Below, piece after piece: positions 1 through 64,000 of a stretch of 64,000 nucleotides of DNA (position 1 is the first letter of the stretch; every line of letters begins with the position of its first letter). The DNA is from the human T2T-CHM13v2.0 reference genome, Homo sapiens, in assembly GCF_009914755.1 (NCBI RefSeq), contig NC_060947.1; one strand, 5' to 3'. The notes under the pieces are model-generated. The model worked only from the letters and a program-made list of their open reading frames with translations. It did no database searches and was not told the origin of the DNA. A program made the translations under genes and the position numbers.

Positions 1-224
1 TTTATATCTTTCTGGTACTTGGAAGAAATGTGTACTTCTCATGCTATGTTGGGCACATGTCCATGCTGCTGCTGGTTGATGGAGCTTTAAGGGTTGGTTT
101 GGTTCCTACTACTTCAGGGTAGGTTCTCAAATTTATGGATCCAAGCAGTCACCATTATCAATTCTGATGGTGTCAAATTAATCAAAGGTGTAAAACAGTG
201 TCTCTCAGTCTTGGCTACACTTTA

Positions 225-3200
225 TTTTTTATTTTATTTTATTTTATTTTATTTTATTTTATTTTATTTTATTTTATTTTTTACCAACAGGAGATGCAGT
301 TTATTTACAAAAGCAGCCATGGGGGCAGAGGGAATACATAGCATTTACAGAGTTAGCTACCTGTACAGAATGAATTACATATGCAAAAATAAAAGTCTCA
401 AGATGACAGGACAGCGTAAGCTCCACTCCCCTCCCTCAATCACCCCAGCATGTGGTAATGCCAGGCCGGTGGCCCCTGAGTATGTGGGGGTGGGGGGGTG
501 GGAGTGATGCCTGGAAGGAAAAGCCACTGGCCATGGAAATTAGCACAGAATCATACCCCCAACCCCTCCCCCGCCCCCCCCCCCCCACACACACACTCAG
601 ACACATGATAGGATACAGACAAAGGGCAGATGACACCTAGCTGGGATGGGAAGGATAGGAATTGAAGTCTACACAGCCTGCTGTAAGAGGGAGGGGAGTG
701 GGAAGCTCCTAGCCACTGTTCAACTACATGGTAAGGGGGAATTCTTTTTTCCGAAGGAAAAGGGTTTGTTCCCTCAGGGTCCCTGCTGGAGCAAGCCCAT
801 TTCTTACCCAGCCTAGGCAGGGGACTCTGCCCTGAGGGTGGGCCAAGAAACAATGGGGAAGTTTATGTGGACAAACCAGTTCCCAAACTACTTCCCACTT
901 CTCCCTCCTCTAACCAGAAGGGGGAAAAAGAGGAAAGAGGAGAGAAAAGGGTGTATTATGGCCTGAGTTGCAGCTGCCTTTCAGAAGGGAGAGTAACCCA
1001 TAGCCTTCCTCCCTTCACCTTCAGCCTACTCCCAAGACTGCATCTGGAAGGAGGCTGGAGGGCTGGTGAGATTCTCCTCTATCTCTGGCCTCCCTGGGAG
1101 GTAGAAGGCTATGGGGCCAAGAACAGAGGAGCCCAGGCCCCAGGATTTATTCTAACTTCCGCTAAAATCTGTTTTTTAAAAAATAATCACAATTTGTGGG
1201 TAAAAAACTGATTTGTAACCAGGCATCAGACACCATCAGAATCACCCTAGGGGGACAGTGGGGTTCCAAACAGGGCGCTGTAGCCCCATCTCTGTTGTTC
1301 CCTTAACCCTCTAGGATCCCTAACCTGATCAGTCCAACCAATCCTGGGTACTAACTACCCAAATGTAGGATGACTCCTCTTGGGAAGAGGGCAGGGGACA
1401 TGTCCAGCAAGTGCCAGAGAACTTGGCTCAGGATCACCTCTACCCATGTCAGTCAGCTCTGCTCTCAGCCCAGGTTGTGGTCCTCCAGCTTGGCTCCTGG
1501 GAGTAGTGGTGCCCGCATAGAGGGGGGATGGAATATCTCTTCAGGATGTAGACAAGGCAGGTGGGCACACTGGCATTTGACAGTCCCACAGAAGGGCAAT
1601 GATACCCCTTCCCCTCCACTGACAACCCAGAACACAGAGGCCACCCTCTCTTCCCACATAACTCCTAGCAAAGGGGGAAGAGGCACGAGATTAAGATTTT
1701 CCTCAGAGTCTCAAACCACAAGTACAGAATAAACAACTTAAAAGCACTAAGGAAGAGAAATGGGGGGCTTTCGAGGCAGGAGCACTGAGATAGGAAGACA
1801 AGCCAGTCAAGGTGAAGCGGGTTGGCAAGCAGCAGTTGGGGACTTGGGCTGCCCTGGTAGGGCAGTGGGGCAGGGTGGGTAGGAGGAACACAGGGCCACC
1901 CCAGGAGAGTGAGGCTGGGCCCCTTCCTGGGGCAGGGAATGAGGTAAGAAAACATTGCAAATAAAGCAACACAGTTCCCTCTCACCTTGGGGCAGCACTC
2001 CTCACCAGCCCTGGGTCTGGGAGGAGAGTCATGGGGAATAATTCTGACACAGCTCCCTCTTCATATCCTCTGTTTCCCATTCCTTGAAGCTGTAGAGGCT
2101 GGAGGCCCTTTCTTGACACCCAACAACAAAAGGACAGCTCCTGCTGCCAAGGAAGCCCATGGGGACTAAGGGGAAAGGGCTGTCCCTGTGAAGGGAGGGT
2201 AAGGTGGTGGCAATTCCGGATGCTCACCTCAGCAGAGAGTACTCTGTGCCTGCCCACCCCTGGGACTGGGGACATTTGATAGGACTCTTCTCACAGACAG
2301 GGCATGCCCATCCTTGCCCCTCAGCTCCAAGTACTGGATCCATTCACATTGCTGAGGGCAACGAGGGCAGGCCCCCTCCAGGCTCAGCTTCCAACCCACA
2401 GCCTCCCGGGCCACTACATTGCTCCTCAGCAGGGCTTAGTCCAGTTCCTATGGTGGGAGATAGGCAGTGCCCTGGCACAGTGCCCAGTTCAGGCCCCTGG
2501 CCTAGCTGGACATTCAGTAACTCACAGAATAAATAGAAAAACCGCCTCCCCACCACACTTATGTCCAAAGCATCATATGTCCAGGTCTGAGTCCTGCATG
2601 CCGAGGAGTTGTGCTCCATTGTAGAGGACCTTGACATCCCCCAGGGGCACATAATCAGATCCTCTGCCTGCCTGGCCCACCGAGTTTCCCAAGCCCCAAC
2701 CCCCAGCAGCCATCCATTTGCCAGGCTATGGCACCTGGGTGGGGATCAGGAGAGAGGGCTCTGCTCAGCCAAAGGCTATCTCTTGCACTGAAGTCAGTTG
2801 ATGTCATCATAGATGCTGGCCGTCGGGGGTATCGGTAGCTTTGGCTTCTTCCTGTTGGAGCCCAGGTCGGAGGAAGTCCCTACCAGGCTCAGATGGGATT
2901 TCTTTTTCTTGGTTTTCTGTGTCTCAGAGCTGTTGGTACCTAGACCCCATCCCTGATTTTCGCTCGTCTTGGGGGAGCCTGAATCACAGGGTGAGAGATC
3001 AGAGGAGCAGACCCACTGAAGCTGGCTGATCAGGGCCTGGCTGTCAGTCATGTCAAAGCTGTCATTATCCTGGGAGCTCTCCACCTCTGGATGGACAGCT
3101 GAGGCCCTGAAGAAATACATCTGCAAGGTTCACTTCTGCTCAACTGTGTGCTGTGGGCAGTGCAGGGACTTTGTGCACATCTTCTTGGTATCTTCAGAAA

Positions 3201-4122
3201 TCATCCTACATTGCATGCTTAGCAGGATATGAAGCTCCTCTGGCCCCAGGTTTCGTAGCTGATCCCAGTTGAGTTGTTATACTTACAAAAAATCAAATCA
3301 CAAAGTTCCCCATTTTTGTGTTTCAAAGACTCAGATCTTCGAGGGGAATCGGGGTTCTTGCCTGATTTTCTCTTCTTGGCTTTATTCTCTGAGCCATAGG
3401 ACCAGTCATTGTCATTGATGTCATCATTATCCTCTTGGTCACTCTCAGACTTGCCCATATTGTTGCTATTGGCAATCCAGTGGATGGCGATTCGGCCGCT
3501 ATTCCCACCCATTCCCAGGCACCTATCCAGATGGGGAGCAAAACGGGAGGCAGGAATGCTACAGTTGCAGTTGGGGCAAACACACTCTTTGCTCTTCCAC
3601 TGGTTGAAAACCAATATCCTTCATGCTATTAGGGTCTGTGTCATCCAGAAAGAGGTAGCCACACATGACAGCCTGGTGTACCTCAAAGCAGAATCCCGAA
3701 CAAGAATTCTAGACTAGGTCCGCTTATATCTCCCGAGCTATGGCCTCTAGTTTGCTGTTATTCAGGCCAGACAAAGACATTTCCTCCATTTTCTTTTGTA
3801 AACTCTTGTGGAGAGGGCGCTCTGACTGTTGATAGCACAGCAGGCGGGCGGGGGTGGGGGGTGAAGGAGGGATGGGGAGTGGGGAGAAGGAGAGGGGTGG
3901 TCAGGTAGCCTCTCAGGGAAGCATTCTCTGGGGGTGGCTGCTCAAGAACCCTATGTCCTTTGGTCCATTCTCACCTCTCCCTGGGGCCCGAGGCCCAGCT
4001 GGGGGTTTGGCCTCCTTTCTGCCTCACCACCTCACCGGGCAGCCATGGCCTCTTCCCCTCCCTTCTTATCCAATCACCGCCTCCTCCTCACCTACCCCGT
4101 CCCCGCACAGTCCTCTGGGCCA
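225..4122 (-). pseudogene. ATXN7L3P1: ATXN7L3 processed pseudogene (probably ATXN7L3P1)
   Basis: Intronless ATXN7L3-like CDS 3795->2794 (first ATG mutated to AAG; early TAA/TAG; Sgf11 finger ECVCPNC; ends SIYDDIN*). About 2.5 kb 3'UTR, AATAAA at 300-305, decayed poly(A) as (TTTTA)n 221-282. 16-bp TSD TCTTGGCTACACTTTA at 209-224 and 4123-4138. P1 suffix is from memory of the Xq12 annotation. Confidence 0.95.
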
Positions 4123-4245
4123 TCTTGGCTACACTTTAGAGTCACCTGGAAAACTTTTAAAAGTTCAAATATCCAGATATTACCTCAGACAAATTAAATC
4201 AAAGTCTTTAGGAGTAGGTCCCGGACATCAGTATTCTTAGAGCTC

Positions 4246-4586
4246 TGTATTAGTCTGTTCTCATGCTGCTAACAAAGACCTACCTGAGACTGGGTACTTT
4301 ATAAAGGAAAGGGGTTTAATTAACTCACAGTTCCACATGGCTGGGGAGGCCTCACAATCATGGTGGAAGGCAAAGGAGAAGCAAAGGCACGTCTTACACA
4401 GCAGCAGGCAAGAGGGCATATGCAGGGGAATTCCCTTTTATAAAACCATCAGACCTCATGAGACTTATTCACTATCAGGAGGACAGTACAGACCTGCCCC
4501 CATGATTCAATTACCTCCCACAACGCTTGGGGATTATTACAATTCGAGGTGAGATTTGGGTGGGGACACAGAGCCAAACCATATCA
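4246..4586 (-). mobile_element. THE1 (MaLR) solo LTR
   Basis: Minus strand begins TGATATGGTTTGGCTCTGTGTCCCCACCCAAATCTCA and ends CTAATACA; 5-bp TSD AGCTC/AGCCC. Confidence 0.9.
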
Positions 4587-5530
4587 AGCCCGCCATCTGA
4601 TTTCAATGTGCAGCCAAGGTTAAGAACCACCTAGATGCCATTTGAGTTACTGTGATGAGAGATATAACTAGCAACATTTGCAGAAATTACCATTTCTTCT
4701 TCCTTTCCGCTTGTTGGTATGGGCATACGTAATATTATTCTGGGAAATCAAACTTAAATACTATCCTTGATGAGTGTGTGATCAAATGTAGGGTCAGGGA
4801 CTCGCCAGGCATAGGAAGAATTCTTATGATTTGAAACAGTGCCTAAATGGGATAAAGGGTAAGGAGAGAGCCTGAAATTAGATAACAGATACAAAATACC
4901 CTCCCACCCCAGCAGGCCCTATTATTTGGACGTAATACTATCCAGTATTCAAAGGGAAACCATCATATTACTTGATTCTTTGATAAGTTTCCTACCCTAT
5001 GAATTCCTTCTGTTATTTATTTTTTTAATGGGAACCAATGTTACCTAAAGTTTTATTTTAATAAATTTAATGTTATAGGCAACTTTGTTGGAATCTATAC
5101 ATCTCATAAAACAAGCAATAAATATATTTATTAGGCTAAGATAAAAAAACATTAGAATGGGAAATGTCTGGCAATATTCCGATTGAGTTGTCACTTTTGC
5201 AGGTCAGCACAGCAGTGTGGAACAAATATGTATATATATTTAAAGAAAGAAATTAGTATTGGAAGACTGGAAAAAATATGAAATTGTTAATAGAATTTCA
5301 GTTATACAAACAAAGGTAGACTGTTTTGTCTAGCCTGCACATGGCTTCCAAAATAAAATAGGTTCAGGCTCTCCAAAAGGATAGGTTCAGGCTCTCTAGA
5401 AGAAGTACAATAGACTCTTGCTTTATTTCAGGCACTTGCCTTAGGCATATTTCTTGGTTCTAAGTGGAATAATCCAAAATGAGCATCTGTCTTAGAAATT
5501 TCATTGATGGAGAGGCATTTCTTTGTCTCA

Positions 5531-5845
<315 letters not shown>

Positions 5846-5914
5846 GGTAGTTTTATCCAACCACTATGAAATGTTTCCCTCTACTCAACAGATAGTTGAT
5901 TGATCATTTATCCA

Positions 5915-6225
5915 TTTTTTCATTCAATAAACATATATTGAGGGACTGACTACTATGTTCTAGGCACTGATGATACAAAAGTAGAAAAGGGAACACGACA
6001 AAATACTTGCTCTTTGAACTTACAGTCTGGTTAAGAAGAACTGACAATGAATAAGTAAATCTCCTTTTTCACCTTTTCTCTTTGCACTTAAAACAATTAT
6101 ATATTTGTGTTGACTCCTTTTAGAGACTAAAATTCATGAGGTATGGGACCCTGTTATGTTCACCACTATATTTCCAGTTCTTGGTGCAGAGTAGGCACTC
6201 AACAAATATTTGTTAAATGAAAGAA
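5915..6225. mobile_element. L2 3'-end fragments in both orientations
   Basis: cattcaataaacatatattgag... and ...gtaggcactcaacaaatatttgttaaatgaa, typical L2 termini. Confidence 0.6.
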
Positions 6226-8114
6226 CTCAGAGCAATAGAAAAGCAAATGGTGGTTTGTTACATTTTGAGTTCTTGAGTTTTACTACTTTCTTCATTGTAC
6301 TCTGTCTTGGACAATAGCTCAACAGTCAAGCAGTCAGCAAAGACTAATTTTTGCCTAAAGAGCTTGTGTCTTGGAAAAGGCATGGAGATCTTCCTCCATT
6401 GTTCTAAAATCACATCTACCAGTACTCATTTCTGAAGGGCAGTGCCATGAGCACAGGCAAAGTAAAATGAGCTAAAGCATTTGTTTGAAAGCTTTCCATT
6501 TTATGAGATGAATTCTTTCATAATTTTGAATTATAGGGGCAGCTGTTAGTAGCTTCCTAGTCTTCACTAAGAAAGTTGGTTAATAATATATTTTATTTAT
6601 ACTTTTCAGAATGTACATAGTGTTTCTAATTTGGGGGAAGTTACAGCCCACTGCATAACTGAGTTTTTGTCCAATGGATTATTTTACCTTTTCTCAGACA
6701 TATGCCCAGATAAGAACGTCCATGAAAGACGTTGGTACTTGCTTGGCTTAGGAGAAGGGACCATGGCTCTTCAGGGGAGAAGAGAAGCAAGGCTTACATT
6801 ATTGAAACTTACTTAGTGATCTGGCACCAGGACGATTTACCCAGATTACTTTGTGGTGGTCATACCATTCAGCACCGTGATTGCTTTTTCTTCTATAGGC
6901 TGTCTAAAGCAATGTAGTGATAGGATTTGGAAAAAAATATTTCCCAAGGAAAAGCCAAGGTTTAATATTCACTTGGTAAACATTAAGACTCCTCAGTCAT
7001 TTGGTTTGAGGCTAGTAGCAAATTATGCTGATTATTTCATTACCTTTTTAGTATGGGCTGTGGGCCCTAGGAAAACACAGAACATTTGGTAGACTTATAA
7101 ATGTTTGATTCTTAAAGCTATCCAAACTACAGTCTGATTATTTATATAGCATGGCAGTTTGATATCATTTTACTCCTCAGATCTTCTTGACTGCTTTCTA
7201 CTGATACAGATCTAACTAACTGTCCCAAGAAACCCTGGAATGATGTAACTCATTTGCTATATCAAGTCCTCCTGAACTATGGACTTAGAGATACCACCTT
7301 AGTTGGCCTAATTCATCCACCTCTTTGATCCTATTTGTAGCTCCTGCTCCAGCTATGCTATTCTCACCTTTAGTGCTTTCTCTGTTATGTCTTTAAAACT
7401 CTCCACAGCCTTTAAAGGCTAAGTTTAATGTCTACTTCTCTGGTTATCATAGAACTACCTATAAATCCAGATCACTTTTGCTCATGCTACTTTGTGATAC
7501 ATATGACTCTGTGATGTTTTTACCATAAAACCACAGGGCACTCAGTCTAGGAGATTTTTTCTGAAGTGCAAAAAATAATTAAAACACAAGTTCATACATA
7601 TGTCTGTTTTACAGTCTCTATACCTACATGAACATGTGATCTAGAAGCTGTATTCCTTTTTTTTCACAGGGTCCAGTCTACCCAAAAGAAGAGGACCCTA
7701 TGAAATGCATGCTAAGTTCTTTGTTAACTTTATGTAACATGTTGAAGCAACACTGTAGTGACAACATAGTTCTTTCAATTTTTGAAGTATGCTAGGTTCA
7801 TTCCTGCATATCAAAAGCTCAGTCCTGGGTAAATTGAAGCCTGGACTTTCTTGAGAATTTTAAACATTGTGTAAACATTATATTTAAGTGAATGTGTTTT
7901 TTATAAGATATACTGACTGAAAGCAATGACAAAATCCTTCCTTTCCTTTGAAGTTTATTGGAGAGGCTATGGAAGCACATGTAGAACTTCGTGAAATAAA
8001 AGGAGAATAAAATGAGTAAACATGTAAGGGGAGTTTAGCAGGTGGAAGTAAAAGAGTGGGGAAGCAGTACAAACTGATCTCTTTGAAAACAGCTTGAAGT
8101 TTTGTATTCATTTT

Positions 8115-11100
8115 ATGTTATTTAATTTTAATTCTTATCTTTTAAAGTTTTTTTTCCATAAGTTATTGGGGTACAGGTGGTATTTGGTTACATGAGTAAG
8201 TTCTTTAGTGGTGATTTGTGAGATTTTGGTGCACCCATCACCTGAGCAGTATACATTGATCATGGTGGATTATCTTTTGGATATGTTGCTGGATTCGGTC
8301 AGCTAGTATTTTGTTAAGGATTTTAGCATCTATGTTCATCAAGAATATCGGTCTGTAGTTTTCTTTTTTGGTTATGTCCCTTCCTGGTTTTGGTATTAGG
8401 GTGATGCTGGCTTCATAGAACGAATTAAGGAGAGTTCCTTCTTTCTCTATCTTGTGAAATAGTGTCAAAAGATTTGGTACCAATTATTTGAATGTCTGGT
8501 AGAATTCTGCTGTGAGTCTGTCTGGTCCTGGATTTCTGTTTGTTGGTAATTTTTAAATTACCATTTCAATCTCTTTGCTTGTTATTGGTCTGTTCAGGGT
8601 ATCTAATTCTTCCTGATTTAAGGTAGTATGGTTGTATTTTTACAGGAATTTATCCACCTGTTCTGAGTTTTCTAGTTTATGTGCATAAAGGTGTTCATAG
8701 TAGCCTTGAACAATCTTTTGTATTGTCAGCTGTAATATCTCCTGTTTCGTTTCTTAATGAGGTTATTTGGATTTTCTCTCTACTTTTCTTGGTTAATCTT
8801 GCTAATGGTCTATCAATTTTATTTATCTTTTCAAAGAACCAGCTTTTTTGTTTCATTTATCTTTTGTATTTTTTTTTGTTTCAATTTCCTTTAGTTCAGC
8901 TCTGAACTTGCTTATTTCCTTTCTTCTGCTGGGTTTGGGTTTGGTTTGTTCTTGTTTCTCTAGTTCCTTGAGGTGTGACCTTAGAATGTCAGTTTGTGCT
9001 CTTTTGGTCTTTTTGATACAGGCATTTAGGGCGATAAACTTTCCTCTTAGCACCAACTTTGATGTATCCCAGAAATTTTGATAGGTTGTGTCATTATTGT
9101 CATTCAGCTTGAAGAATTTTTTAATTTTCATCTTCATTTCGTCTTTGAACCAATGCTCATTCAGGATCAGATTATTTAATTTCCATAGTTTTGAAGGTTC
9201 CTTTTGGAGTTGATTTGCAGTTTTATTCCACTGTGATCTGAGAGACTGCTTGATATAATTTGAATTTTCTTAAATTTATTAAGCCTTGTTTTATGGCCTA
9301 TCATATGGTCTATCTTGGAGAAAGTTCCATGCACTGTTGAATAGAATGTGTAATCTGTGGTTGTTGAATGAAATGTTCTGTATATATCTGTTAATTCTAT
9401 TTGTTCCAAGGTATAGTTTAAATCCATTGTTTCTTTGTTGACTTTCTGTCTTGATGACCTGTTTAGTGCTGTCAGTGCAGTATTAAAGTCCCCCACCATT
9501 ATGGTGTTGCTATCTATCTCATTTCTTAGGTCTATTAGTAATTGTTTCATAAATTTGGGAGCTCCAGTGTTAGGTGCATAGATGTTTAGGATTGTGGTAT
9601 TTTTTCTTTTGGTCAAGGCCTTTTATCATTATACAATGTCTCTCTTTGTCTCTCTTAACTGCTGTTACTTAAAAGTTTGTTTTGTCTGATATAAGAATAG
9701 CTACCCCTGCTCACTTTTGGTGCCCATTTTCATGAAATGCCTTTTTCCACCCCTTTATTTTAAGTTTATGTGAGTCCTTATGTGTTAGGTGTGTCTCTAG
9801 AAGCCAGCAAATAGTTGGCTGGTGAGTTCTTATCCATTCAGCAGTTCTGTATTTTTTTAAGTGGATCATTTAGGCCATTTACATTCAATGTTAGTATTGA
9901 GATGCAAGGTACCATTGCATTCATCATGCTATTTGTTGCCTGTGTACTTTGGTTTTTTGTTCATTGTTTTTGCTTTTTAACTTGTATTTTTGCTTAATAG
10001 GTCTTATGTGATTTATGCTTTAAAGAGGTTCTGTTTTGATGTGTTTCCAAGATTGGTTTGAAGATTTAGAGCTCCTTTTAGCAGCTCTTGTAGTGGTGGC
10101 TTGGTAGTGGCAAATTCTCTCAGCATTTGTTTGTCTGAAAAAGGCTGTATCTTTCCTTCATATATGATGCTTAGTTTCACTGTGTACAAAATTCTTGGCT
10201 GATAATTGTTTTGTTTGAGGAGGCTGAAGACAGGGTCCCAATCCCTTCTAGCTTGTAGAAATCTGCTGTTAATCTGATAGGTTTTCCTTCACAAGTTACC
10301 TGGTGCTTCTGTCTCACAGCTCTTAAGATTCTTTCCTTCTTTGTCTTAACTTTAGCTAACCTGATGACAATGTGCCTAGGTGATGATATTTTTGCAATGA
10401 ATTTTCCAGGTGTTCTTTGTGCTTCTTGTTTTCGGATGTCTAGGTCTCTAGCAAGGCCAGGGAATCTTTCCTCAATTATTCTCCCAAATATGTTTTCCAA
10501 GCTTTTAGAATTCTCTTCTTCCTCAGGAACACTGAGCATTCTTAGTTTTGATTGTTTAGCAAAATCCCAGACTTTTTGGAGGCTTTGTTCATATTTTCTT
10601 ATTCTTTTTTCTTTGTCTTTGTTGGATTGTGTTAATTTGAAGACCTTGTCTTCGAACTCTGAATTCCTTTCTTCTAGTTGTACAATTCTATTGCTGAGAC
10701 TTTCCAGACCATTTTGCATTTCTGTTAGTGTGTTCAATGTTTTCTGAATTTTTTGTTTTTCTTTAAGCTGTCTATTTCCTTGAACATTTCTCCCTTTAAT
10801 TCTTGTGCTATTTTTTTTGTATTTCCTTGCATTGGGCTTTGCCTTTCTCTGCTGCCTCTCTGACTAGCCTAATAACTAACCTCCCGAATTTTTTTTTTCT
10901 GGTAAATCAGGGATTTCTTCTTGGTTTGGATCCATTGCTGGTAAACTAGTGTGATTTTTTTGGGGGGTGTTGAAGAGTCTTGTTTTGTCATATTACCAGA
11001 GTTGGTTTTCTGGTTCCTTCTCATTTGGGTAGGCTTTGTCAGAGGGAAGGTCTAGGGCTTAAGGCTGTTGTTCAGATTCTTTTGTTCCATGGAGTGTGTT

Positions 11101-12434
11101 TTTGATGTAGTACTCTCCCCCTTTTCCTATGGATGTGGCTTTCTGTGAGCCAAACTACAGTGATTGTTGTCTGTCTTCTGGGTCTTTCAACCCAGCAAGT
11201 CTACCTGGCTCTGGGCTGGTACTGGGGGTTGTCTGCATAGAGTCCTGTGATGTGAACCATCTATGGGTCTCTCAGCCATGGATACCAGTGCCTGCTCTGG
11301 TGGAGGTGGCAGGGGGGTGCAATGGACTCCATGAACGTTCTTAGGTTTGGTGGTTTAATGCTCTATTATTGTGCTGGTTGTCCTTCAGCCGGGAGGTGGC
11401 ACTTTCCAGAGAGCATCAGCAAGGGAACCAGCCTCGAGGGGGGAGCCTAGAATTCCGAAGATTATATGCCCTTTGTCTTTAGCTACCAGGGTGTGTAGGG
11501 AAAGACGATTAGATGGGGGCAGGGTTAGGCACTTCTGAGCTCAGACTCTCCTTGGGCTGGTCTTACTGTGGCCCTGTGGGCGATGGGGATGAGGCTCCCA
11601 GGTCAATGGAGTTGTGTACATAGGAGGATTATGGCTGCTTCTGCTGACTCATGCAAGTTGACACAGAAGTGGGGGAAAGCTCATAGTCACAGTCCTCACC
11701 CAGCTCCCATGCAAACCAAAGGGCTGGTCTCACTCCCACCGTGCCCCCTCTAGCAACCCCAAGTCTGTTTCCAGGCGGTGGGTGAGCCAGGCACTTGCCC
11801 CAGGCTACCCACCTCCCAGCTACAAAAGAAAAGGGCTTGGTTCTTCCTCCACCTGTGGAGTCTGCACACCGGATTCACACCCTTCCCTGAGTTCTGGCCA
11901 GGAGGTTTCTCGCCCTATCCAAATTGTTATGAAGTTCAGCTGGAGATTTCCTTCTCCTTGTGGTGTTTTCCTCACCATCTGGTCCCGCTCCTCTGGCCAC
12001 CCTCCCGATGGATCCCTGTGGTCCCAGGCAGGAATGGCCTGCTTGGGGACCCAGCAAGCTCCCAGAGCCTTTGTGCTGCTTCCTCTACCCCTGTATTTTG
12101 CTTGGATCTCTAAATTGACTCAGCTCCAGGTAAGGTCAGAAACTTCTTTCGAAAACAGACATTCCATTTCTCCAGGGGTGTGTGTTTGGGAGAGGAGGTT
12201 CCCCCTTTCCCACTTCTGCCTTTGGGGGACTCACAATATTTGGGGTGTCTCCCAGGTCCTGCAGGAACAGTCTGCTTCCTTCAGCAGATCTGTGGCTCCT
12301 TTGGGATTGCTGTTTTATTCTTTCAGTCAATCTGGAGCTAAAATTCACAATGCGAGCCTTTGCACACTGCTCTGTCCGTCAGAGTCTGAACTGCAATCTA
12401 GTCCTTCCTCCCATCTGCCATGATGATCTATACC
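8115..12434 (-). mobile_element. L1PB with long 5'UTR, ORF1 and ORF2 endonuclease region; RT half removed at a GT-AG junction (8255/8256)
   Basis: Track ORFs 10177..10737 (ORF1), 9176..9616 (EN) and 8238..8483; L1PB 3' end ttccataagttattggggtacagg; 13-bp TSD TTGTATTCATTTT at 8102-8114 and 12435-12447. Confidence 0.92.
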
Positions 12435-12489
12435 TTGTATTCATTTTCAAAACTTAAAATCTTGCACATTTGCAAGTATTCCCTATACT

Positions 12490-12584
12490 AAATAAGTGTA
12501 TTCTATGATGTTCAAACAATGACAAAATAGCTTAACAATGGATTTCTCAGAATGTATCCCTGTTGTTAAGTGACACGTGACTAT
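12490..12584 (+). mobile_element. Tigger4-like DNA transposon end
   Basis: ttctcagaatgtatccctgttgttaagtgacacgtgacta resembles the Tigger4/Zombi terminus. Confidence 0.6.
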
Positions 12585-12594
12585 TAACAAAAAA

Positions 12595-12800
12595 CTTTCT
12601 TTCCTTCCTTCCTTCATTCTTTCTTTCCTTCTCTTTCTTTCTTTCTTTCCTTTCTTTTCTTTCTTTCTTTTTTGCTTTTTGTTTTTTTTGAGGTAGGCGT
12701 CTTCTTATGTTGCCCAGGTTCCTCTTGAGCTCCTGGACTCAAGTGATCCTCCTGCTTCAGCCTCTTAAGTAGCTTGGATTGCAAGTGTGAGCCACTACTG
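12595..12800 (-). mobile_element. Alu monomer (FLAM-like) with (CTTT)n-decayed tail
   Basis: gttgcccagg...ctcctggactcaagtgatcctcctgcttcagcctc...gtgagccact preceded by a CT-rich tract. Confidence 0.75.
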
Positions 12801-13357
12801 CTTTCCAAAAACAGATCTAACTGTCCCAAGAAACCTTGGAATGATATAGCTCATTTGCTAGAAGCAAAATCAAGCTACATGGATTTGCCAATTATTTAGA
12901 AAACTGCTATAACATATGGTATTTAACAGAAATTTTGGTTCTAGACTCAAATAAGGTATTGGAAGAATGTTGATTTAAAACGTTTTTTAAATCCCCTCCA
13001 ACTTTGAGGTATTCCTAACCTTCTATATATGGTCTGAATTTCATCCCAGCCATGAAAACTTGTTGTGGTACCAGGAGGTAACAATTTTAACTACAATTTT
13101 TAAAGTACAGAGGTTAAGAAATGGAGGGAAATACATTAGACACTCAAAGATAGTTGAGTCCTGTGTATTTTCCAGAAGGAAGCTGGATTGGGAGGAGGAT
13201 CTAAAAATAAATTCAAACAGATGGGTCAATTTTAGTAGACTCCTCAATAAAGTTGGCAAGAGGGTTGAGAAAGAGCAAAGGGAATAGCTGGTTTCTGTGG
13301 CTAATTGGGGCTTGAAGCTTTCAATAGGATTTGCAACACCTAGTGTTGAAAATGTTA

Positions 13358-14939
<1,582 letters not shown>

Positions 14940-14946
14940 GAAACTG

Positions 14947-15020
14947 TTAGGTGACCATGATTATACAGGCCTAAATGTTTGGCAAGAAATATTTAGGCCT
15001 GTATAATCATGGTCACCTAA
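14947..15020. repeat. Perfect inverted repeat, 30-bp arms, 14-nt spacer
   Basis: TTAGGTGACCATGATTATACAGGCCTAAAT (14947-14976) is the exact reverse complement of 14991-15020. Confidence 0.97.
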
Positions 15021-15329
15021 ATCTGATGAGACATCTTATGGGTTCTTCAGATCATCCAAAAGAAGGTCATTAGAGTTTCAAAGTTTTTATCCAGAGTTTC
15101 TTATTAGCACCTCATCTAACAGGGAAGGCAGGAGAGTTTTCATGTTTTGTACCATCTGCTTGTCTGTGGAGGCAGTGTTGTGTTATACATGATGTGGAAG
15201 GACAGGGAATAAGACAAAGTATAATTCACAAGTCTTACACTGTTAAATACATCACAGCATTATGGAGGAATGTCTTTTTAAAACCTTATTTTACTTTCTT
15301 TTTTCCCCAAGTATGTCAGAGGCTAATAC

Positions 15330-15605
15330 ATTTTTTGAAAAATAATAATTGTACATATTTGTGGGGTACATAGTGATGTTTTGATACATATAATGTATTG
15401 TGATCAGATCAGGGTAATTAGCATATCTATCATCTCAAACATTTATCATTTATTTGTGTTGGGAAAGTTCAAGATCCTCCTTCTAGCTATTTGAAACTAA
15501 ACAATGTGTTATTGTTAACTATAGTCATCCTACAGTGGTATAGAACACTAGAACTTATTCCTCCTATCTAGCTACCTTGTATCCCTTACAAAATCTCTCC
15601 CTATC
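15330..15605 (-). mobile_element. L1MA 3'-end fragment
   Basis: ttgtacatatttgtggggtacatagtgatgttttgatacatataatg...agaacttattcctcctatcta is an L1MA-type 3'UTR. Confidence 0.75.
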
Positions 15606-16029
15606 TGGAAGGACATTTTAACTATGAATAATGCACTCTTGCCTCTGGTCTTAGATGCTACTATCAGCCTTCCTTAATATATCTACTATTTCAACTCTTT
15701 TGATGCTTCTATAGGAGAAGAATAAAGATCTGTGATATAGTTATGTCAAAATCTTGTTTTGGATTTAGGAATAGCATTAACATCTTAGAATATAGATCTT
15801 TGCAGGATGCACTTCTTATAAAAATCTAAAGCTGACTGTGGAGGACTAGGCTTAGTAAATAACAAAGGAACTATTTTCTGAGAAAGAACTTCTTTGGATG
15901 TCATGTGAAAAACCCAACATCATTTTACAGTACATCTGTTTGATTATTTTATTTTTCTAATTTTTGTCTTAAAATCAGAGACATGATAATATGTTATCTT
16001 TTAAGTTTATATAGTAGTTTTCAGGCCTT

Positions 16030-16205
16030 TTCATATTCTACTTTACTTAATATTCACAAAAGCTCACAAAGCAAGAAAAGCAGTTAGTATTATCATTGGT
16101 TTACACAAGAGTAGATTTGGGTTCAGATAGTTTAGTGACTTGCCCAGGGTCATCTGGATAGTAAACCATGCAGTTGGGACTAAGACATAAGTCTTCTGAT
16201 TCCTC
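16030..16205 (-). mobile_element. MIR fragment
   Basis: MIR core gtttagtgacttgcccagggtcatc...gggactaag. Confidence 0.55.
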
Positions 16206-16224
16206 CACAAGTATGCTTTTGTAC

Positions 16225-16285
16225 CTCTTTTTCCATTGGCTTCAAGTGGAGTTTTCTCTCCTTCATTTTTCTTTAAACTTAGACT
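16225..16285 (-). pseudogene. HSF3: HSF3 exon 12
   Basis: ttttctcttcctatctag|AGT; intact 61-nt phase 0-1 exon SLSLKKNEGEKTPLEANGKR|gtacaa, joining in frame to exon 13 (G+AC = Asp). Confidence 0.85.
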
Positions 16286-17951
16286 CTAGATAGGAAGAGA
16301 AAACACTGATGTCTTTTTCAGCCAATCATTCTTAGAGATTAAGTTAAACACTTTAGGTAAAAAAAAAAACGTATATCTTGAAAGATTAACAAAATTGAGA
16401 AAAGGATGTTTATACTTTTTAAAATTTTGTACAGGCTGTAGCTGTCTTTGCTAACTGATCTTTAGACAAGAGGCAGAAAATCAATTAATAGTACAGCGAG
16501 AGCCAACTTTACAATATGGATCCAGTTGTCATTTAGCTTGAACTAATATTGACCAATATTTTCTTCCAAGACTGAAGCAAATGTAGTAAATATTGGATTT
16601 AAACACAAGTGTTTGAATCTGAATGATGTGACTCATCAAACATGCCTAGTCTGTCTGGCAGAAAGAAAAGAACACTTCTTTCAAGTCATCTTGGCTAAAC
16701 AATTTAACAAGAATCAATGCCTATCAGGGTCTAGTCCCATTACTTATTGGTCAATGACAAAAAAAAAAAAAAAGATTCCATCTGGAGATCTTTTATAACC
16801 GGAGAAAACAGTTGTGGGGAAGTAGAAGGGTTTTATTCTTTGTCTTAAAATAGCAACACCAATAATAATACCTCACTAAGCTAAGAAAGAGATTTGTAAG
16901 AACAGTATTAAAGACAATTATCTGCTATGAATTAGAGTGCCTTTCTATTTCAGGAGGTGGAGGAAGAGCTTAATAAAGACAGTTTTACAAAGCAGATGCC
17001 CTATTCTTTTTGATACTCTTACAATTTCCAGTCATAATTAAGGCTATTTACTATCTGACTCAGTCCAGTCAGAATGCATGATTTCTTCATATGGCTAAAA
17101 TTTGGTTACCTATCCAATATTTAGACAGTAGTACATTTAATGTTTAGACACTTATCGATGTCACAGTCTAAAATGTAAAGATTCTCCATTTATCAAATAT
17201 TTTCATTTAAATGTAACCCATAGCCATAAAATTATGGTATGAAAAGATGGTAAAAATTATGGTATATAAAGATACCCTAGGATATAAAGTAATATTAGAG
17301 AAAATCAAGCAGATGAATAATGTGGTAATGCTAATGATTAATCCATTCATATTTTTTTTGACTGACAAGTCCCTTAAAATATTTCCTTAAGTACTCTCTA
17401 CAGTCTCCTTGGCCACATGTTTTAAGAAAGTTCTCTTATTCAACACAGTAACTAAAGTAAAAGCCCAGTGAATCAGACATATATTCCAGTTTGTGATCTT
17501 ATAGTCAGAGATAGAATAAGATTCATCTTTGTATAGTTTATAAAGAAAGCAACTGCCAAAAAAAACAACAGTTTACTTAAGAGAAGAATATGTTAACTAC
17601 TTCATCAGTAGCCATTTGCAAATGTGTGAACAAAGAATTTCTACTTCACCAAACAGGTCTCTGACATATCTTGTATGCATAGCAAAACAATTAAATATTG
17701 AAAAAAATTTTTACTAATTGAGACGACTTTAATTGGTCAATATTAAGGCAGAGGAGAAAAAGCATGAGTAAAGCAATAAGAAGATATGGATGGCATACCA
17801 TAAGTCATCTGACTTCATTCACTTAACTGAAAAGTTATCCGACGAATAACCTGCCATTACCTCAATCTTCATTGTACAGGTACAATACAGGGCCTTACAA
17901 CTAGGTGATATATAAAAAAGCAATAAAGAAAAGTAGAAAAATGGATCTTAC

Positions 17952-18034
17952 ACATCTATTTCTGTCATGACATTCATATTGAGTAAAGTTTCAGCTTCCT
18001 TTGTCATCAAACTTGGAAGTTCAGAACTGACTGG
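17952..18034 (-). pseudogene. HSF3: HSF3 exon 11 (3' boundary uncertain)
   Basis: Strong acceptor tttttctttttag|CCA; PVSSELPSLMTKEAETLLNMNV, similar to chicken HSF3 VFNPELPAL (recalled). Nearest strong donor gtaaga gives 83 nt, out of phase with exon 12. Confidence 0.7.
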
Positions 18035-18505
18035 CTAAAAAGAAAAAAAAAGAGAAAGAATTATAAACAAAATCCTCTAAATACCACAACTTAAATTCTA
18101 AGCCTTAGGTTACTTAGGGAGAAAAGGCTTTGTACACAATATTGAGGGATAATACAACAAGAAGAGGAACTTTGGATACATGAAGAACTATTAGCAAAAG
18201 CATTACAATTCTACACAATGGCTCATTTCATTTTGGCAAATTTTAAGTGGAGCAAAGGAAAACGCCACATAACAAATAAATTGTGATATTACTATGGGAA
18301 AGAGGGATATAATAACTTCTTCCATTTTAGTTCAGAAAGCCAAGACAGAGACACCATATACACGAAATCAGTAGAAAAGCTGAGGTAAGAATTCAAGTAT
18401 TCTTGAATTCCAGGATGAATAATATCCTCAGTGTCAGTGGTCATATACCATTCTTCTTTTGGAGTAATACACACAAGTACAGTAAAGTCTCAGAAATAAG
18501 CTTAC

Positions 18506-18603
18506 CTCACTGACATGGTAAGAGTCATAATTCACTTTCTTCCTAGACAGCAATGACTAGCTCTGCCAGATTAGCTTCCAATACAGAGCCTGTGCATCTC
18601 ATC
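18506..18603 (-). pseudogene. HSF3: HSF3 exon 10 (HR-C)
   Basis: ttcatttacag|GAT; DEMHRLC / frameshift / LEANLAEL / frameshift / SLLSRKKVNYDSYHVSE|gtaagc. Confidence 0.85.
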
Positions 18604-19692
18604 CTGTAAATGAAAAGCAAAGGGGTGGGAAATCAACAAGCACTGCTGCCAGCAGGATGAAGGTGAATTGAAAAAATGGTAATCTAGCAGCCAGGAGACA
18701 ATCTTTGAAAAAATACCACAGACAATACATTTCTTAGATTATGGCAGGTCCTTGACCAAGAAAACACAAACCATATAGTATTTTCCAGTTATAGATATTT
18801 CACTTCCAGACTATAAAGCTTACTGCTATTCAGAAGATTTCAGTATGTAATTAACTTGTTATAGTTTAGCCAGAGTGGACCACAGTCGAGTAAAATACCA
18901 GAGTTTTCAAATTGAAGAGGTCCAGAAAAGAAGGATAAAGGCAAAACCAGATTACTCTGTTCCCTAGGAATCCTGAATAGGAAGCACTCTTCAACCTGGG
19001 AAAACTTTCAGCCCACAAGATGCCTTTTTGCCTATGTGGTGCCAGGTAAAGATGATAAATCACTTCACTGTCCCTAATCAGAAATGAAATGTGAGATATT
19101 GCAACAACGTAACTGGCTAGTCCAAATGACCTCTAGGGTCCTTCTATCTATGAGATTCTGTATATATGCAACCTAGGCTTTGAAATGACTGTATTCCTCC
19201 TAGTGAACAGCACTCAGTCTGAATCTCATCAGTAGATGAGAGCCACAAGACTTGGGGAGTGGGACCTACATCAATTGTCAGAGTGTAAAAAATTTGCATA
19301 TTTTTACCTTACCCCATGATATAGATCTTGACTTCATTTTATAGTGCCATTCATTATTAAAAGGAGGTGCTGTGAGGACCATTTATGGTATTATTATCAA
19401 CTATTATTTAACCTGATTTAAAGAGCTCAAAATGCCAGTAAATTCTAATAGGTCAGGAGCCTTTGGTCTTCCCTGTAGCTTTCTCAGTCTAGTAGAACTT
19501 GAACTCAGCTTTGATGGCCAACTAATAATCATCCCAAACTAGTTGCCTTCTGAGGCAACTCAGTGCCCTGAAGAGTGACGATTATTTTGCTGCTTAAAGT
19601 AGTACATTTTGGCACAGGTTCGAGGGGCTGGTCCACACTTAAGTTTGACATTAGGCTAAGGAAGCTCACATGGCCCCCTTTTGGGTGTGTTT

Positions 19693-22600
19693 GTTTGTTT
19701 GTTTGTTTGTTTGTTTGTTTGTTTCTCTCTCTCTCTTTTTTGAACTTGAAAGATCATATTTATTTGGAGAAAACAAAAAACCCACAACACAAAAGATGGG
19801 ATTTTACATCTCAAGGCATCTCCCAGGTAATAAGTCTACAGATTACAAATTATTTTCATAGAAGATATTTTTCTACAAATTTTGCATGTATTCAGGAGCA
19901 GGCCATTAATTAATTCCCATTTCTTTTTTAACAGGGAGGCAAGGTAGAGGAGAGGGAAAAAGTTTTGGATACAACTATTTGGAAGGAGAGTAGACATGAA
20001 GATGGCAAATTCTAGCTTTTCATTACCTAAAATCAATGTTTTTTTTCTTTTAAAAACCTTCCAATCTTCAGTATATCTTTAAAAGCCCACTTCTTAGCTA
20101 CTAGCCAATCCACACCAATTATTTAAATTCACTTGGTAGACACCTTTGTGTGCTGGCTAAATTATATTCATTATGCCCACTGCTGAAGCATGCATAAACC
20201 AACACCCCTGCATGGCTGAACAGGGCCTAATCTAGGACTGATGGGAGAAGGGCTTGTAAACAAAGATCAAGATGTCTTTTCTCTGGTGATACTGTCTACC
20301 AAGCTGATCCCTACAAAAATTCACATAAAAGCAGGCAAGTTTAGCTACTGTGTTGCAAGAGAAACCAGGAACTTGTTAAATAGTTCTCTCCATTACCATT
20401 TATTCTCTCAAGGGAAGCTTAAAAAAAAAAAAAGAAAAAGAAAAAGAAAGAACAACACATTAGTCTGACCACCTCATAAATCCAACAAGCATTGGTGTGG
20501 CATTTCAGTGGAGAAGAAAACTTGGGGGAAAAAACCCCATCAAGGTTGTAAGAAAGGCTCCCAATTTAACTGTCCCTGTCCCTATTTATCCACCTTTATT
20601 CACCACCCAAGACCATCCATTATTCTAGAGCACTCTGATCTATAAAAGGGGTCAAAGCATCAGGAGCAGGCAGGGTGTGAGAACCAAAAGGCAAGAAACT
20701 GATTTGCTTGAGAAAAGCAGAGATTCTTCCTTTCACAGCTCTCCATGGCTGAGAGAGAGAATGCCCAAGAGATCATCTCTGTGACTTAGAGACTGCTTTT
20801 TGGGAGGTTAAGAGTCGCATGAAGAACTTAAGATGATGACAAGAGCCTAAATTTTTAAAGTTTCAAGGTTTCAACAGAACGTAGATATATTTGAACTTTC
20901 AAAAAGCAGAGTGTTTAGAAAGGGAAAACCAGGACACACAAAACATTGGGAATTACTATGACTCCCAAGTGCTTCTGGCTCCAGGAAATAACCATTCATG
21001 TGTTTGCTGGAGGTCACACAATTTTTCCCTATTACCTGGTGCAAAATGACTCATCACCTCCCAAAAGCTTCTTTTCAAACCACGATTTTCCCATTTATTT
21101 TGGTCGAATGCAGTCCTATTCGTTATGGCCTATAGACTCACTCCCAACTCCTGGGTGGTAAAAAAAAAAAAAAAAAAAAAAAAATGAGGGAATTCCCCCT
21201 AGGCTGGCCTCCAAAGTCAGGATTAAATAGGAGGAGCTGCTGGCAGCCTGCTGGAGACTAAAACAACTTGAGGCTAAATCTACCTTTCCAAGAGTGGAAA
21301 ATTTATTCAGATAATGTTTGAGAATTCATATATGCCACAATAGGATAGAAACGAAACAGTAGAAATCTCACACTTTCCCTTATACCTCCCTCCTCTACTG
21401 CCCAATCAGACTCCAAATGTTATATCACTGTCTTTACCATTTCTGCTAAATTGAGGCCCCTAGGCACTAATCACACTGGCAACTGCATGGTGACATAATG
21501 CACCACAACTTTTCCACTAAAAATCTCTAGTCTCTTTCTCTCTGGCTATATTGGTGATTCTCCAGTTACTTCAGTACTTTAAAGGCTGCAGCAGCATGAA
21601 TAAGAATTTCCTTTAAAAAAAATTAGGTAAGAAAGGTCTCCAGGAGATGGTGAGTTTTATTTTGTCTTGTCTGGATAGAGGTTTGATTTGCTCTCGAATG
21701 TTCCAGGGTGGAGAGAAACTAGGAGAAAGCACAGGATGTTGAGGTCTCTGTGGCTTAATCTTCTCCCTCATTTTCATCTTCACCATCAATGGAGAGAGCA
21801 GCATACTTCCTTGCAGAACTGAACTTGGAAGCTGGATTTTCCTCAGGTTTCTTTGGCTCAGGTGCAGATCTGGAGTCTTTATCCTTTTTGTCATCTTTCC
21901 TATCTGACTCCTTCCAGTGGTCTTTGTTCCCTCCCTCTCCTGGACCATGGCTAGAGTTCCCAGTTTGGCCTTTTGGGATATTCATCCCATCTCCTTCATT
22001 TTCGTCTTTCCTTGCTAGTCCTTACTCAGATGGTTGAGCTGGAGCTACTTTACCCCACCAATTGTAGGGGATTGCTGCTCTGTGTCTGAGCTCTGAGATT
22101 GAGCAGGAGGGTTAGAACTTCACTTCACCCAACCATTCTCCTTTGGTGGAGGGGCTGGCATTACCTTTAGGGACTGATCAGGTTTGGGAGGTTTAGAAGT
22201 TGGAGAGTGACAGTCTTCCTCCTTATTGAGTGTTTCATTTTCTAGTGACTTCTCACTCACTCTCCTTCGTGCATTTCTGCCGGATGTGGCGGAGGTCCCA
22301 GTCTGCAATGACTCACTTCCTGTCCTCAACTGTTCCCGTTCCTGAGTTTCTTCACTTTGTCAGCTTGGGTGTCTCTCCCGAGGCCGTCGTTCTAGTTTTG
22401 GCTCATCCAGCTGAAGCTGCAACTTCTCGTGTTCCTTCTGTAGCTGTTCTTCTACTTCTCTTTCTCTAGCAGCTGTGTCAACGGGCTTTGCCCCTCCAAA
22501 GACAGAAGCATCTCTACTGGACTGGGAGGTACTAGCAGTGGAATCATCTCCTTAGGAGCACTCCGAGGCTTTAGATTCAGTTTGGGTCTTTGGGAGGGAC

Positions 22601-23576
22601 CTCTATCATCACCCATATAATCATCCCGAGAGTAATCATCTCTGGAGCTCCATGACCAATCATCCTGTCTGTCTTATTGGTCTTCATAGCCAGTCCCGCC
22701 TCCTCTATAGTCATCATCCCTGTGACACCCACTGCCAAATGCCCTTCTGCCACTGCCTATCCGGGAATCATAGCGTCTATCATAGTCTCTGCTGCCTTGG
22801 TCATCATAGCGATCCCGGCTGCCACATCAATCCATATCCCAGTGTGGGCCATCCCAATACCCATCCTGATACCCATCGTGATACCGGTCTGAATCATAAC
22901 TATCTCGATACTTGTCTCCAAAGCTATCATCACTTCTTAGTCATCAAAGCTGTCTGTGGCAGGACGAGCCCTCCAGTCTGTATCTGTTTTGTCAGAATCC
23001 CGATTTCTATCATGGCCAAAAGAACGATCCTCCCTGTCTTTCCCCTGTGCTTGATCAGCAACGTCCACTTGAATTTTCCTGTTACCTAGAGACTCTTCAT
23101 TGAGACTCATGGAACTGAGCAGGAAATCTAGGTCCTCAATTTCAGCATAATCAAAACCTTTCAACCTCTCTGGATTGCTGGGTTTACGTGACAAACGCAC
23201 TGCACTGATATTTAATCCTCGAAAGAGTTCCTTAATTGACTCTTCTGTCATATCATAGGATAGGTTCCCTAGAAAAGCAGTGTAGGGTGGTGATTTGGGA
23301 AGACGGTCGATATTGGGTTCCCGAGCAGCCCGTGGAGCAGTGGGAAGGATGGAACGGTCAATTGGAGGCACCCTATACACTTCATCATCATTACTGTGCC
23401 AAGTTGTTGAAACATCTCCTTCCAGGTCATCTGTTTCATCAGCCCAGGGTACTGGTTTGGAAACATAGGTGCTTCCTCCACCAATCCTCCCATCCTCAGC
23501 CAGAAAGTATGTTAGGGAGAGTCTTCTCCTTCTTCTTCTTTTTTGCTGAGGCCACCATGTTGGGAGAGGGAAAGAG
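19693..23576 (-). pseudogene. EIF4BP9: EIF4B processed pseudogene (probably EIF4BP9)
   Basis: Intronless EIF4B-like CDS from ATG 23558 to ~21750 (RRM PPYTAFLGNL, DRYG region, C-terminus KYAALSIDGEDENEGED), broken into several ORFs. Pyrimidine-rich 5' leader, ~2 kb 3'UTR, AATAAA at 19759-19764, tail decayed to (GTTT)n. 14-bp TSD TTTTGGGTGTGTTT at 19679-19692 and 23577-23590. P9 suffix from memory. Confidence 0.95.
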
Positions 23577-24139
23577 TTTTGGGTGTGTTTCTCAGGAAGC
23601 TTTTCTCACTGGGGTTGGGCAATAAATGAGGGTCAGTAGCAGGGAATAACACAAATATAAAATGATAAAGCATGTAAACAGACAAATGTAAGCACTGCTG
23701 ATGAAGGTGAAATTCAGGCAGACTCCCTTCCTCCACATGGTACTCAAGGTTTTCATGGGTAGAGATTTGCTGACAATAGTGACTTTGTGGCTCCAATTTA
23801 GTAGTATTTCTGCTGAAGCACCCACAACCTCCTAGTTTCGGGAAATGAAGACTTTTTTTTTCTTCCTATAGTTTTGTGCCAAGCAAGAGGTTTCACCCTA
23901 CTTACAGAGTTAATTTCAGATATAAGATGGGGAGGGGGGGATTTTACACTACCAATGCCTGGCTTTCATTTTTAGAAGATCGCAAAAGAACAAATACCAA
24001 ATATATTGTCAAAGAGTGCATCTGTGGTATATGAGAACCAATGATAATACGTGGGAGTGCAAGTACAGGGAAAATGTTTCCTTAATTATGTTTTGTTCCC
24101 CTCACTATAATATTATATTATACTTTGGACTAAGAAGAA

Positions 24140-24524
24140 CCCTTCCCTTCCCTTTTTCTCTTCCCTTCCCTTTTTCCCTTCCTTCCCTTCCCTTCTTTCC
24201 TTCCCTTCTTCCCTTTCCTTCCCTTCTTCCCTTCCCTTCCCTTCTTCCCTTCCCTTCCCTTCCCTTCTTCCCTTCCCTTCCCTTCTTCCCTTCCCTTCCC
24301 TTCTTCCCTTCCCTTCTTCCCTTCCCTTCTTCCCTTCCCTCCCCTTCTTTTCCCTTCTTCCCTTCCCTCCCCTCCTTCCCTTCCATTCTTCCCTTCCCTT
24401 CCCTCCTTCCCTTCCCTCCTTCCCCTCCCTCCTTCCCTTCCCTCCTTCCCTCCCCTCCTTCCCTTCCCTCCTTCCCTTCTCTCCTTCTCTCCCCTCCCCT
24501 CCCCTCCCCTTCCCTTCCCTTCCC
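24140..24524. repeat. (CCCTT)n polypyrimidine/polypurine tract, ~385 bp
   Basis: Almost pure C/T on the plus strand; sits where the tail of the adjacent minus-strand Alu would be. Confidence 0.95.
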
Positions 24525-24803
24525 AATAGGGTCTCACTCTGTCATCCAGGCTGGAGTGCAGTGGCACAATCACAGCTCACTGCAGCCTTTACCTCCCTGG
24601 GCTCAAGCAATCCTCCCACCTCAGCCTCCTGGGTAGCTGGGACTACACATGCACACCACCATGACCAGCTAATTTTTGTGTTTTTAGTAGAGACAGCATT
24701 TTGTTATGCTCAGGCTGGTCTCAAACTCCTGAACTCAAGCAATCCTCCTGCCTTGGCCTCCCAAACTGCTGGGATAACAGGCATGAGCTACTGCACCTGG
24801 CCA
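24525..24803 (-). mobile_element. AluJ element
   Basis: gggtctcactctgtcatccaggctggagtgcagtggcacaatcacagctcactgcagcc...gctcaagcaatcctcc, J-type diagnostics. Confidence 0.9.
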
Positions 24804-25287
24804 CAAGTAATTTTCTAACCTCAGAAGAATATGCCTGAAAATATACAGATTTCTTCAGAAACACAAATCATACATCAGACCTAAGACCCGGTATAAGATA
24901 TTGATCATAATTTAGTTTTCTCCTAAAAAATGTCTGATTGGTTAAGGTTTCAAAGTAAACATTGAATCAATATTCAAATGTACAATCAGGGATGTATGAT
25001 AGAATTATGCTACTTCTCAGCTAGATTTGAGGTTCACTAGCTATATACTTGGATTTCCAAATCCCAATCACCATCGTAAATAGTGTTTCTTGGTTTATCA
25101 GAAAGGAAAGTGAAAGAGTGTGCAGAGGTACCCTTCAAAGTCTCTGCAAGCTTCTGTTGATATATTCCTGCCTTTCTTCCACTCTATCCAAAGTGATTTC
25201 CAGATTATGAAAAAAATTACAAAGTAAGCATTCTCTTTAAAAACATGTGGAGAACCCCCTAGTTTAAAGAAGAAAGAGATTTTGTAC

Positions 25288-25512
25288 CTGTTCATTATAA
25301 CATTACATTGAGTATCTGGTTTGTCTTCAATCAAGATTGGAGCATTGACATGGAAAGGAGAAAACACCAACTCCAAAGAAATATTTATAGTTGCCTCTCC
25401 AAATAATTCCTGGATCATTAGTTCTTGGAAATCTGGTACCACTAAATCCAAACCAATGGCCAGTGAATCTTCACTCATAGGTACATCCTGAATTGATATT
25501 TTGGGGTATTTC
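25288..25512 (-). pseudogene. HSF3: HSF3 exon 9
   Basis: tatttctcag|G; open 225-nt phase 2-2 exon KYPKISIQDVPMSEDSLAIGLDLVVPDFQEL...EDKPDTQCNVIMNR|gtacaa; overlaps track ORF 25098..25478. Confidence 0.88.
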
Positions 25513-25699
25513 CTGAGAAATAATCAACACAGGAAAATATTAATCCTACATGTTGCAAGAGCTCAAATTATATGGGCTGTAGCATATCTATTAGTTACAT
25601 AATATCAACAGATGATTTGCAGTGTTTAGGTCAACTAACGAATAGTGTGCCCACAAATTCTCCTTTCATTTTATTTGAATATTATATAATACAATATCC

Positions 25700-26765
25700 A
25701 AACATTCTCACAGGACAACAATTCTATCACTTCAATTTAATGAAAAAAAAAGACATCACACCTGGAATAGCTATTACAAAAGAGACAGACAAGTGTTGGT
25801 GAGGATGTGAAAAAAATAGGAACCCCTATACGTTGCTGAAATAAATAAATGTGAAATGGTATATCCACTTTGGAAAATAGTTTAGCTATTTCTTAAAAAG
25901 TTAAGCATAATGTTTTCCACTCAATTCCAATTACTTCCAGCAATTCCATTTTTGGTATCTATGCAAAATAATTGCAAACACATTTCCACATAAAGATTTT
26001 CCTGTGAATGTTCATAGCAGCATCATTTATAATAGCAAAGAATTGGAAAATAACAGAAGTGTCCATTAACTGATTAATGTGTTAAGTGAAATGTAGTATA
26101 TCTATATAATGAAATATTATTCAGCAATACAAAGAGTTGAAGTAATGATCTATGCCACAGCATAGATGAAAACACTATGCTATGTGAAATACGCCAGACA
26201 CAAAAGACCACTTGTATTATTCCATTCATATGAAATGGCCAGAAGAGTAAAATCTATAGAGACAGCAAGTAGATTAGTAAATGGCCCTGAGGGGTCTTAT
26301 TAGATTGATGAAAATCTTCTAAGATGGGATTATGGTGATGGTGACACAATTCAGTAAATCCACTACAAATTGAATTCTACCCTTAAAATCGGACAAATTT
26401 TATGATATATAAATTATCTTTCTCTCCTTTTTTTTTTTTTTTTTTTTTTTTTTGGATGTAGAGTTTTACTCTGTCGCCCAGGCTGGAGTGCAGTTGTGTC
26501 TTCTTGGCTCACTGCAACCTCCACCTCCCGGGTTCAAACTATTTTCCTGCCTCAAACTCTGTAGTAGCAGGAATTACAGGTATGTGTCACCACACTTGGC
26601 TAATTTTTGTATTTTTAGTAGAGACGGGGTTTCACTGTGTTGGCCAGGCCAGTCTCAAACTCCTGACCTCAAATGATCTGCCCGCCTTGGCCTCCCAAAG
26701 TGCTGGGATTACAGGTGTGAGCCACCCTGCCCGGCCTATAAATTATTATCTCTATAAAGTTGTTT
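25700..26765 (+). mobile_element. Old L1M (L1MB/MC-like) 3' fragment interrupted by an Alu
   Basis: Degenerate ORF2 end (aagtgttggtgaggatgtga...tccactttggaaaatagtt) and L1M 3'UTR; resumes after the Alu. Confidence 0.75.
26428..26736 (-). mobile_element. AluS element
   Basis: Poly(T) then a full Alu dimer ending cccggcc; flanking tataaattat repeats. Confidence 0.92.
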
Positions 26766-27215
26766 ATATATACACATATAAATTTTAGCTATATATAATG
26801 TGTGTATATATGTAAATATACATACATGACTTTTTATCAATATATATGTATCATTTAGAGAGATTGTATAGCATGTAGCAAATAACACAGCAATGTAATA
26901 GTACCTCAAGGGTCAGGATTTACAGCTCACAGGCCATGTTTCCATTCTGTGGTGCAGGGATTAAACAGACACCTCAGTTTCGACTGGGAAAGAAGTAGAA
27001 TTGGACAATGATTTGCTTTTCAGGTAAAGGAGGAAGTCTTAAGAGAACTCAAATAATTCCCAGATTGTTTCTCATATTTTTGACGAACTTAAATTGTGTT
27101 AGGGCTCTGTAAAAAAGAATAAAAAAGCTAAACTGTAGCTTAAAATTTCCACTGAAATAGCATACAGATACAGCAGAGGTTAATTTTATCATAGGATTAA
27201 ATTTTCGTTTTTCAA

Positions 27216-28068
27216 ACAACCCCATCAAAAAGTGGGCAAAGGACATGAACAGACACTTCTCAAAAGAAGACATTTATGCAGCCAAAAAACACATGAAAAA
27301 ATGCTCATCATCACTGGCCATCAGAGAAATGCAAATCAAAACCACTATGAGATATCATCTCACACCAGTTAGAATGGCAATCATTAAAAAGTCAGGAAAC
27401 AACAGGTGCTGGAGAGGATGTGGAGAAATAGGAACACTTTTACACTGTTGGTGGGACTGTAAACTAGTTCAACCATTGTGGAAGTCAGTGTGGCGATTCC
27501 TCAGGGATCTAGAACTAGAAATACCATTTGACCCAGCCATCCCATTACTGGGTATATACCCAAAGGACTATAAATCATGCTGCTATAAAGACACATGCAC
27601 ACGTATGTTTATTGCGGCATTATTCACAATAGCAAAGATTTGGAACCAACCCAAATGTCCAACAACGATAGACTGGATTAAGAAAATGTGGCACATATAC
27701 ACCATGGAATACTATGCAGCCATAAAAAATGATGAGTTCATGTCCTTTGTAGGGACATGGATGAAATTGGAAACCATCACTCTCAGTAAACTATCGCAAG
27801 AACAAAAAACCAAACACCGCATATTCTCACTCATAGGTGGGAATTGAACAATGAGATCACATGGACACAGGAAGGGGAATATCACACTCTGGGGACTGTG
27901 GTGGGGTGGGGGGAGGGGGGAGGGATAGCATTGGGAGATATACCTAATGCTAGATGACGAGTTAGAGGGTGCAGCGCACCAGCATGGCACATGTATACAT
28001 ATGTAACTAACCTGCACAATGTGCACATGTACCCTAAAACTTAAAGTATAATAAAATAAATAAATAAA
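27216..28068 (+). mobile_element. Young 5'-truncated L1 (L1PA2-like)
   Basis: Open ORF2 C-terminus 27245..27847, 3'UTR, (TAAA)n tail; TSD TAAATTTTCGTTTT(T)CAA at 27198-27215 and 28069-28085. Confidence 0.95.
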
Positions 28069-28287
28069 TAAATTTTCGTTTTCAATAGGATAATTAATTT
28101 AGATAACCACATTTTTCCACATTCTTTTTGAATTTATATTTTAGAAAACTGTCAAACACATGTAACTGGACAGCTTCTCTAACAGTTGAATTGTTAATTT
28201 AGATTCTAAGATTTAATGTGTAGTTGTTTAATTATCATTTATTACTGTAGTTTACAATAATCTATTGTGTATTTCTTTTATATTTTC

Positions 28288-28763
28288 CAGATACAGGGTC
28301 TTGCTCTGTAGCTCAGGCTGGAGTGCAATGGTACAATCATGGCTCACTGTATCCTCAACCTCCCAGGTTTAAGCGATCCTCCTACGTCAGCATCCTGAGT
28401 ATCTGCGACCACAGGTACTCCGTGTCTGGCTAATTAAAGAAAAAATGTTTTGTAGAGTTGGGGGTTCACCTATGTTTCCTGGGCTGGTCTCAAATTCCTG
28501 GGCTCAGGTTATTCACTCACCTCAGCCTCCCAAAGCTCTGGGAGTACTTACAATTGTGAGCCACTGTACCTGGCCTTGTGTATCTCAAAATACCTGGAAG
28601 AGGCTGAGGTGGGTTGGTCACGCCTGTACTCCCAGCTACTTGAGAAGCAGAGGTGGGAGGATCACTTGAGCCCAGGAGTTTGAGTCTAGAGTGAGCTATG
28701 ATCATGCCACTGCACTTCAGCCTGGGTGACAGAATGAGACCCTGTCTCAAAAAAAAAAAAAAA
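28288..28763. mobile_element. AluJ (minus, ~28288-28575) head-to-head with an Alu monomer (plus, ~28603-28763)
   Basis: Diverged Alu motifs in opposite orientations; poly(A) at 28748-28763. Confidence 0.85.
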
Positions 28764-30253
28764 TTCTGTCTAAGAATGACAATAAAAAATACATAGAAGA
28801 GAATAATTCAAATGTTCTTAGCATAAAGAAAACTATTTAAAATAATGGATATCCCAATTACACTGATTTGATCTTTACAAGTTATATGAGTTTATTAAAT
28901 TACCACAGGTACTCCAAAAATATATACCTCTATGATGTATCAATAAAAATAAAATTAAAAAACAAATAACACTTATTACAACATTCTAGATGTCATGAAG
29001 TCTGAGATCCTCAAACTTCTTTCTGGTGTCTTTAGGAAAGCTTTTCTGGTGCACTGTTTTTCAGATGTGCCTATTGCTAGCATTCTGCACCTCTGTTCAG
29101 TTGATGGATGTGATGAAGACAACACATGTATGCCACTCTTCTGGGCCAACACCCAGGTAGATGGCGTTTATGATGTTGGCTTTAGCAGCCAATACCTGTA
29201 AACATTTAATTCATGAACAGAAGTTTACCATTCATACCTCCTTCTCCAATAATATGTCCTTCCCATTGTCTTGCTTCTTAAACACCTCAGCTCCCAGATA
29301 CAATTGATTTAATGGCTTAGTTCTCTTTATAGTACCCAGGCTTTAGGATATCCCTGCTTACATCTGTAATTACCATTCCCTCAAACACATTAACTCTCCC
29401 AAAAGATTCTAGCTCTTCAGGTTTCCTCTTTATACCCTCAAAATATATTTCAGAATATTCTGCCTCCTAAATGATCTTCCACTGGAAGTCTTCTCCAGCC
29501 ATTTCCTTCTCAGATTTCCTCTTCTAAAACTTCCACCTCCCTGATCAGACTTAATGATTCTTCACTTGGCCCTTCCTTCTACCCAAATAGGCATCACTGA
29601 GACATAGACGTCTAAACAGGTAACTCTCCTCAGAAGATACCCAAATATCTGCCATCCATAAAATACACTTGAAAATGATATACATGTTTATTCTCCTATT
29701 TCCTTTAACAATTATAGAAAATCTCAAATTTGCAGACCAACGTTTTTCCCCAAATAGTTACTCTATATTTCTTATTACATTTATAGTATTTGCTAATTTA
29801 AACTTTTGTTGTTTGGGGGAAAGGAATTTTCACTAGAATTTTAACTAGTCATTGTTTATTGCAAAAGTGTTAATTTTATACATATATTTTATATTAAGTA
29901 AGCTTTGTTTCAATATCTTATTTCTTCAATCATCATACTACTGAATATATTTTTAATGGGCTGGTTGTCATCGTTCTATTCTTTAGCCACAAAATAACAG
30001 GTCAGACTAGTTATTTTGCAAGTGTGTTTTGGTGGTCATAAAGGGAACTGAACAAGAATATAGAGAGCAGTAGCATTGCCACCACTAAGAAAAAAACTCA
30101 AATGCATAATATACTGGCAGAGTACCAATAAATTTATTTTTGTAATTGAAGGAAAGCATTATTTGTTTAGTTAAAAATAAGACATGCCCTCACATTTTAA
30201 CATAGCTGTAACCCCTATTAAATTACCAACACATTGCCGACAAGACTGCTTAC

Positions 30254-30386
30254 CCATCGTCTCCATCTTCTGGGTTCATAGATGAAACTAAGTTTTTGGA
30301 TTCATCTTTCAAATAGGTAAGACACTGTCAAGGAGACTTTCATTTTTGTCTTCAACAAGTGCATGATCATTTTTAAATATTTCCAT
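30254..30386 (-). pseudogene. HSF3: HSF3 exon 8
   Basis: ctcctatttag|ATG; MEIFKNDHALVEDKNESLLDSVLPI / -1 frameshift / KDESKNLVSSMNPEDGDDG|gtaagc. Confidence 0.85.
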
Positions 30387-30570
30387 CTAAATAGGAGTGT
30401 TAGAGGAAATGATACTTGATTATGTACCTGTTCATACATCTGGTCTTTCTCAGATCATATTTGATGTGATTCCTATTGAGAATATTTAACAATGGTATGA
30501 GAAATAATAGCAACAAGCATGGTAAATTTTTTTTTTACCCATCCTCCACCATATTATCTCAGAATGTTAC

Positions 30571-30648
30571 AGCATCTCCTCCGCTGGAATATGGAAATAT
30601 TGATGAGCACATTTGAAAGCTGAAGCCCCAGATGTGACTGGTAATGAC
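30571..30648 (-). pseudogene. HSF3: HSF3 exon 7
   Basis: ctcattgcag|G; (R)SLPVTSGASAFKCAHQYFHIPAE. Likely donor GCT|gtaaca; an alternative donor would end the exon at 30539. The frame is disrupted either way. Confidence 0.8.
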
Positions 30649-30914
30649 CTGCAATGAGACACACATTTTATTGTCATTAGCTACCTGAGTGTTGCAATGG
30701 CCAAAAAACTTTGTTGTAAAAAACAAAACCAAATTTAATTATCCTTTGTCAGAAAGGTTTTCACTAAACATAAATATTTTAGGAGCTCAACATCAAAGTG
30801 GAAAAAGAAAAAGACCCAGTGCATTTAAATGGGAGGTTTAGAAGAATTAGTGACAAGTTGGAATTGTCCCTATGTTTTAGCTTCTGAGTATCTACATTAA
30901 GACATTCTAAAAGC

Positions 30915-32185
30915 TTGGTGTTTCAAGTATACACTGGGTCAGATAAAACTGAAGAGCAAATGGGAAAACCAACCTCTTGGGAATAATGCCTGATTCCAGG
31001 GCTGGGCAGGCAAAGTACAAATTGAGCCTGAAACATCCTATTATGACAAAAGTAAATGCTCAAAATAATGAGGATATATCTATCAATGGGTACAGTCTAG
31101 TAATGAATTATAACCCTTTGAGTTAAATAAGAATCAATGATTCCATGCTGATATAAATAAATAAACAGGGAAGAAAGAAAAGCTCTTCCTTGTAATAGAA
31201 CGCAAAATAAAAACACAGAAGAATGATGTAACTAGAAAATTACTGTTGTACAACCATCACAGTAATACATGATTCAGTTAAGAGTCCTCAATACATACTA
31301 AAATTAATGGGTAAAATTTTGAGTAATTTATATGGACTCAAAAGTATCTCCCTACTATTATTAATTACAAAGAAAAAATAGTAAGAGTGGATAAACTTGG
31401 AATATATCTTATTCCATAAGTATATCTTATGAATACATCACCTTAAACAAATGATCAAAGTTAACATCACCAGTAATAAGACAAACTGACATCGGGTGCC
31501 TCTGATATTATGCAGCAAGAACACAGCATCATGTCTTTATATTACTGTCAAAAACATACAGTCTGATTCTACCCATGACACCACACTAAACTCAAAGTGA
31601 GGAACACTCTACAAAACATACTGGCCTGTACTCCTCAAAAATATTGCAGTCATGGAAGACAAACACAGGCTGAGGAACTCTTCCATATTAAAAGAGAATT
31701 AAGAGACATAACAACAAAATGTTGTGTATGATCCTGACTTGAACCCTAGATTGAGAACAGGGGAGAGGGTGTGGTTGTGGCTATAATATTAGTGAGACAA
31801 TTGCTGAAATTGCTGAAATTTGAATGTGGATTAGGAATTAGAAAATAGGGATTAGAAATAGGAATTAAGACATAGTATTAAGTCAATGCTAAGTTTCCTG
31901 ATTTTGATATTGTGCAGTGGTTATGTAAGAATATGTCATTGTTATTAGAAAACACGCGTTAACCTATTTAGGGGTAAACAGGCACCATGTCTACAACTCA
32001 CTCTCAAAAAGTTCATAAAGAAGTGTTTGTATGTGTCAGCGGAGGATGGAGAGAGAGAGAAAAAAATGATAAATAAAATGTTAAAATTGGAGAATTTAGG
32101 TAAAGGCTATATGGGAGTCCTTTGTAGAATTCTCATAAATGTTCTATTTCAATTATATCAAAATTAAAAGTTAACAAAAAAATCA
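30915..32185 (+). mobile_element. Old L1M (L1MC/MD-like) 3' region
   Basis: gcctgattccagggctgggcagg...gatcaaagttaacatcaccagtaat...ggtaaaggctatatgggagtcctttgta, typical L1MC/MD 3'UTR motifs. Confidence 0.7.
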
Positions 32186-32229
32186 AAAGTGGGAAGGAGG
32201 GCCGACTCAAATGCGAGGCAAAGCTCTGT

Positions 32230-32470
32230 AGTCAATGACTTTACTACCTGGGTTTGAATTTTGAGTCTATCATATATTAACTATGTGACCTTGTACAAAA
32301 CAGTTAAACTTGCCGTAACACAACTCCCTCATTTGTGAAATGAGAATAATATTAGAGCCTATCTAATAGAAATACTTTCTGAAAATTAAATAAGATCATC
32401 CATGTAAGGCACTTAGTACAGTATCCAGCACATTGTAAGTACTCAATAAACATCAGCCATTAATTATTAT
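32230..32470 (+). mobile_element. MIR
   Basis: cctgggtttgaatt...tgtgaccttg...ctcatttgtgaaatgagaataat...gtactcaataaa. Confidence 0.7.
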
Positions 32471-32595
32471 CTATTGGTTCTAAGTTGTTTAATCAAGTCT
32501 GAGGAGTCAAGCCAATAACTTAAGAGTTCCTGTCTGAGGTATACCTAGATAGCATCCTGCAAGAAAATTGTTTATGATTAGATATTCTGTCTTCT

Positions 32596-32829
32596 TCACT
32601 CATAGGTGGGAATTGAACAATGAGAACACATGGACACAGGAAGGGGAACATCACACACCGGGGCCTGTTGTGGGGTGGGGGGAGCGGGGAGGGATAGCAT
32701 TAGGAGATATACCTAATGTTAAATAACGAGTTATTGGGTGAAGCACACCAACATGGCACATGTATACATATGTAACTAACCTGCACATTGTGCACATGTA
32801 CCCTAAAACTTAAAGTATAATAAAAAAAA
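32596..32829 (+). mobile_element. Short L1PA (L1PA4/5-like) 3' end
   Basis: L1 3'UTR plus poly(A); perfect 16-bp TSD AGATATTCTGTCTTCT at 32580-32595 and 32830-32845. Confidence 0.93.
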
Positions 32830-33467
32830 AGATATTCTGTCTTCTAAGGACTTAAAACAAAAACCCTACAATCTTAAGTTGCAAGAGGCCAGTAAAGATG
32901 GAACTGGGAGCTCCTAATTATAACAGAAATCATACGTGAAATGGTTTTGTTCCCTCTGGCCAGTCTAATCTTTTGCATAAAGAACCTCTATGGAAGATCC
33001 ATGGCGCTTTAGCAAGGTGGAGCTGAGAGATTTCTTCCAATTTATTCTAGGAGAATCCCAGGGGAGGTGTAAGTTCTATTAGGCTACTTAGAGCCTTAGA
33101 ATAACTGGTATTTTTCCTATATTAGTTCTCAATGACATCGCTGGAACCACCTTAAGGATACAGACAGAAGTAACCTGCAACCAACAGCCAGCAACTAGGG
33201 TGCACCTATCATGATCGTGCCACAGCAAGTTAGCCTGTTATCATTTTAAAAGTATAAAAACAAAAGAAAACACAATATATACTGAACTGATGATATGTTC
33301 GGCTTTCCTTGGCAGCTATCTTTTTTATTCTGACACACAATTTATACATGCTGTCTAACTGCTCTGACCTAAAAGATAAGAATAAACTTGGAAAGAGAAC
33401 AATTATGGGACATGAGCATAGATGGGGCATCTATATGCCAGAAAATACGCGGAATCAATAAATACAT

Positions 33468-33529
33468 CTTTTTCTATTCATGTCTACTACATAATTTCCA
33501 CTTGTCAAACTCAATACAAACTGGAGAAT
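33468..33529 (-). pseudogene. HSF3: HSF3 exon 6 (HR-B and NLS)
   Basis: gatttgttag|ATT; 62-nt exon ILQFVLSLTSGNYVVDMNRKR; donor reads AT instead of GT. Confidence 0.9.
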
Positions 33530-33772
33530 CTAACAAATCATAGAGAACACTTTAATAAGGACATCATGCTCAGTATTTAAGGAAACCAATAAAGAGGAAT
33601 GTTATAAGAGATACAACTAAGCACAATGATAATTAATACATTTTTCTTTTGACCTTCATGGGACTATATATTATAATCATTTTATATCTAGCCAAGAATG
33701 TTATAGAATAGCTATAATTAATAATTTACAGAAAAGAAAGAATAAAAACTCTTCGAAAGACTGAACTGGCAC

Positions 33773-33847
33773 CTATGTTAATAGCTGCTGTTGCTTGCAG
33801 TACTTTTGTCTTAGGTTTGTTATTTCAAGGCTAAGGTTGCATATTCC
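33773..33847 (-). pseudogene. HSF3: HSF3 exon 5 (HR-A/B)
   Basis: EYATL / -1 frameshift / LEITNLRQKYCKQQQLLT*. 75 nt (76 expected); acceptor ctg instead of cag; terminal TAG at 33773-33775; donor gtgcca. Confidence 0.88.
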
Positions 33848-35339
33848 CAGCAACATTTACATATTGTCAAAATGAAGCAAGACAGAAAGATGTCTGTAGA
33901 ATTTTGAAGACACATCTAATAATATATTGACCTCTATGAGTTAACATTTTTAATTTTCTTCATAAGAATTATCCCATTACTCTGATTATTCCAAACTTAA
34001 AATTTAACTCCTTTTAATCTTTCCATCAGTGAATAGTCCATACAGGTATCACGGTAACATTTTGGAAATACAGACTAATAGTCTTCTAAACTTTAGAGTA
34101 TAAGAATCTTTGCAAACCAAGATAATACAAATGCAGATTCCTTACTAACAATCAAAGGGGTAGAAAAATACTTCATAGAAGGCTGACAGAACAACTAAGT
34201 CTCTAGGCCAGTGGGTGTATATCAAACTAACATATCTATACTTCCTTTGAAGGACATGGAAAGAGACATCTTGTATCAGATTAATAAACTACAAACTTCA
34301 TATATAGAATTAACTTTAAGTGTGATCTAATATAATCCAAATTCCACAGTGGGAAAGTATCACCAATATTTGGCTAGAAGGAAACTCTGAAGGCCATCTA
34401 GTTTGCTATTAACAAAGTTTTTGGTCTGATTTACCTATAAAACCAACCAGAACCCACTGGAGCATCATTAACCACATGATATCTATGTATGTAATGGTTA
34501 ACATTCAACAACAGACTGATGTCCAGAATTAACATGAAGGGTTGGCTCATGGTCAATGTCAATGAAAATCTTGGCTTATATTCAATGTTGATGAAAATTC
34601 AAGAAAAATACTTCTTTCTACTTCACCCTCTCTCTCTTTTATTCCTTGTGGATGTGAAAAGTTTAATTTGTTAAGTCAATTACAAAAGAGAACTCATAAA
34701 ATTAAAAATACATTTGTACTTCATTGAAAGATTGGCAGGCGAGCCCAAGTTTAATTTGAATATTAATGAACATTTGTTAGAACAAATGCATGCTTATCTC
34801 CTCTAAGGTAAATTATAGGTTATAACCTTTTCTCACAGGAATTATTGTGAAATGGTTTAACCATTTAAATTTTGCCTTTGTGACGCTGTGGAGAGAAAAG
34901 AATGCTTATGCACTATTTGTGGGAATGTAAATTAGCTTAGCCACTGTGGAAAGCAGTTTGGCGATTTCTCAAAGAAGTTACATTTTTTTTTTTAATTTCC
35001 ATAGGTTATTGAGGAACAGATGGTGTTTGGTTACATAAGTAAGATCTTTCGTGGTGATTTGTGAGATTCTGGTGCACTCATCACACGAACAGTATATACT
35101 GTACCCTATTTGTAGTCTTTTATCCCTCACCCCCTTCCCACCCTTTCCCCCAAAGTCGTCAAAATCCATTGTGTCATTTTTATGCTTTTGCATCCTCATA
35201 GCTTAGATCCCACATATGAGTGAGAACATATGATGTTTGGTTTTCCATTCCTGAGTTACTTCACTTAGAATAATAGTCTCCAGTCTCATCCAGGTTGCTG
35301 TAAATGCCATTAATTCATTCTTTTTTATGGCTGAGTAGT

Positions 35340-35534
35340 ATTCCATCTCATATACATATATATATATGTAGTATTCCATTATATATATAGATATATATAT
35401 ATATAGTATTCCATTATATATATATAGTAGTATTCCATTATATATATAGTATTAGTATTCCATTATATATATAGTATTCCATTACATATAAATCACAGTA
35501 TTCCATGTATATATATATATATACATGGAATACT

Positions 35535-35586
<52 letters not shown>

Positions 35587-35589
35587 AGT
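35340..35589. repeat. AT-rich compound repeat with two overlapping perfect palindromes
   Basis: Tandem TAGTATTCCATT(AT)n units; palindromes 35492-35539 (48 bp) and 35532-35589 (58 bp). Confidence 0.92.
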
Positions 35590-36796
35590 TTCTTTATTCA
35601 CTCGCTGATTGATGAGCATTTGGGTTGGTTCCACGTTTTTGCAATTGCAAATTGTGCTGCTATAAACATGTATGTACAAGTATCTTTTCATATAATGACA
35701 TTTTTTCCTCTGGGAAGATACCCAGTAGTGGGATTGCTGGATTGAGTGGTAGTTCTACTTTTAGTTCTTTAAGGAATCTCCACATTATATTTCATGGTGG
35801 TTGTACTAGTTTACATTCCCACCAGCAGTGTAGAAGTGTTCCCTGTTCACCGCATTCATGCCAACATCTATTTTTTTTTTATTTTTTTATTATGGCCATT
35901 CTTGCAAGAGTAAGGTAGTATCACATTGTGGTTTTGATTTGCATTTCCCTGATTATTAGTGATTTTGAACATTTTTTCATATGTTTGTTGGCTATTTGTA
36001 TATCTTCTTTTGAGAATTTTCTATTTATGTCCTTAACCCATTTTTGATGGTATTATTTGTTTGTTTTTTCTTGCTGATTTGTTTGAGTTCATTGTAGATT
36101 CTGGATATTAGTACTTTGTCAGATGTATAGATTGTGAAGACTCCCACTCTGTGGGTTGTCTGTGTACTCTGCTGACTGCTCCTTTTGCCACACAAAAGCA
36201 CTTTAGTTTAATAAAGTCCTAGTTATTTATCTTTGTTTTTATTGCATTTGCTTTTGGGTTCTTGGTCATAAAATCCTTGCCTAAGCCAATGTTTATAAGG
36301 TTTTTTCCAATGTTATCTTCTAGAATTTTTATAGTTTCAGGTCTTAGATTTAAGTCCTAAATCCATCTTGAGTTGAAAGAGTATAAAGTTAGAGAAGAGG
36401 ACTCAGTTTCATTATCTTACATGTGGCTAGCCAATTATCCCAGCACCATTTGTTGAAAAGGGTGTCCTTTCCCCACTTTATATTTTTGTTTGCTTTGTCA
36501 AAGACCAGCTGGCTGTATTTGGGTTTATTTCTGAGTTCTCTGTTCTGTTTTGTTGGGCTATGTGCCTATTTTTATGCCAGTACCATACTGTTTTGGTGTC
36601 TATAGCCCTATAGTATAGTTTAAAATCAGGTAATGTAATGCCTTCAGATTTGTTCTTTTTGCTTAGTCTTGCTTTGGCTCTATTTTGTTTCCATATGAAT
36701 TTTAGAATTGTTTGAAGAATGATGGTGGTATATTGAGGGGAATTGCATTGAATTTGTAGACTGCTTTTGGCAGCGTGGTCATTTTCATGATATTGA

Positions 36797-37154
<358 letters not shown>

Positions 37155-40100
37155 TGTTTGTGATTTCTTTCAGCAGTGTTTTGTAGTTTTCCTTGCAGAG
37201 AACTTTCAACTCCTTAGTTGGGTATATTCCTAAGTATTTTATTTGTTTTACAGCTATTGTAAAAGGGGTTGAGTTCTTGATGTGATTCTCTGCTTGGTCA
37301 CTGTTGGTGTATAGAAGAGCTACTGATTTGTGTACATTAATTTTGTATTGGGAAACTGCTGAATTCTTTGATCAGTTCTAGGAGCTTTCTGGAGAATTCT
37401 TTAGGGTTTTCTAGGTAATCAATCATATCTTCAGCAAACAGGAACAGTTTGACTTCCTCTTTACTGATTTGGATGCCATTTTTTTCTTTCTTTTGTCTGA
37501 TTGCTGTGGCTAGGACTTCCAGTACTATGTTGAAGAGGAGTGGTGAGAGTGGGCATCCTTGTCTTGTTCCAGTTCTCAGAGGAAATGCTTTCAATCTTTC
37601 CCCATCATTATCATCTTTTCTGTGGGTTTGTCATAGATGGCTTTTATTACATTGAAGTATATCCCTTGTATGTCGATTTTGCTGAGAGTTTTAATCATAA
37701 AGCAATGCTGGATTTTGTCAAATGCTTTCTCTGCAACTATTAAAATGATCATGTAATTTTAAAAACATTCTGTTTCTGTGGTGTATCACATTTATTGACT
37801 TACTCAAGTTAAACCATCCCTGCTTCCCTGGTATGAAACCCACTTGATCGTGGTGGATTATACATTTGATATGTTGTTAGATACGGTTAGCTAGAATTTT
37901 GTTAAAAATTTTAGCATCTATATTCATCAGGGATGTTGGTTTATAGTTTTCTTTTTTGGTTATGTCCTTTCCTAGTTTTGGCATTAGGTTGATACTGACT
38001 TCATAGAATGATACGGAGGGTTCCCTCTTTCTCTATCTTGTGGAATAGTGTCAATAGGATTGGTACCAATTATTCTTTGAATGTTTGGTAGAATTCTGGT
38101 GTGCATACTTCTGGTCCTAGACATTTTTTGTTGTTGGTAATTTTTAAATTACCATTTCAAACCTTGGTCTCTTCAAGGTTTCTAATTCTTCCTGATTTAA
38201 GCTAGGAGGGTTGTATCTTTCCAAGAATTTATCCATCTCTTCTAGGTTTTCTAGTTTATGTGCATAAAGGTGTTCATAGCAGCCTTGAATGATCTTTTGT
38301 ATTTCTATGGTGTCAGTTGTAATATCTCCCATTTCATTTCGTATTAAGGTTACTTGGATTTTCTCTCTTCTTTTCTTTGTTAATTTTGCTTATGATCTAT
38401 CAGTTTTATTTATCTTTTCAAAGAACCAGCTTTTTCTTTTATTTATCTTTTGTATTGTTTTATTTTGTTTCAATTTCATTTAGTTCTATTCTGATCTTAA
38501 TTATTTCCTTTCTTCTGCTGGGTTTGGGTTTGGTTTGTTCTTGTTTCTCTAGTCCTTGAGGTGTGACCTTAGATTGTCTGTTTGTGCTCTTTCAGACTTT
38601 TTGATATAGGTGTTTAGGGCTATGACCTTTCCTCTTAGCACTGCCTTTGCTTTATCTCAGAGGTTTTGATAGGTTGTGTCACTATTGTTAAGTTTGGAGA
38701 ATTTTTTAATTTTTATTTTGATTTCATTTTTGACCCAATAATCATTCAGTAGCAGGTTATTTAATTTTTATGTATTTGCATGGTTTTGAAGGTTCCTTTT
38801 GGAGTTGATTTCCAATTTTATTCCACTGTGGTCCAAGAGATTGCTTGATATAATTTCAATTTTTAAAAATTTATTGAGGCTCATTTTGTGGCCTATCATG
38901 TGGTCTATCTTGGAGAAAGTTCCATGCACTGTTGAATAGAATATATATTCTGTGGTTATTGGATGGAATGTTCTGTATATATCTGTATTTGTTCCAAGGT
39001 ATAGTTTAAATCCACTGTTTCTTTGTTGCCTTTCTGTCTTGATAACCTGTCTATTGCTGCCAGTGGATTTTTGAAGTCTTCCACTATTAGTGTGTTGCTG
39101 TTTATCTCATTTCTTAGGTCTATTAGTAATTATTTCATAAATTTGGGAGCTCCAGTGTCAGTTGCATATATGTTTAGGATTGTGATATTTTTCTGTTGGA
39201 CAAGGCCTTTTATCATTATATAATGTCCCTCTTTGTCTTTTTTAACTGCTGTTGCTTTAAAGTTTGTTTTGTCTGATGTAAGAATAGCTACCCCTGCTCA
39301 CTTTTGGTGTCCATTTGCATGAAATGTATTTTTCCACTAGTTTACCATAAGTTTATATGGGTCCTTATGTGTTAGGTGAGTATCTGGAAGGCAGCAGATG
39401 GTTGCTAAATTCTTATCCATTCTGCAATTCTATACCTTTTAAGTGAAGTAGTTAGGCCATTTACAGTCAATGTTAGTATTGAGATGTGAGGTCCCATTCT
39501 GTTAGTCATGCTATTTGTTGCCTGTATACCTTGGTTTTTTGTTTTTGTTTTTTAACTTGTATTTTTGTTTTATAGGTCCTGTGTGACTTATGCTTTAAAG
39601 AGATTCTGTTTAGATGTGTTTCAAGAATTGGTTTCAAGATTTAGAGCTCCTTTTAGCAGTTCTTGTAGTGGTGGCTTGGTAGGGGCGAATTCTCTCAGCA
39701 TTTGTTTGTCTGAAAAAGACAAACAAATTCATCATATATGAAGCTTAGTTTCGTTGGATACAAAATTTTTGGCTGATAATTGTTTTGTTTGAGGAGGCTG
39801 AAAATAGGGCCCCAATCCCTTCTAGCTCATAGTGTTTCTGTTGAGAAATCTACTGTTTATCTGGTAGTTTTTTTTTTTTGTTACCTCGTATTTTTGTCTC
39901 ACAGCTCTTAAGATTATTTCCTTCATCTTAACTTTAGATAACCTGATGACAATATGCCTGGGTGATGAACTTTCTGCTATGTATTTTCCAGGTGTTCTTT
40001 GTCCTTCTTGTTTTTGGATGTCTATGTCTCTAACAAGGCCAAGGGAGTTTTCCTTGATTATTCCCCCAAATATGTTTTCCAAACTTTTAGATTTCTCTTA

Positions 40101-41530
40101 TTCTTCAGGAATACCAATTATTCTTAGATTTGGTCATTTAACATAATCCCAGACTTCTTGGAGGCTTTCTTCGCATTTTATTATTCTTTTTTTCCTTTGT
40201 GTTTGTTGGATTGTGTTAATTTGAAAACCTTGCCTTCGAGCTCTGAATATCTTTCTTCTACTTGTTAGATTTTATTGTTGAGACTTTCCAGAGCATTTTG
40301 CATTTCTATAACTGTGTCCATTGTTTCCTGAAGTTTTGATTGTTTTTTCTTTATGCTCTCTATTTCTTTGAATATTTCCCCCTTCTCTTCTTGTATCTTT
40401 TTTTTTTTTTAATTTTCTTACATGGGGCTTCGCCTTTCTCTAGTGCCTCCTTGATTAGCTTAATAACTAACCTCCTGAATTATTTTTCATGTAAATCAGG
40501 GGTTTCTTCTTGGTTTAGATCTATTGCTGGCGAGCTAGTGTGATTTTTGGGGAGTCTTTAAGAACCTTGTTTTGTCATGTTACCTGAGTTGATTTTCTCG
40601 TTCCTTCTCATTTGGGTAGGCTCCTCAGAGGGAATGTCTAGGGCTGAAGGCTGTTGTTCAGATTCTTTTGTCTCACAGGGTGTGTTTTCGATGTAGTGCC
40701 CACCCCCTTTTTCTACAGATGTGGCTCCCTTAGAGCCAAGCTGTAGTGATTGTTATCTCTATTTTGGATCTAGCCACCCAGCAAGTCTATCCAGCTCTGG
40801 GCTGGAACTTGGGGTTGTCTGCACAGAGTCCTGTGATGTGAACAATCTGTGGGTCTCTCAGCCATGGATACCAGCACAGTATTTGGGGTATATCCCAGGT
40901 CCTGCAAGAGCAATCCTCTTCCTTCAGAGAGTCTGTGGTTCCTCTTGTGTTTCTTGATTTATTTCTTCAGTTGTTCTGGAGCAAAAATTTACGATGTGGG
41001 CCTCCACACTCTGCTCTGTTCATCTGAGTAACAGCTGCAATCTAGTCCTTCCTCAAGTCTGCCATGATCCCTCCCTCCCATCTGCCATAATCCTCTTAAA
41101 GAACTTAAAACAAAACAACCATTTGACCCAGCAATCCCATTACTGACTATGTATCTACAAGACAACATATTGTTCTACCAAAAGGTCATGTATTCACATG
41201 TTCATGGCCACACTATTCACAATAGCAAAGACATTGAATCGACCTAGGTGCCCATCAACGGTAAACCAGATAAAGAAAATATGCTACATATACACCATGA
41301 AATGCTATGCAGCCATAAAAGAATGAAATCAGATTCTTTGCAGCAAAATGAATTTAGCTGGAGGCCATTATCCTAAGCAAATTGACAAAATAAAATACCA
41401 CATGTTCTCACTTATAAATAGGGGCTAAACGTTGAGTACTTATGGATATAAAGACAGCAACAATAGAAACTGAAGGCTACTAGAGGGAGGAGAGGGGGAG
41501 ATGGGCAAGGGTTGAAAAATAATTACTGGG

Positions 41531-44265
<2,735 letters not shown>

Positions 44266-44266
<1 letters not shown>

Positions 44267-45408
44267 TATATATGTATATATATACACATATATATACATA
44301 TATACACATATATACGCGTATATATGTATATATACATATGCGTATATATACGTATACGCATATATGCGTATATATACGTATACGCATATATGCGTACGTA
44401 TACGCATATATGCGTATATATACGTATACACATATATGCACATATGTGTATATATGTATATATGCACATATGTGTATATATGTATGTACATATACACATA
44501 TATGTATGTATATATACACATATATGTATATATGTATACATGTATATATGTATATACACACATATGTGTATATGTGTATATGTGTATATGTGTATATACA
44601 CACATATGTGTATATGTGTATATGTGTATATACACACATATGTGTATATGTGTATATGTGTATATACACACATATGTGTATATGTGTATATGTGTATATA
44701 CACATATGTGTATATGTGTATATGTGTATATATGTATATACACACATGTGTGTATATGTGTATATATGTATATACACACATGTGTGTATATGTGTATATA
44801 TGTATATACACACATGTGTGTATATGTGTATATACACACATGTGTGTATATGTGTATATACACACATGTGTGTATATGTGTATATACACACATGTGTGTA
44901 TATGTGTATATACACACATGTGTGTATATGTGTATATACACACATGTGTGTATATGTGTATATACACACATGTGTGTATATGTGTATACATACACACATG
45001 TGCGTATATGTGTATACATACACACATATGCGTATATGTGTATATATGTATACATACACACATATGCATATATGTGTATATATGTATACATACACACATA
45101 TGCATATATGTGTGTATATATGTATACATACACACATATGCATATATGTGTGTGTATATGTATACATACACACATGCATATATGTGTGTGTATATGTATA
45201 CATACACACATATGCATATATGTGTGTGTATATGTATACATACATATATGCATATATGTGTATATATGTATACATACATATATGCATATATGTGTATATA
45301 TGTATATACACACATACATGTATGTGTGTATATATGTATATACACACATACATGTATATGTGTTTATATGTATATACACATATACATGTATGTGTGTATA
45401 TATATGTA
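44266..45408. repeat. ~1.14-kb alternating purine-pyrimidine micro/minisatellite (TA/CA/TG/CG)
   Basis: Near-continuous RY alternation; central 26-bp unit TATATGTGTATATACACACATGTGTG. Confidence 0.97.
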
Positions 45409-46308
45409 AATAAGGACATTAAAGACAGTGCAGATAAATGGAATGATATTCCAAGTTTATGAATTAGAAGGATTAATTAGCTTCATTATGATAATTTTAA
45501 AACATGTGTGTGTACCAAATTGTCATGTTGTAAACCTTAAATGTATGCTCTTTAACTGGAGAGTATTACTCAATAAAAATTAAAATAGAAAAAACAAACC
45601 CAACTAACTACTGGGTACTAAGCTCACTATCTGAGTGATGGGATCATTCATACCCTACACCTTAGCCTCATACAATATACCCAAGTAACAATCCTGCACA
45701 TGTATCCCCCCGAATCTAAAATAGAAGTTTAAAAAAATAAATTTTGCCTTTGAATGCTACTGCCTGAGCAAATACCCTAATATTAGATCCATTGTATGCT
45801 GCATTATGCACTATATGGTTCTTTATAAAGCATTGAAAAATATCTTAAAGTATCCATTTTATAGACAAAGTTAAAAAACATCTTCAGAGAAAGGAATCAT
45901 AGATTATCCTTGAAGCTACCAAGAATTAGCAAATAAGCCATGAATGTAGGTTAGAGTACTTAAATTCAGAACGTATACATTTAACATCCTTTCCTGTTTT
46001 TGTAGTGTCAAATAGAAACTGCTATCTGCTATATTATTCATACCTGAATGGCTGTCTTGGATGCTGGTGACTTCATTTCTGATTTATACAGTGGTCTACT
46101 AGTCAGCCAGAGTTATATGATCCAAGCCATTGGAACATGAACAGCAGTCCAAGCACTAAAGCATTTGATTCCGTGCTGTGGTTTTACTTAAAAGAAGTAA
46201 AACTCACTAATGTGCCATGGAAAACAAGAGTTCAGTTTCTAAACTCAGAGGCAATCAAACTTAAAAACTTTGGAAATAAGCACCAGAAATCTTGATAATA
46301 ATAAGCAC

Positions 46309-46433
46309 TTCTTCAGTTCTGCAAATTTGGCATCCATGTTGCTCTGCTTCTCTCTCATCTCTTGTACTTCAGCCATCATTCTCTGGAACACATTAGGGTA
46401 GATTCTGATATCCTCAATTTTAATTGTTGGCAC
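46309..46433 (-). pseudogene. HSF3: HSF3 exon 4 (HR-A)
   Basis: ttccattttag|GTG; open 125-nt exon VPTIKIEDIRIYPNVFQRMMAEVQEMREKQSNMDAKFAELKK; weak donor AA|gtgctt; overlaps track ORF 46245..46433. Confidence 0.92.
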
Positions 46434-48308
46434 CTAAAATGGAAACAGTACACTTGTATTGGTTAGAAATTTCACATACCGTCGGCTCTCCATTATGGGT
46501 ACTAATGAAAGAGAAGAGGCATTATTAACCTAAAACAATAGACTAAATTTTACAAATGTACCTCTTTTATAGCACTAAGAAAAGAATGCCTCATAATAGT
46601 TATTACATACTTTCTCATCTCTCCTACTAATTTAAAAGAGGATTACAAATATAGTCTCTCCCATCCTTCCCCCCAATTCCCAGAACAATACCTTACATAT
46701 AGTAGACCAACAATAAATGTTTACTTAATTAAGCATATATTTTTGAGTAAATTTTACACATTAAGAACTGTGAGGGGACTGCAAGGATTAATATGTCATA
46801 GTTTCTATCCCGAAATAATTGAAAATATCCTACAGTGAGAGAATATATATAATTACAGAAGATAGTAAAGAAATTAGATGTGACTTTTACAGGCAGGGAA
46901 GTGCATTATTTAGAAACAAACCTCATTCTGTTTAGACTTGACCTCTGACCTTTTCCCAGCTCTTCCCTTTTGGAAGTGATTATGAGTGGTGTTGGAGAGG
47001 AGGCTTTATCTCATGGGATAATCTACAGTGTGGTTAATTCTCAGAAACAATCCTAAGTATCCAAAGTAGGCTACAGTTTCATTTTATAGGCTAAGTAGGT
47101 TAGGAACATATTGAACTACGTGTTTCATAAAACGAAGCATCATGCTAGAGTTCTACAGTTAAATGCAGAATAATATCTGTAACAATGATGTAATTATTTC
47201 CACAGGTGGTGACTAAGCAGGCTTTAATGATTTGGACCTGCACTGCTTGAGTATGCCTATAAGATGCAATATTGTTACATTTAATAAATCTTTTAAAACG
47301 TCTTATTTTTTCAGAATCCCATGGTATAGGCAGAACAAAAATTTTCATTTAGTAAGTACAGATAAGTAACAACAATAAAACTTTAACAGAATAAAACAAC
47401 ACATCGCATTATCATATAATACTCTAACTTGAAAGCTTTACATTTTTCAACTACTGTAAGTAAGCCTAGGTTCTAGCTAGCAAATAACTATAGACTATAG
47501 GTACCTCAAATTTGAATGGGAAATGGAAATGGAAAATTCTAACTTGTTTTCATCTGCTGTAAATGTGTCTGTAGAATAAGCTCATCTGTCAAAGATCCCT
47601 CATGGAGTTAACATATCGGGAATGAAGGTTAGATATTTAGACATAAAAAGATGACTATATCTGAAAAGCAGTATGTAATAAATGACAAATGAATAGCACA
47701 GATAATAAATTTTATCAGCATTAAAAAGAGAGAGCAATCCCATTTGGAATGAACTAGATGTCTGTTTTGATTCTGTGATAATGAAATAATTGCCTGTAAT
47801 CTGTTTAGGCCAGAGACCACTCCTTTATTTTGTAGAAGGCATATACCATTTCCCAAATATCAGTAAACAAATGGGCACAAAAGCTAACCAGCCAATGCAA
47901 TACTAGAAAAAGCATTTGAAGTTTTTGTTTTCTTCTACAAGAAAATAGAAGAAAAATCTGGTATCTCCTTTAGTATGCTGATGGTCACTTGCACTTACTA
48001 ATCGGATATGAAAATCATTGTTTCATATTTGGAAGCTTTAAACTCAAATTAAATATTGGTCAGTTCATATGTCTAAATATTATTCTCAGTGAGACCAACA
48101 AGATGAAGAGCTACGTAGACTCAGAGATGTCTGTACATGGCTCCTTTTTCAATGGGAATGGATAATGATTCATCTTAGTTACGTTTCTCCTTCTTCTTCT
48201 ACCTCACATAATGAAGAAGGTTATTACAAGGTCACAACAACTAAAACAAAGACCATAATGCTTTTGTATTATGAAAAAAGTGCACTGTGAACCAAGTTTC
48301 GTCTATTC

Positions 48309-48677
48309 CAGTGGTTCTTCACTCTTTGGTCTTATGGCCCCTTAACACTCTTAAAACTTTTTAGGAACTCCAAAAACTGTGTTTATATGGGTTGTATCTA
48401 TCAATATTTACAATATTAAAATTTAAAACTAATAAAAATTTTGAATACAAATTTCTTTAAAAATTATAATAATATGAACATTATATGTTAACATTAGAAT
48501 TACATTATAAGACATTATGTATCCTTTGGAAAATTCTACTGTACTTATTAGAGAATGAAGAGTGATAAAAGGCTACTGATGTCTTGGTATTATTATAAAA
48601 ATAATTCTGAACTCACATATCCCATGAAATGTCTTGAGACCCCCAGGGGTTCACAAATCATGCTTTGAGAACCACTG
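48309..48677. mobile_element. hAT-Charlie family DNA transposon deletion derivative
   Basis: Terminal inverted repeats CAGTGGTTCT...AGAACCACTG; 8-bp flanks GTCTATTC/ATCTAATT resembling the NTCTAGAN target. Confidence 0.8.
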
Positions 48678-48931
48678 ATCTAATTTATATTCCAAATACT
48701 TCCGGTTTTGCTTTTTGTCTCTAACTTCCAATACATAGACATCATCTGAATATAAGGTTCATGCAAAATATCAACATACACAGACATCTCATAAGTGAAA
48801 AACTGTGTTACTATTGACTTATAAGCAGCTCTGGGGGTGGGCAGGCAGGTTCAGCAGATATTTTGCTTATTAAGAAACATATCAAAATAAAGTTATGGCT
48901 TCATAACTATTCCTAGTCTCATATGCCTACA

Positions 48932-49251
48932 TTTTTCTTTTTCTTTTTCTTTTTTCTTTTTTTTTTTTTGAGACAGAATCTCACTCTGTCGCCCAGGCTG
49001 GAGTGCAGTAGCACTATTTTGGCTCACTGCAAACTCTGCTTCCTGATTTTAAGTGATTCTTGAGCCTCAGCCTCCCAAGTAGCTGAGATTACAGGCATGT
49101 GCCACCAAGCCCAGCTAATTTTTGTATTTTCAGTAGAGATGAGATTTCGCCATGTTGTCCAGGCTGTTCCAGAACTCCTGGTCTCAAGTGATCCACCCGC
49201 CTTGGCCTCCCAAAGTGCTGGGATTACAAGCGTGAGCCACCGTGGCCGGCC
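48932..49251 (-). mobile_element. AluS element
   Basis: T-rich tail, full dimer ending ggccggcc; flanking TGCCTAC repeats. Confidence 0.92.
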
Positions 49252-49524
49252 CTGCCTACTTTCTAAAATATTATATCCCCATCTACATGGGAATACGACA
49301 GGTGATAAAATGTGCCTTTGGAAGAGTGGTCATAAATTTTTGGATAAATTGATATCTAAAGGTCATCTTTCCAGAGAACTAGAAATGAATTTCCAGCTAG
49401 CAAATCTGAAGTGCCAGTGACTTGACGCTTAAGACTTAGAGAAATAGTAAAATGTTTAGATGAAGGAAAGACCTGGCTGCAACCCAAATGCTATGGAAAA
49501 AATGTTTGTTAAGAGTCCCCCTAC

Positions 49525-49650
49525 CTCGTGCTTGATATTTTGCAGAAGGCTGGTTTCCTCCATTTTGAAGAATGGATGCTGAAATTCCATTAGTTACTTT
49601 CTTCCGGCCAGTTGCACCATTTTCCAATGCAATCACTTTTCAGAAACCAC
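49525..49650 (-). pseudogene. HSF3: HSF3 exon 3 (DBD C-terminal half)
   Basis: GF*KVIALENGATGRKKVT / frameshift / MEFQHPFFKMEETSLLQNIKHE. TGA at 49640-49642 replaces the R of GFRKV; acceptor is AC not AG; donor GAG|gtagg. Confidence 0.93.
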
Positions 49651-49976
49651 GTAATAAAACAAAAATGAAAACAAAACAAAAAAACAACAAAAATAACAAA
49701 GGTAATAAAATAGACTGTTGACAGGAGAGCTAAAAAGATCAGAATAAATAAGTCATACTGAAAAATATTTGACTGCTACAAAGTACTAAATTTGTGCTTA
49801 ATAATAGTCAAACTAATTTCAAATTTGGAAACTAAGATCACAGTAACTTATAATTGAAATGTATGTATAATCCTTAAGCCTTATTTTACCCAATAGCTTC
49901 AACTTTCTGCAACACCCACTATACTACATTTCATCTAAGGATTATGGAGTGTGAACAAAATTAACTGATTTGAATT

Positions 49977-56153
<6,177 letters not shown>

Positions 56154-58289
56154 TTAACTGATTTGAATTTCATCTCCTTTTAATGCTCTGCTCACTCTTT
56201 GGAAATGATGTAAATAAAGGTAGTATGAGAAAGAAGAAACAAAGAGACTTGAAGAGATGACAATCTAGATCACCTGCCCCTGAATAAACAAGAATTGGAG
56301 GCATTGCATATGCATATGTATGTATTTTAATGTAAGAAGAAAGTCACAACAATGACTACATAACTAATCCAGAGAAAGCTAAGTGGGTATCAGTAAGATA
56401 CTTCTTAAAATGCAAGGAACTGCTACTTTCCAGGTGCAGTCTGGTTTATCTTAAGAGTGAGTCAGGAAAGGATGGTAACCAAGCATAATGAGGTACTTTG
56501 AAATGTTTGTTGAAACTAGATGTGGCTTACCTATCCTGTTCCTTTAAGCTCATGTAGGAATCTGGATTAATGAACACACACAGAGTTTCATAGTTCACAG
56601 AAACTAAGTAAGGAAAGAAGCAAAGTATACCAGTAGCTGTTAGCCAGAGTATGTATACATGAAAATACTATTTCAGAAATATTGTTTCTTCATGTGTTAA
56701 GAAGTCTAACTTTCCCTTTGTGCCTTCTCTCAGGAAGGCATTGGTTTCCAAAGACATGCAGGGAGATTCTGTCTTATTCCGGTTTATGAGCAGTGTTTTT
56801 TAAATGCCCTGATGAGGATATGAATCACATTCTTTATACCATCATAATCTAGCAACAAAACTTGGCATAGAATTCTTCTTCTTGGGCTTAAAATACCACT
56901 CATAACTGTTTTTGCTGAAAATTAAAAGGGAACTTTTTATCTCATATTTGAAACATAAGTCACAAGAATAACTAACATTTATGCTTTAAATTATTAATCC
57001 TAGTTTTCAGAATTTTATTATTATAAAGATCACTGTACTTTAAGTGATAAGATATTAAACTTTGTGTCGAGCATGAGGAATCTCAATGTACTTTGCTAGG
57101 AAGAAAGCTACAGCTGAATTCTAACCAAAAGCAACCTCAACTTTATAAGTACTTCCTTTGAAATATTAGACACTAGGCCTTCATGTGTCAATTCATGTGA
57201 GTAGTGACTACTTTCTTTCTGGGGCGTAATCAGCTTCTATTTCCTGGATAACCTAGGGCAATAAATAAAATGTTCTTGCTATGGAAAAAGCTACAAATGA
57301 GACTACATTGTTCAATCTTCAAATTCCTCCAGAGACTCAAACTGGATATGGGAAGAAAACGTATTTTTTTCTTTGATCTTTTATTAGGTTCTATATCACT
57401 CTATCTCTTTTTCTTATTTTTCTTTAGTAGTTTTCCCCCTTTTATCTTTAAACATAAACCCCTCTATCTTCTCTACATTTATTTGAGCTACCTCGTATGC
57501 AATACTTTAAACACATGCGTGAGAATTCCTCTCTGAATTTTGAATTCTTGAATCCTATCCAACTTATATTTTGTCCCAAGGAGATATTACAGTCTACTCA
57601 CTCTCTTTGGTACCCCGCCCTTCCAAAGGACGGTCAGGATCCTCCTGAATAGATCATACACTTTTGGTCTGAAGTTTGTATGCATACTCTATCTGATTAT
57701 ACTTCCCTGAAATATACCGTGGGGCATTTTCTAGAGGGCCTCTGTCCTACATGATAAAGCATGTTATGCGTAGTCCAGGCACCCTGCTGATATTCACTAA
57801 GAATAATAATTTCATGGGAATTTTCTAGTCTAGGAAAATCATAATTTGCTTTTTAATAAAAACTCTCCCTCAGGTTTTCTTGACACATGTGTCAAAGGTA
57901 AAAATACTTTAGGTAAACAGAGCCCGACATCCCGCACCCCCAGCTTTGGGGTGAAAGGGGTTAAACAAGGGCAGCTGCAAATCTATGCCTAACCAATAGG
58001 GGGAGTTGCCAGAATATATTTTATAAGGGGACATATTTCTTTCAGGAATTACTTTCTGAAGCATTACTTCTCCCCCATGTGGTGAAAGGTTTAACTTTCA
58101 TTTCTAATTCCCGCATCCTCTATTAGAGGAGATAATATAAAAGTTATGACTTAGGATTCTTTTTTTTTATTGAAGATCCACTTTTTAAAAATAAAGATAT
58201 ATTATTTCTCAATTTAGAATACATTTAAAACCAAACAAGCTAACATATATCCCCATGGCCATTCCACTCTAAAACTTTTAATTTTCTTA

Positions 58290-58530
58290 TTTATCCATTT
58301 AACAAACATTTACTGAACACAACTCCATCTCAGGTAGTTGGCTAGGCTCTGTGGAGGATGAACAGGCCAATGAGATGCAATTTCTGTCTTCAAGAAGCTA
58401 ATAATTTAGCAGGAAATACAAATACCTTCATGACTACTGTTAACACAACATGATTGAATACTGGAGTAAGGACCATAAAAAGTGTTTGGGAGAATACAGG
58501 AGGAAATAGTGAATTATGCCTGCGGTGGTT
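58290..58530 (-). mobile_element. L2 fragment
   Basis: tccatttaacaaacatttactgaacac...ctaggctctgtgga...tgtcttcaagaagct. Confidence 0.6.
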
Positions 58531-59545
58531 GGGGATATATCATATATCTCCACAAGAAACCTCACAAAATAGAAAAATTCAGACTTGTTTTTCTAGAAAA
58601 CTTGTCACAGGAATAAAAATTCTCCCACAGAATTCCATAGGAAGAAAATGTGCATCAGGATATTTGATGAATCTCATATATATTGCTTTATTAAAAAAAA
58701 AACCCTGCTAACCTGTTGAACACAGAAAATGAAAAAAAATGAAAAAGGCTAACTCATTTGAGAGTGAATGATCATCAGCCGATGTAGTTTTCCTTAACAT
58801 CTGTACATTCCCAGAGAATAAAGCCATGAGAAATAAATGCTGCTATTGAAGAAAGGTGATTCTAAAGCAGAGGTTTCTGAAACTTGTCTATAACATTCAA
58901 CAAATGATTTGTCTGTAACTTATCTATAAAACAGACAATTCAATGATTAGCAAATGTGTGATAAATATTATAAAAACAACACTGTAGCCTATCTACACTC
59001 CTTCATAGTTCCTGCTTTAGAGATGAGTAACGTCCCCTTGCCAATATCCCTCTTCTAAGAATATGCAACTTTTTAAAAGGGAGACATACATATCCAAATA
59101 ACCACAATAAAGTCAGGCTATAATAAAGTGTGGAGTGGGGGAAATGGGGTGTCATTGCTAATCAGCAGGGGATTTCTTTTGGTGTGATGGAAATATTCTA
59201 GAATTAGATTGTAATTATGGTTGCACCACTGTGTGTATACTAAATATGATAGAATTGACCACTTTAAATGGGTGAATTGTATAGTATGTGAATTAAATCT
59301 CAGTAAAAAAATCAGGCTGTGATAAGCACTGTGTTTGTCTTATAAATGAAGCACGGTGGGCATTTGTGAAAAGAGATTAATTCTGACTGGGGTATATGAG
59401 ACTTCTAGAGGGAGGTAAAATTTGAGCTGGGACTTGAAAGATGAAAACTCTGGTAAGCAAATACTAGGAATGAAGTTGGGAAGAAAGGGCAGTCCAGGAA
59501 AGGAAATGGCTTGATGAAAGGCATTGATATAGGAAAGGTAATGGC

Positions 59546-59797
59546 AGTGTTATACAAATTGTGGTCCGTGGAATGATGCTTGTCTGCAAACCATTTGTTA
59601 TTGGTTGTTGATCACATAAGTATAAAAACTGAGAGTAGTTCCTTAGAAACTTATATAGTAATGTGACATTGTTGTTACATCCAAACATCATCATTTTTTC
59701 TAATAATCCATTCTTATATTTCATAAAGTATTGATTTGTGATAGATCAGAACTTAAAAAAAATGTCCTTCACCATAGTCAGTTTGAGAAACAATGGT
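59546..59797. mobile_element. hAT-Charlie-like MER element
   Basis: cagtgttatacaaattgtggtcc...cagtttgagaaacaatg degenerate terminal inverted repeats. Confidence 0.6.
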
Positions 59798-59853
59798 ATA
59801 AGGCATGAAAAGAGAATAACTACCCTGTGTGGTGAAAAGATGTGTGTGTGTCT

Positions 59854-59856
<3 letters not shown>

Positions 59857-59896
<40 letters not shown>
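59857..59896. repeat. (CA)n microsatellite
   Basis: About 20 CA units; a second shorter tract near 60664-60696. Confidence 0.95.
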
Positions 59897-59899
<3 letters not shown>

Positions 59900-60054
59900 A
59901 CATGAATGAGAACAGAGGTGAGGTAAGAAGGAATAAAAAACAGAGGATAAGGCTGAACTGTCGAAGAATGTAAATGTCAGATACAGATGCTGGACTTATT
60001 TCATGTACTGTGGTGGGAATCAGCTGAGAGTTTTGAATAAGAATGACACAGTCT

Positions 60055-60350
60055 GGTCAGGTGCAGTGGCTCACACCTGTAATCACAACACCTTGGAGGC
60101 CAAGGCAGGAGGATAGCTTGAGCCCAGGAGTTTAAGGCCAGCCTGGGCAACATAGTGAGACCCCCATCCCTACAAAAAATTAAAAGTAAAAAAACAAACC
60201 TATGGTCCCAGCTACTCGGGAGGCTGAGGCAGGAGGATCACTTGAGTACTAGAGGTGGATGCTGCAGTCAGCTGTGATTGTGCTATTGCATTCCAGCTTG
60301 GGCTACAGAACAAGACTCTGTCTCAAAAATAAAAAAAAAAATAGAAAAGA
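60055..60350 (+). mobile_element. AluJ element
   Basis: ggtcaggtgcagtggctcacacctgtaatc...ggatagcttgagcccaggag, A-rich tail. Confidence 0.88.
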
Positions 60351-61317
60351 AACAGATTATATTTTGAAAAGTTAAAACAGACAGTAATAGGTATCACTAA
60401 TTAGAACAAGCAATATTTATAATTTATTAGAAAGGGTTAAAGGTTGGAATACTAAGAAACTACTCTTGGACAGTGAGAAAGTGGAAAGGAGGGGCACAAG
60501 GAAAAATAGGAGCTTGCTAATCTTTCCTACATAAGCACTAAGAAAATTAGACTATATAAAACATCAATAAGCAGTTGACTGGATTCTAAGAATATGGATG
60601 ACTTCCCCCCTCCTTTTGTGGTTTTATTTTCTAAATTTTCTTAACTGGTCATATGTCAACTTTACACACACACACACACGCACACACACACACACAGTAA
60701 TCTTTAAAGAGAAGACTATTACATTTCTTACTGACTATCCTATTAGTCAAGCTGCATTTTCTTACCATTGACCTCGACTAATTTACTGTAATTTCTCATT
60801 CTTAAAATAGTGGGGAGTATTTTTTCTATCTATGAGCCACAACAATAACCACTGAATTCAAAAATTTTATAAAAAGAATATATGTTACTATAAAACAAAT
60901 TAGTTTAGAAATGTGAAATATTATGGAAGAGTAAGAATTCAATGCACTATTTCTATTTGAAGCTTCTATTAATTTGGTATATATACTTTTATGTATTTCT
61001 CAATTATTTGTAATGGTAACACAAAAATCATGTATTAATAGAAAAAAGGGGTTTTGGGCAGCAGTAGAACTCATATATGTGCAGTGTCAGACCTTAAATT
61101 CCGAAGATCTGAGAGAGGAAGATAATTCACTTTTACTCAAAGTAATGGAGTCCAGACCTGACTTCTCTAGCATTATGACCTGGCACAAGTATATTTAATC
61201 TTCTTGGGCTCCATTCCTAAGCTGTAATATAACAGAATAGAACTTGATAAATTCAGTTCCATTCAGCTCTAAGATTCTATAACTCAAAAGGATTAATGCA
61301 GATCTTTTTCCAGAAAT

Positions 61318-61587
61318 ATATTTTTTTCTTTATTTCTTCTAAAAAAAGAAAGGGTGGGGGGATACATGTGCAGAGCGTGAGGGTTTGTTACATAGGTATT
61401 TGTGTGCCATGCTGGTTTGCTGCACCTATTGACCTGTCCTCTAAGTTCTCTCTCCTCATCCCCCACCCCACAGCAGGTCCTGGTGTGTGTTATTCCACTT
61501 TCTGTGTCAATGTGTTCTCATTGTTCAAGTCCCACTTATGTGAGAACATGCGGTGTTTGGTTTTCTATTCGTGTTTGCTGAGGATGA
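61318..61587 (-). mobile_element. L1PA (L1PA8A/10-like) 3'-end fragment
   Basis: gctgcacctattgacctgtcctctaagttc, same 3'UTR type as the 41531-44266 element. Confidence 0.85.
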
Positions 61588-61792
61588 AAGGAAATTTTTG
61601 TTTGGAACCCCAATCACTAAAATTGGTTTCCCAATCGATAAACCAAACTAAGTAGAATTTCAATAATAAACTGTTGTAATAGCCCCCACTCAACTCAGAG
61701 TGATATTCATATGTTTAAAAAAACAGTTAACTTTTCTGCAATATTCCACTGAATTATAATAATGCTTGCAGAAATAAAACAGTCATACTTAC

Positions 61793-61895
61793 ACATGTTG
61801 AGCTGTCGGAAGCTGGTCATATTATTTTGCTTCAAATATTTTGGAAAGTCTTTGGCAAAGGTTTGTTCATTCATAATATGAAAGCTCTGACCATA
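61793..61895 (-). pseudogene. HSF3: HSF3 exon 2 (DNA-binding domain)
   Basis: ttatttctag|TATGGT...AACATGT|gtaag; translates YGQSFHIMNEQTFAKDFPKYLKQNNMTSFRQLNM. 103 nt vs 109 nt in HSF1: two codons missing (FAKEVLPKY and SFVRQLN positions). Confidence 0.93.
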
Positions 61896-62049
61896 CTAGA
61901 AATAAGGGAACACCAAACAATGGTCTTGAAATGTTGCAATGAAGTTTCAACAAAGCAACAATTCAACAACAATGCATCAGAAGCCATAAACTTCAAAGAC
62001 TTGTGCAAATGTATAGCCAAAAATTGTTATCAAAATACTCTCCTATAGA

Positions 62050-62960
62050 GACAGAATTTGCCACAGAGAAAAACCATTAAAAAATGTAATGGATTTGACC
62101 ACAAAAAAAACCTATGTACATGAATACCATAAATTAAAAAATAAAATATAAACAAAATTAAAAGGTAAAATACAAAATGGGGAAATATTTTCAACACATA
62201 TAACAAAGAACTACTATTGTTAGCATGCAATAAGCTCTTATAAATTACTAAAAGACAAAAACTCCATTAGAAAAAAAAAATGGACAAAGACATAGAGAGG
62301 CAATTCAAATAATCAGCCAGTTAAGGTTTGGGAAAACGTGGTCAAAATGCAAGTTGTAACAGCAATGAGCTATAATCCTTTGCATATCAAATTGGCAAAG
62401 ATTGAAAACAATGTTAATCTCCAGTGTTGGCACATTGGTGAGAGTTCAAATAAACAGGCAACCACACTCTAGTGGTGGGAATTTAACATCTCTAACAATA
62501 TTTATATAAAACCTTAAGATATTCAATCTTTGGCTTAGAAACCTCATTTCAAGTATGTATGGGGACTAATTATGGATATGTGTCAAGATTCAGCTATAAG
62601 CTATTACTTACTTAAATAGTTGTATGTAATATGAAAAACTGGAAACAACCTAAATACTATAAAATTAGTTGCATGAAAAATACTATAAAATTAGTTGCAT
62701 GAAAAATTAAGCTGTATAAGAATGCTAATGAATGTCAATATTCATAATATATTTTAAGTAAAAAAAGAAACTTTCCAGGTAGTATAAAATAAAATAAATT
62801 ATTTTATAAATAAAAATACCCACATTCACAAAGTAATAGGACACAAAATGTTGACAGTGGTTATCACTAGATGATAATATAAACATTAATATTTTTTGCT
62901 TACTTCGATTTTCTAAATTTTCTACAACAAGCATATAATACTGTGATAAAAACCTATTTT
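62050..62960 (+). mobile_element. Highly diverged L1M (L1ME-like) ORF2 end and 3' region
   Basis: aaaatggggaaatattttcaacacatataacaaag...aaatggacaaagacat...ctggaaacaacctaaat. Confidence 0.6.
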
Positions 62961-63224
62961 AAAAGTAGGCAAAGTGATTATATACACACATATGGTACAT
63001 ATTGCTCATTCTCTTAAATTATAAATTTAATATATTTGAAATTATAATGAAATAAAATGACAAATATTATGTTGTGTAAATTTCATTGTCCACTTGAATT
63101 AAGATTAAAAAAAAACAGCTTATCTGTCACTTCTCCATATTACCTAACATAACATTTAGTTATGTCTTTACAGGTTAAATGGATCATCATAATCCCAAAA
63201 GGCACCAGAGGACAAATCCAGGAT

Positions 63225-64000
63225 TTTTTAAATTTCATTAGTTTTGGGGGTACAGGTGGTTTTTGGTTACATGAATGAGTTCTTTAGTGGTGAATGCTGA
63301 AATTTTACTATACCCGTCATCTGAGAAGCACACACTATGCCCGATATATAGTCTTTCATCCCATATCCCCTTTCCAAACTCCACCCCTACGAGGCTCCAA
63401 AGTCCAGTATATCACTCTGTATGTCTTTGCATCCTCATAGCTTAGCTCCCACTTATAAGTGAGAATATACAGTATTTGGTTTTCCATTTCTGAGTTACTT
63501 CACTTAGAATAATGGCCTTCAGCTCCATCCAAGTTGTTGCAAATGACATTATTCCATTCCTTTTTATGGCTGAGTAGTATTTCATGGTGTATATACACTA
63601 CATTTTCTTTATCCACTCCTTGGTTGATAGGCACTTAGGTTGGTTCTATATCTTTGCCATTGTGAATTGTGCTGCTATAAACATGCGTGTACATATGTCT
63701 TTTTCACGTGTAATGACTTATTTTTCTTTGGGTAGATACCTAGTTGTGGGATTGCTGGATCGAAAGATAATTCTGCTTTAATTTTTAAAGGAATCTCCAT
63801 AGTGTTTTCTATAGTAGTTGTACAAACTTACATTCCCACCAGCAGTGTAAAAGTGTTTTATTTTCACCACATCCACACCAACATCTATTGTTTTTTTGAC
63901 TTTTTAATTATGGCCATTCTTGCAGGAGTGAAGTGGTATCACACTGTGGTTTTGAATTGTATTTCCCTGATGATTAGTGATGTTGAGTATTTTTTTCATA
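63225..64000 (-). mobile_element. L1PB 3' end, continuing beyond the window
   Basis: ttttgggggtacaggtggtttttggttacatgaatgagttctttagtggtga followed by ORF2 C-terminal sequence. Confidence 0.9.

What the first reader, a model, noticed from the sequence alone, without database searches (positions are those of the whole stretch)
8102..12447. Integrated spliced L1PB: ORF2-to-3'UTR intron removed exactly at GT...AG
Seen: this TSD-flanked L1PB jumps from mid-ORF2 to the end of the 3'UTR (minus strand CCACCATGATCAA|TGTATACTGCTC at 8256/8255). The second L1PB in the window shows the missing segment: it begins CAA|GTGGGT (37843) and ends GGGTACAG|TATATAC (35099). The third L1PB also has AG there (63335-63336). 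With this copy's TGTAT start, joining through the shared AGTG microhomology would give ATCAAGTGTAT, but the observed ATCAATGTAT is the exact splice product. Established: spliced integrated L1s (SpIREs) are described mainly for 5'UTR and 5'UTR/ORF1 splices in L1PA. Inference: an RT-less RNA keeping promoter, ORF1 and EN was mobilised in trans; this may represent an overlooked non-autonomous L1PB derivative class.
Basis: partly seen in the sequence, partly recalled or inferred. Interest (0 to 1): 0.82.

Follow-up and report, generated by a model that had tools for sequence, protein, structure and literature searches.

The report
Internally deleted old L1 copy
An ancient L1 retrotransposon copy lacks its reverse-transcriptase half, and although the gap ends exactly on intron-like GT...AG letters, it is unique in the genome and is more likely an ordinary deletion than a spliced-RNA copy.

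Summary
A minus-strand L1 (12434-8115) with 13-bp target-site duplications jumps from the start of the ORF2 reverse-transcriptase domain (8256) to the last ~140 bases of the 3'UTR (8255). In intact relatives the missing piece starts with GT and ends with AG, with no microhomology.

The proposed "derivative class" is not supported. The junction 27-mer with up to 3 mismatches occurs once in T2T-CHM13, while the unspliced donor 27-mer occurs 9,398 times. No other copy joins this donor to a distant site.

The donor looks decent (CAA|GTGGGT, rank 8 of 163 GTs by a rough matrix). The acceptor is poor: purine-rich upstream, no pyrimidine tract, rank 79 of 178 downstream AGs.

Large internal deletions are common in this family. 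I found 6 in 146 kb of sampled copies, none GT-AG, and one (L024) has a similar span but CTAA microhomology. A random deletion mimics GT...AG in 0.16-0.26% of simulations, so a few mimics are expected genome-wide.

My odds:
- Non-spliceosomal deletion with coincidental GT...AG: about 0.6.
- Retrotransposed spliced RNA (an ORF2/3'UTR SpIRE): about 0.3.

Orthologous primate loci would decide, and I could not reach them.

The parts
12435..12447 (-). 5' target-site duplication AAAATGAATACAA, preceded by TTTTG
   Evidence: identical 13-mer at 8114-8102
10864..12434 (-). L1 5'UTR. It starts at the same point as the second copy's 5' end. It includes 944 bases (12231-11289) that the second copy lacks. 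The RefSeq 'enhancer' 11516-11810 lies inside it.
   Evidence: hub annotation
10013..10863 (-). Decayed ORF1: trimerisation, RRM-like and C-terminal dsRBD-like domains
   Evidence: PF17489 1.6e-09, PF02994 1.2e-25, PF17490 1.7e-26; frames
9176..9869 (-). Decayed ORF2 endonuclease domain
   Evidence: PF14529 3.8e-07 and PF03372 6.6e-06 on 9622-9176; N-terminal piece 9869-9711 read, with no Pfam hit
8256..8483 (-). Start of the RT domain (RVT_1 profile positions 1-42 of 205). It ends ...IIHHDQ at the junction, and the frame would stop 5 codons later.
8255..8256 (-). The junction, ATCAA|TGTAT: no shared base and no filler
8115..8255 (-). Last ~90 bases of the L1 3'UTR plus a degenerate A-rich tail. 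The first 80 bases are 100% identical to several other copies.
8102..8114 (-). 3' target-site duplication
35099..37843 (-). Comparator: the segment of the second copy that corresponds to the gap (GT at 37843-37842, AG at 35100-35099). It contains that copy's own Alu (about 37160-36839) and TA-rich expansion (about 35572-35360).
63335..63336 (-). Comparator: AG before TGTGTGC in the third 3' end

Best explanation
This is a single, tens-of-millions-of-years-old L1 insertion. The element entered by ordinary target-primed reverse transcription.

It carries a roughly 2.25-kb internal deletion that removes the RT domain, the rest of ORF2 and most of the 3'UTR. The deletion is most likely not spliceosomal. 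It is either a later genomic deletion repaired by blunt end-joining (about 0.45), or a jump of the reverse transcriptase or a broken template at integration (about 0.15). On this reading its ends fall on GT...AG by coincidence.

Shown: the anatomy, the exact ends, and that the junction is unique. Inferred: the time and mechanism of the deletion.
For: 1. Singleton. The junction 27-mer at up to 3 mismatches finds only this locus, while the same tool finds 9,398 unspliced donors with 0 hits for the reversed control. Of 40 scored hits to a 160-base junction-spanning query, only self spans the junction.

2. The donor is not reused.
- One search gave 142 hits to the donor anchor followed by non-G, non-T. 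I read 38 of them: 30 loci and 8 regions. Only self jumps to a distant site.
- One search gave 35 hits to a broader anchor: 29 continue normally, 2 are short deletions, and 4 are non-L1 chance hits. This element itself falls outside that pattern's last letter.

3. Weak acceptor. The 17 bases upstream are 35% pyrimidine by my count, and I found no branch-point-like motif by eye. With rough matrices recalled from memory, its log-odds is -3.0 and its rank 79 of 178 downstream AGs.

4. High base rate of deletions.
- In 81 loci (146,396 aligned bases) I found 6 genuine internal deletions of 500 bases or more, and 0 of 6 are GT-AG.
- L024 runs from the RT start to the 3'UTR like this one, but through CTAA microhomology.
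- Both full-length copies in this window carry internal gaps, and the second copy's 944-base gap is not GT-AG.

5. Expected mimics. With a mimic rate of 0.16-0.26% and thousands of such deletions genome-wide (my extrapolation), several GT...AG look-alikes are expected. This one was picked out because it looks that way.
Against: - The junction is blunt, with no microhomology and no filler. By my reading, 5 of the 6 sampled deletions (4 clearly) show microhomology, filler or a complex join.
- GT and AG are both the family's majority state.
- The donor CAA|GTGGGT matches 7 of 9 consensus positions and ranks 8 of 163 GTs.
- The 4-base AGTG microhomology lying one base away was not used.
- Routes that reach the same letters through microhomology need an extra event. 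One is a G-to-A change at a site where 23 of 405 copies show A. Another is a 1-base G deletion, seen once, in L034.
- RT-less L1 derivatives that encode ORF1 are known to be mobilised in trans (HAL1; passage read in PMC5753468).
Confidence: 0.6

Rival explanations
1. Spliced integrated retrotransposed element. A full-length L1 RNA of this family was spliced from the cryptic donor CAA|GTGGGT at the start of the RT domain to the AG about 110 bases before the poly(A) site. The RNA then still coded for ORF1p and a truncated, endonuclease-only ORF2p. It was reverse-transcribed and integrated by ORF2p supplied in trans by another L1, once, and left no progeny.
For: - Exact GT...AG with zero microhomology. 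The chance per random deletion is 0.16-0.26%.
- Both dinucleotides are the family's majority state.
- The donor is in the top 5% of GTs.
- TPRT hallmarks are intact.
- SpIREs exist in L1PA: 116, 4 and 11 copies of three types (PMC5860796, passages read).
- HAL1 shows that L1 RNAs with ORF1 but no RT can be mobilised (PMC5753468).
Against: - The acceptor lacks a pyrimidine tract and a branch-point motif, and 78 downstream AGs score better.
- No second insertion carries this junction, although thousands of potential source copies have both sites.
- The donor is never seen joined elsewhere.
- The RNA would need ORF2p in trans, against cis-preference.
- All described SpIREs use the 5'UTR donor G98U99 and keep ORF2, and the SpIRE97/622 junction search found none in L1PB (PMC5860796).
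Confidence: 0.3
2. Microhomology-mediated event on a variant template. The acceptor-side G had already mutated to A (CAA|TGTATAC), giving a 3-base CAA match with ATCAA|GTGGG. The join then arose by slippage, template switching or MMEJ.
For: The CAA variant exists: 23 other copies against 382 CAG by exact 18-mers, and 5 of 29. That last set was biased towards CAA by the query. Microhomology joins are common in sampled deletions (L024, L048).
Against: The variant is only 5.7% of copies (23 of 405). It sits in varied upstream contexts, which suggests independent decay rather than a source lineage. This route therefore adds only a modest share to the non-splice total and is counted inside it.
Confidence: 0.05

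Closest known systems
SpIREs (spliced integrated retrotransposed elements; Larson et al. 2018, PMC5860796; earlier Belancio et al. 2006 and 2008, which I could not read)
   Same: A TSD-flanked L1 insertion whose internal gap begins with GT and ends with AG relative to intact copies.
   Different: - The donor lies in ORF2 rather than at the 5'UTR G98U99, and the acceptor in the 3'UTR.
- The gap removes the RT, so ORF2p would have to come in trans.
- It is a single copy, against 116, 4 and 11.
- The family is much older.
- There is no RNA evidence, and the acceptor is weak.
HAL1 (half-L1) non-autonomous L1 derivatives (PMC5753468, passage read; Bao and Jurka 2010 not held)
   Same: An L1-derived unit that keeps ORF1, lacks the RT and depends on ORF2p from elsewhere.
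   Different: HAL1 families are multi-copy and, per the passage read, encode only ORF1p. This element keeps the endonuclease part of ORF2 and has no sister copies.
Ordinary internally deleted L1 fossils
   Same: The size and position resemble L024, which runs from the RT start to the 3'UTR. Such deletions occur at about 6 per 146 kb of family sequence.
   Different: The junction is blunt and coincides with GT...AG. The sampled cases mostly show microhomology or filler.
Processed pseudogenes (the hub annotates two in this window, ATXN7L3P1 and EIF4BP9)
   Same: If this element was spliced: an intron-less copy of a spliced RNA, inserted by L1 machinery in trans, with a target-site duplication and an A-tail.
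   Different: The template would be an L1 RNA itself, and the 'intron' is a cryptic one.

Membership tests
SpIRE | L1 insertion with TPRT hallmarks (target-site duplication, A-tail, T-rich nick site) | tested here: met
   13-bp target-site duplication and an A-rich tail. The duplication starts AAAA and is preceded by TTTTG.
SpIRE | Internal gap bounded exactly by GU...AG of the intact element | tested here: met
   GT and AG are the majority state. No alternative placement of the gap is possible.
SpIRE | The same junction recurs in independent insertions | tested here: not met
   1 of 1 genomic matches is this locus; the positive control gave 9,398.
SpIRE | The splice sites are functional in L1 RNA | tested here: inconclusive
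   Only rough recalled matrices were used: donor rank 8 of 163, acceptor rank 79 of 178 with log-odds -3.0. No RNA data were available. Supplementary table S11 of PMC13221650 could not be read.
SpIRE | The gap was present at the time of integration | not testable with these tools
   No primate genomes were on hand.
HAL1 | A multi-copy family that propagates as a unit | tested here: not met
   Single copy.
HAL1 | Encodes only ORF1p | tested here: not met
   The endonuclease and the first 42 RVT_1 profile positions are retained.
Post-insertion genomic deletion | An orthologue with the same target-site duplication that still holds the deleted segment | not testable with these tools
   No primate genomes were on hand.
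Post-insertion genomic deletion | A junction with the usual repair signature (microhomology or filler) | tested here: not met
   The junction is blunt. Blunt joins do occur, but by my reading they are the minority among the 6 sampled deletions.

The most novel reading that the evidence does not exclude
This locus is a true ORF2-to-3'UTR SpIRE in a pre-L1PA family. It would be a fossil of an L1 RNA that had lost its RT by cryptic splicing, still coded for ORF1p and an endonuclease-only ORF2p, and was inserted by another element's ORF2p. In effect it would be a HAL1-like non-autonomous derivative caught at birth, one that did not found a family.
Probability: 0.3. Interest if true: 0.5.

Novelty: already known. 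Interest (0 to 1): 0.27.

Why it matters
As it stands, this is one decayed L1 with an internal deletion, which is ordinary. If the splice reading were proven, it would extend SpIREs beyond the 5'UTR donor and beyond L1PA. It would also give genomic evidence that RT-less, ORF1-coding L1 RNAs are mobilised in trans, which is the presumed first step towards HAL1-type parasites.

The useful outcome is a testable null. Across all L1 internal deletions, GT...AG junctions should be about 0.16-0.26%, and a clear excess would reveal a hidden population of ORF2 SpIREs.

Tried and rejected
- **Subfamily or class.** Rejected: the junction is unique.
- **Recurrent use of the donor with other acceptors.** None found. 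Four odd-looking hits have no L1 similarity.
- **CAA-variant microhomology as the main route.** The variant is only 23 of 405 copies, in mixed contexts. I kept it as a minor rival.
- **The second copy's 944-base 5'UTR gap as a SpIRE.** A GTGAGT lies at 12234-12229, but the gap edges are AG...CA, so I rejected it.
- **L015,** where non-UTR sequence precedes TGTATAC. This is a roughly 60-base insertion replacing GGTGCAG, not a long-range join.
- **L024.** A similar span, but joined through CTAA microhomology.
- **L039 and L052.** Apparent deletions caused by (TA)n matches to the reference copy's own expansion. I dropped both.
- **Rows dropped.** I sorted these by eye: every gap of about 300-325 bases at reference 3936-4257 (the reference copy's Alu), every gap of about 205-245 bases at reference 5524-5736 (its TA-rich expansion), and every pair in which one HSP was that Alu itself (Alu insertions in the loci).
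- **A larger sample of 20 regions for the base rate.** Not obtained.
- **Papers not held:** Belancio 2006 and 2008, and Bao and Jurka 2010.
- **Supplement of PMC13221650,** which lists 570 L1 splice junctions. Unreadable. It may show whether the equivalent donor is used in modern L1.
- **Prior reports.** In six literature searches I saw no listed title or abstract describing an ORF2-to-3'UTR SpIRE. This covers only the held library, and only listings plus the passages I read.
Full report
**What is there.** On the minus strand an L1 body runs from 12434 to 8115. It is flanked by the 13-base duplication AAAATGAATACAA (12447-12435 and 8114-8102) and ends in a degenerate A-rich tail. The duplication starts with AAAA and is preceded by TTTTG. 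That is close to the usual L1 endonuclease site, so this is one target-primed insertion.

Its 5' end starts at the same point as the second full-length copy in the window. Pfam finds the three ORF1 domains (10863-10013) and the endonuclease (9622-9176). It finds only profile positions 1-42 of 205 of RVT_1 (8483-8238). All frames are broken.

At 8256/8255 the sequence passes from ...ATCCACCATGATCAA to TGTATACTGCTC..., which is the last stretch of the 3'UTR. blastn against the window places 11288-8256 on 40874-37844 of the second copy (83.8% identity), and 8253-8148 on 35096-34989.

**Are the gap ends GT...AG?** Yes.
- In the second copy the missing piece starts CAA|GTGGGT (G at 37843) and ends ...TACAG| (35100-35099). 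The third 3' end also has AG.
- This is the family's majority state. The unspliced donor 27-mer has 9,398 matches at up to 3 mismatches, with 0 for the reversed control.
- AG precedes TGTATAC in 24 of 29 other copies.
- Exact 18-mers give CAG 382 and CAA 24, the latter including this element.
- No base is shared across the junction, so the gap cannot be placed anywhere else.

The second copy carries its own Alu and a TA-rich tandem expansion inside that stretch. In three intact copies GT to AG spans 2,245, 2,252 and 2,370 bases, which I worked out by hand from the coordinates.

**Is there a class?** No.
- The junction 27-mer at up to 3 mismatches, with and without IUPAC letters at decay-prone sites, matches only this locus.
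- Of 40 scored hits (from 3,270 first-look candidates) to a 160-base query across the junction, only self spans it. The other 39 match the 3' half alone.
- All 23 other copies reading CAA|TGTATAC have the normal G-rich 3'UTR upstream.
- At about 10% divergence per copy, I estimate that roughly two thirds of sister copies would pass the 3-mismatch filter. Several sisters would therefore not all be missed, though one could be.

**Is the donor used elsewhere?**
- One search gave 142 hits to the donor anchor followed by non-G, non-T (6 in the reversed control). I read 38 of them: 30 loci and 8 regions.
  - Of the 30 loci, one is this element and the other 29 continue into the normal RT sequence, with point changes or a 1-base deletion (L034).
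  - Of the 8 regions, three are 11-46-base deletions (L062, L063, L068), two are point variants and three are not L1.
- One search used a broader anchor and gave 35 hits (11 in the control). Of these, 29 continue normally, 2 are short deletions and 4 have no L1 similarity. This element itself falls outside that pattern's last letter.
- So no other retrotransposed copy shows this donor joined to a distant acceptor.

**Splice-site quality.** I used rough frequency matrices recalled from memory, so only the ranks within this L1 mean much. The donor CAAGTGGGT ranks 8 of 163 GTs. The acceptor ranks 79 of 178 AGs downstream of the donor, with log-odds -3.0. Its upstream sequence (...GGGATAAAAGACTACAAATATGGTGCAG) follows the G-rich polypurine tract. 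The 17 bases upstream are 35% pyrimidine, and I saw no branch-point-like motif. Both of those are my own counts by eye.

**Base rate of look-alikes.** A random 0.5-5 kb internal deletion in the second copy is exactly GT...AG in 0.16% of 400,000 simulations, and in 0.26% when equivalent placements are allowed.

I aligned 81 already-fetched loci (146,396 aligned bases) to the second copy. I then discarded the gaps caused by that copy's own Alu and TA expansion, Alu insertions in the loci, and two (TA)n artefacts (L039, L052). That left six genuine deletions of 500 bases or more: L016, L024, L038, L043, L048 and L060.
- None is GT-AG.
- L024 runs from just before the same RT start to the 3'UTR through CTAA microhomology.
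- L048 uses about 8 bases of homology.
- L038 and L060 carry filler or a complex join.
- L016 and L043 look nearly blunt.

Both full-length copies in this window have internal gaps, and the second copy's 944-base 5'UTR gap has edges AG...CA. Extrapolating about 0.04 deletions per kb to the hundreds of megabases of L1 in the genome gives thousands of deletions. That in turn gives on the order of ten or more chance GT...AG cases. This extrapolation is mine and was not computed.

**Weighing.**

For splicing:
- exact blunt GT...AG ends;
- a good donor;
- both sites conserved in the family;
- known precedents, namely SpIREs in L1PA1-6 (116, 4 and 11 copies; PMC5860796, passages read) and HAL1 (passage in PMC5753468).

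Against splicing:
- a poor acceptor, with many better ones downstream;
- the need for ORF2p in trans;
- no recurrence among thousands of potential sources;
- a high rate of ordinary deletions;
- selection of this case precisely because it looks like GT...AG.

I put a non-spliceosomal deletion at about 0.6 (later genomic deletion about 0.45, RT jump or broken template at integration about 0.15). Splicing is about 0.3. A microhomology route through a CAA variant is about 0.05. The rest is unassigned.

**Literature.** Larson et al. describe only SpIREs that use the 5'UTR donor, and their SpIRE97/622 junction search found none in L1PB. I could not read Belancio 2006 or 2008, or Bao and Jurka 2010. 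I also could not read the supplement of PMC13221650, which lists 570 L1 splice junctions. These may bear on whether the equivalent donor is used in modern L1. In the listings of six searches I saw no title or abstract reporting an ORF2-to-3'UTR SpIRE.

**Verdict.** The proposed new class is not there. The splice origin remains a minority possibility that orthologous primate loci could settle.

Noticed in passing
window 40874-40875 compared with 12231-11289: The second full-length L1 copy lacks 944 bases of 5'UTR that the first copy has. A perfect GTGAGT lies at 12234-12229, but the gap edges are AG...CA, so it is not a splice product.
   Followed up: yes
window about 36839-37160 and about 35360-35572: The second L1 copy holds a sense Alu with its own short duplication (AAGAAATC.CAAACA), and a TA-rich tandem expansion built on the ATGGAATACTA motif. 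These inflate the apparent 'intron' by about 530 bases.
   Followed up: partly
L024 (G000:C6:64271783-64274865): Another copy of the family, with a deletion of about 2.2 kb net from just upstream of the same RT start to the 3'UTR, joined through CTAA microhomology.
   Followed up: partly
L034 (G000:C7:81004596-81007615): An ordinary copy reading ATCAA|TGGGTTT, which is a 1-base loss of the donor G. This shows that the 'microhomology plus 1-base deletion' route is possible but rare.
   Followed up: partly
L015 (G000:C23:133787278-133790355): About 60 bases of unknown origin replace GGTGCAG immediately before TGTATAC, the same spot as the acceptor in the finding.
   Followed up: partly
window 41584-41870: An older L1 RT fragment on the opposite strand (71.7% identity to 8541-8259) lies upstream of the second copy's 5' end.
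   Followed up: no
window 11516-11810: The RefSeq 'enhancer' feature lies wholly inside the 5'UTR of this L1.
   Followed up: no
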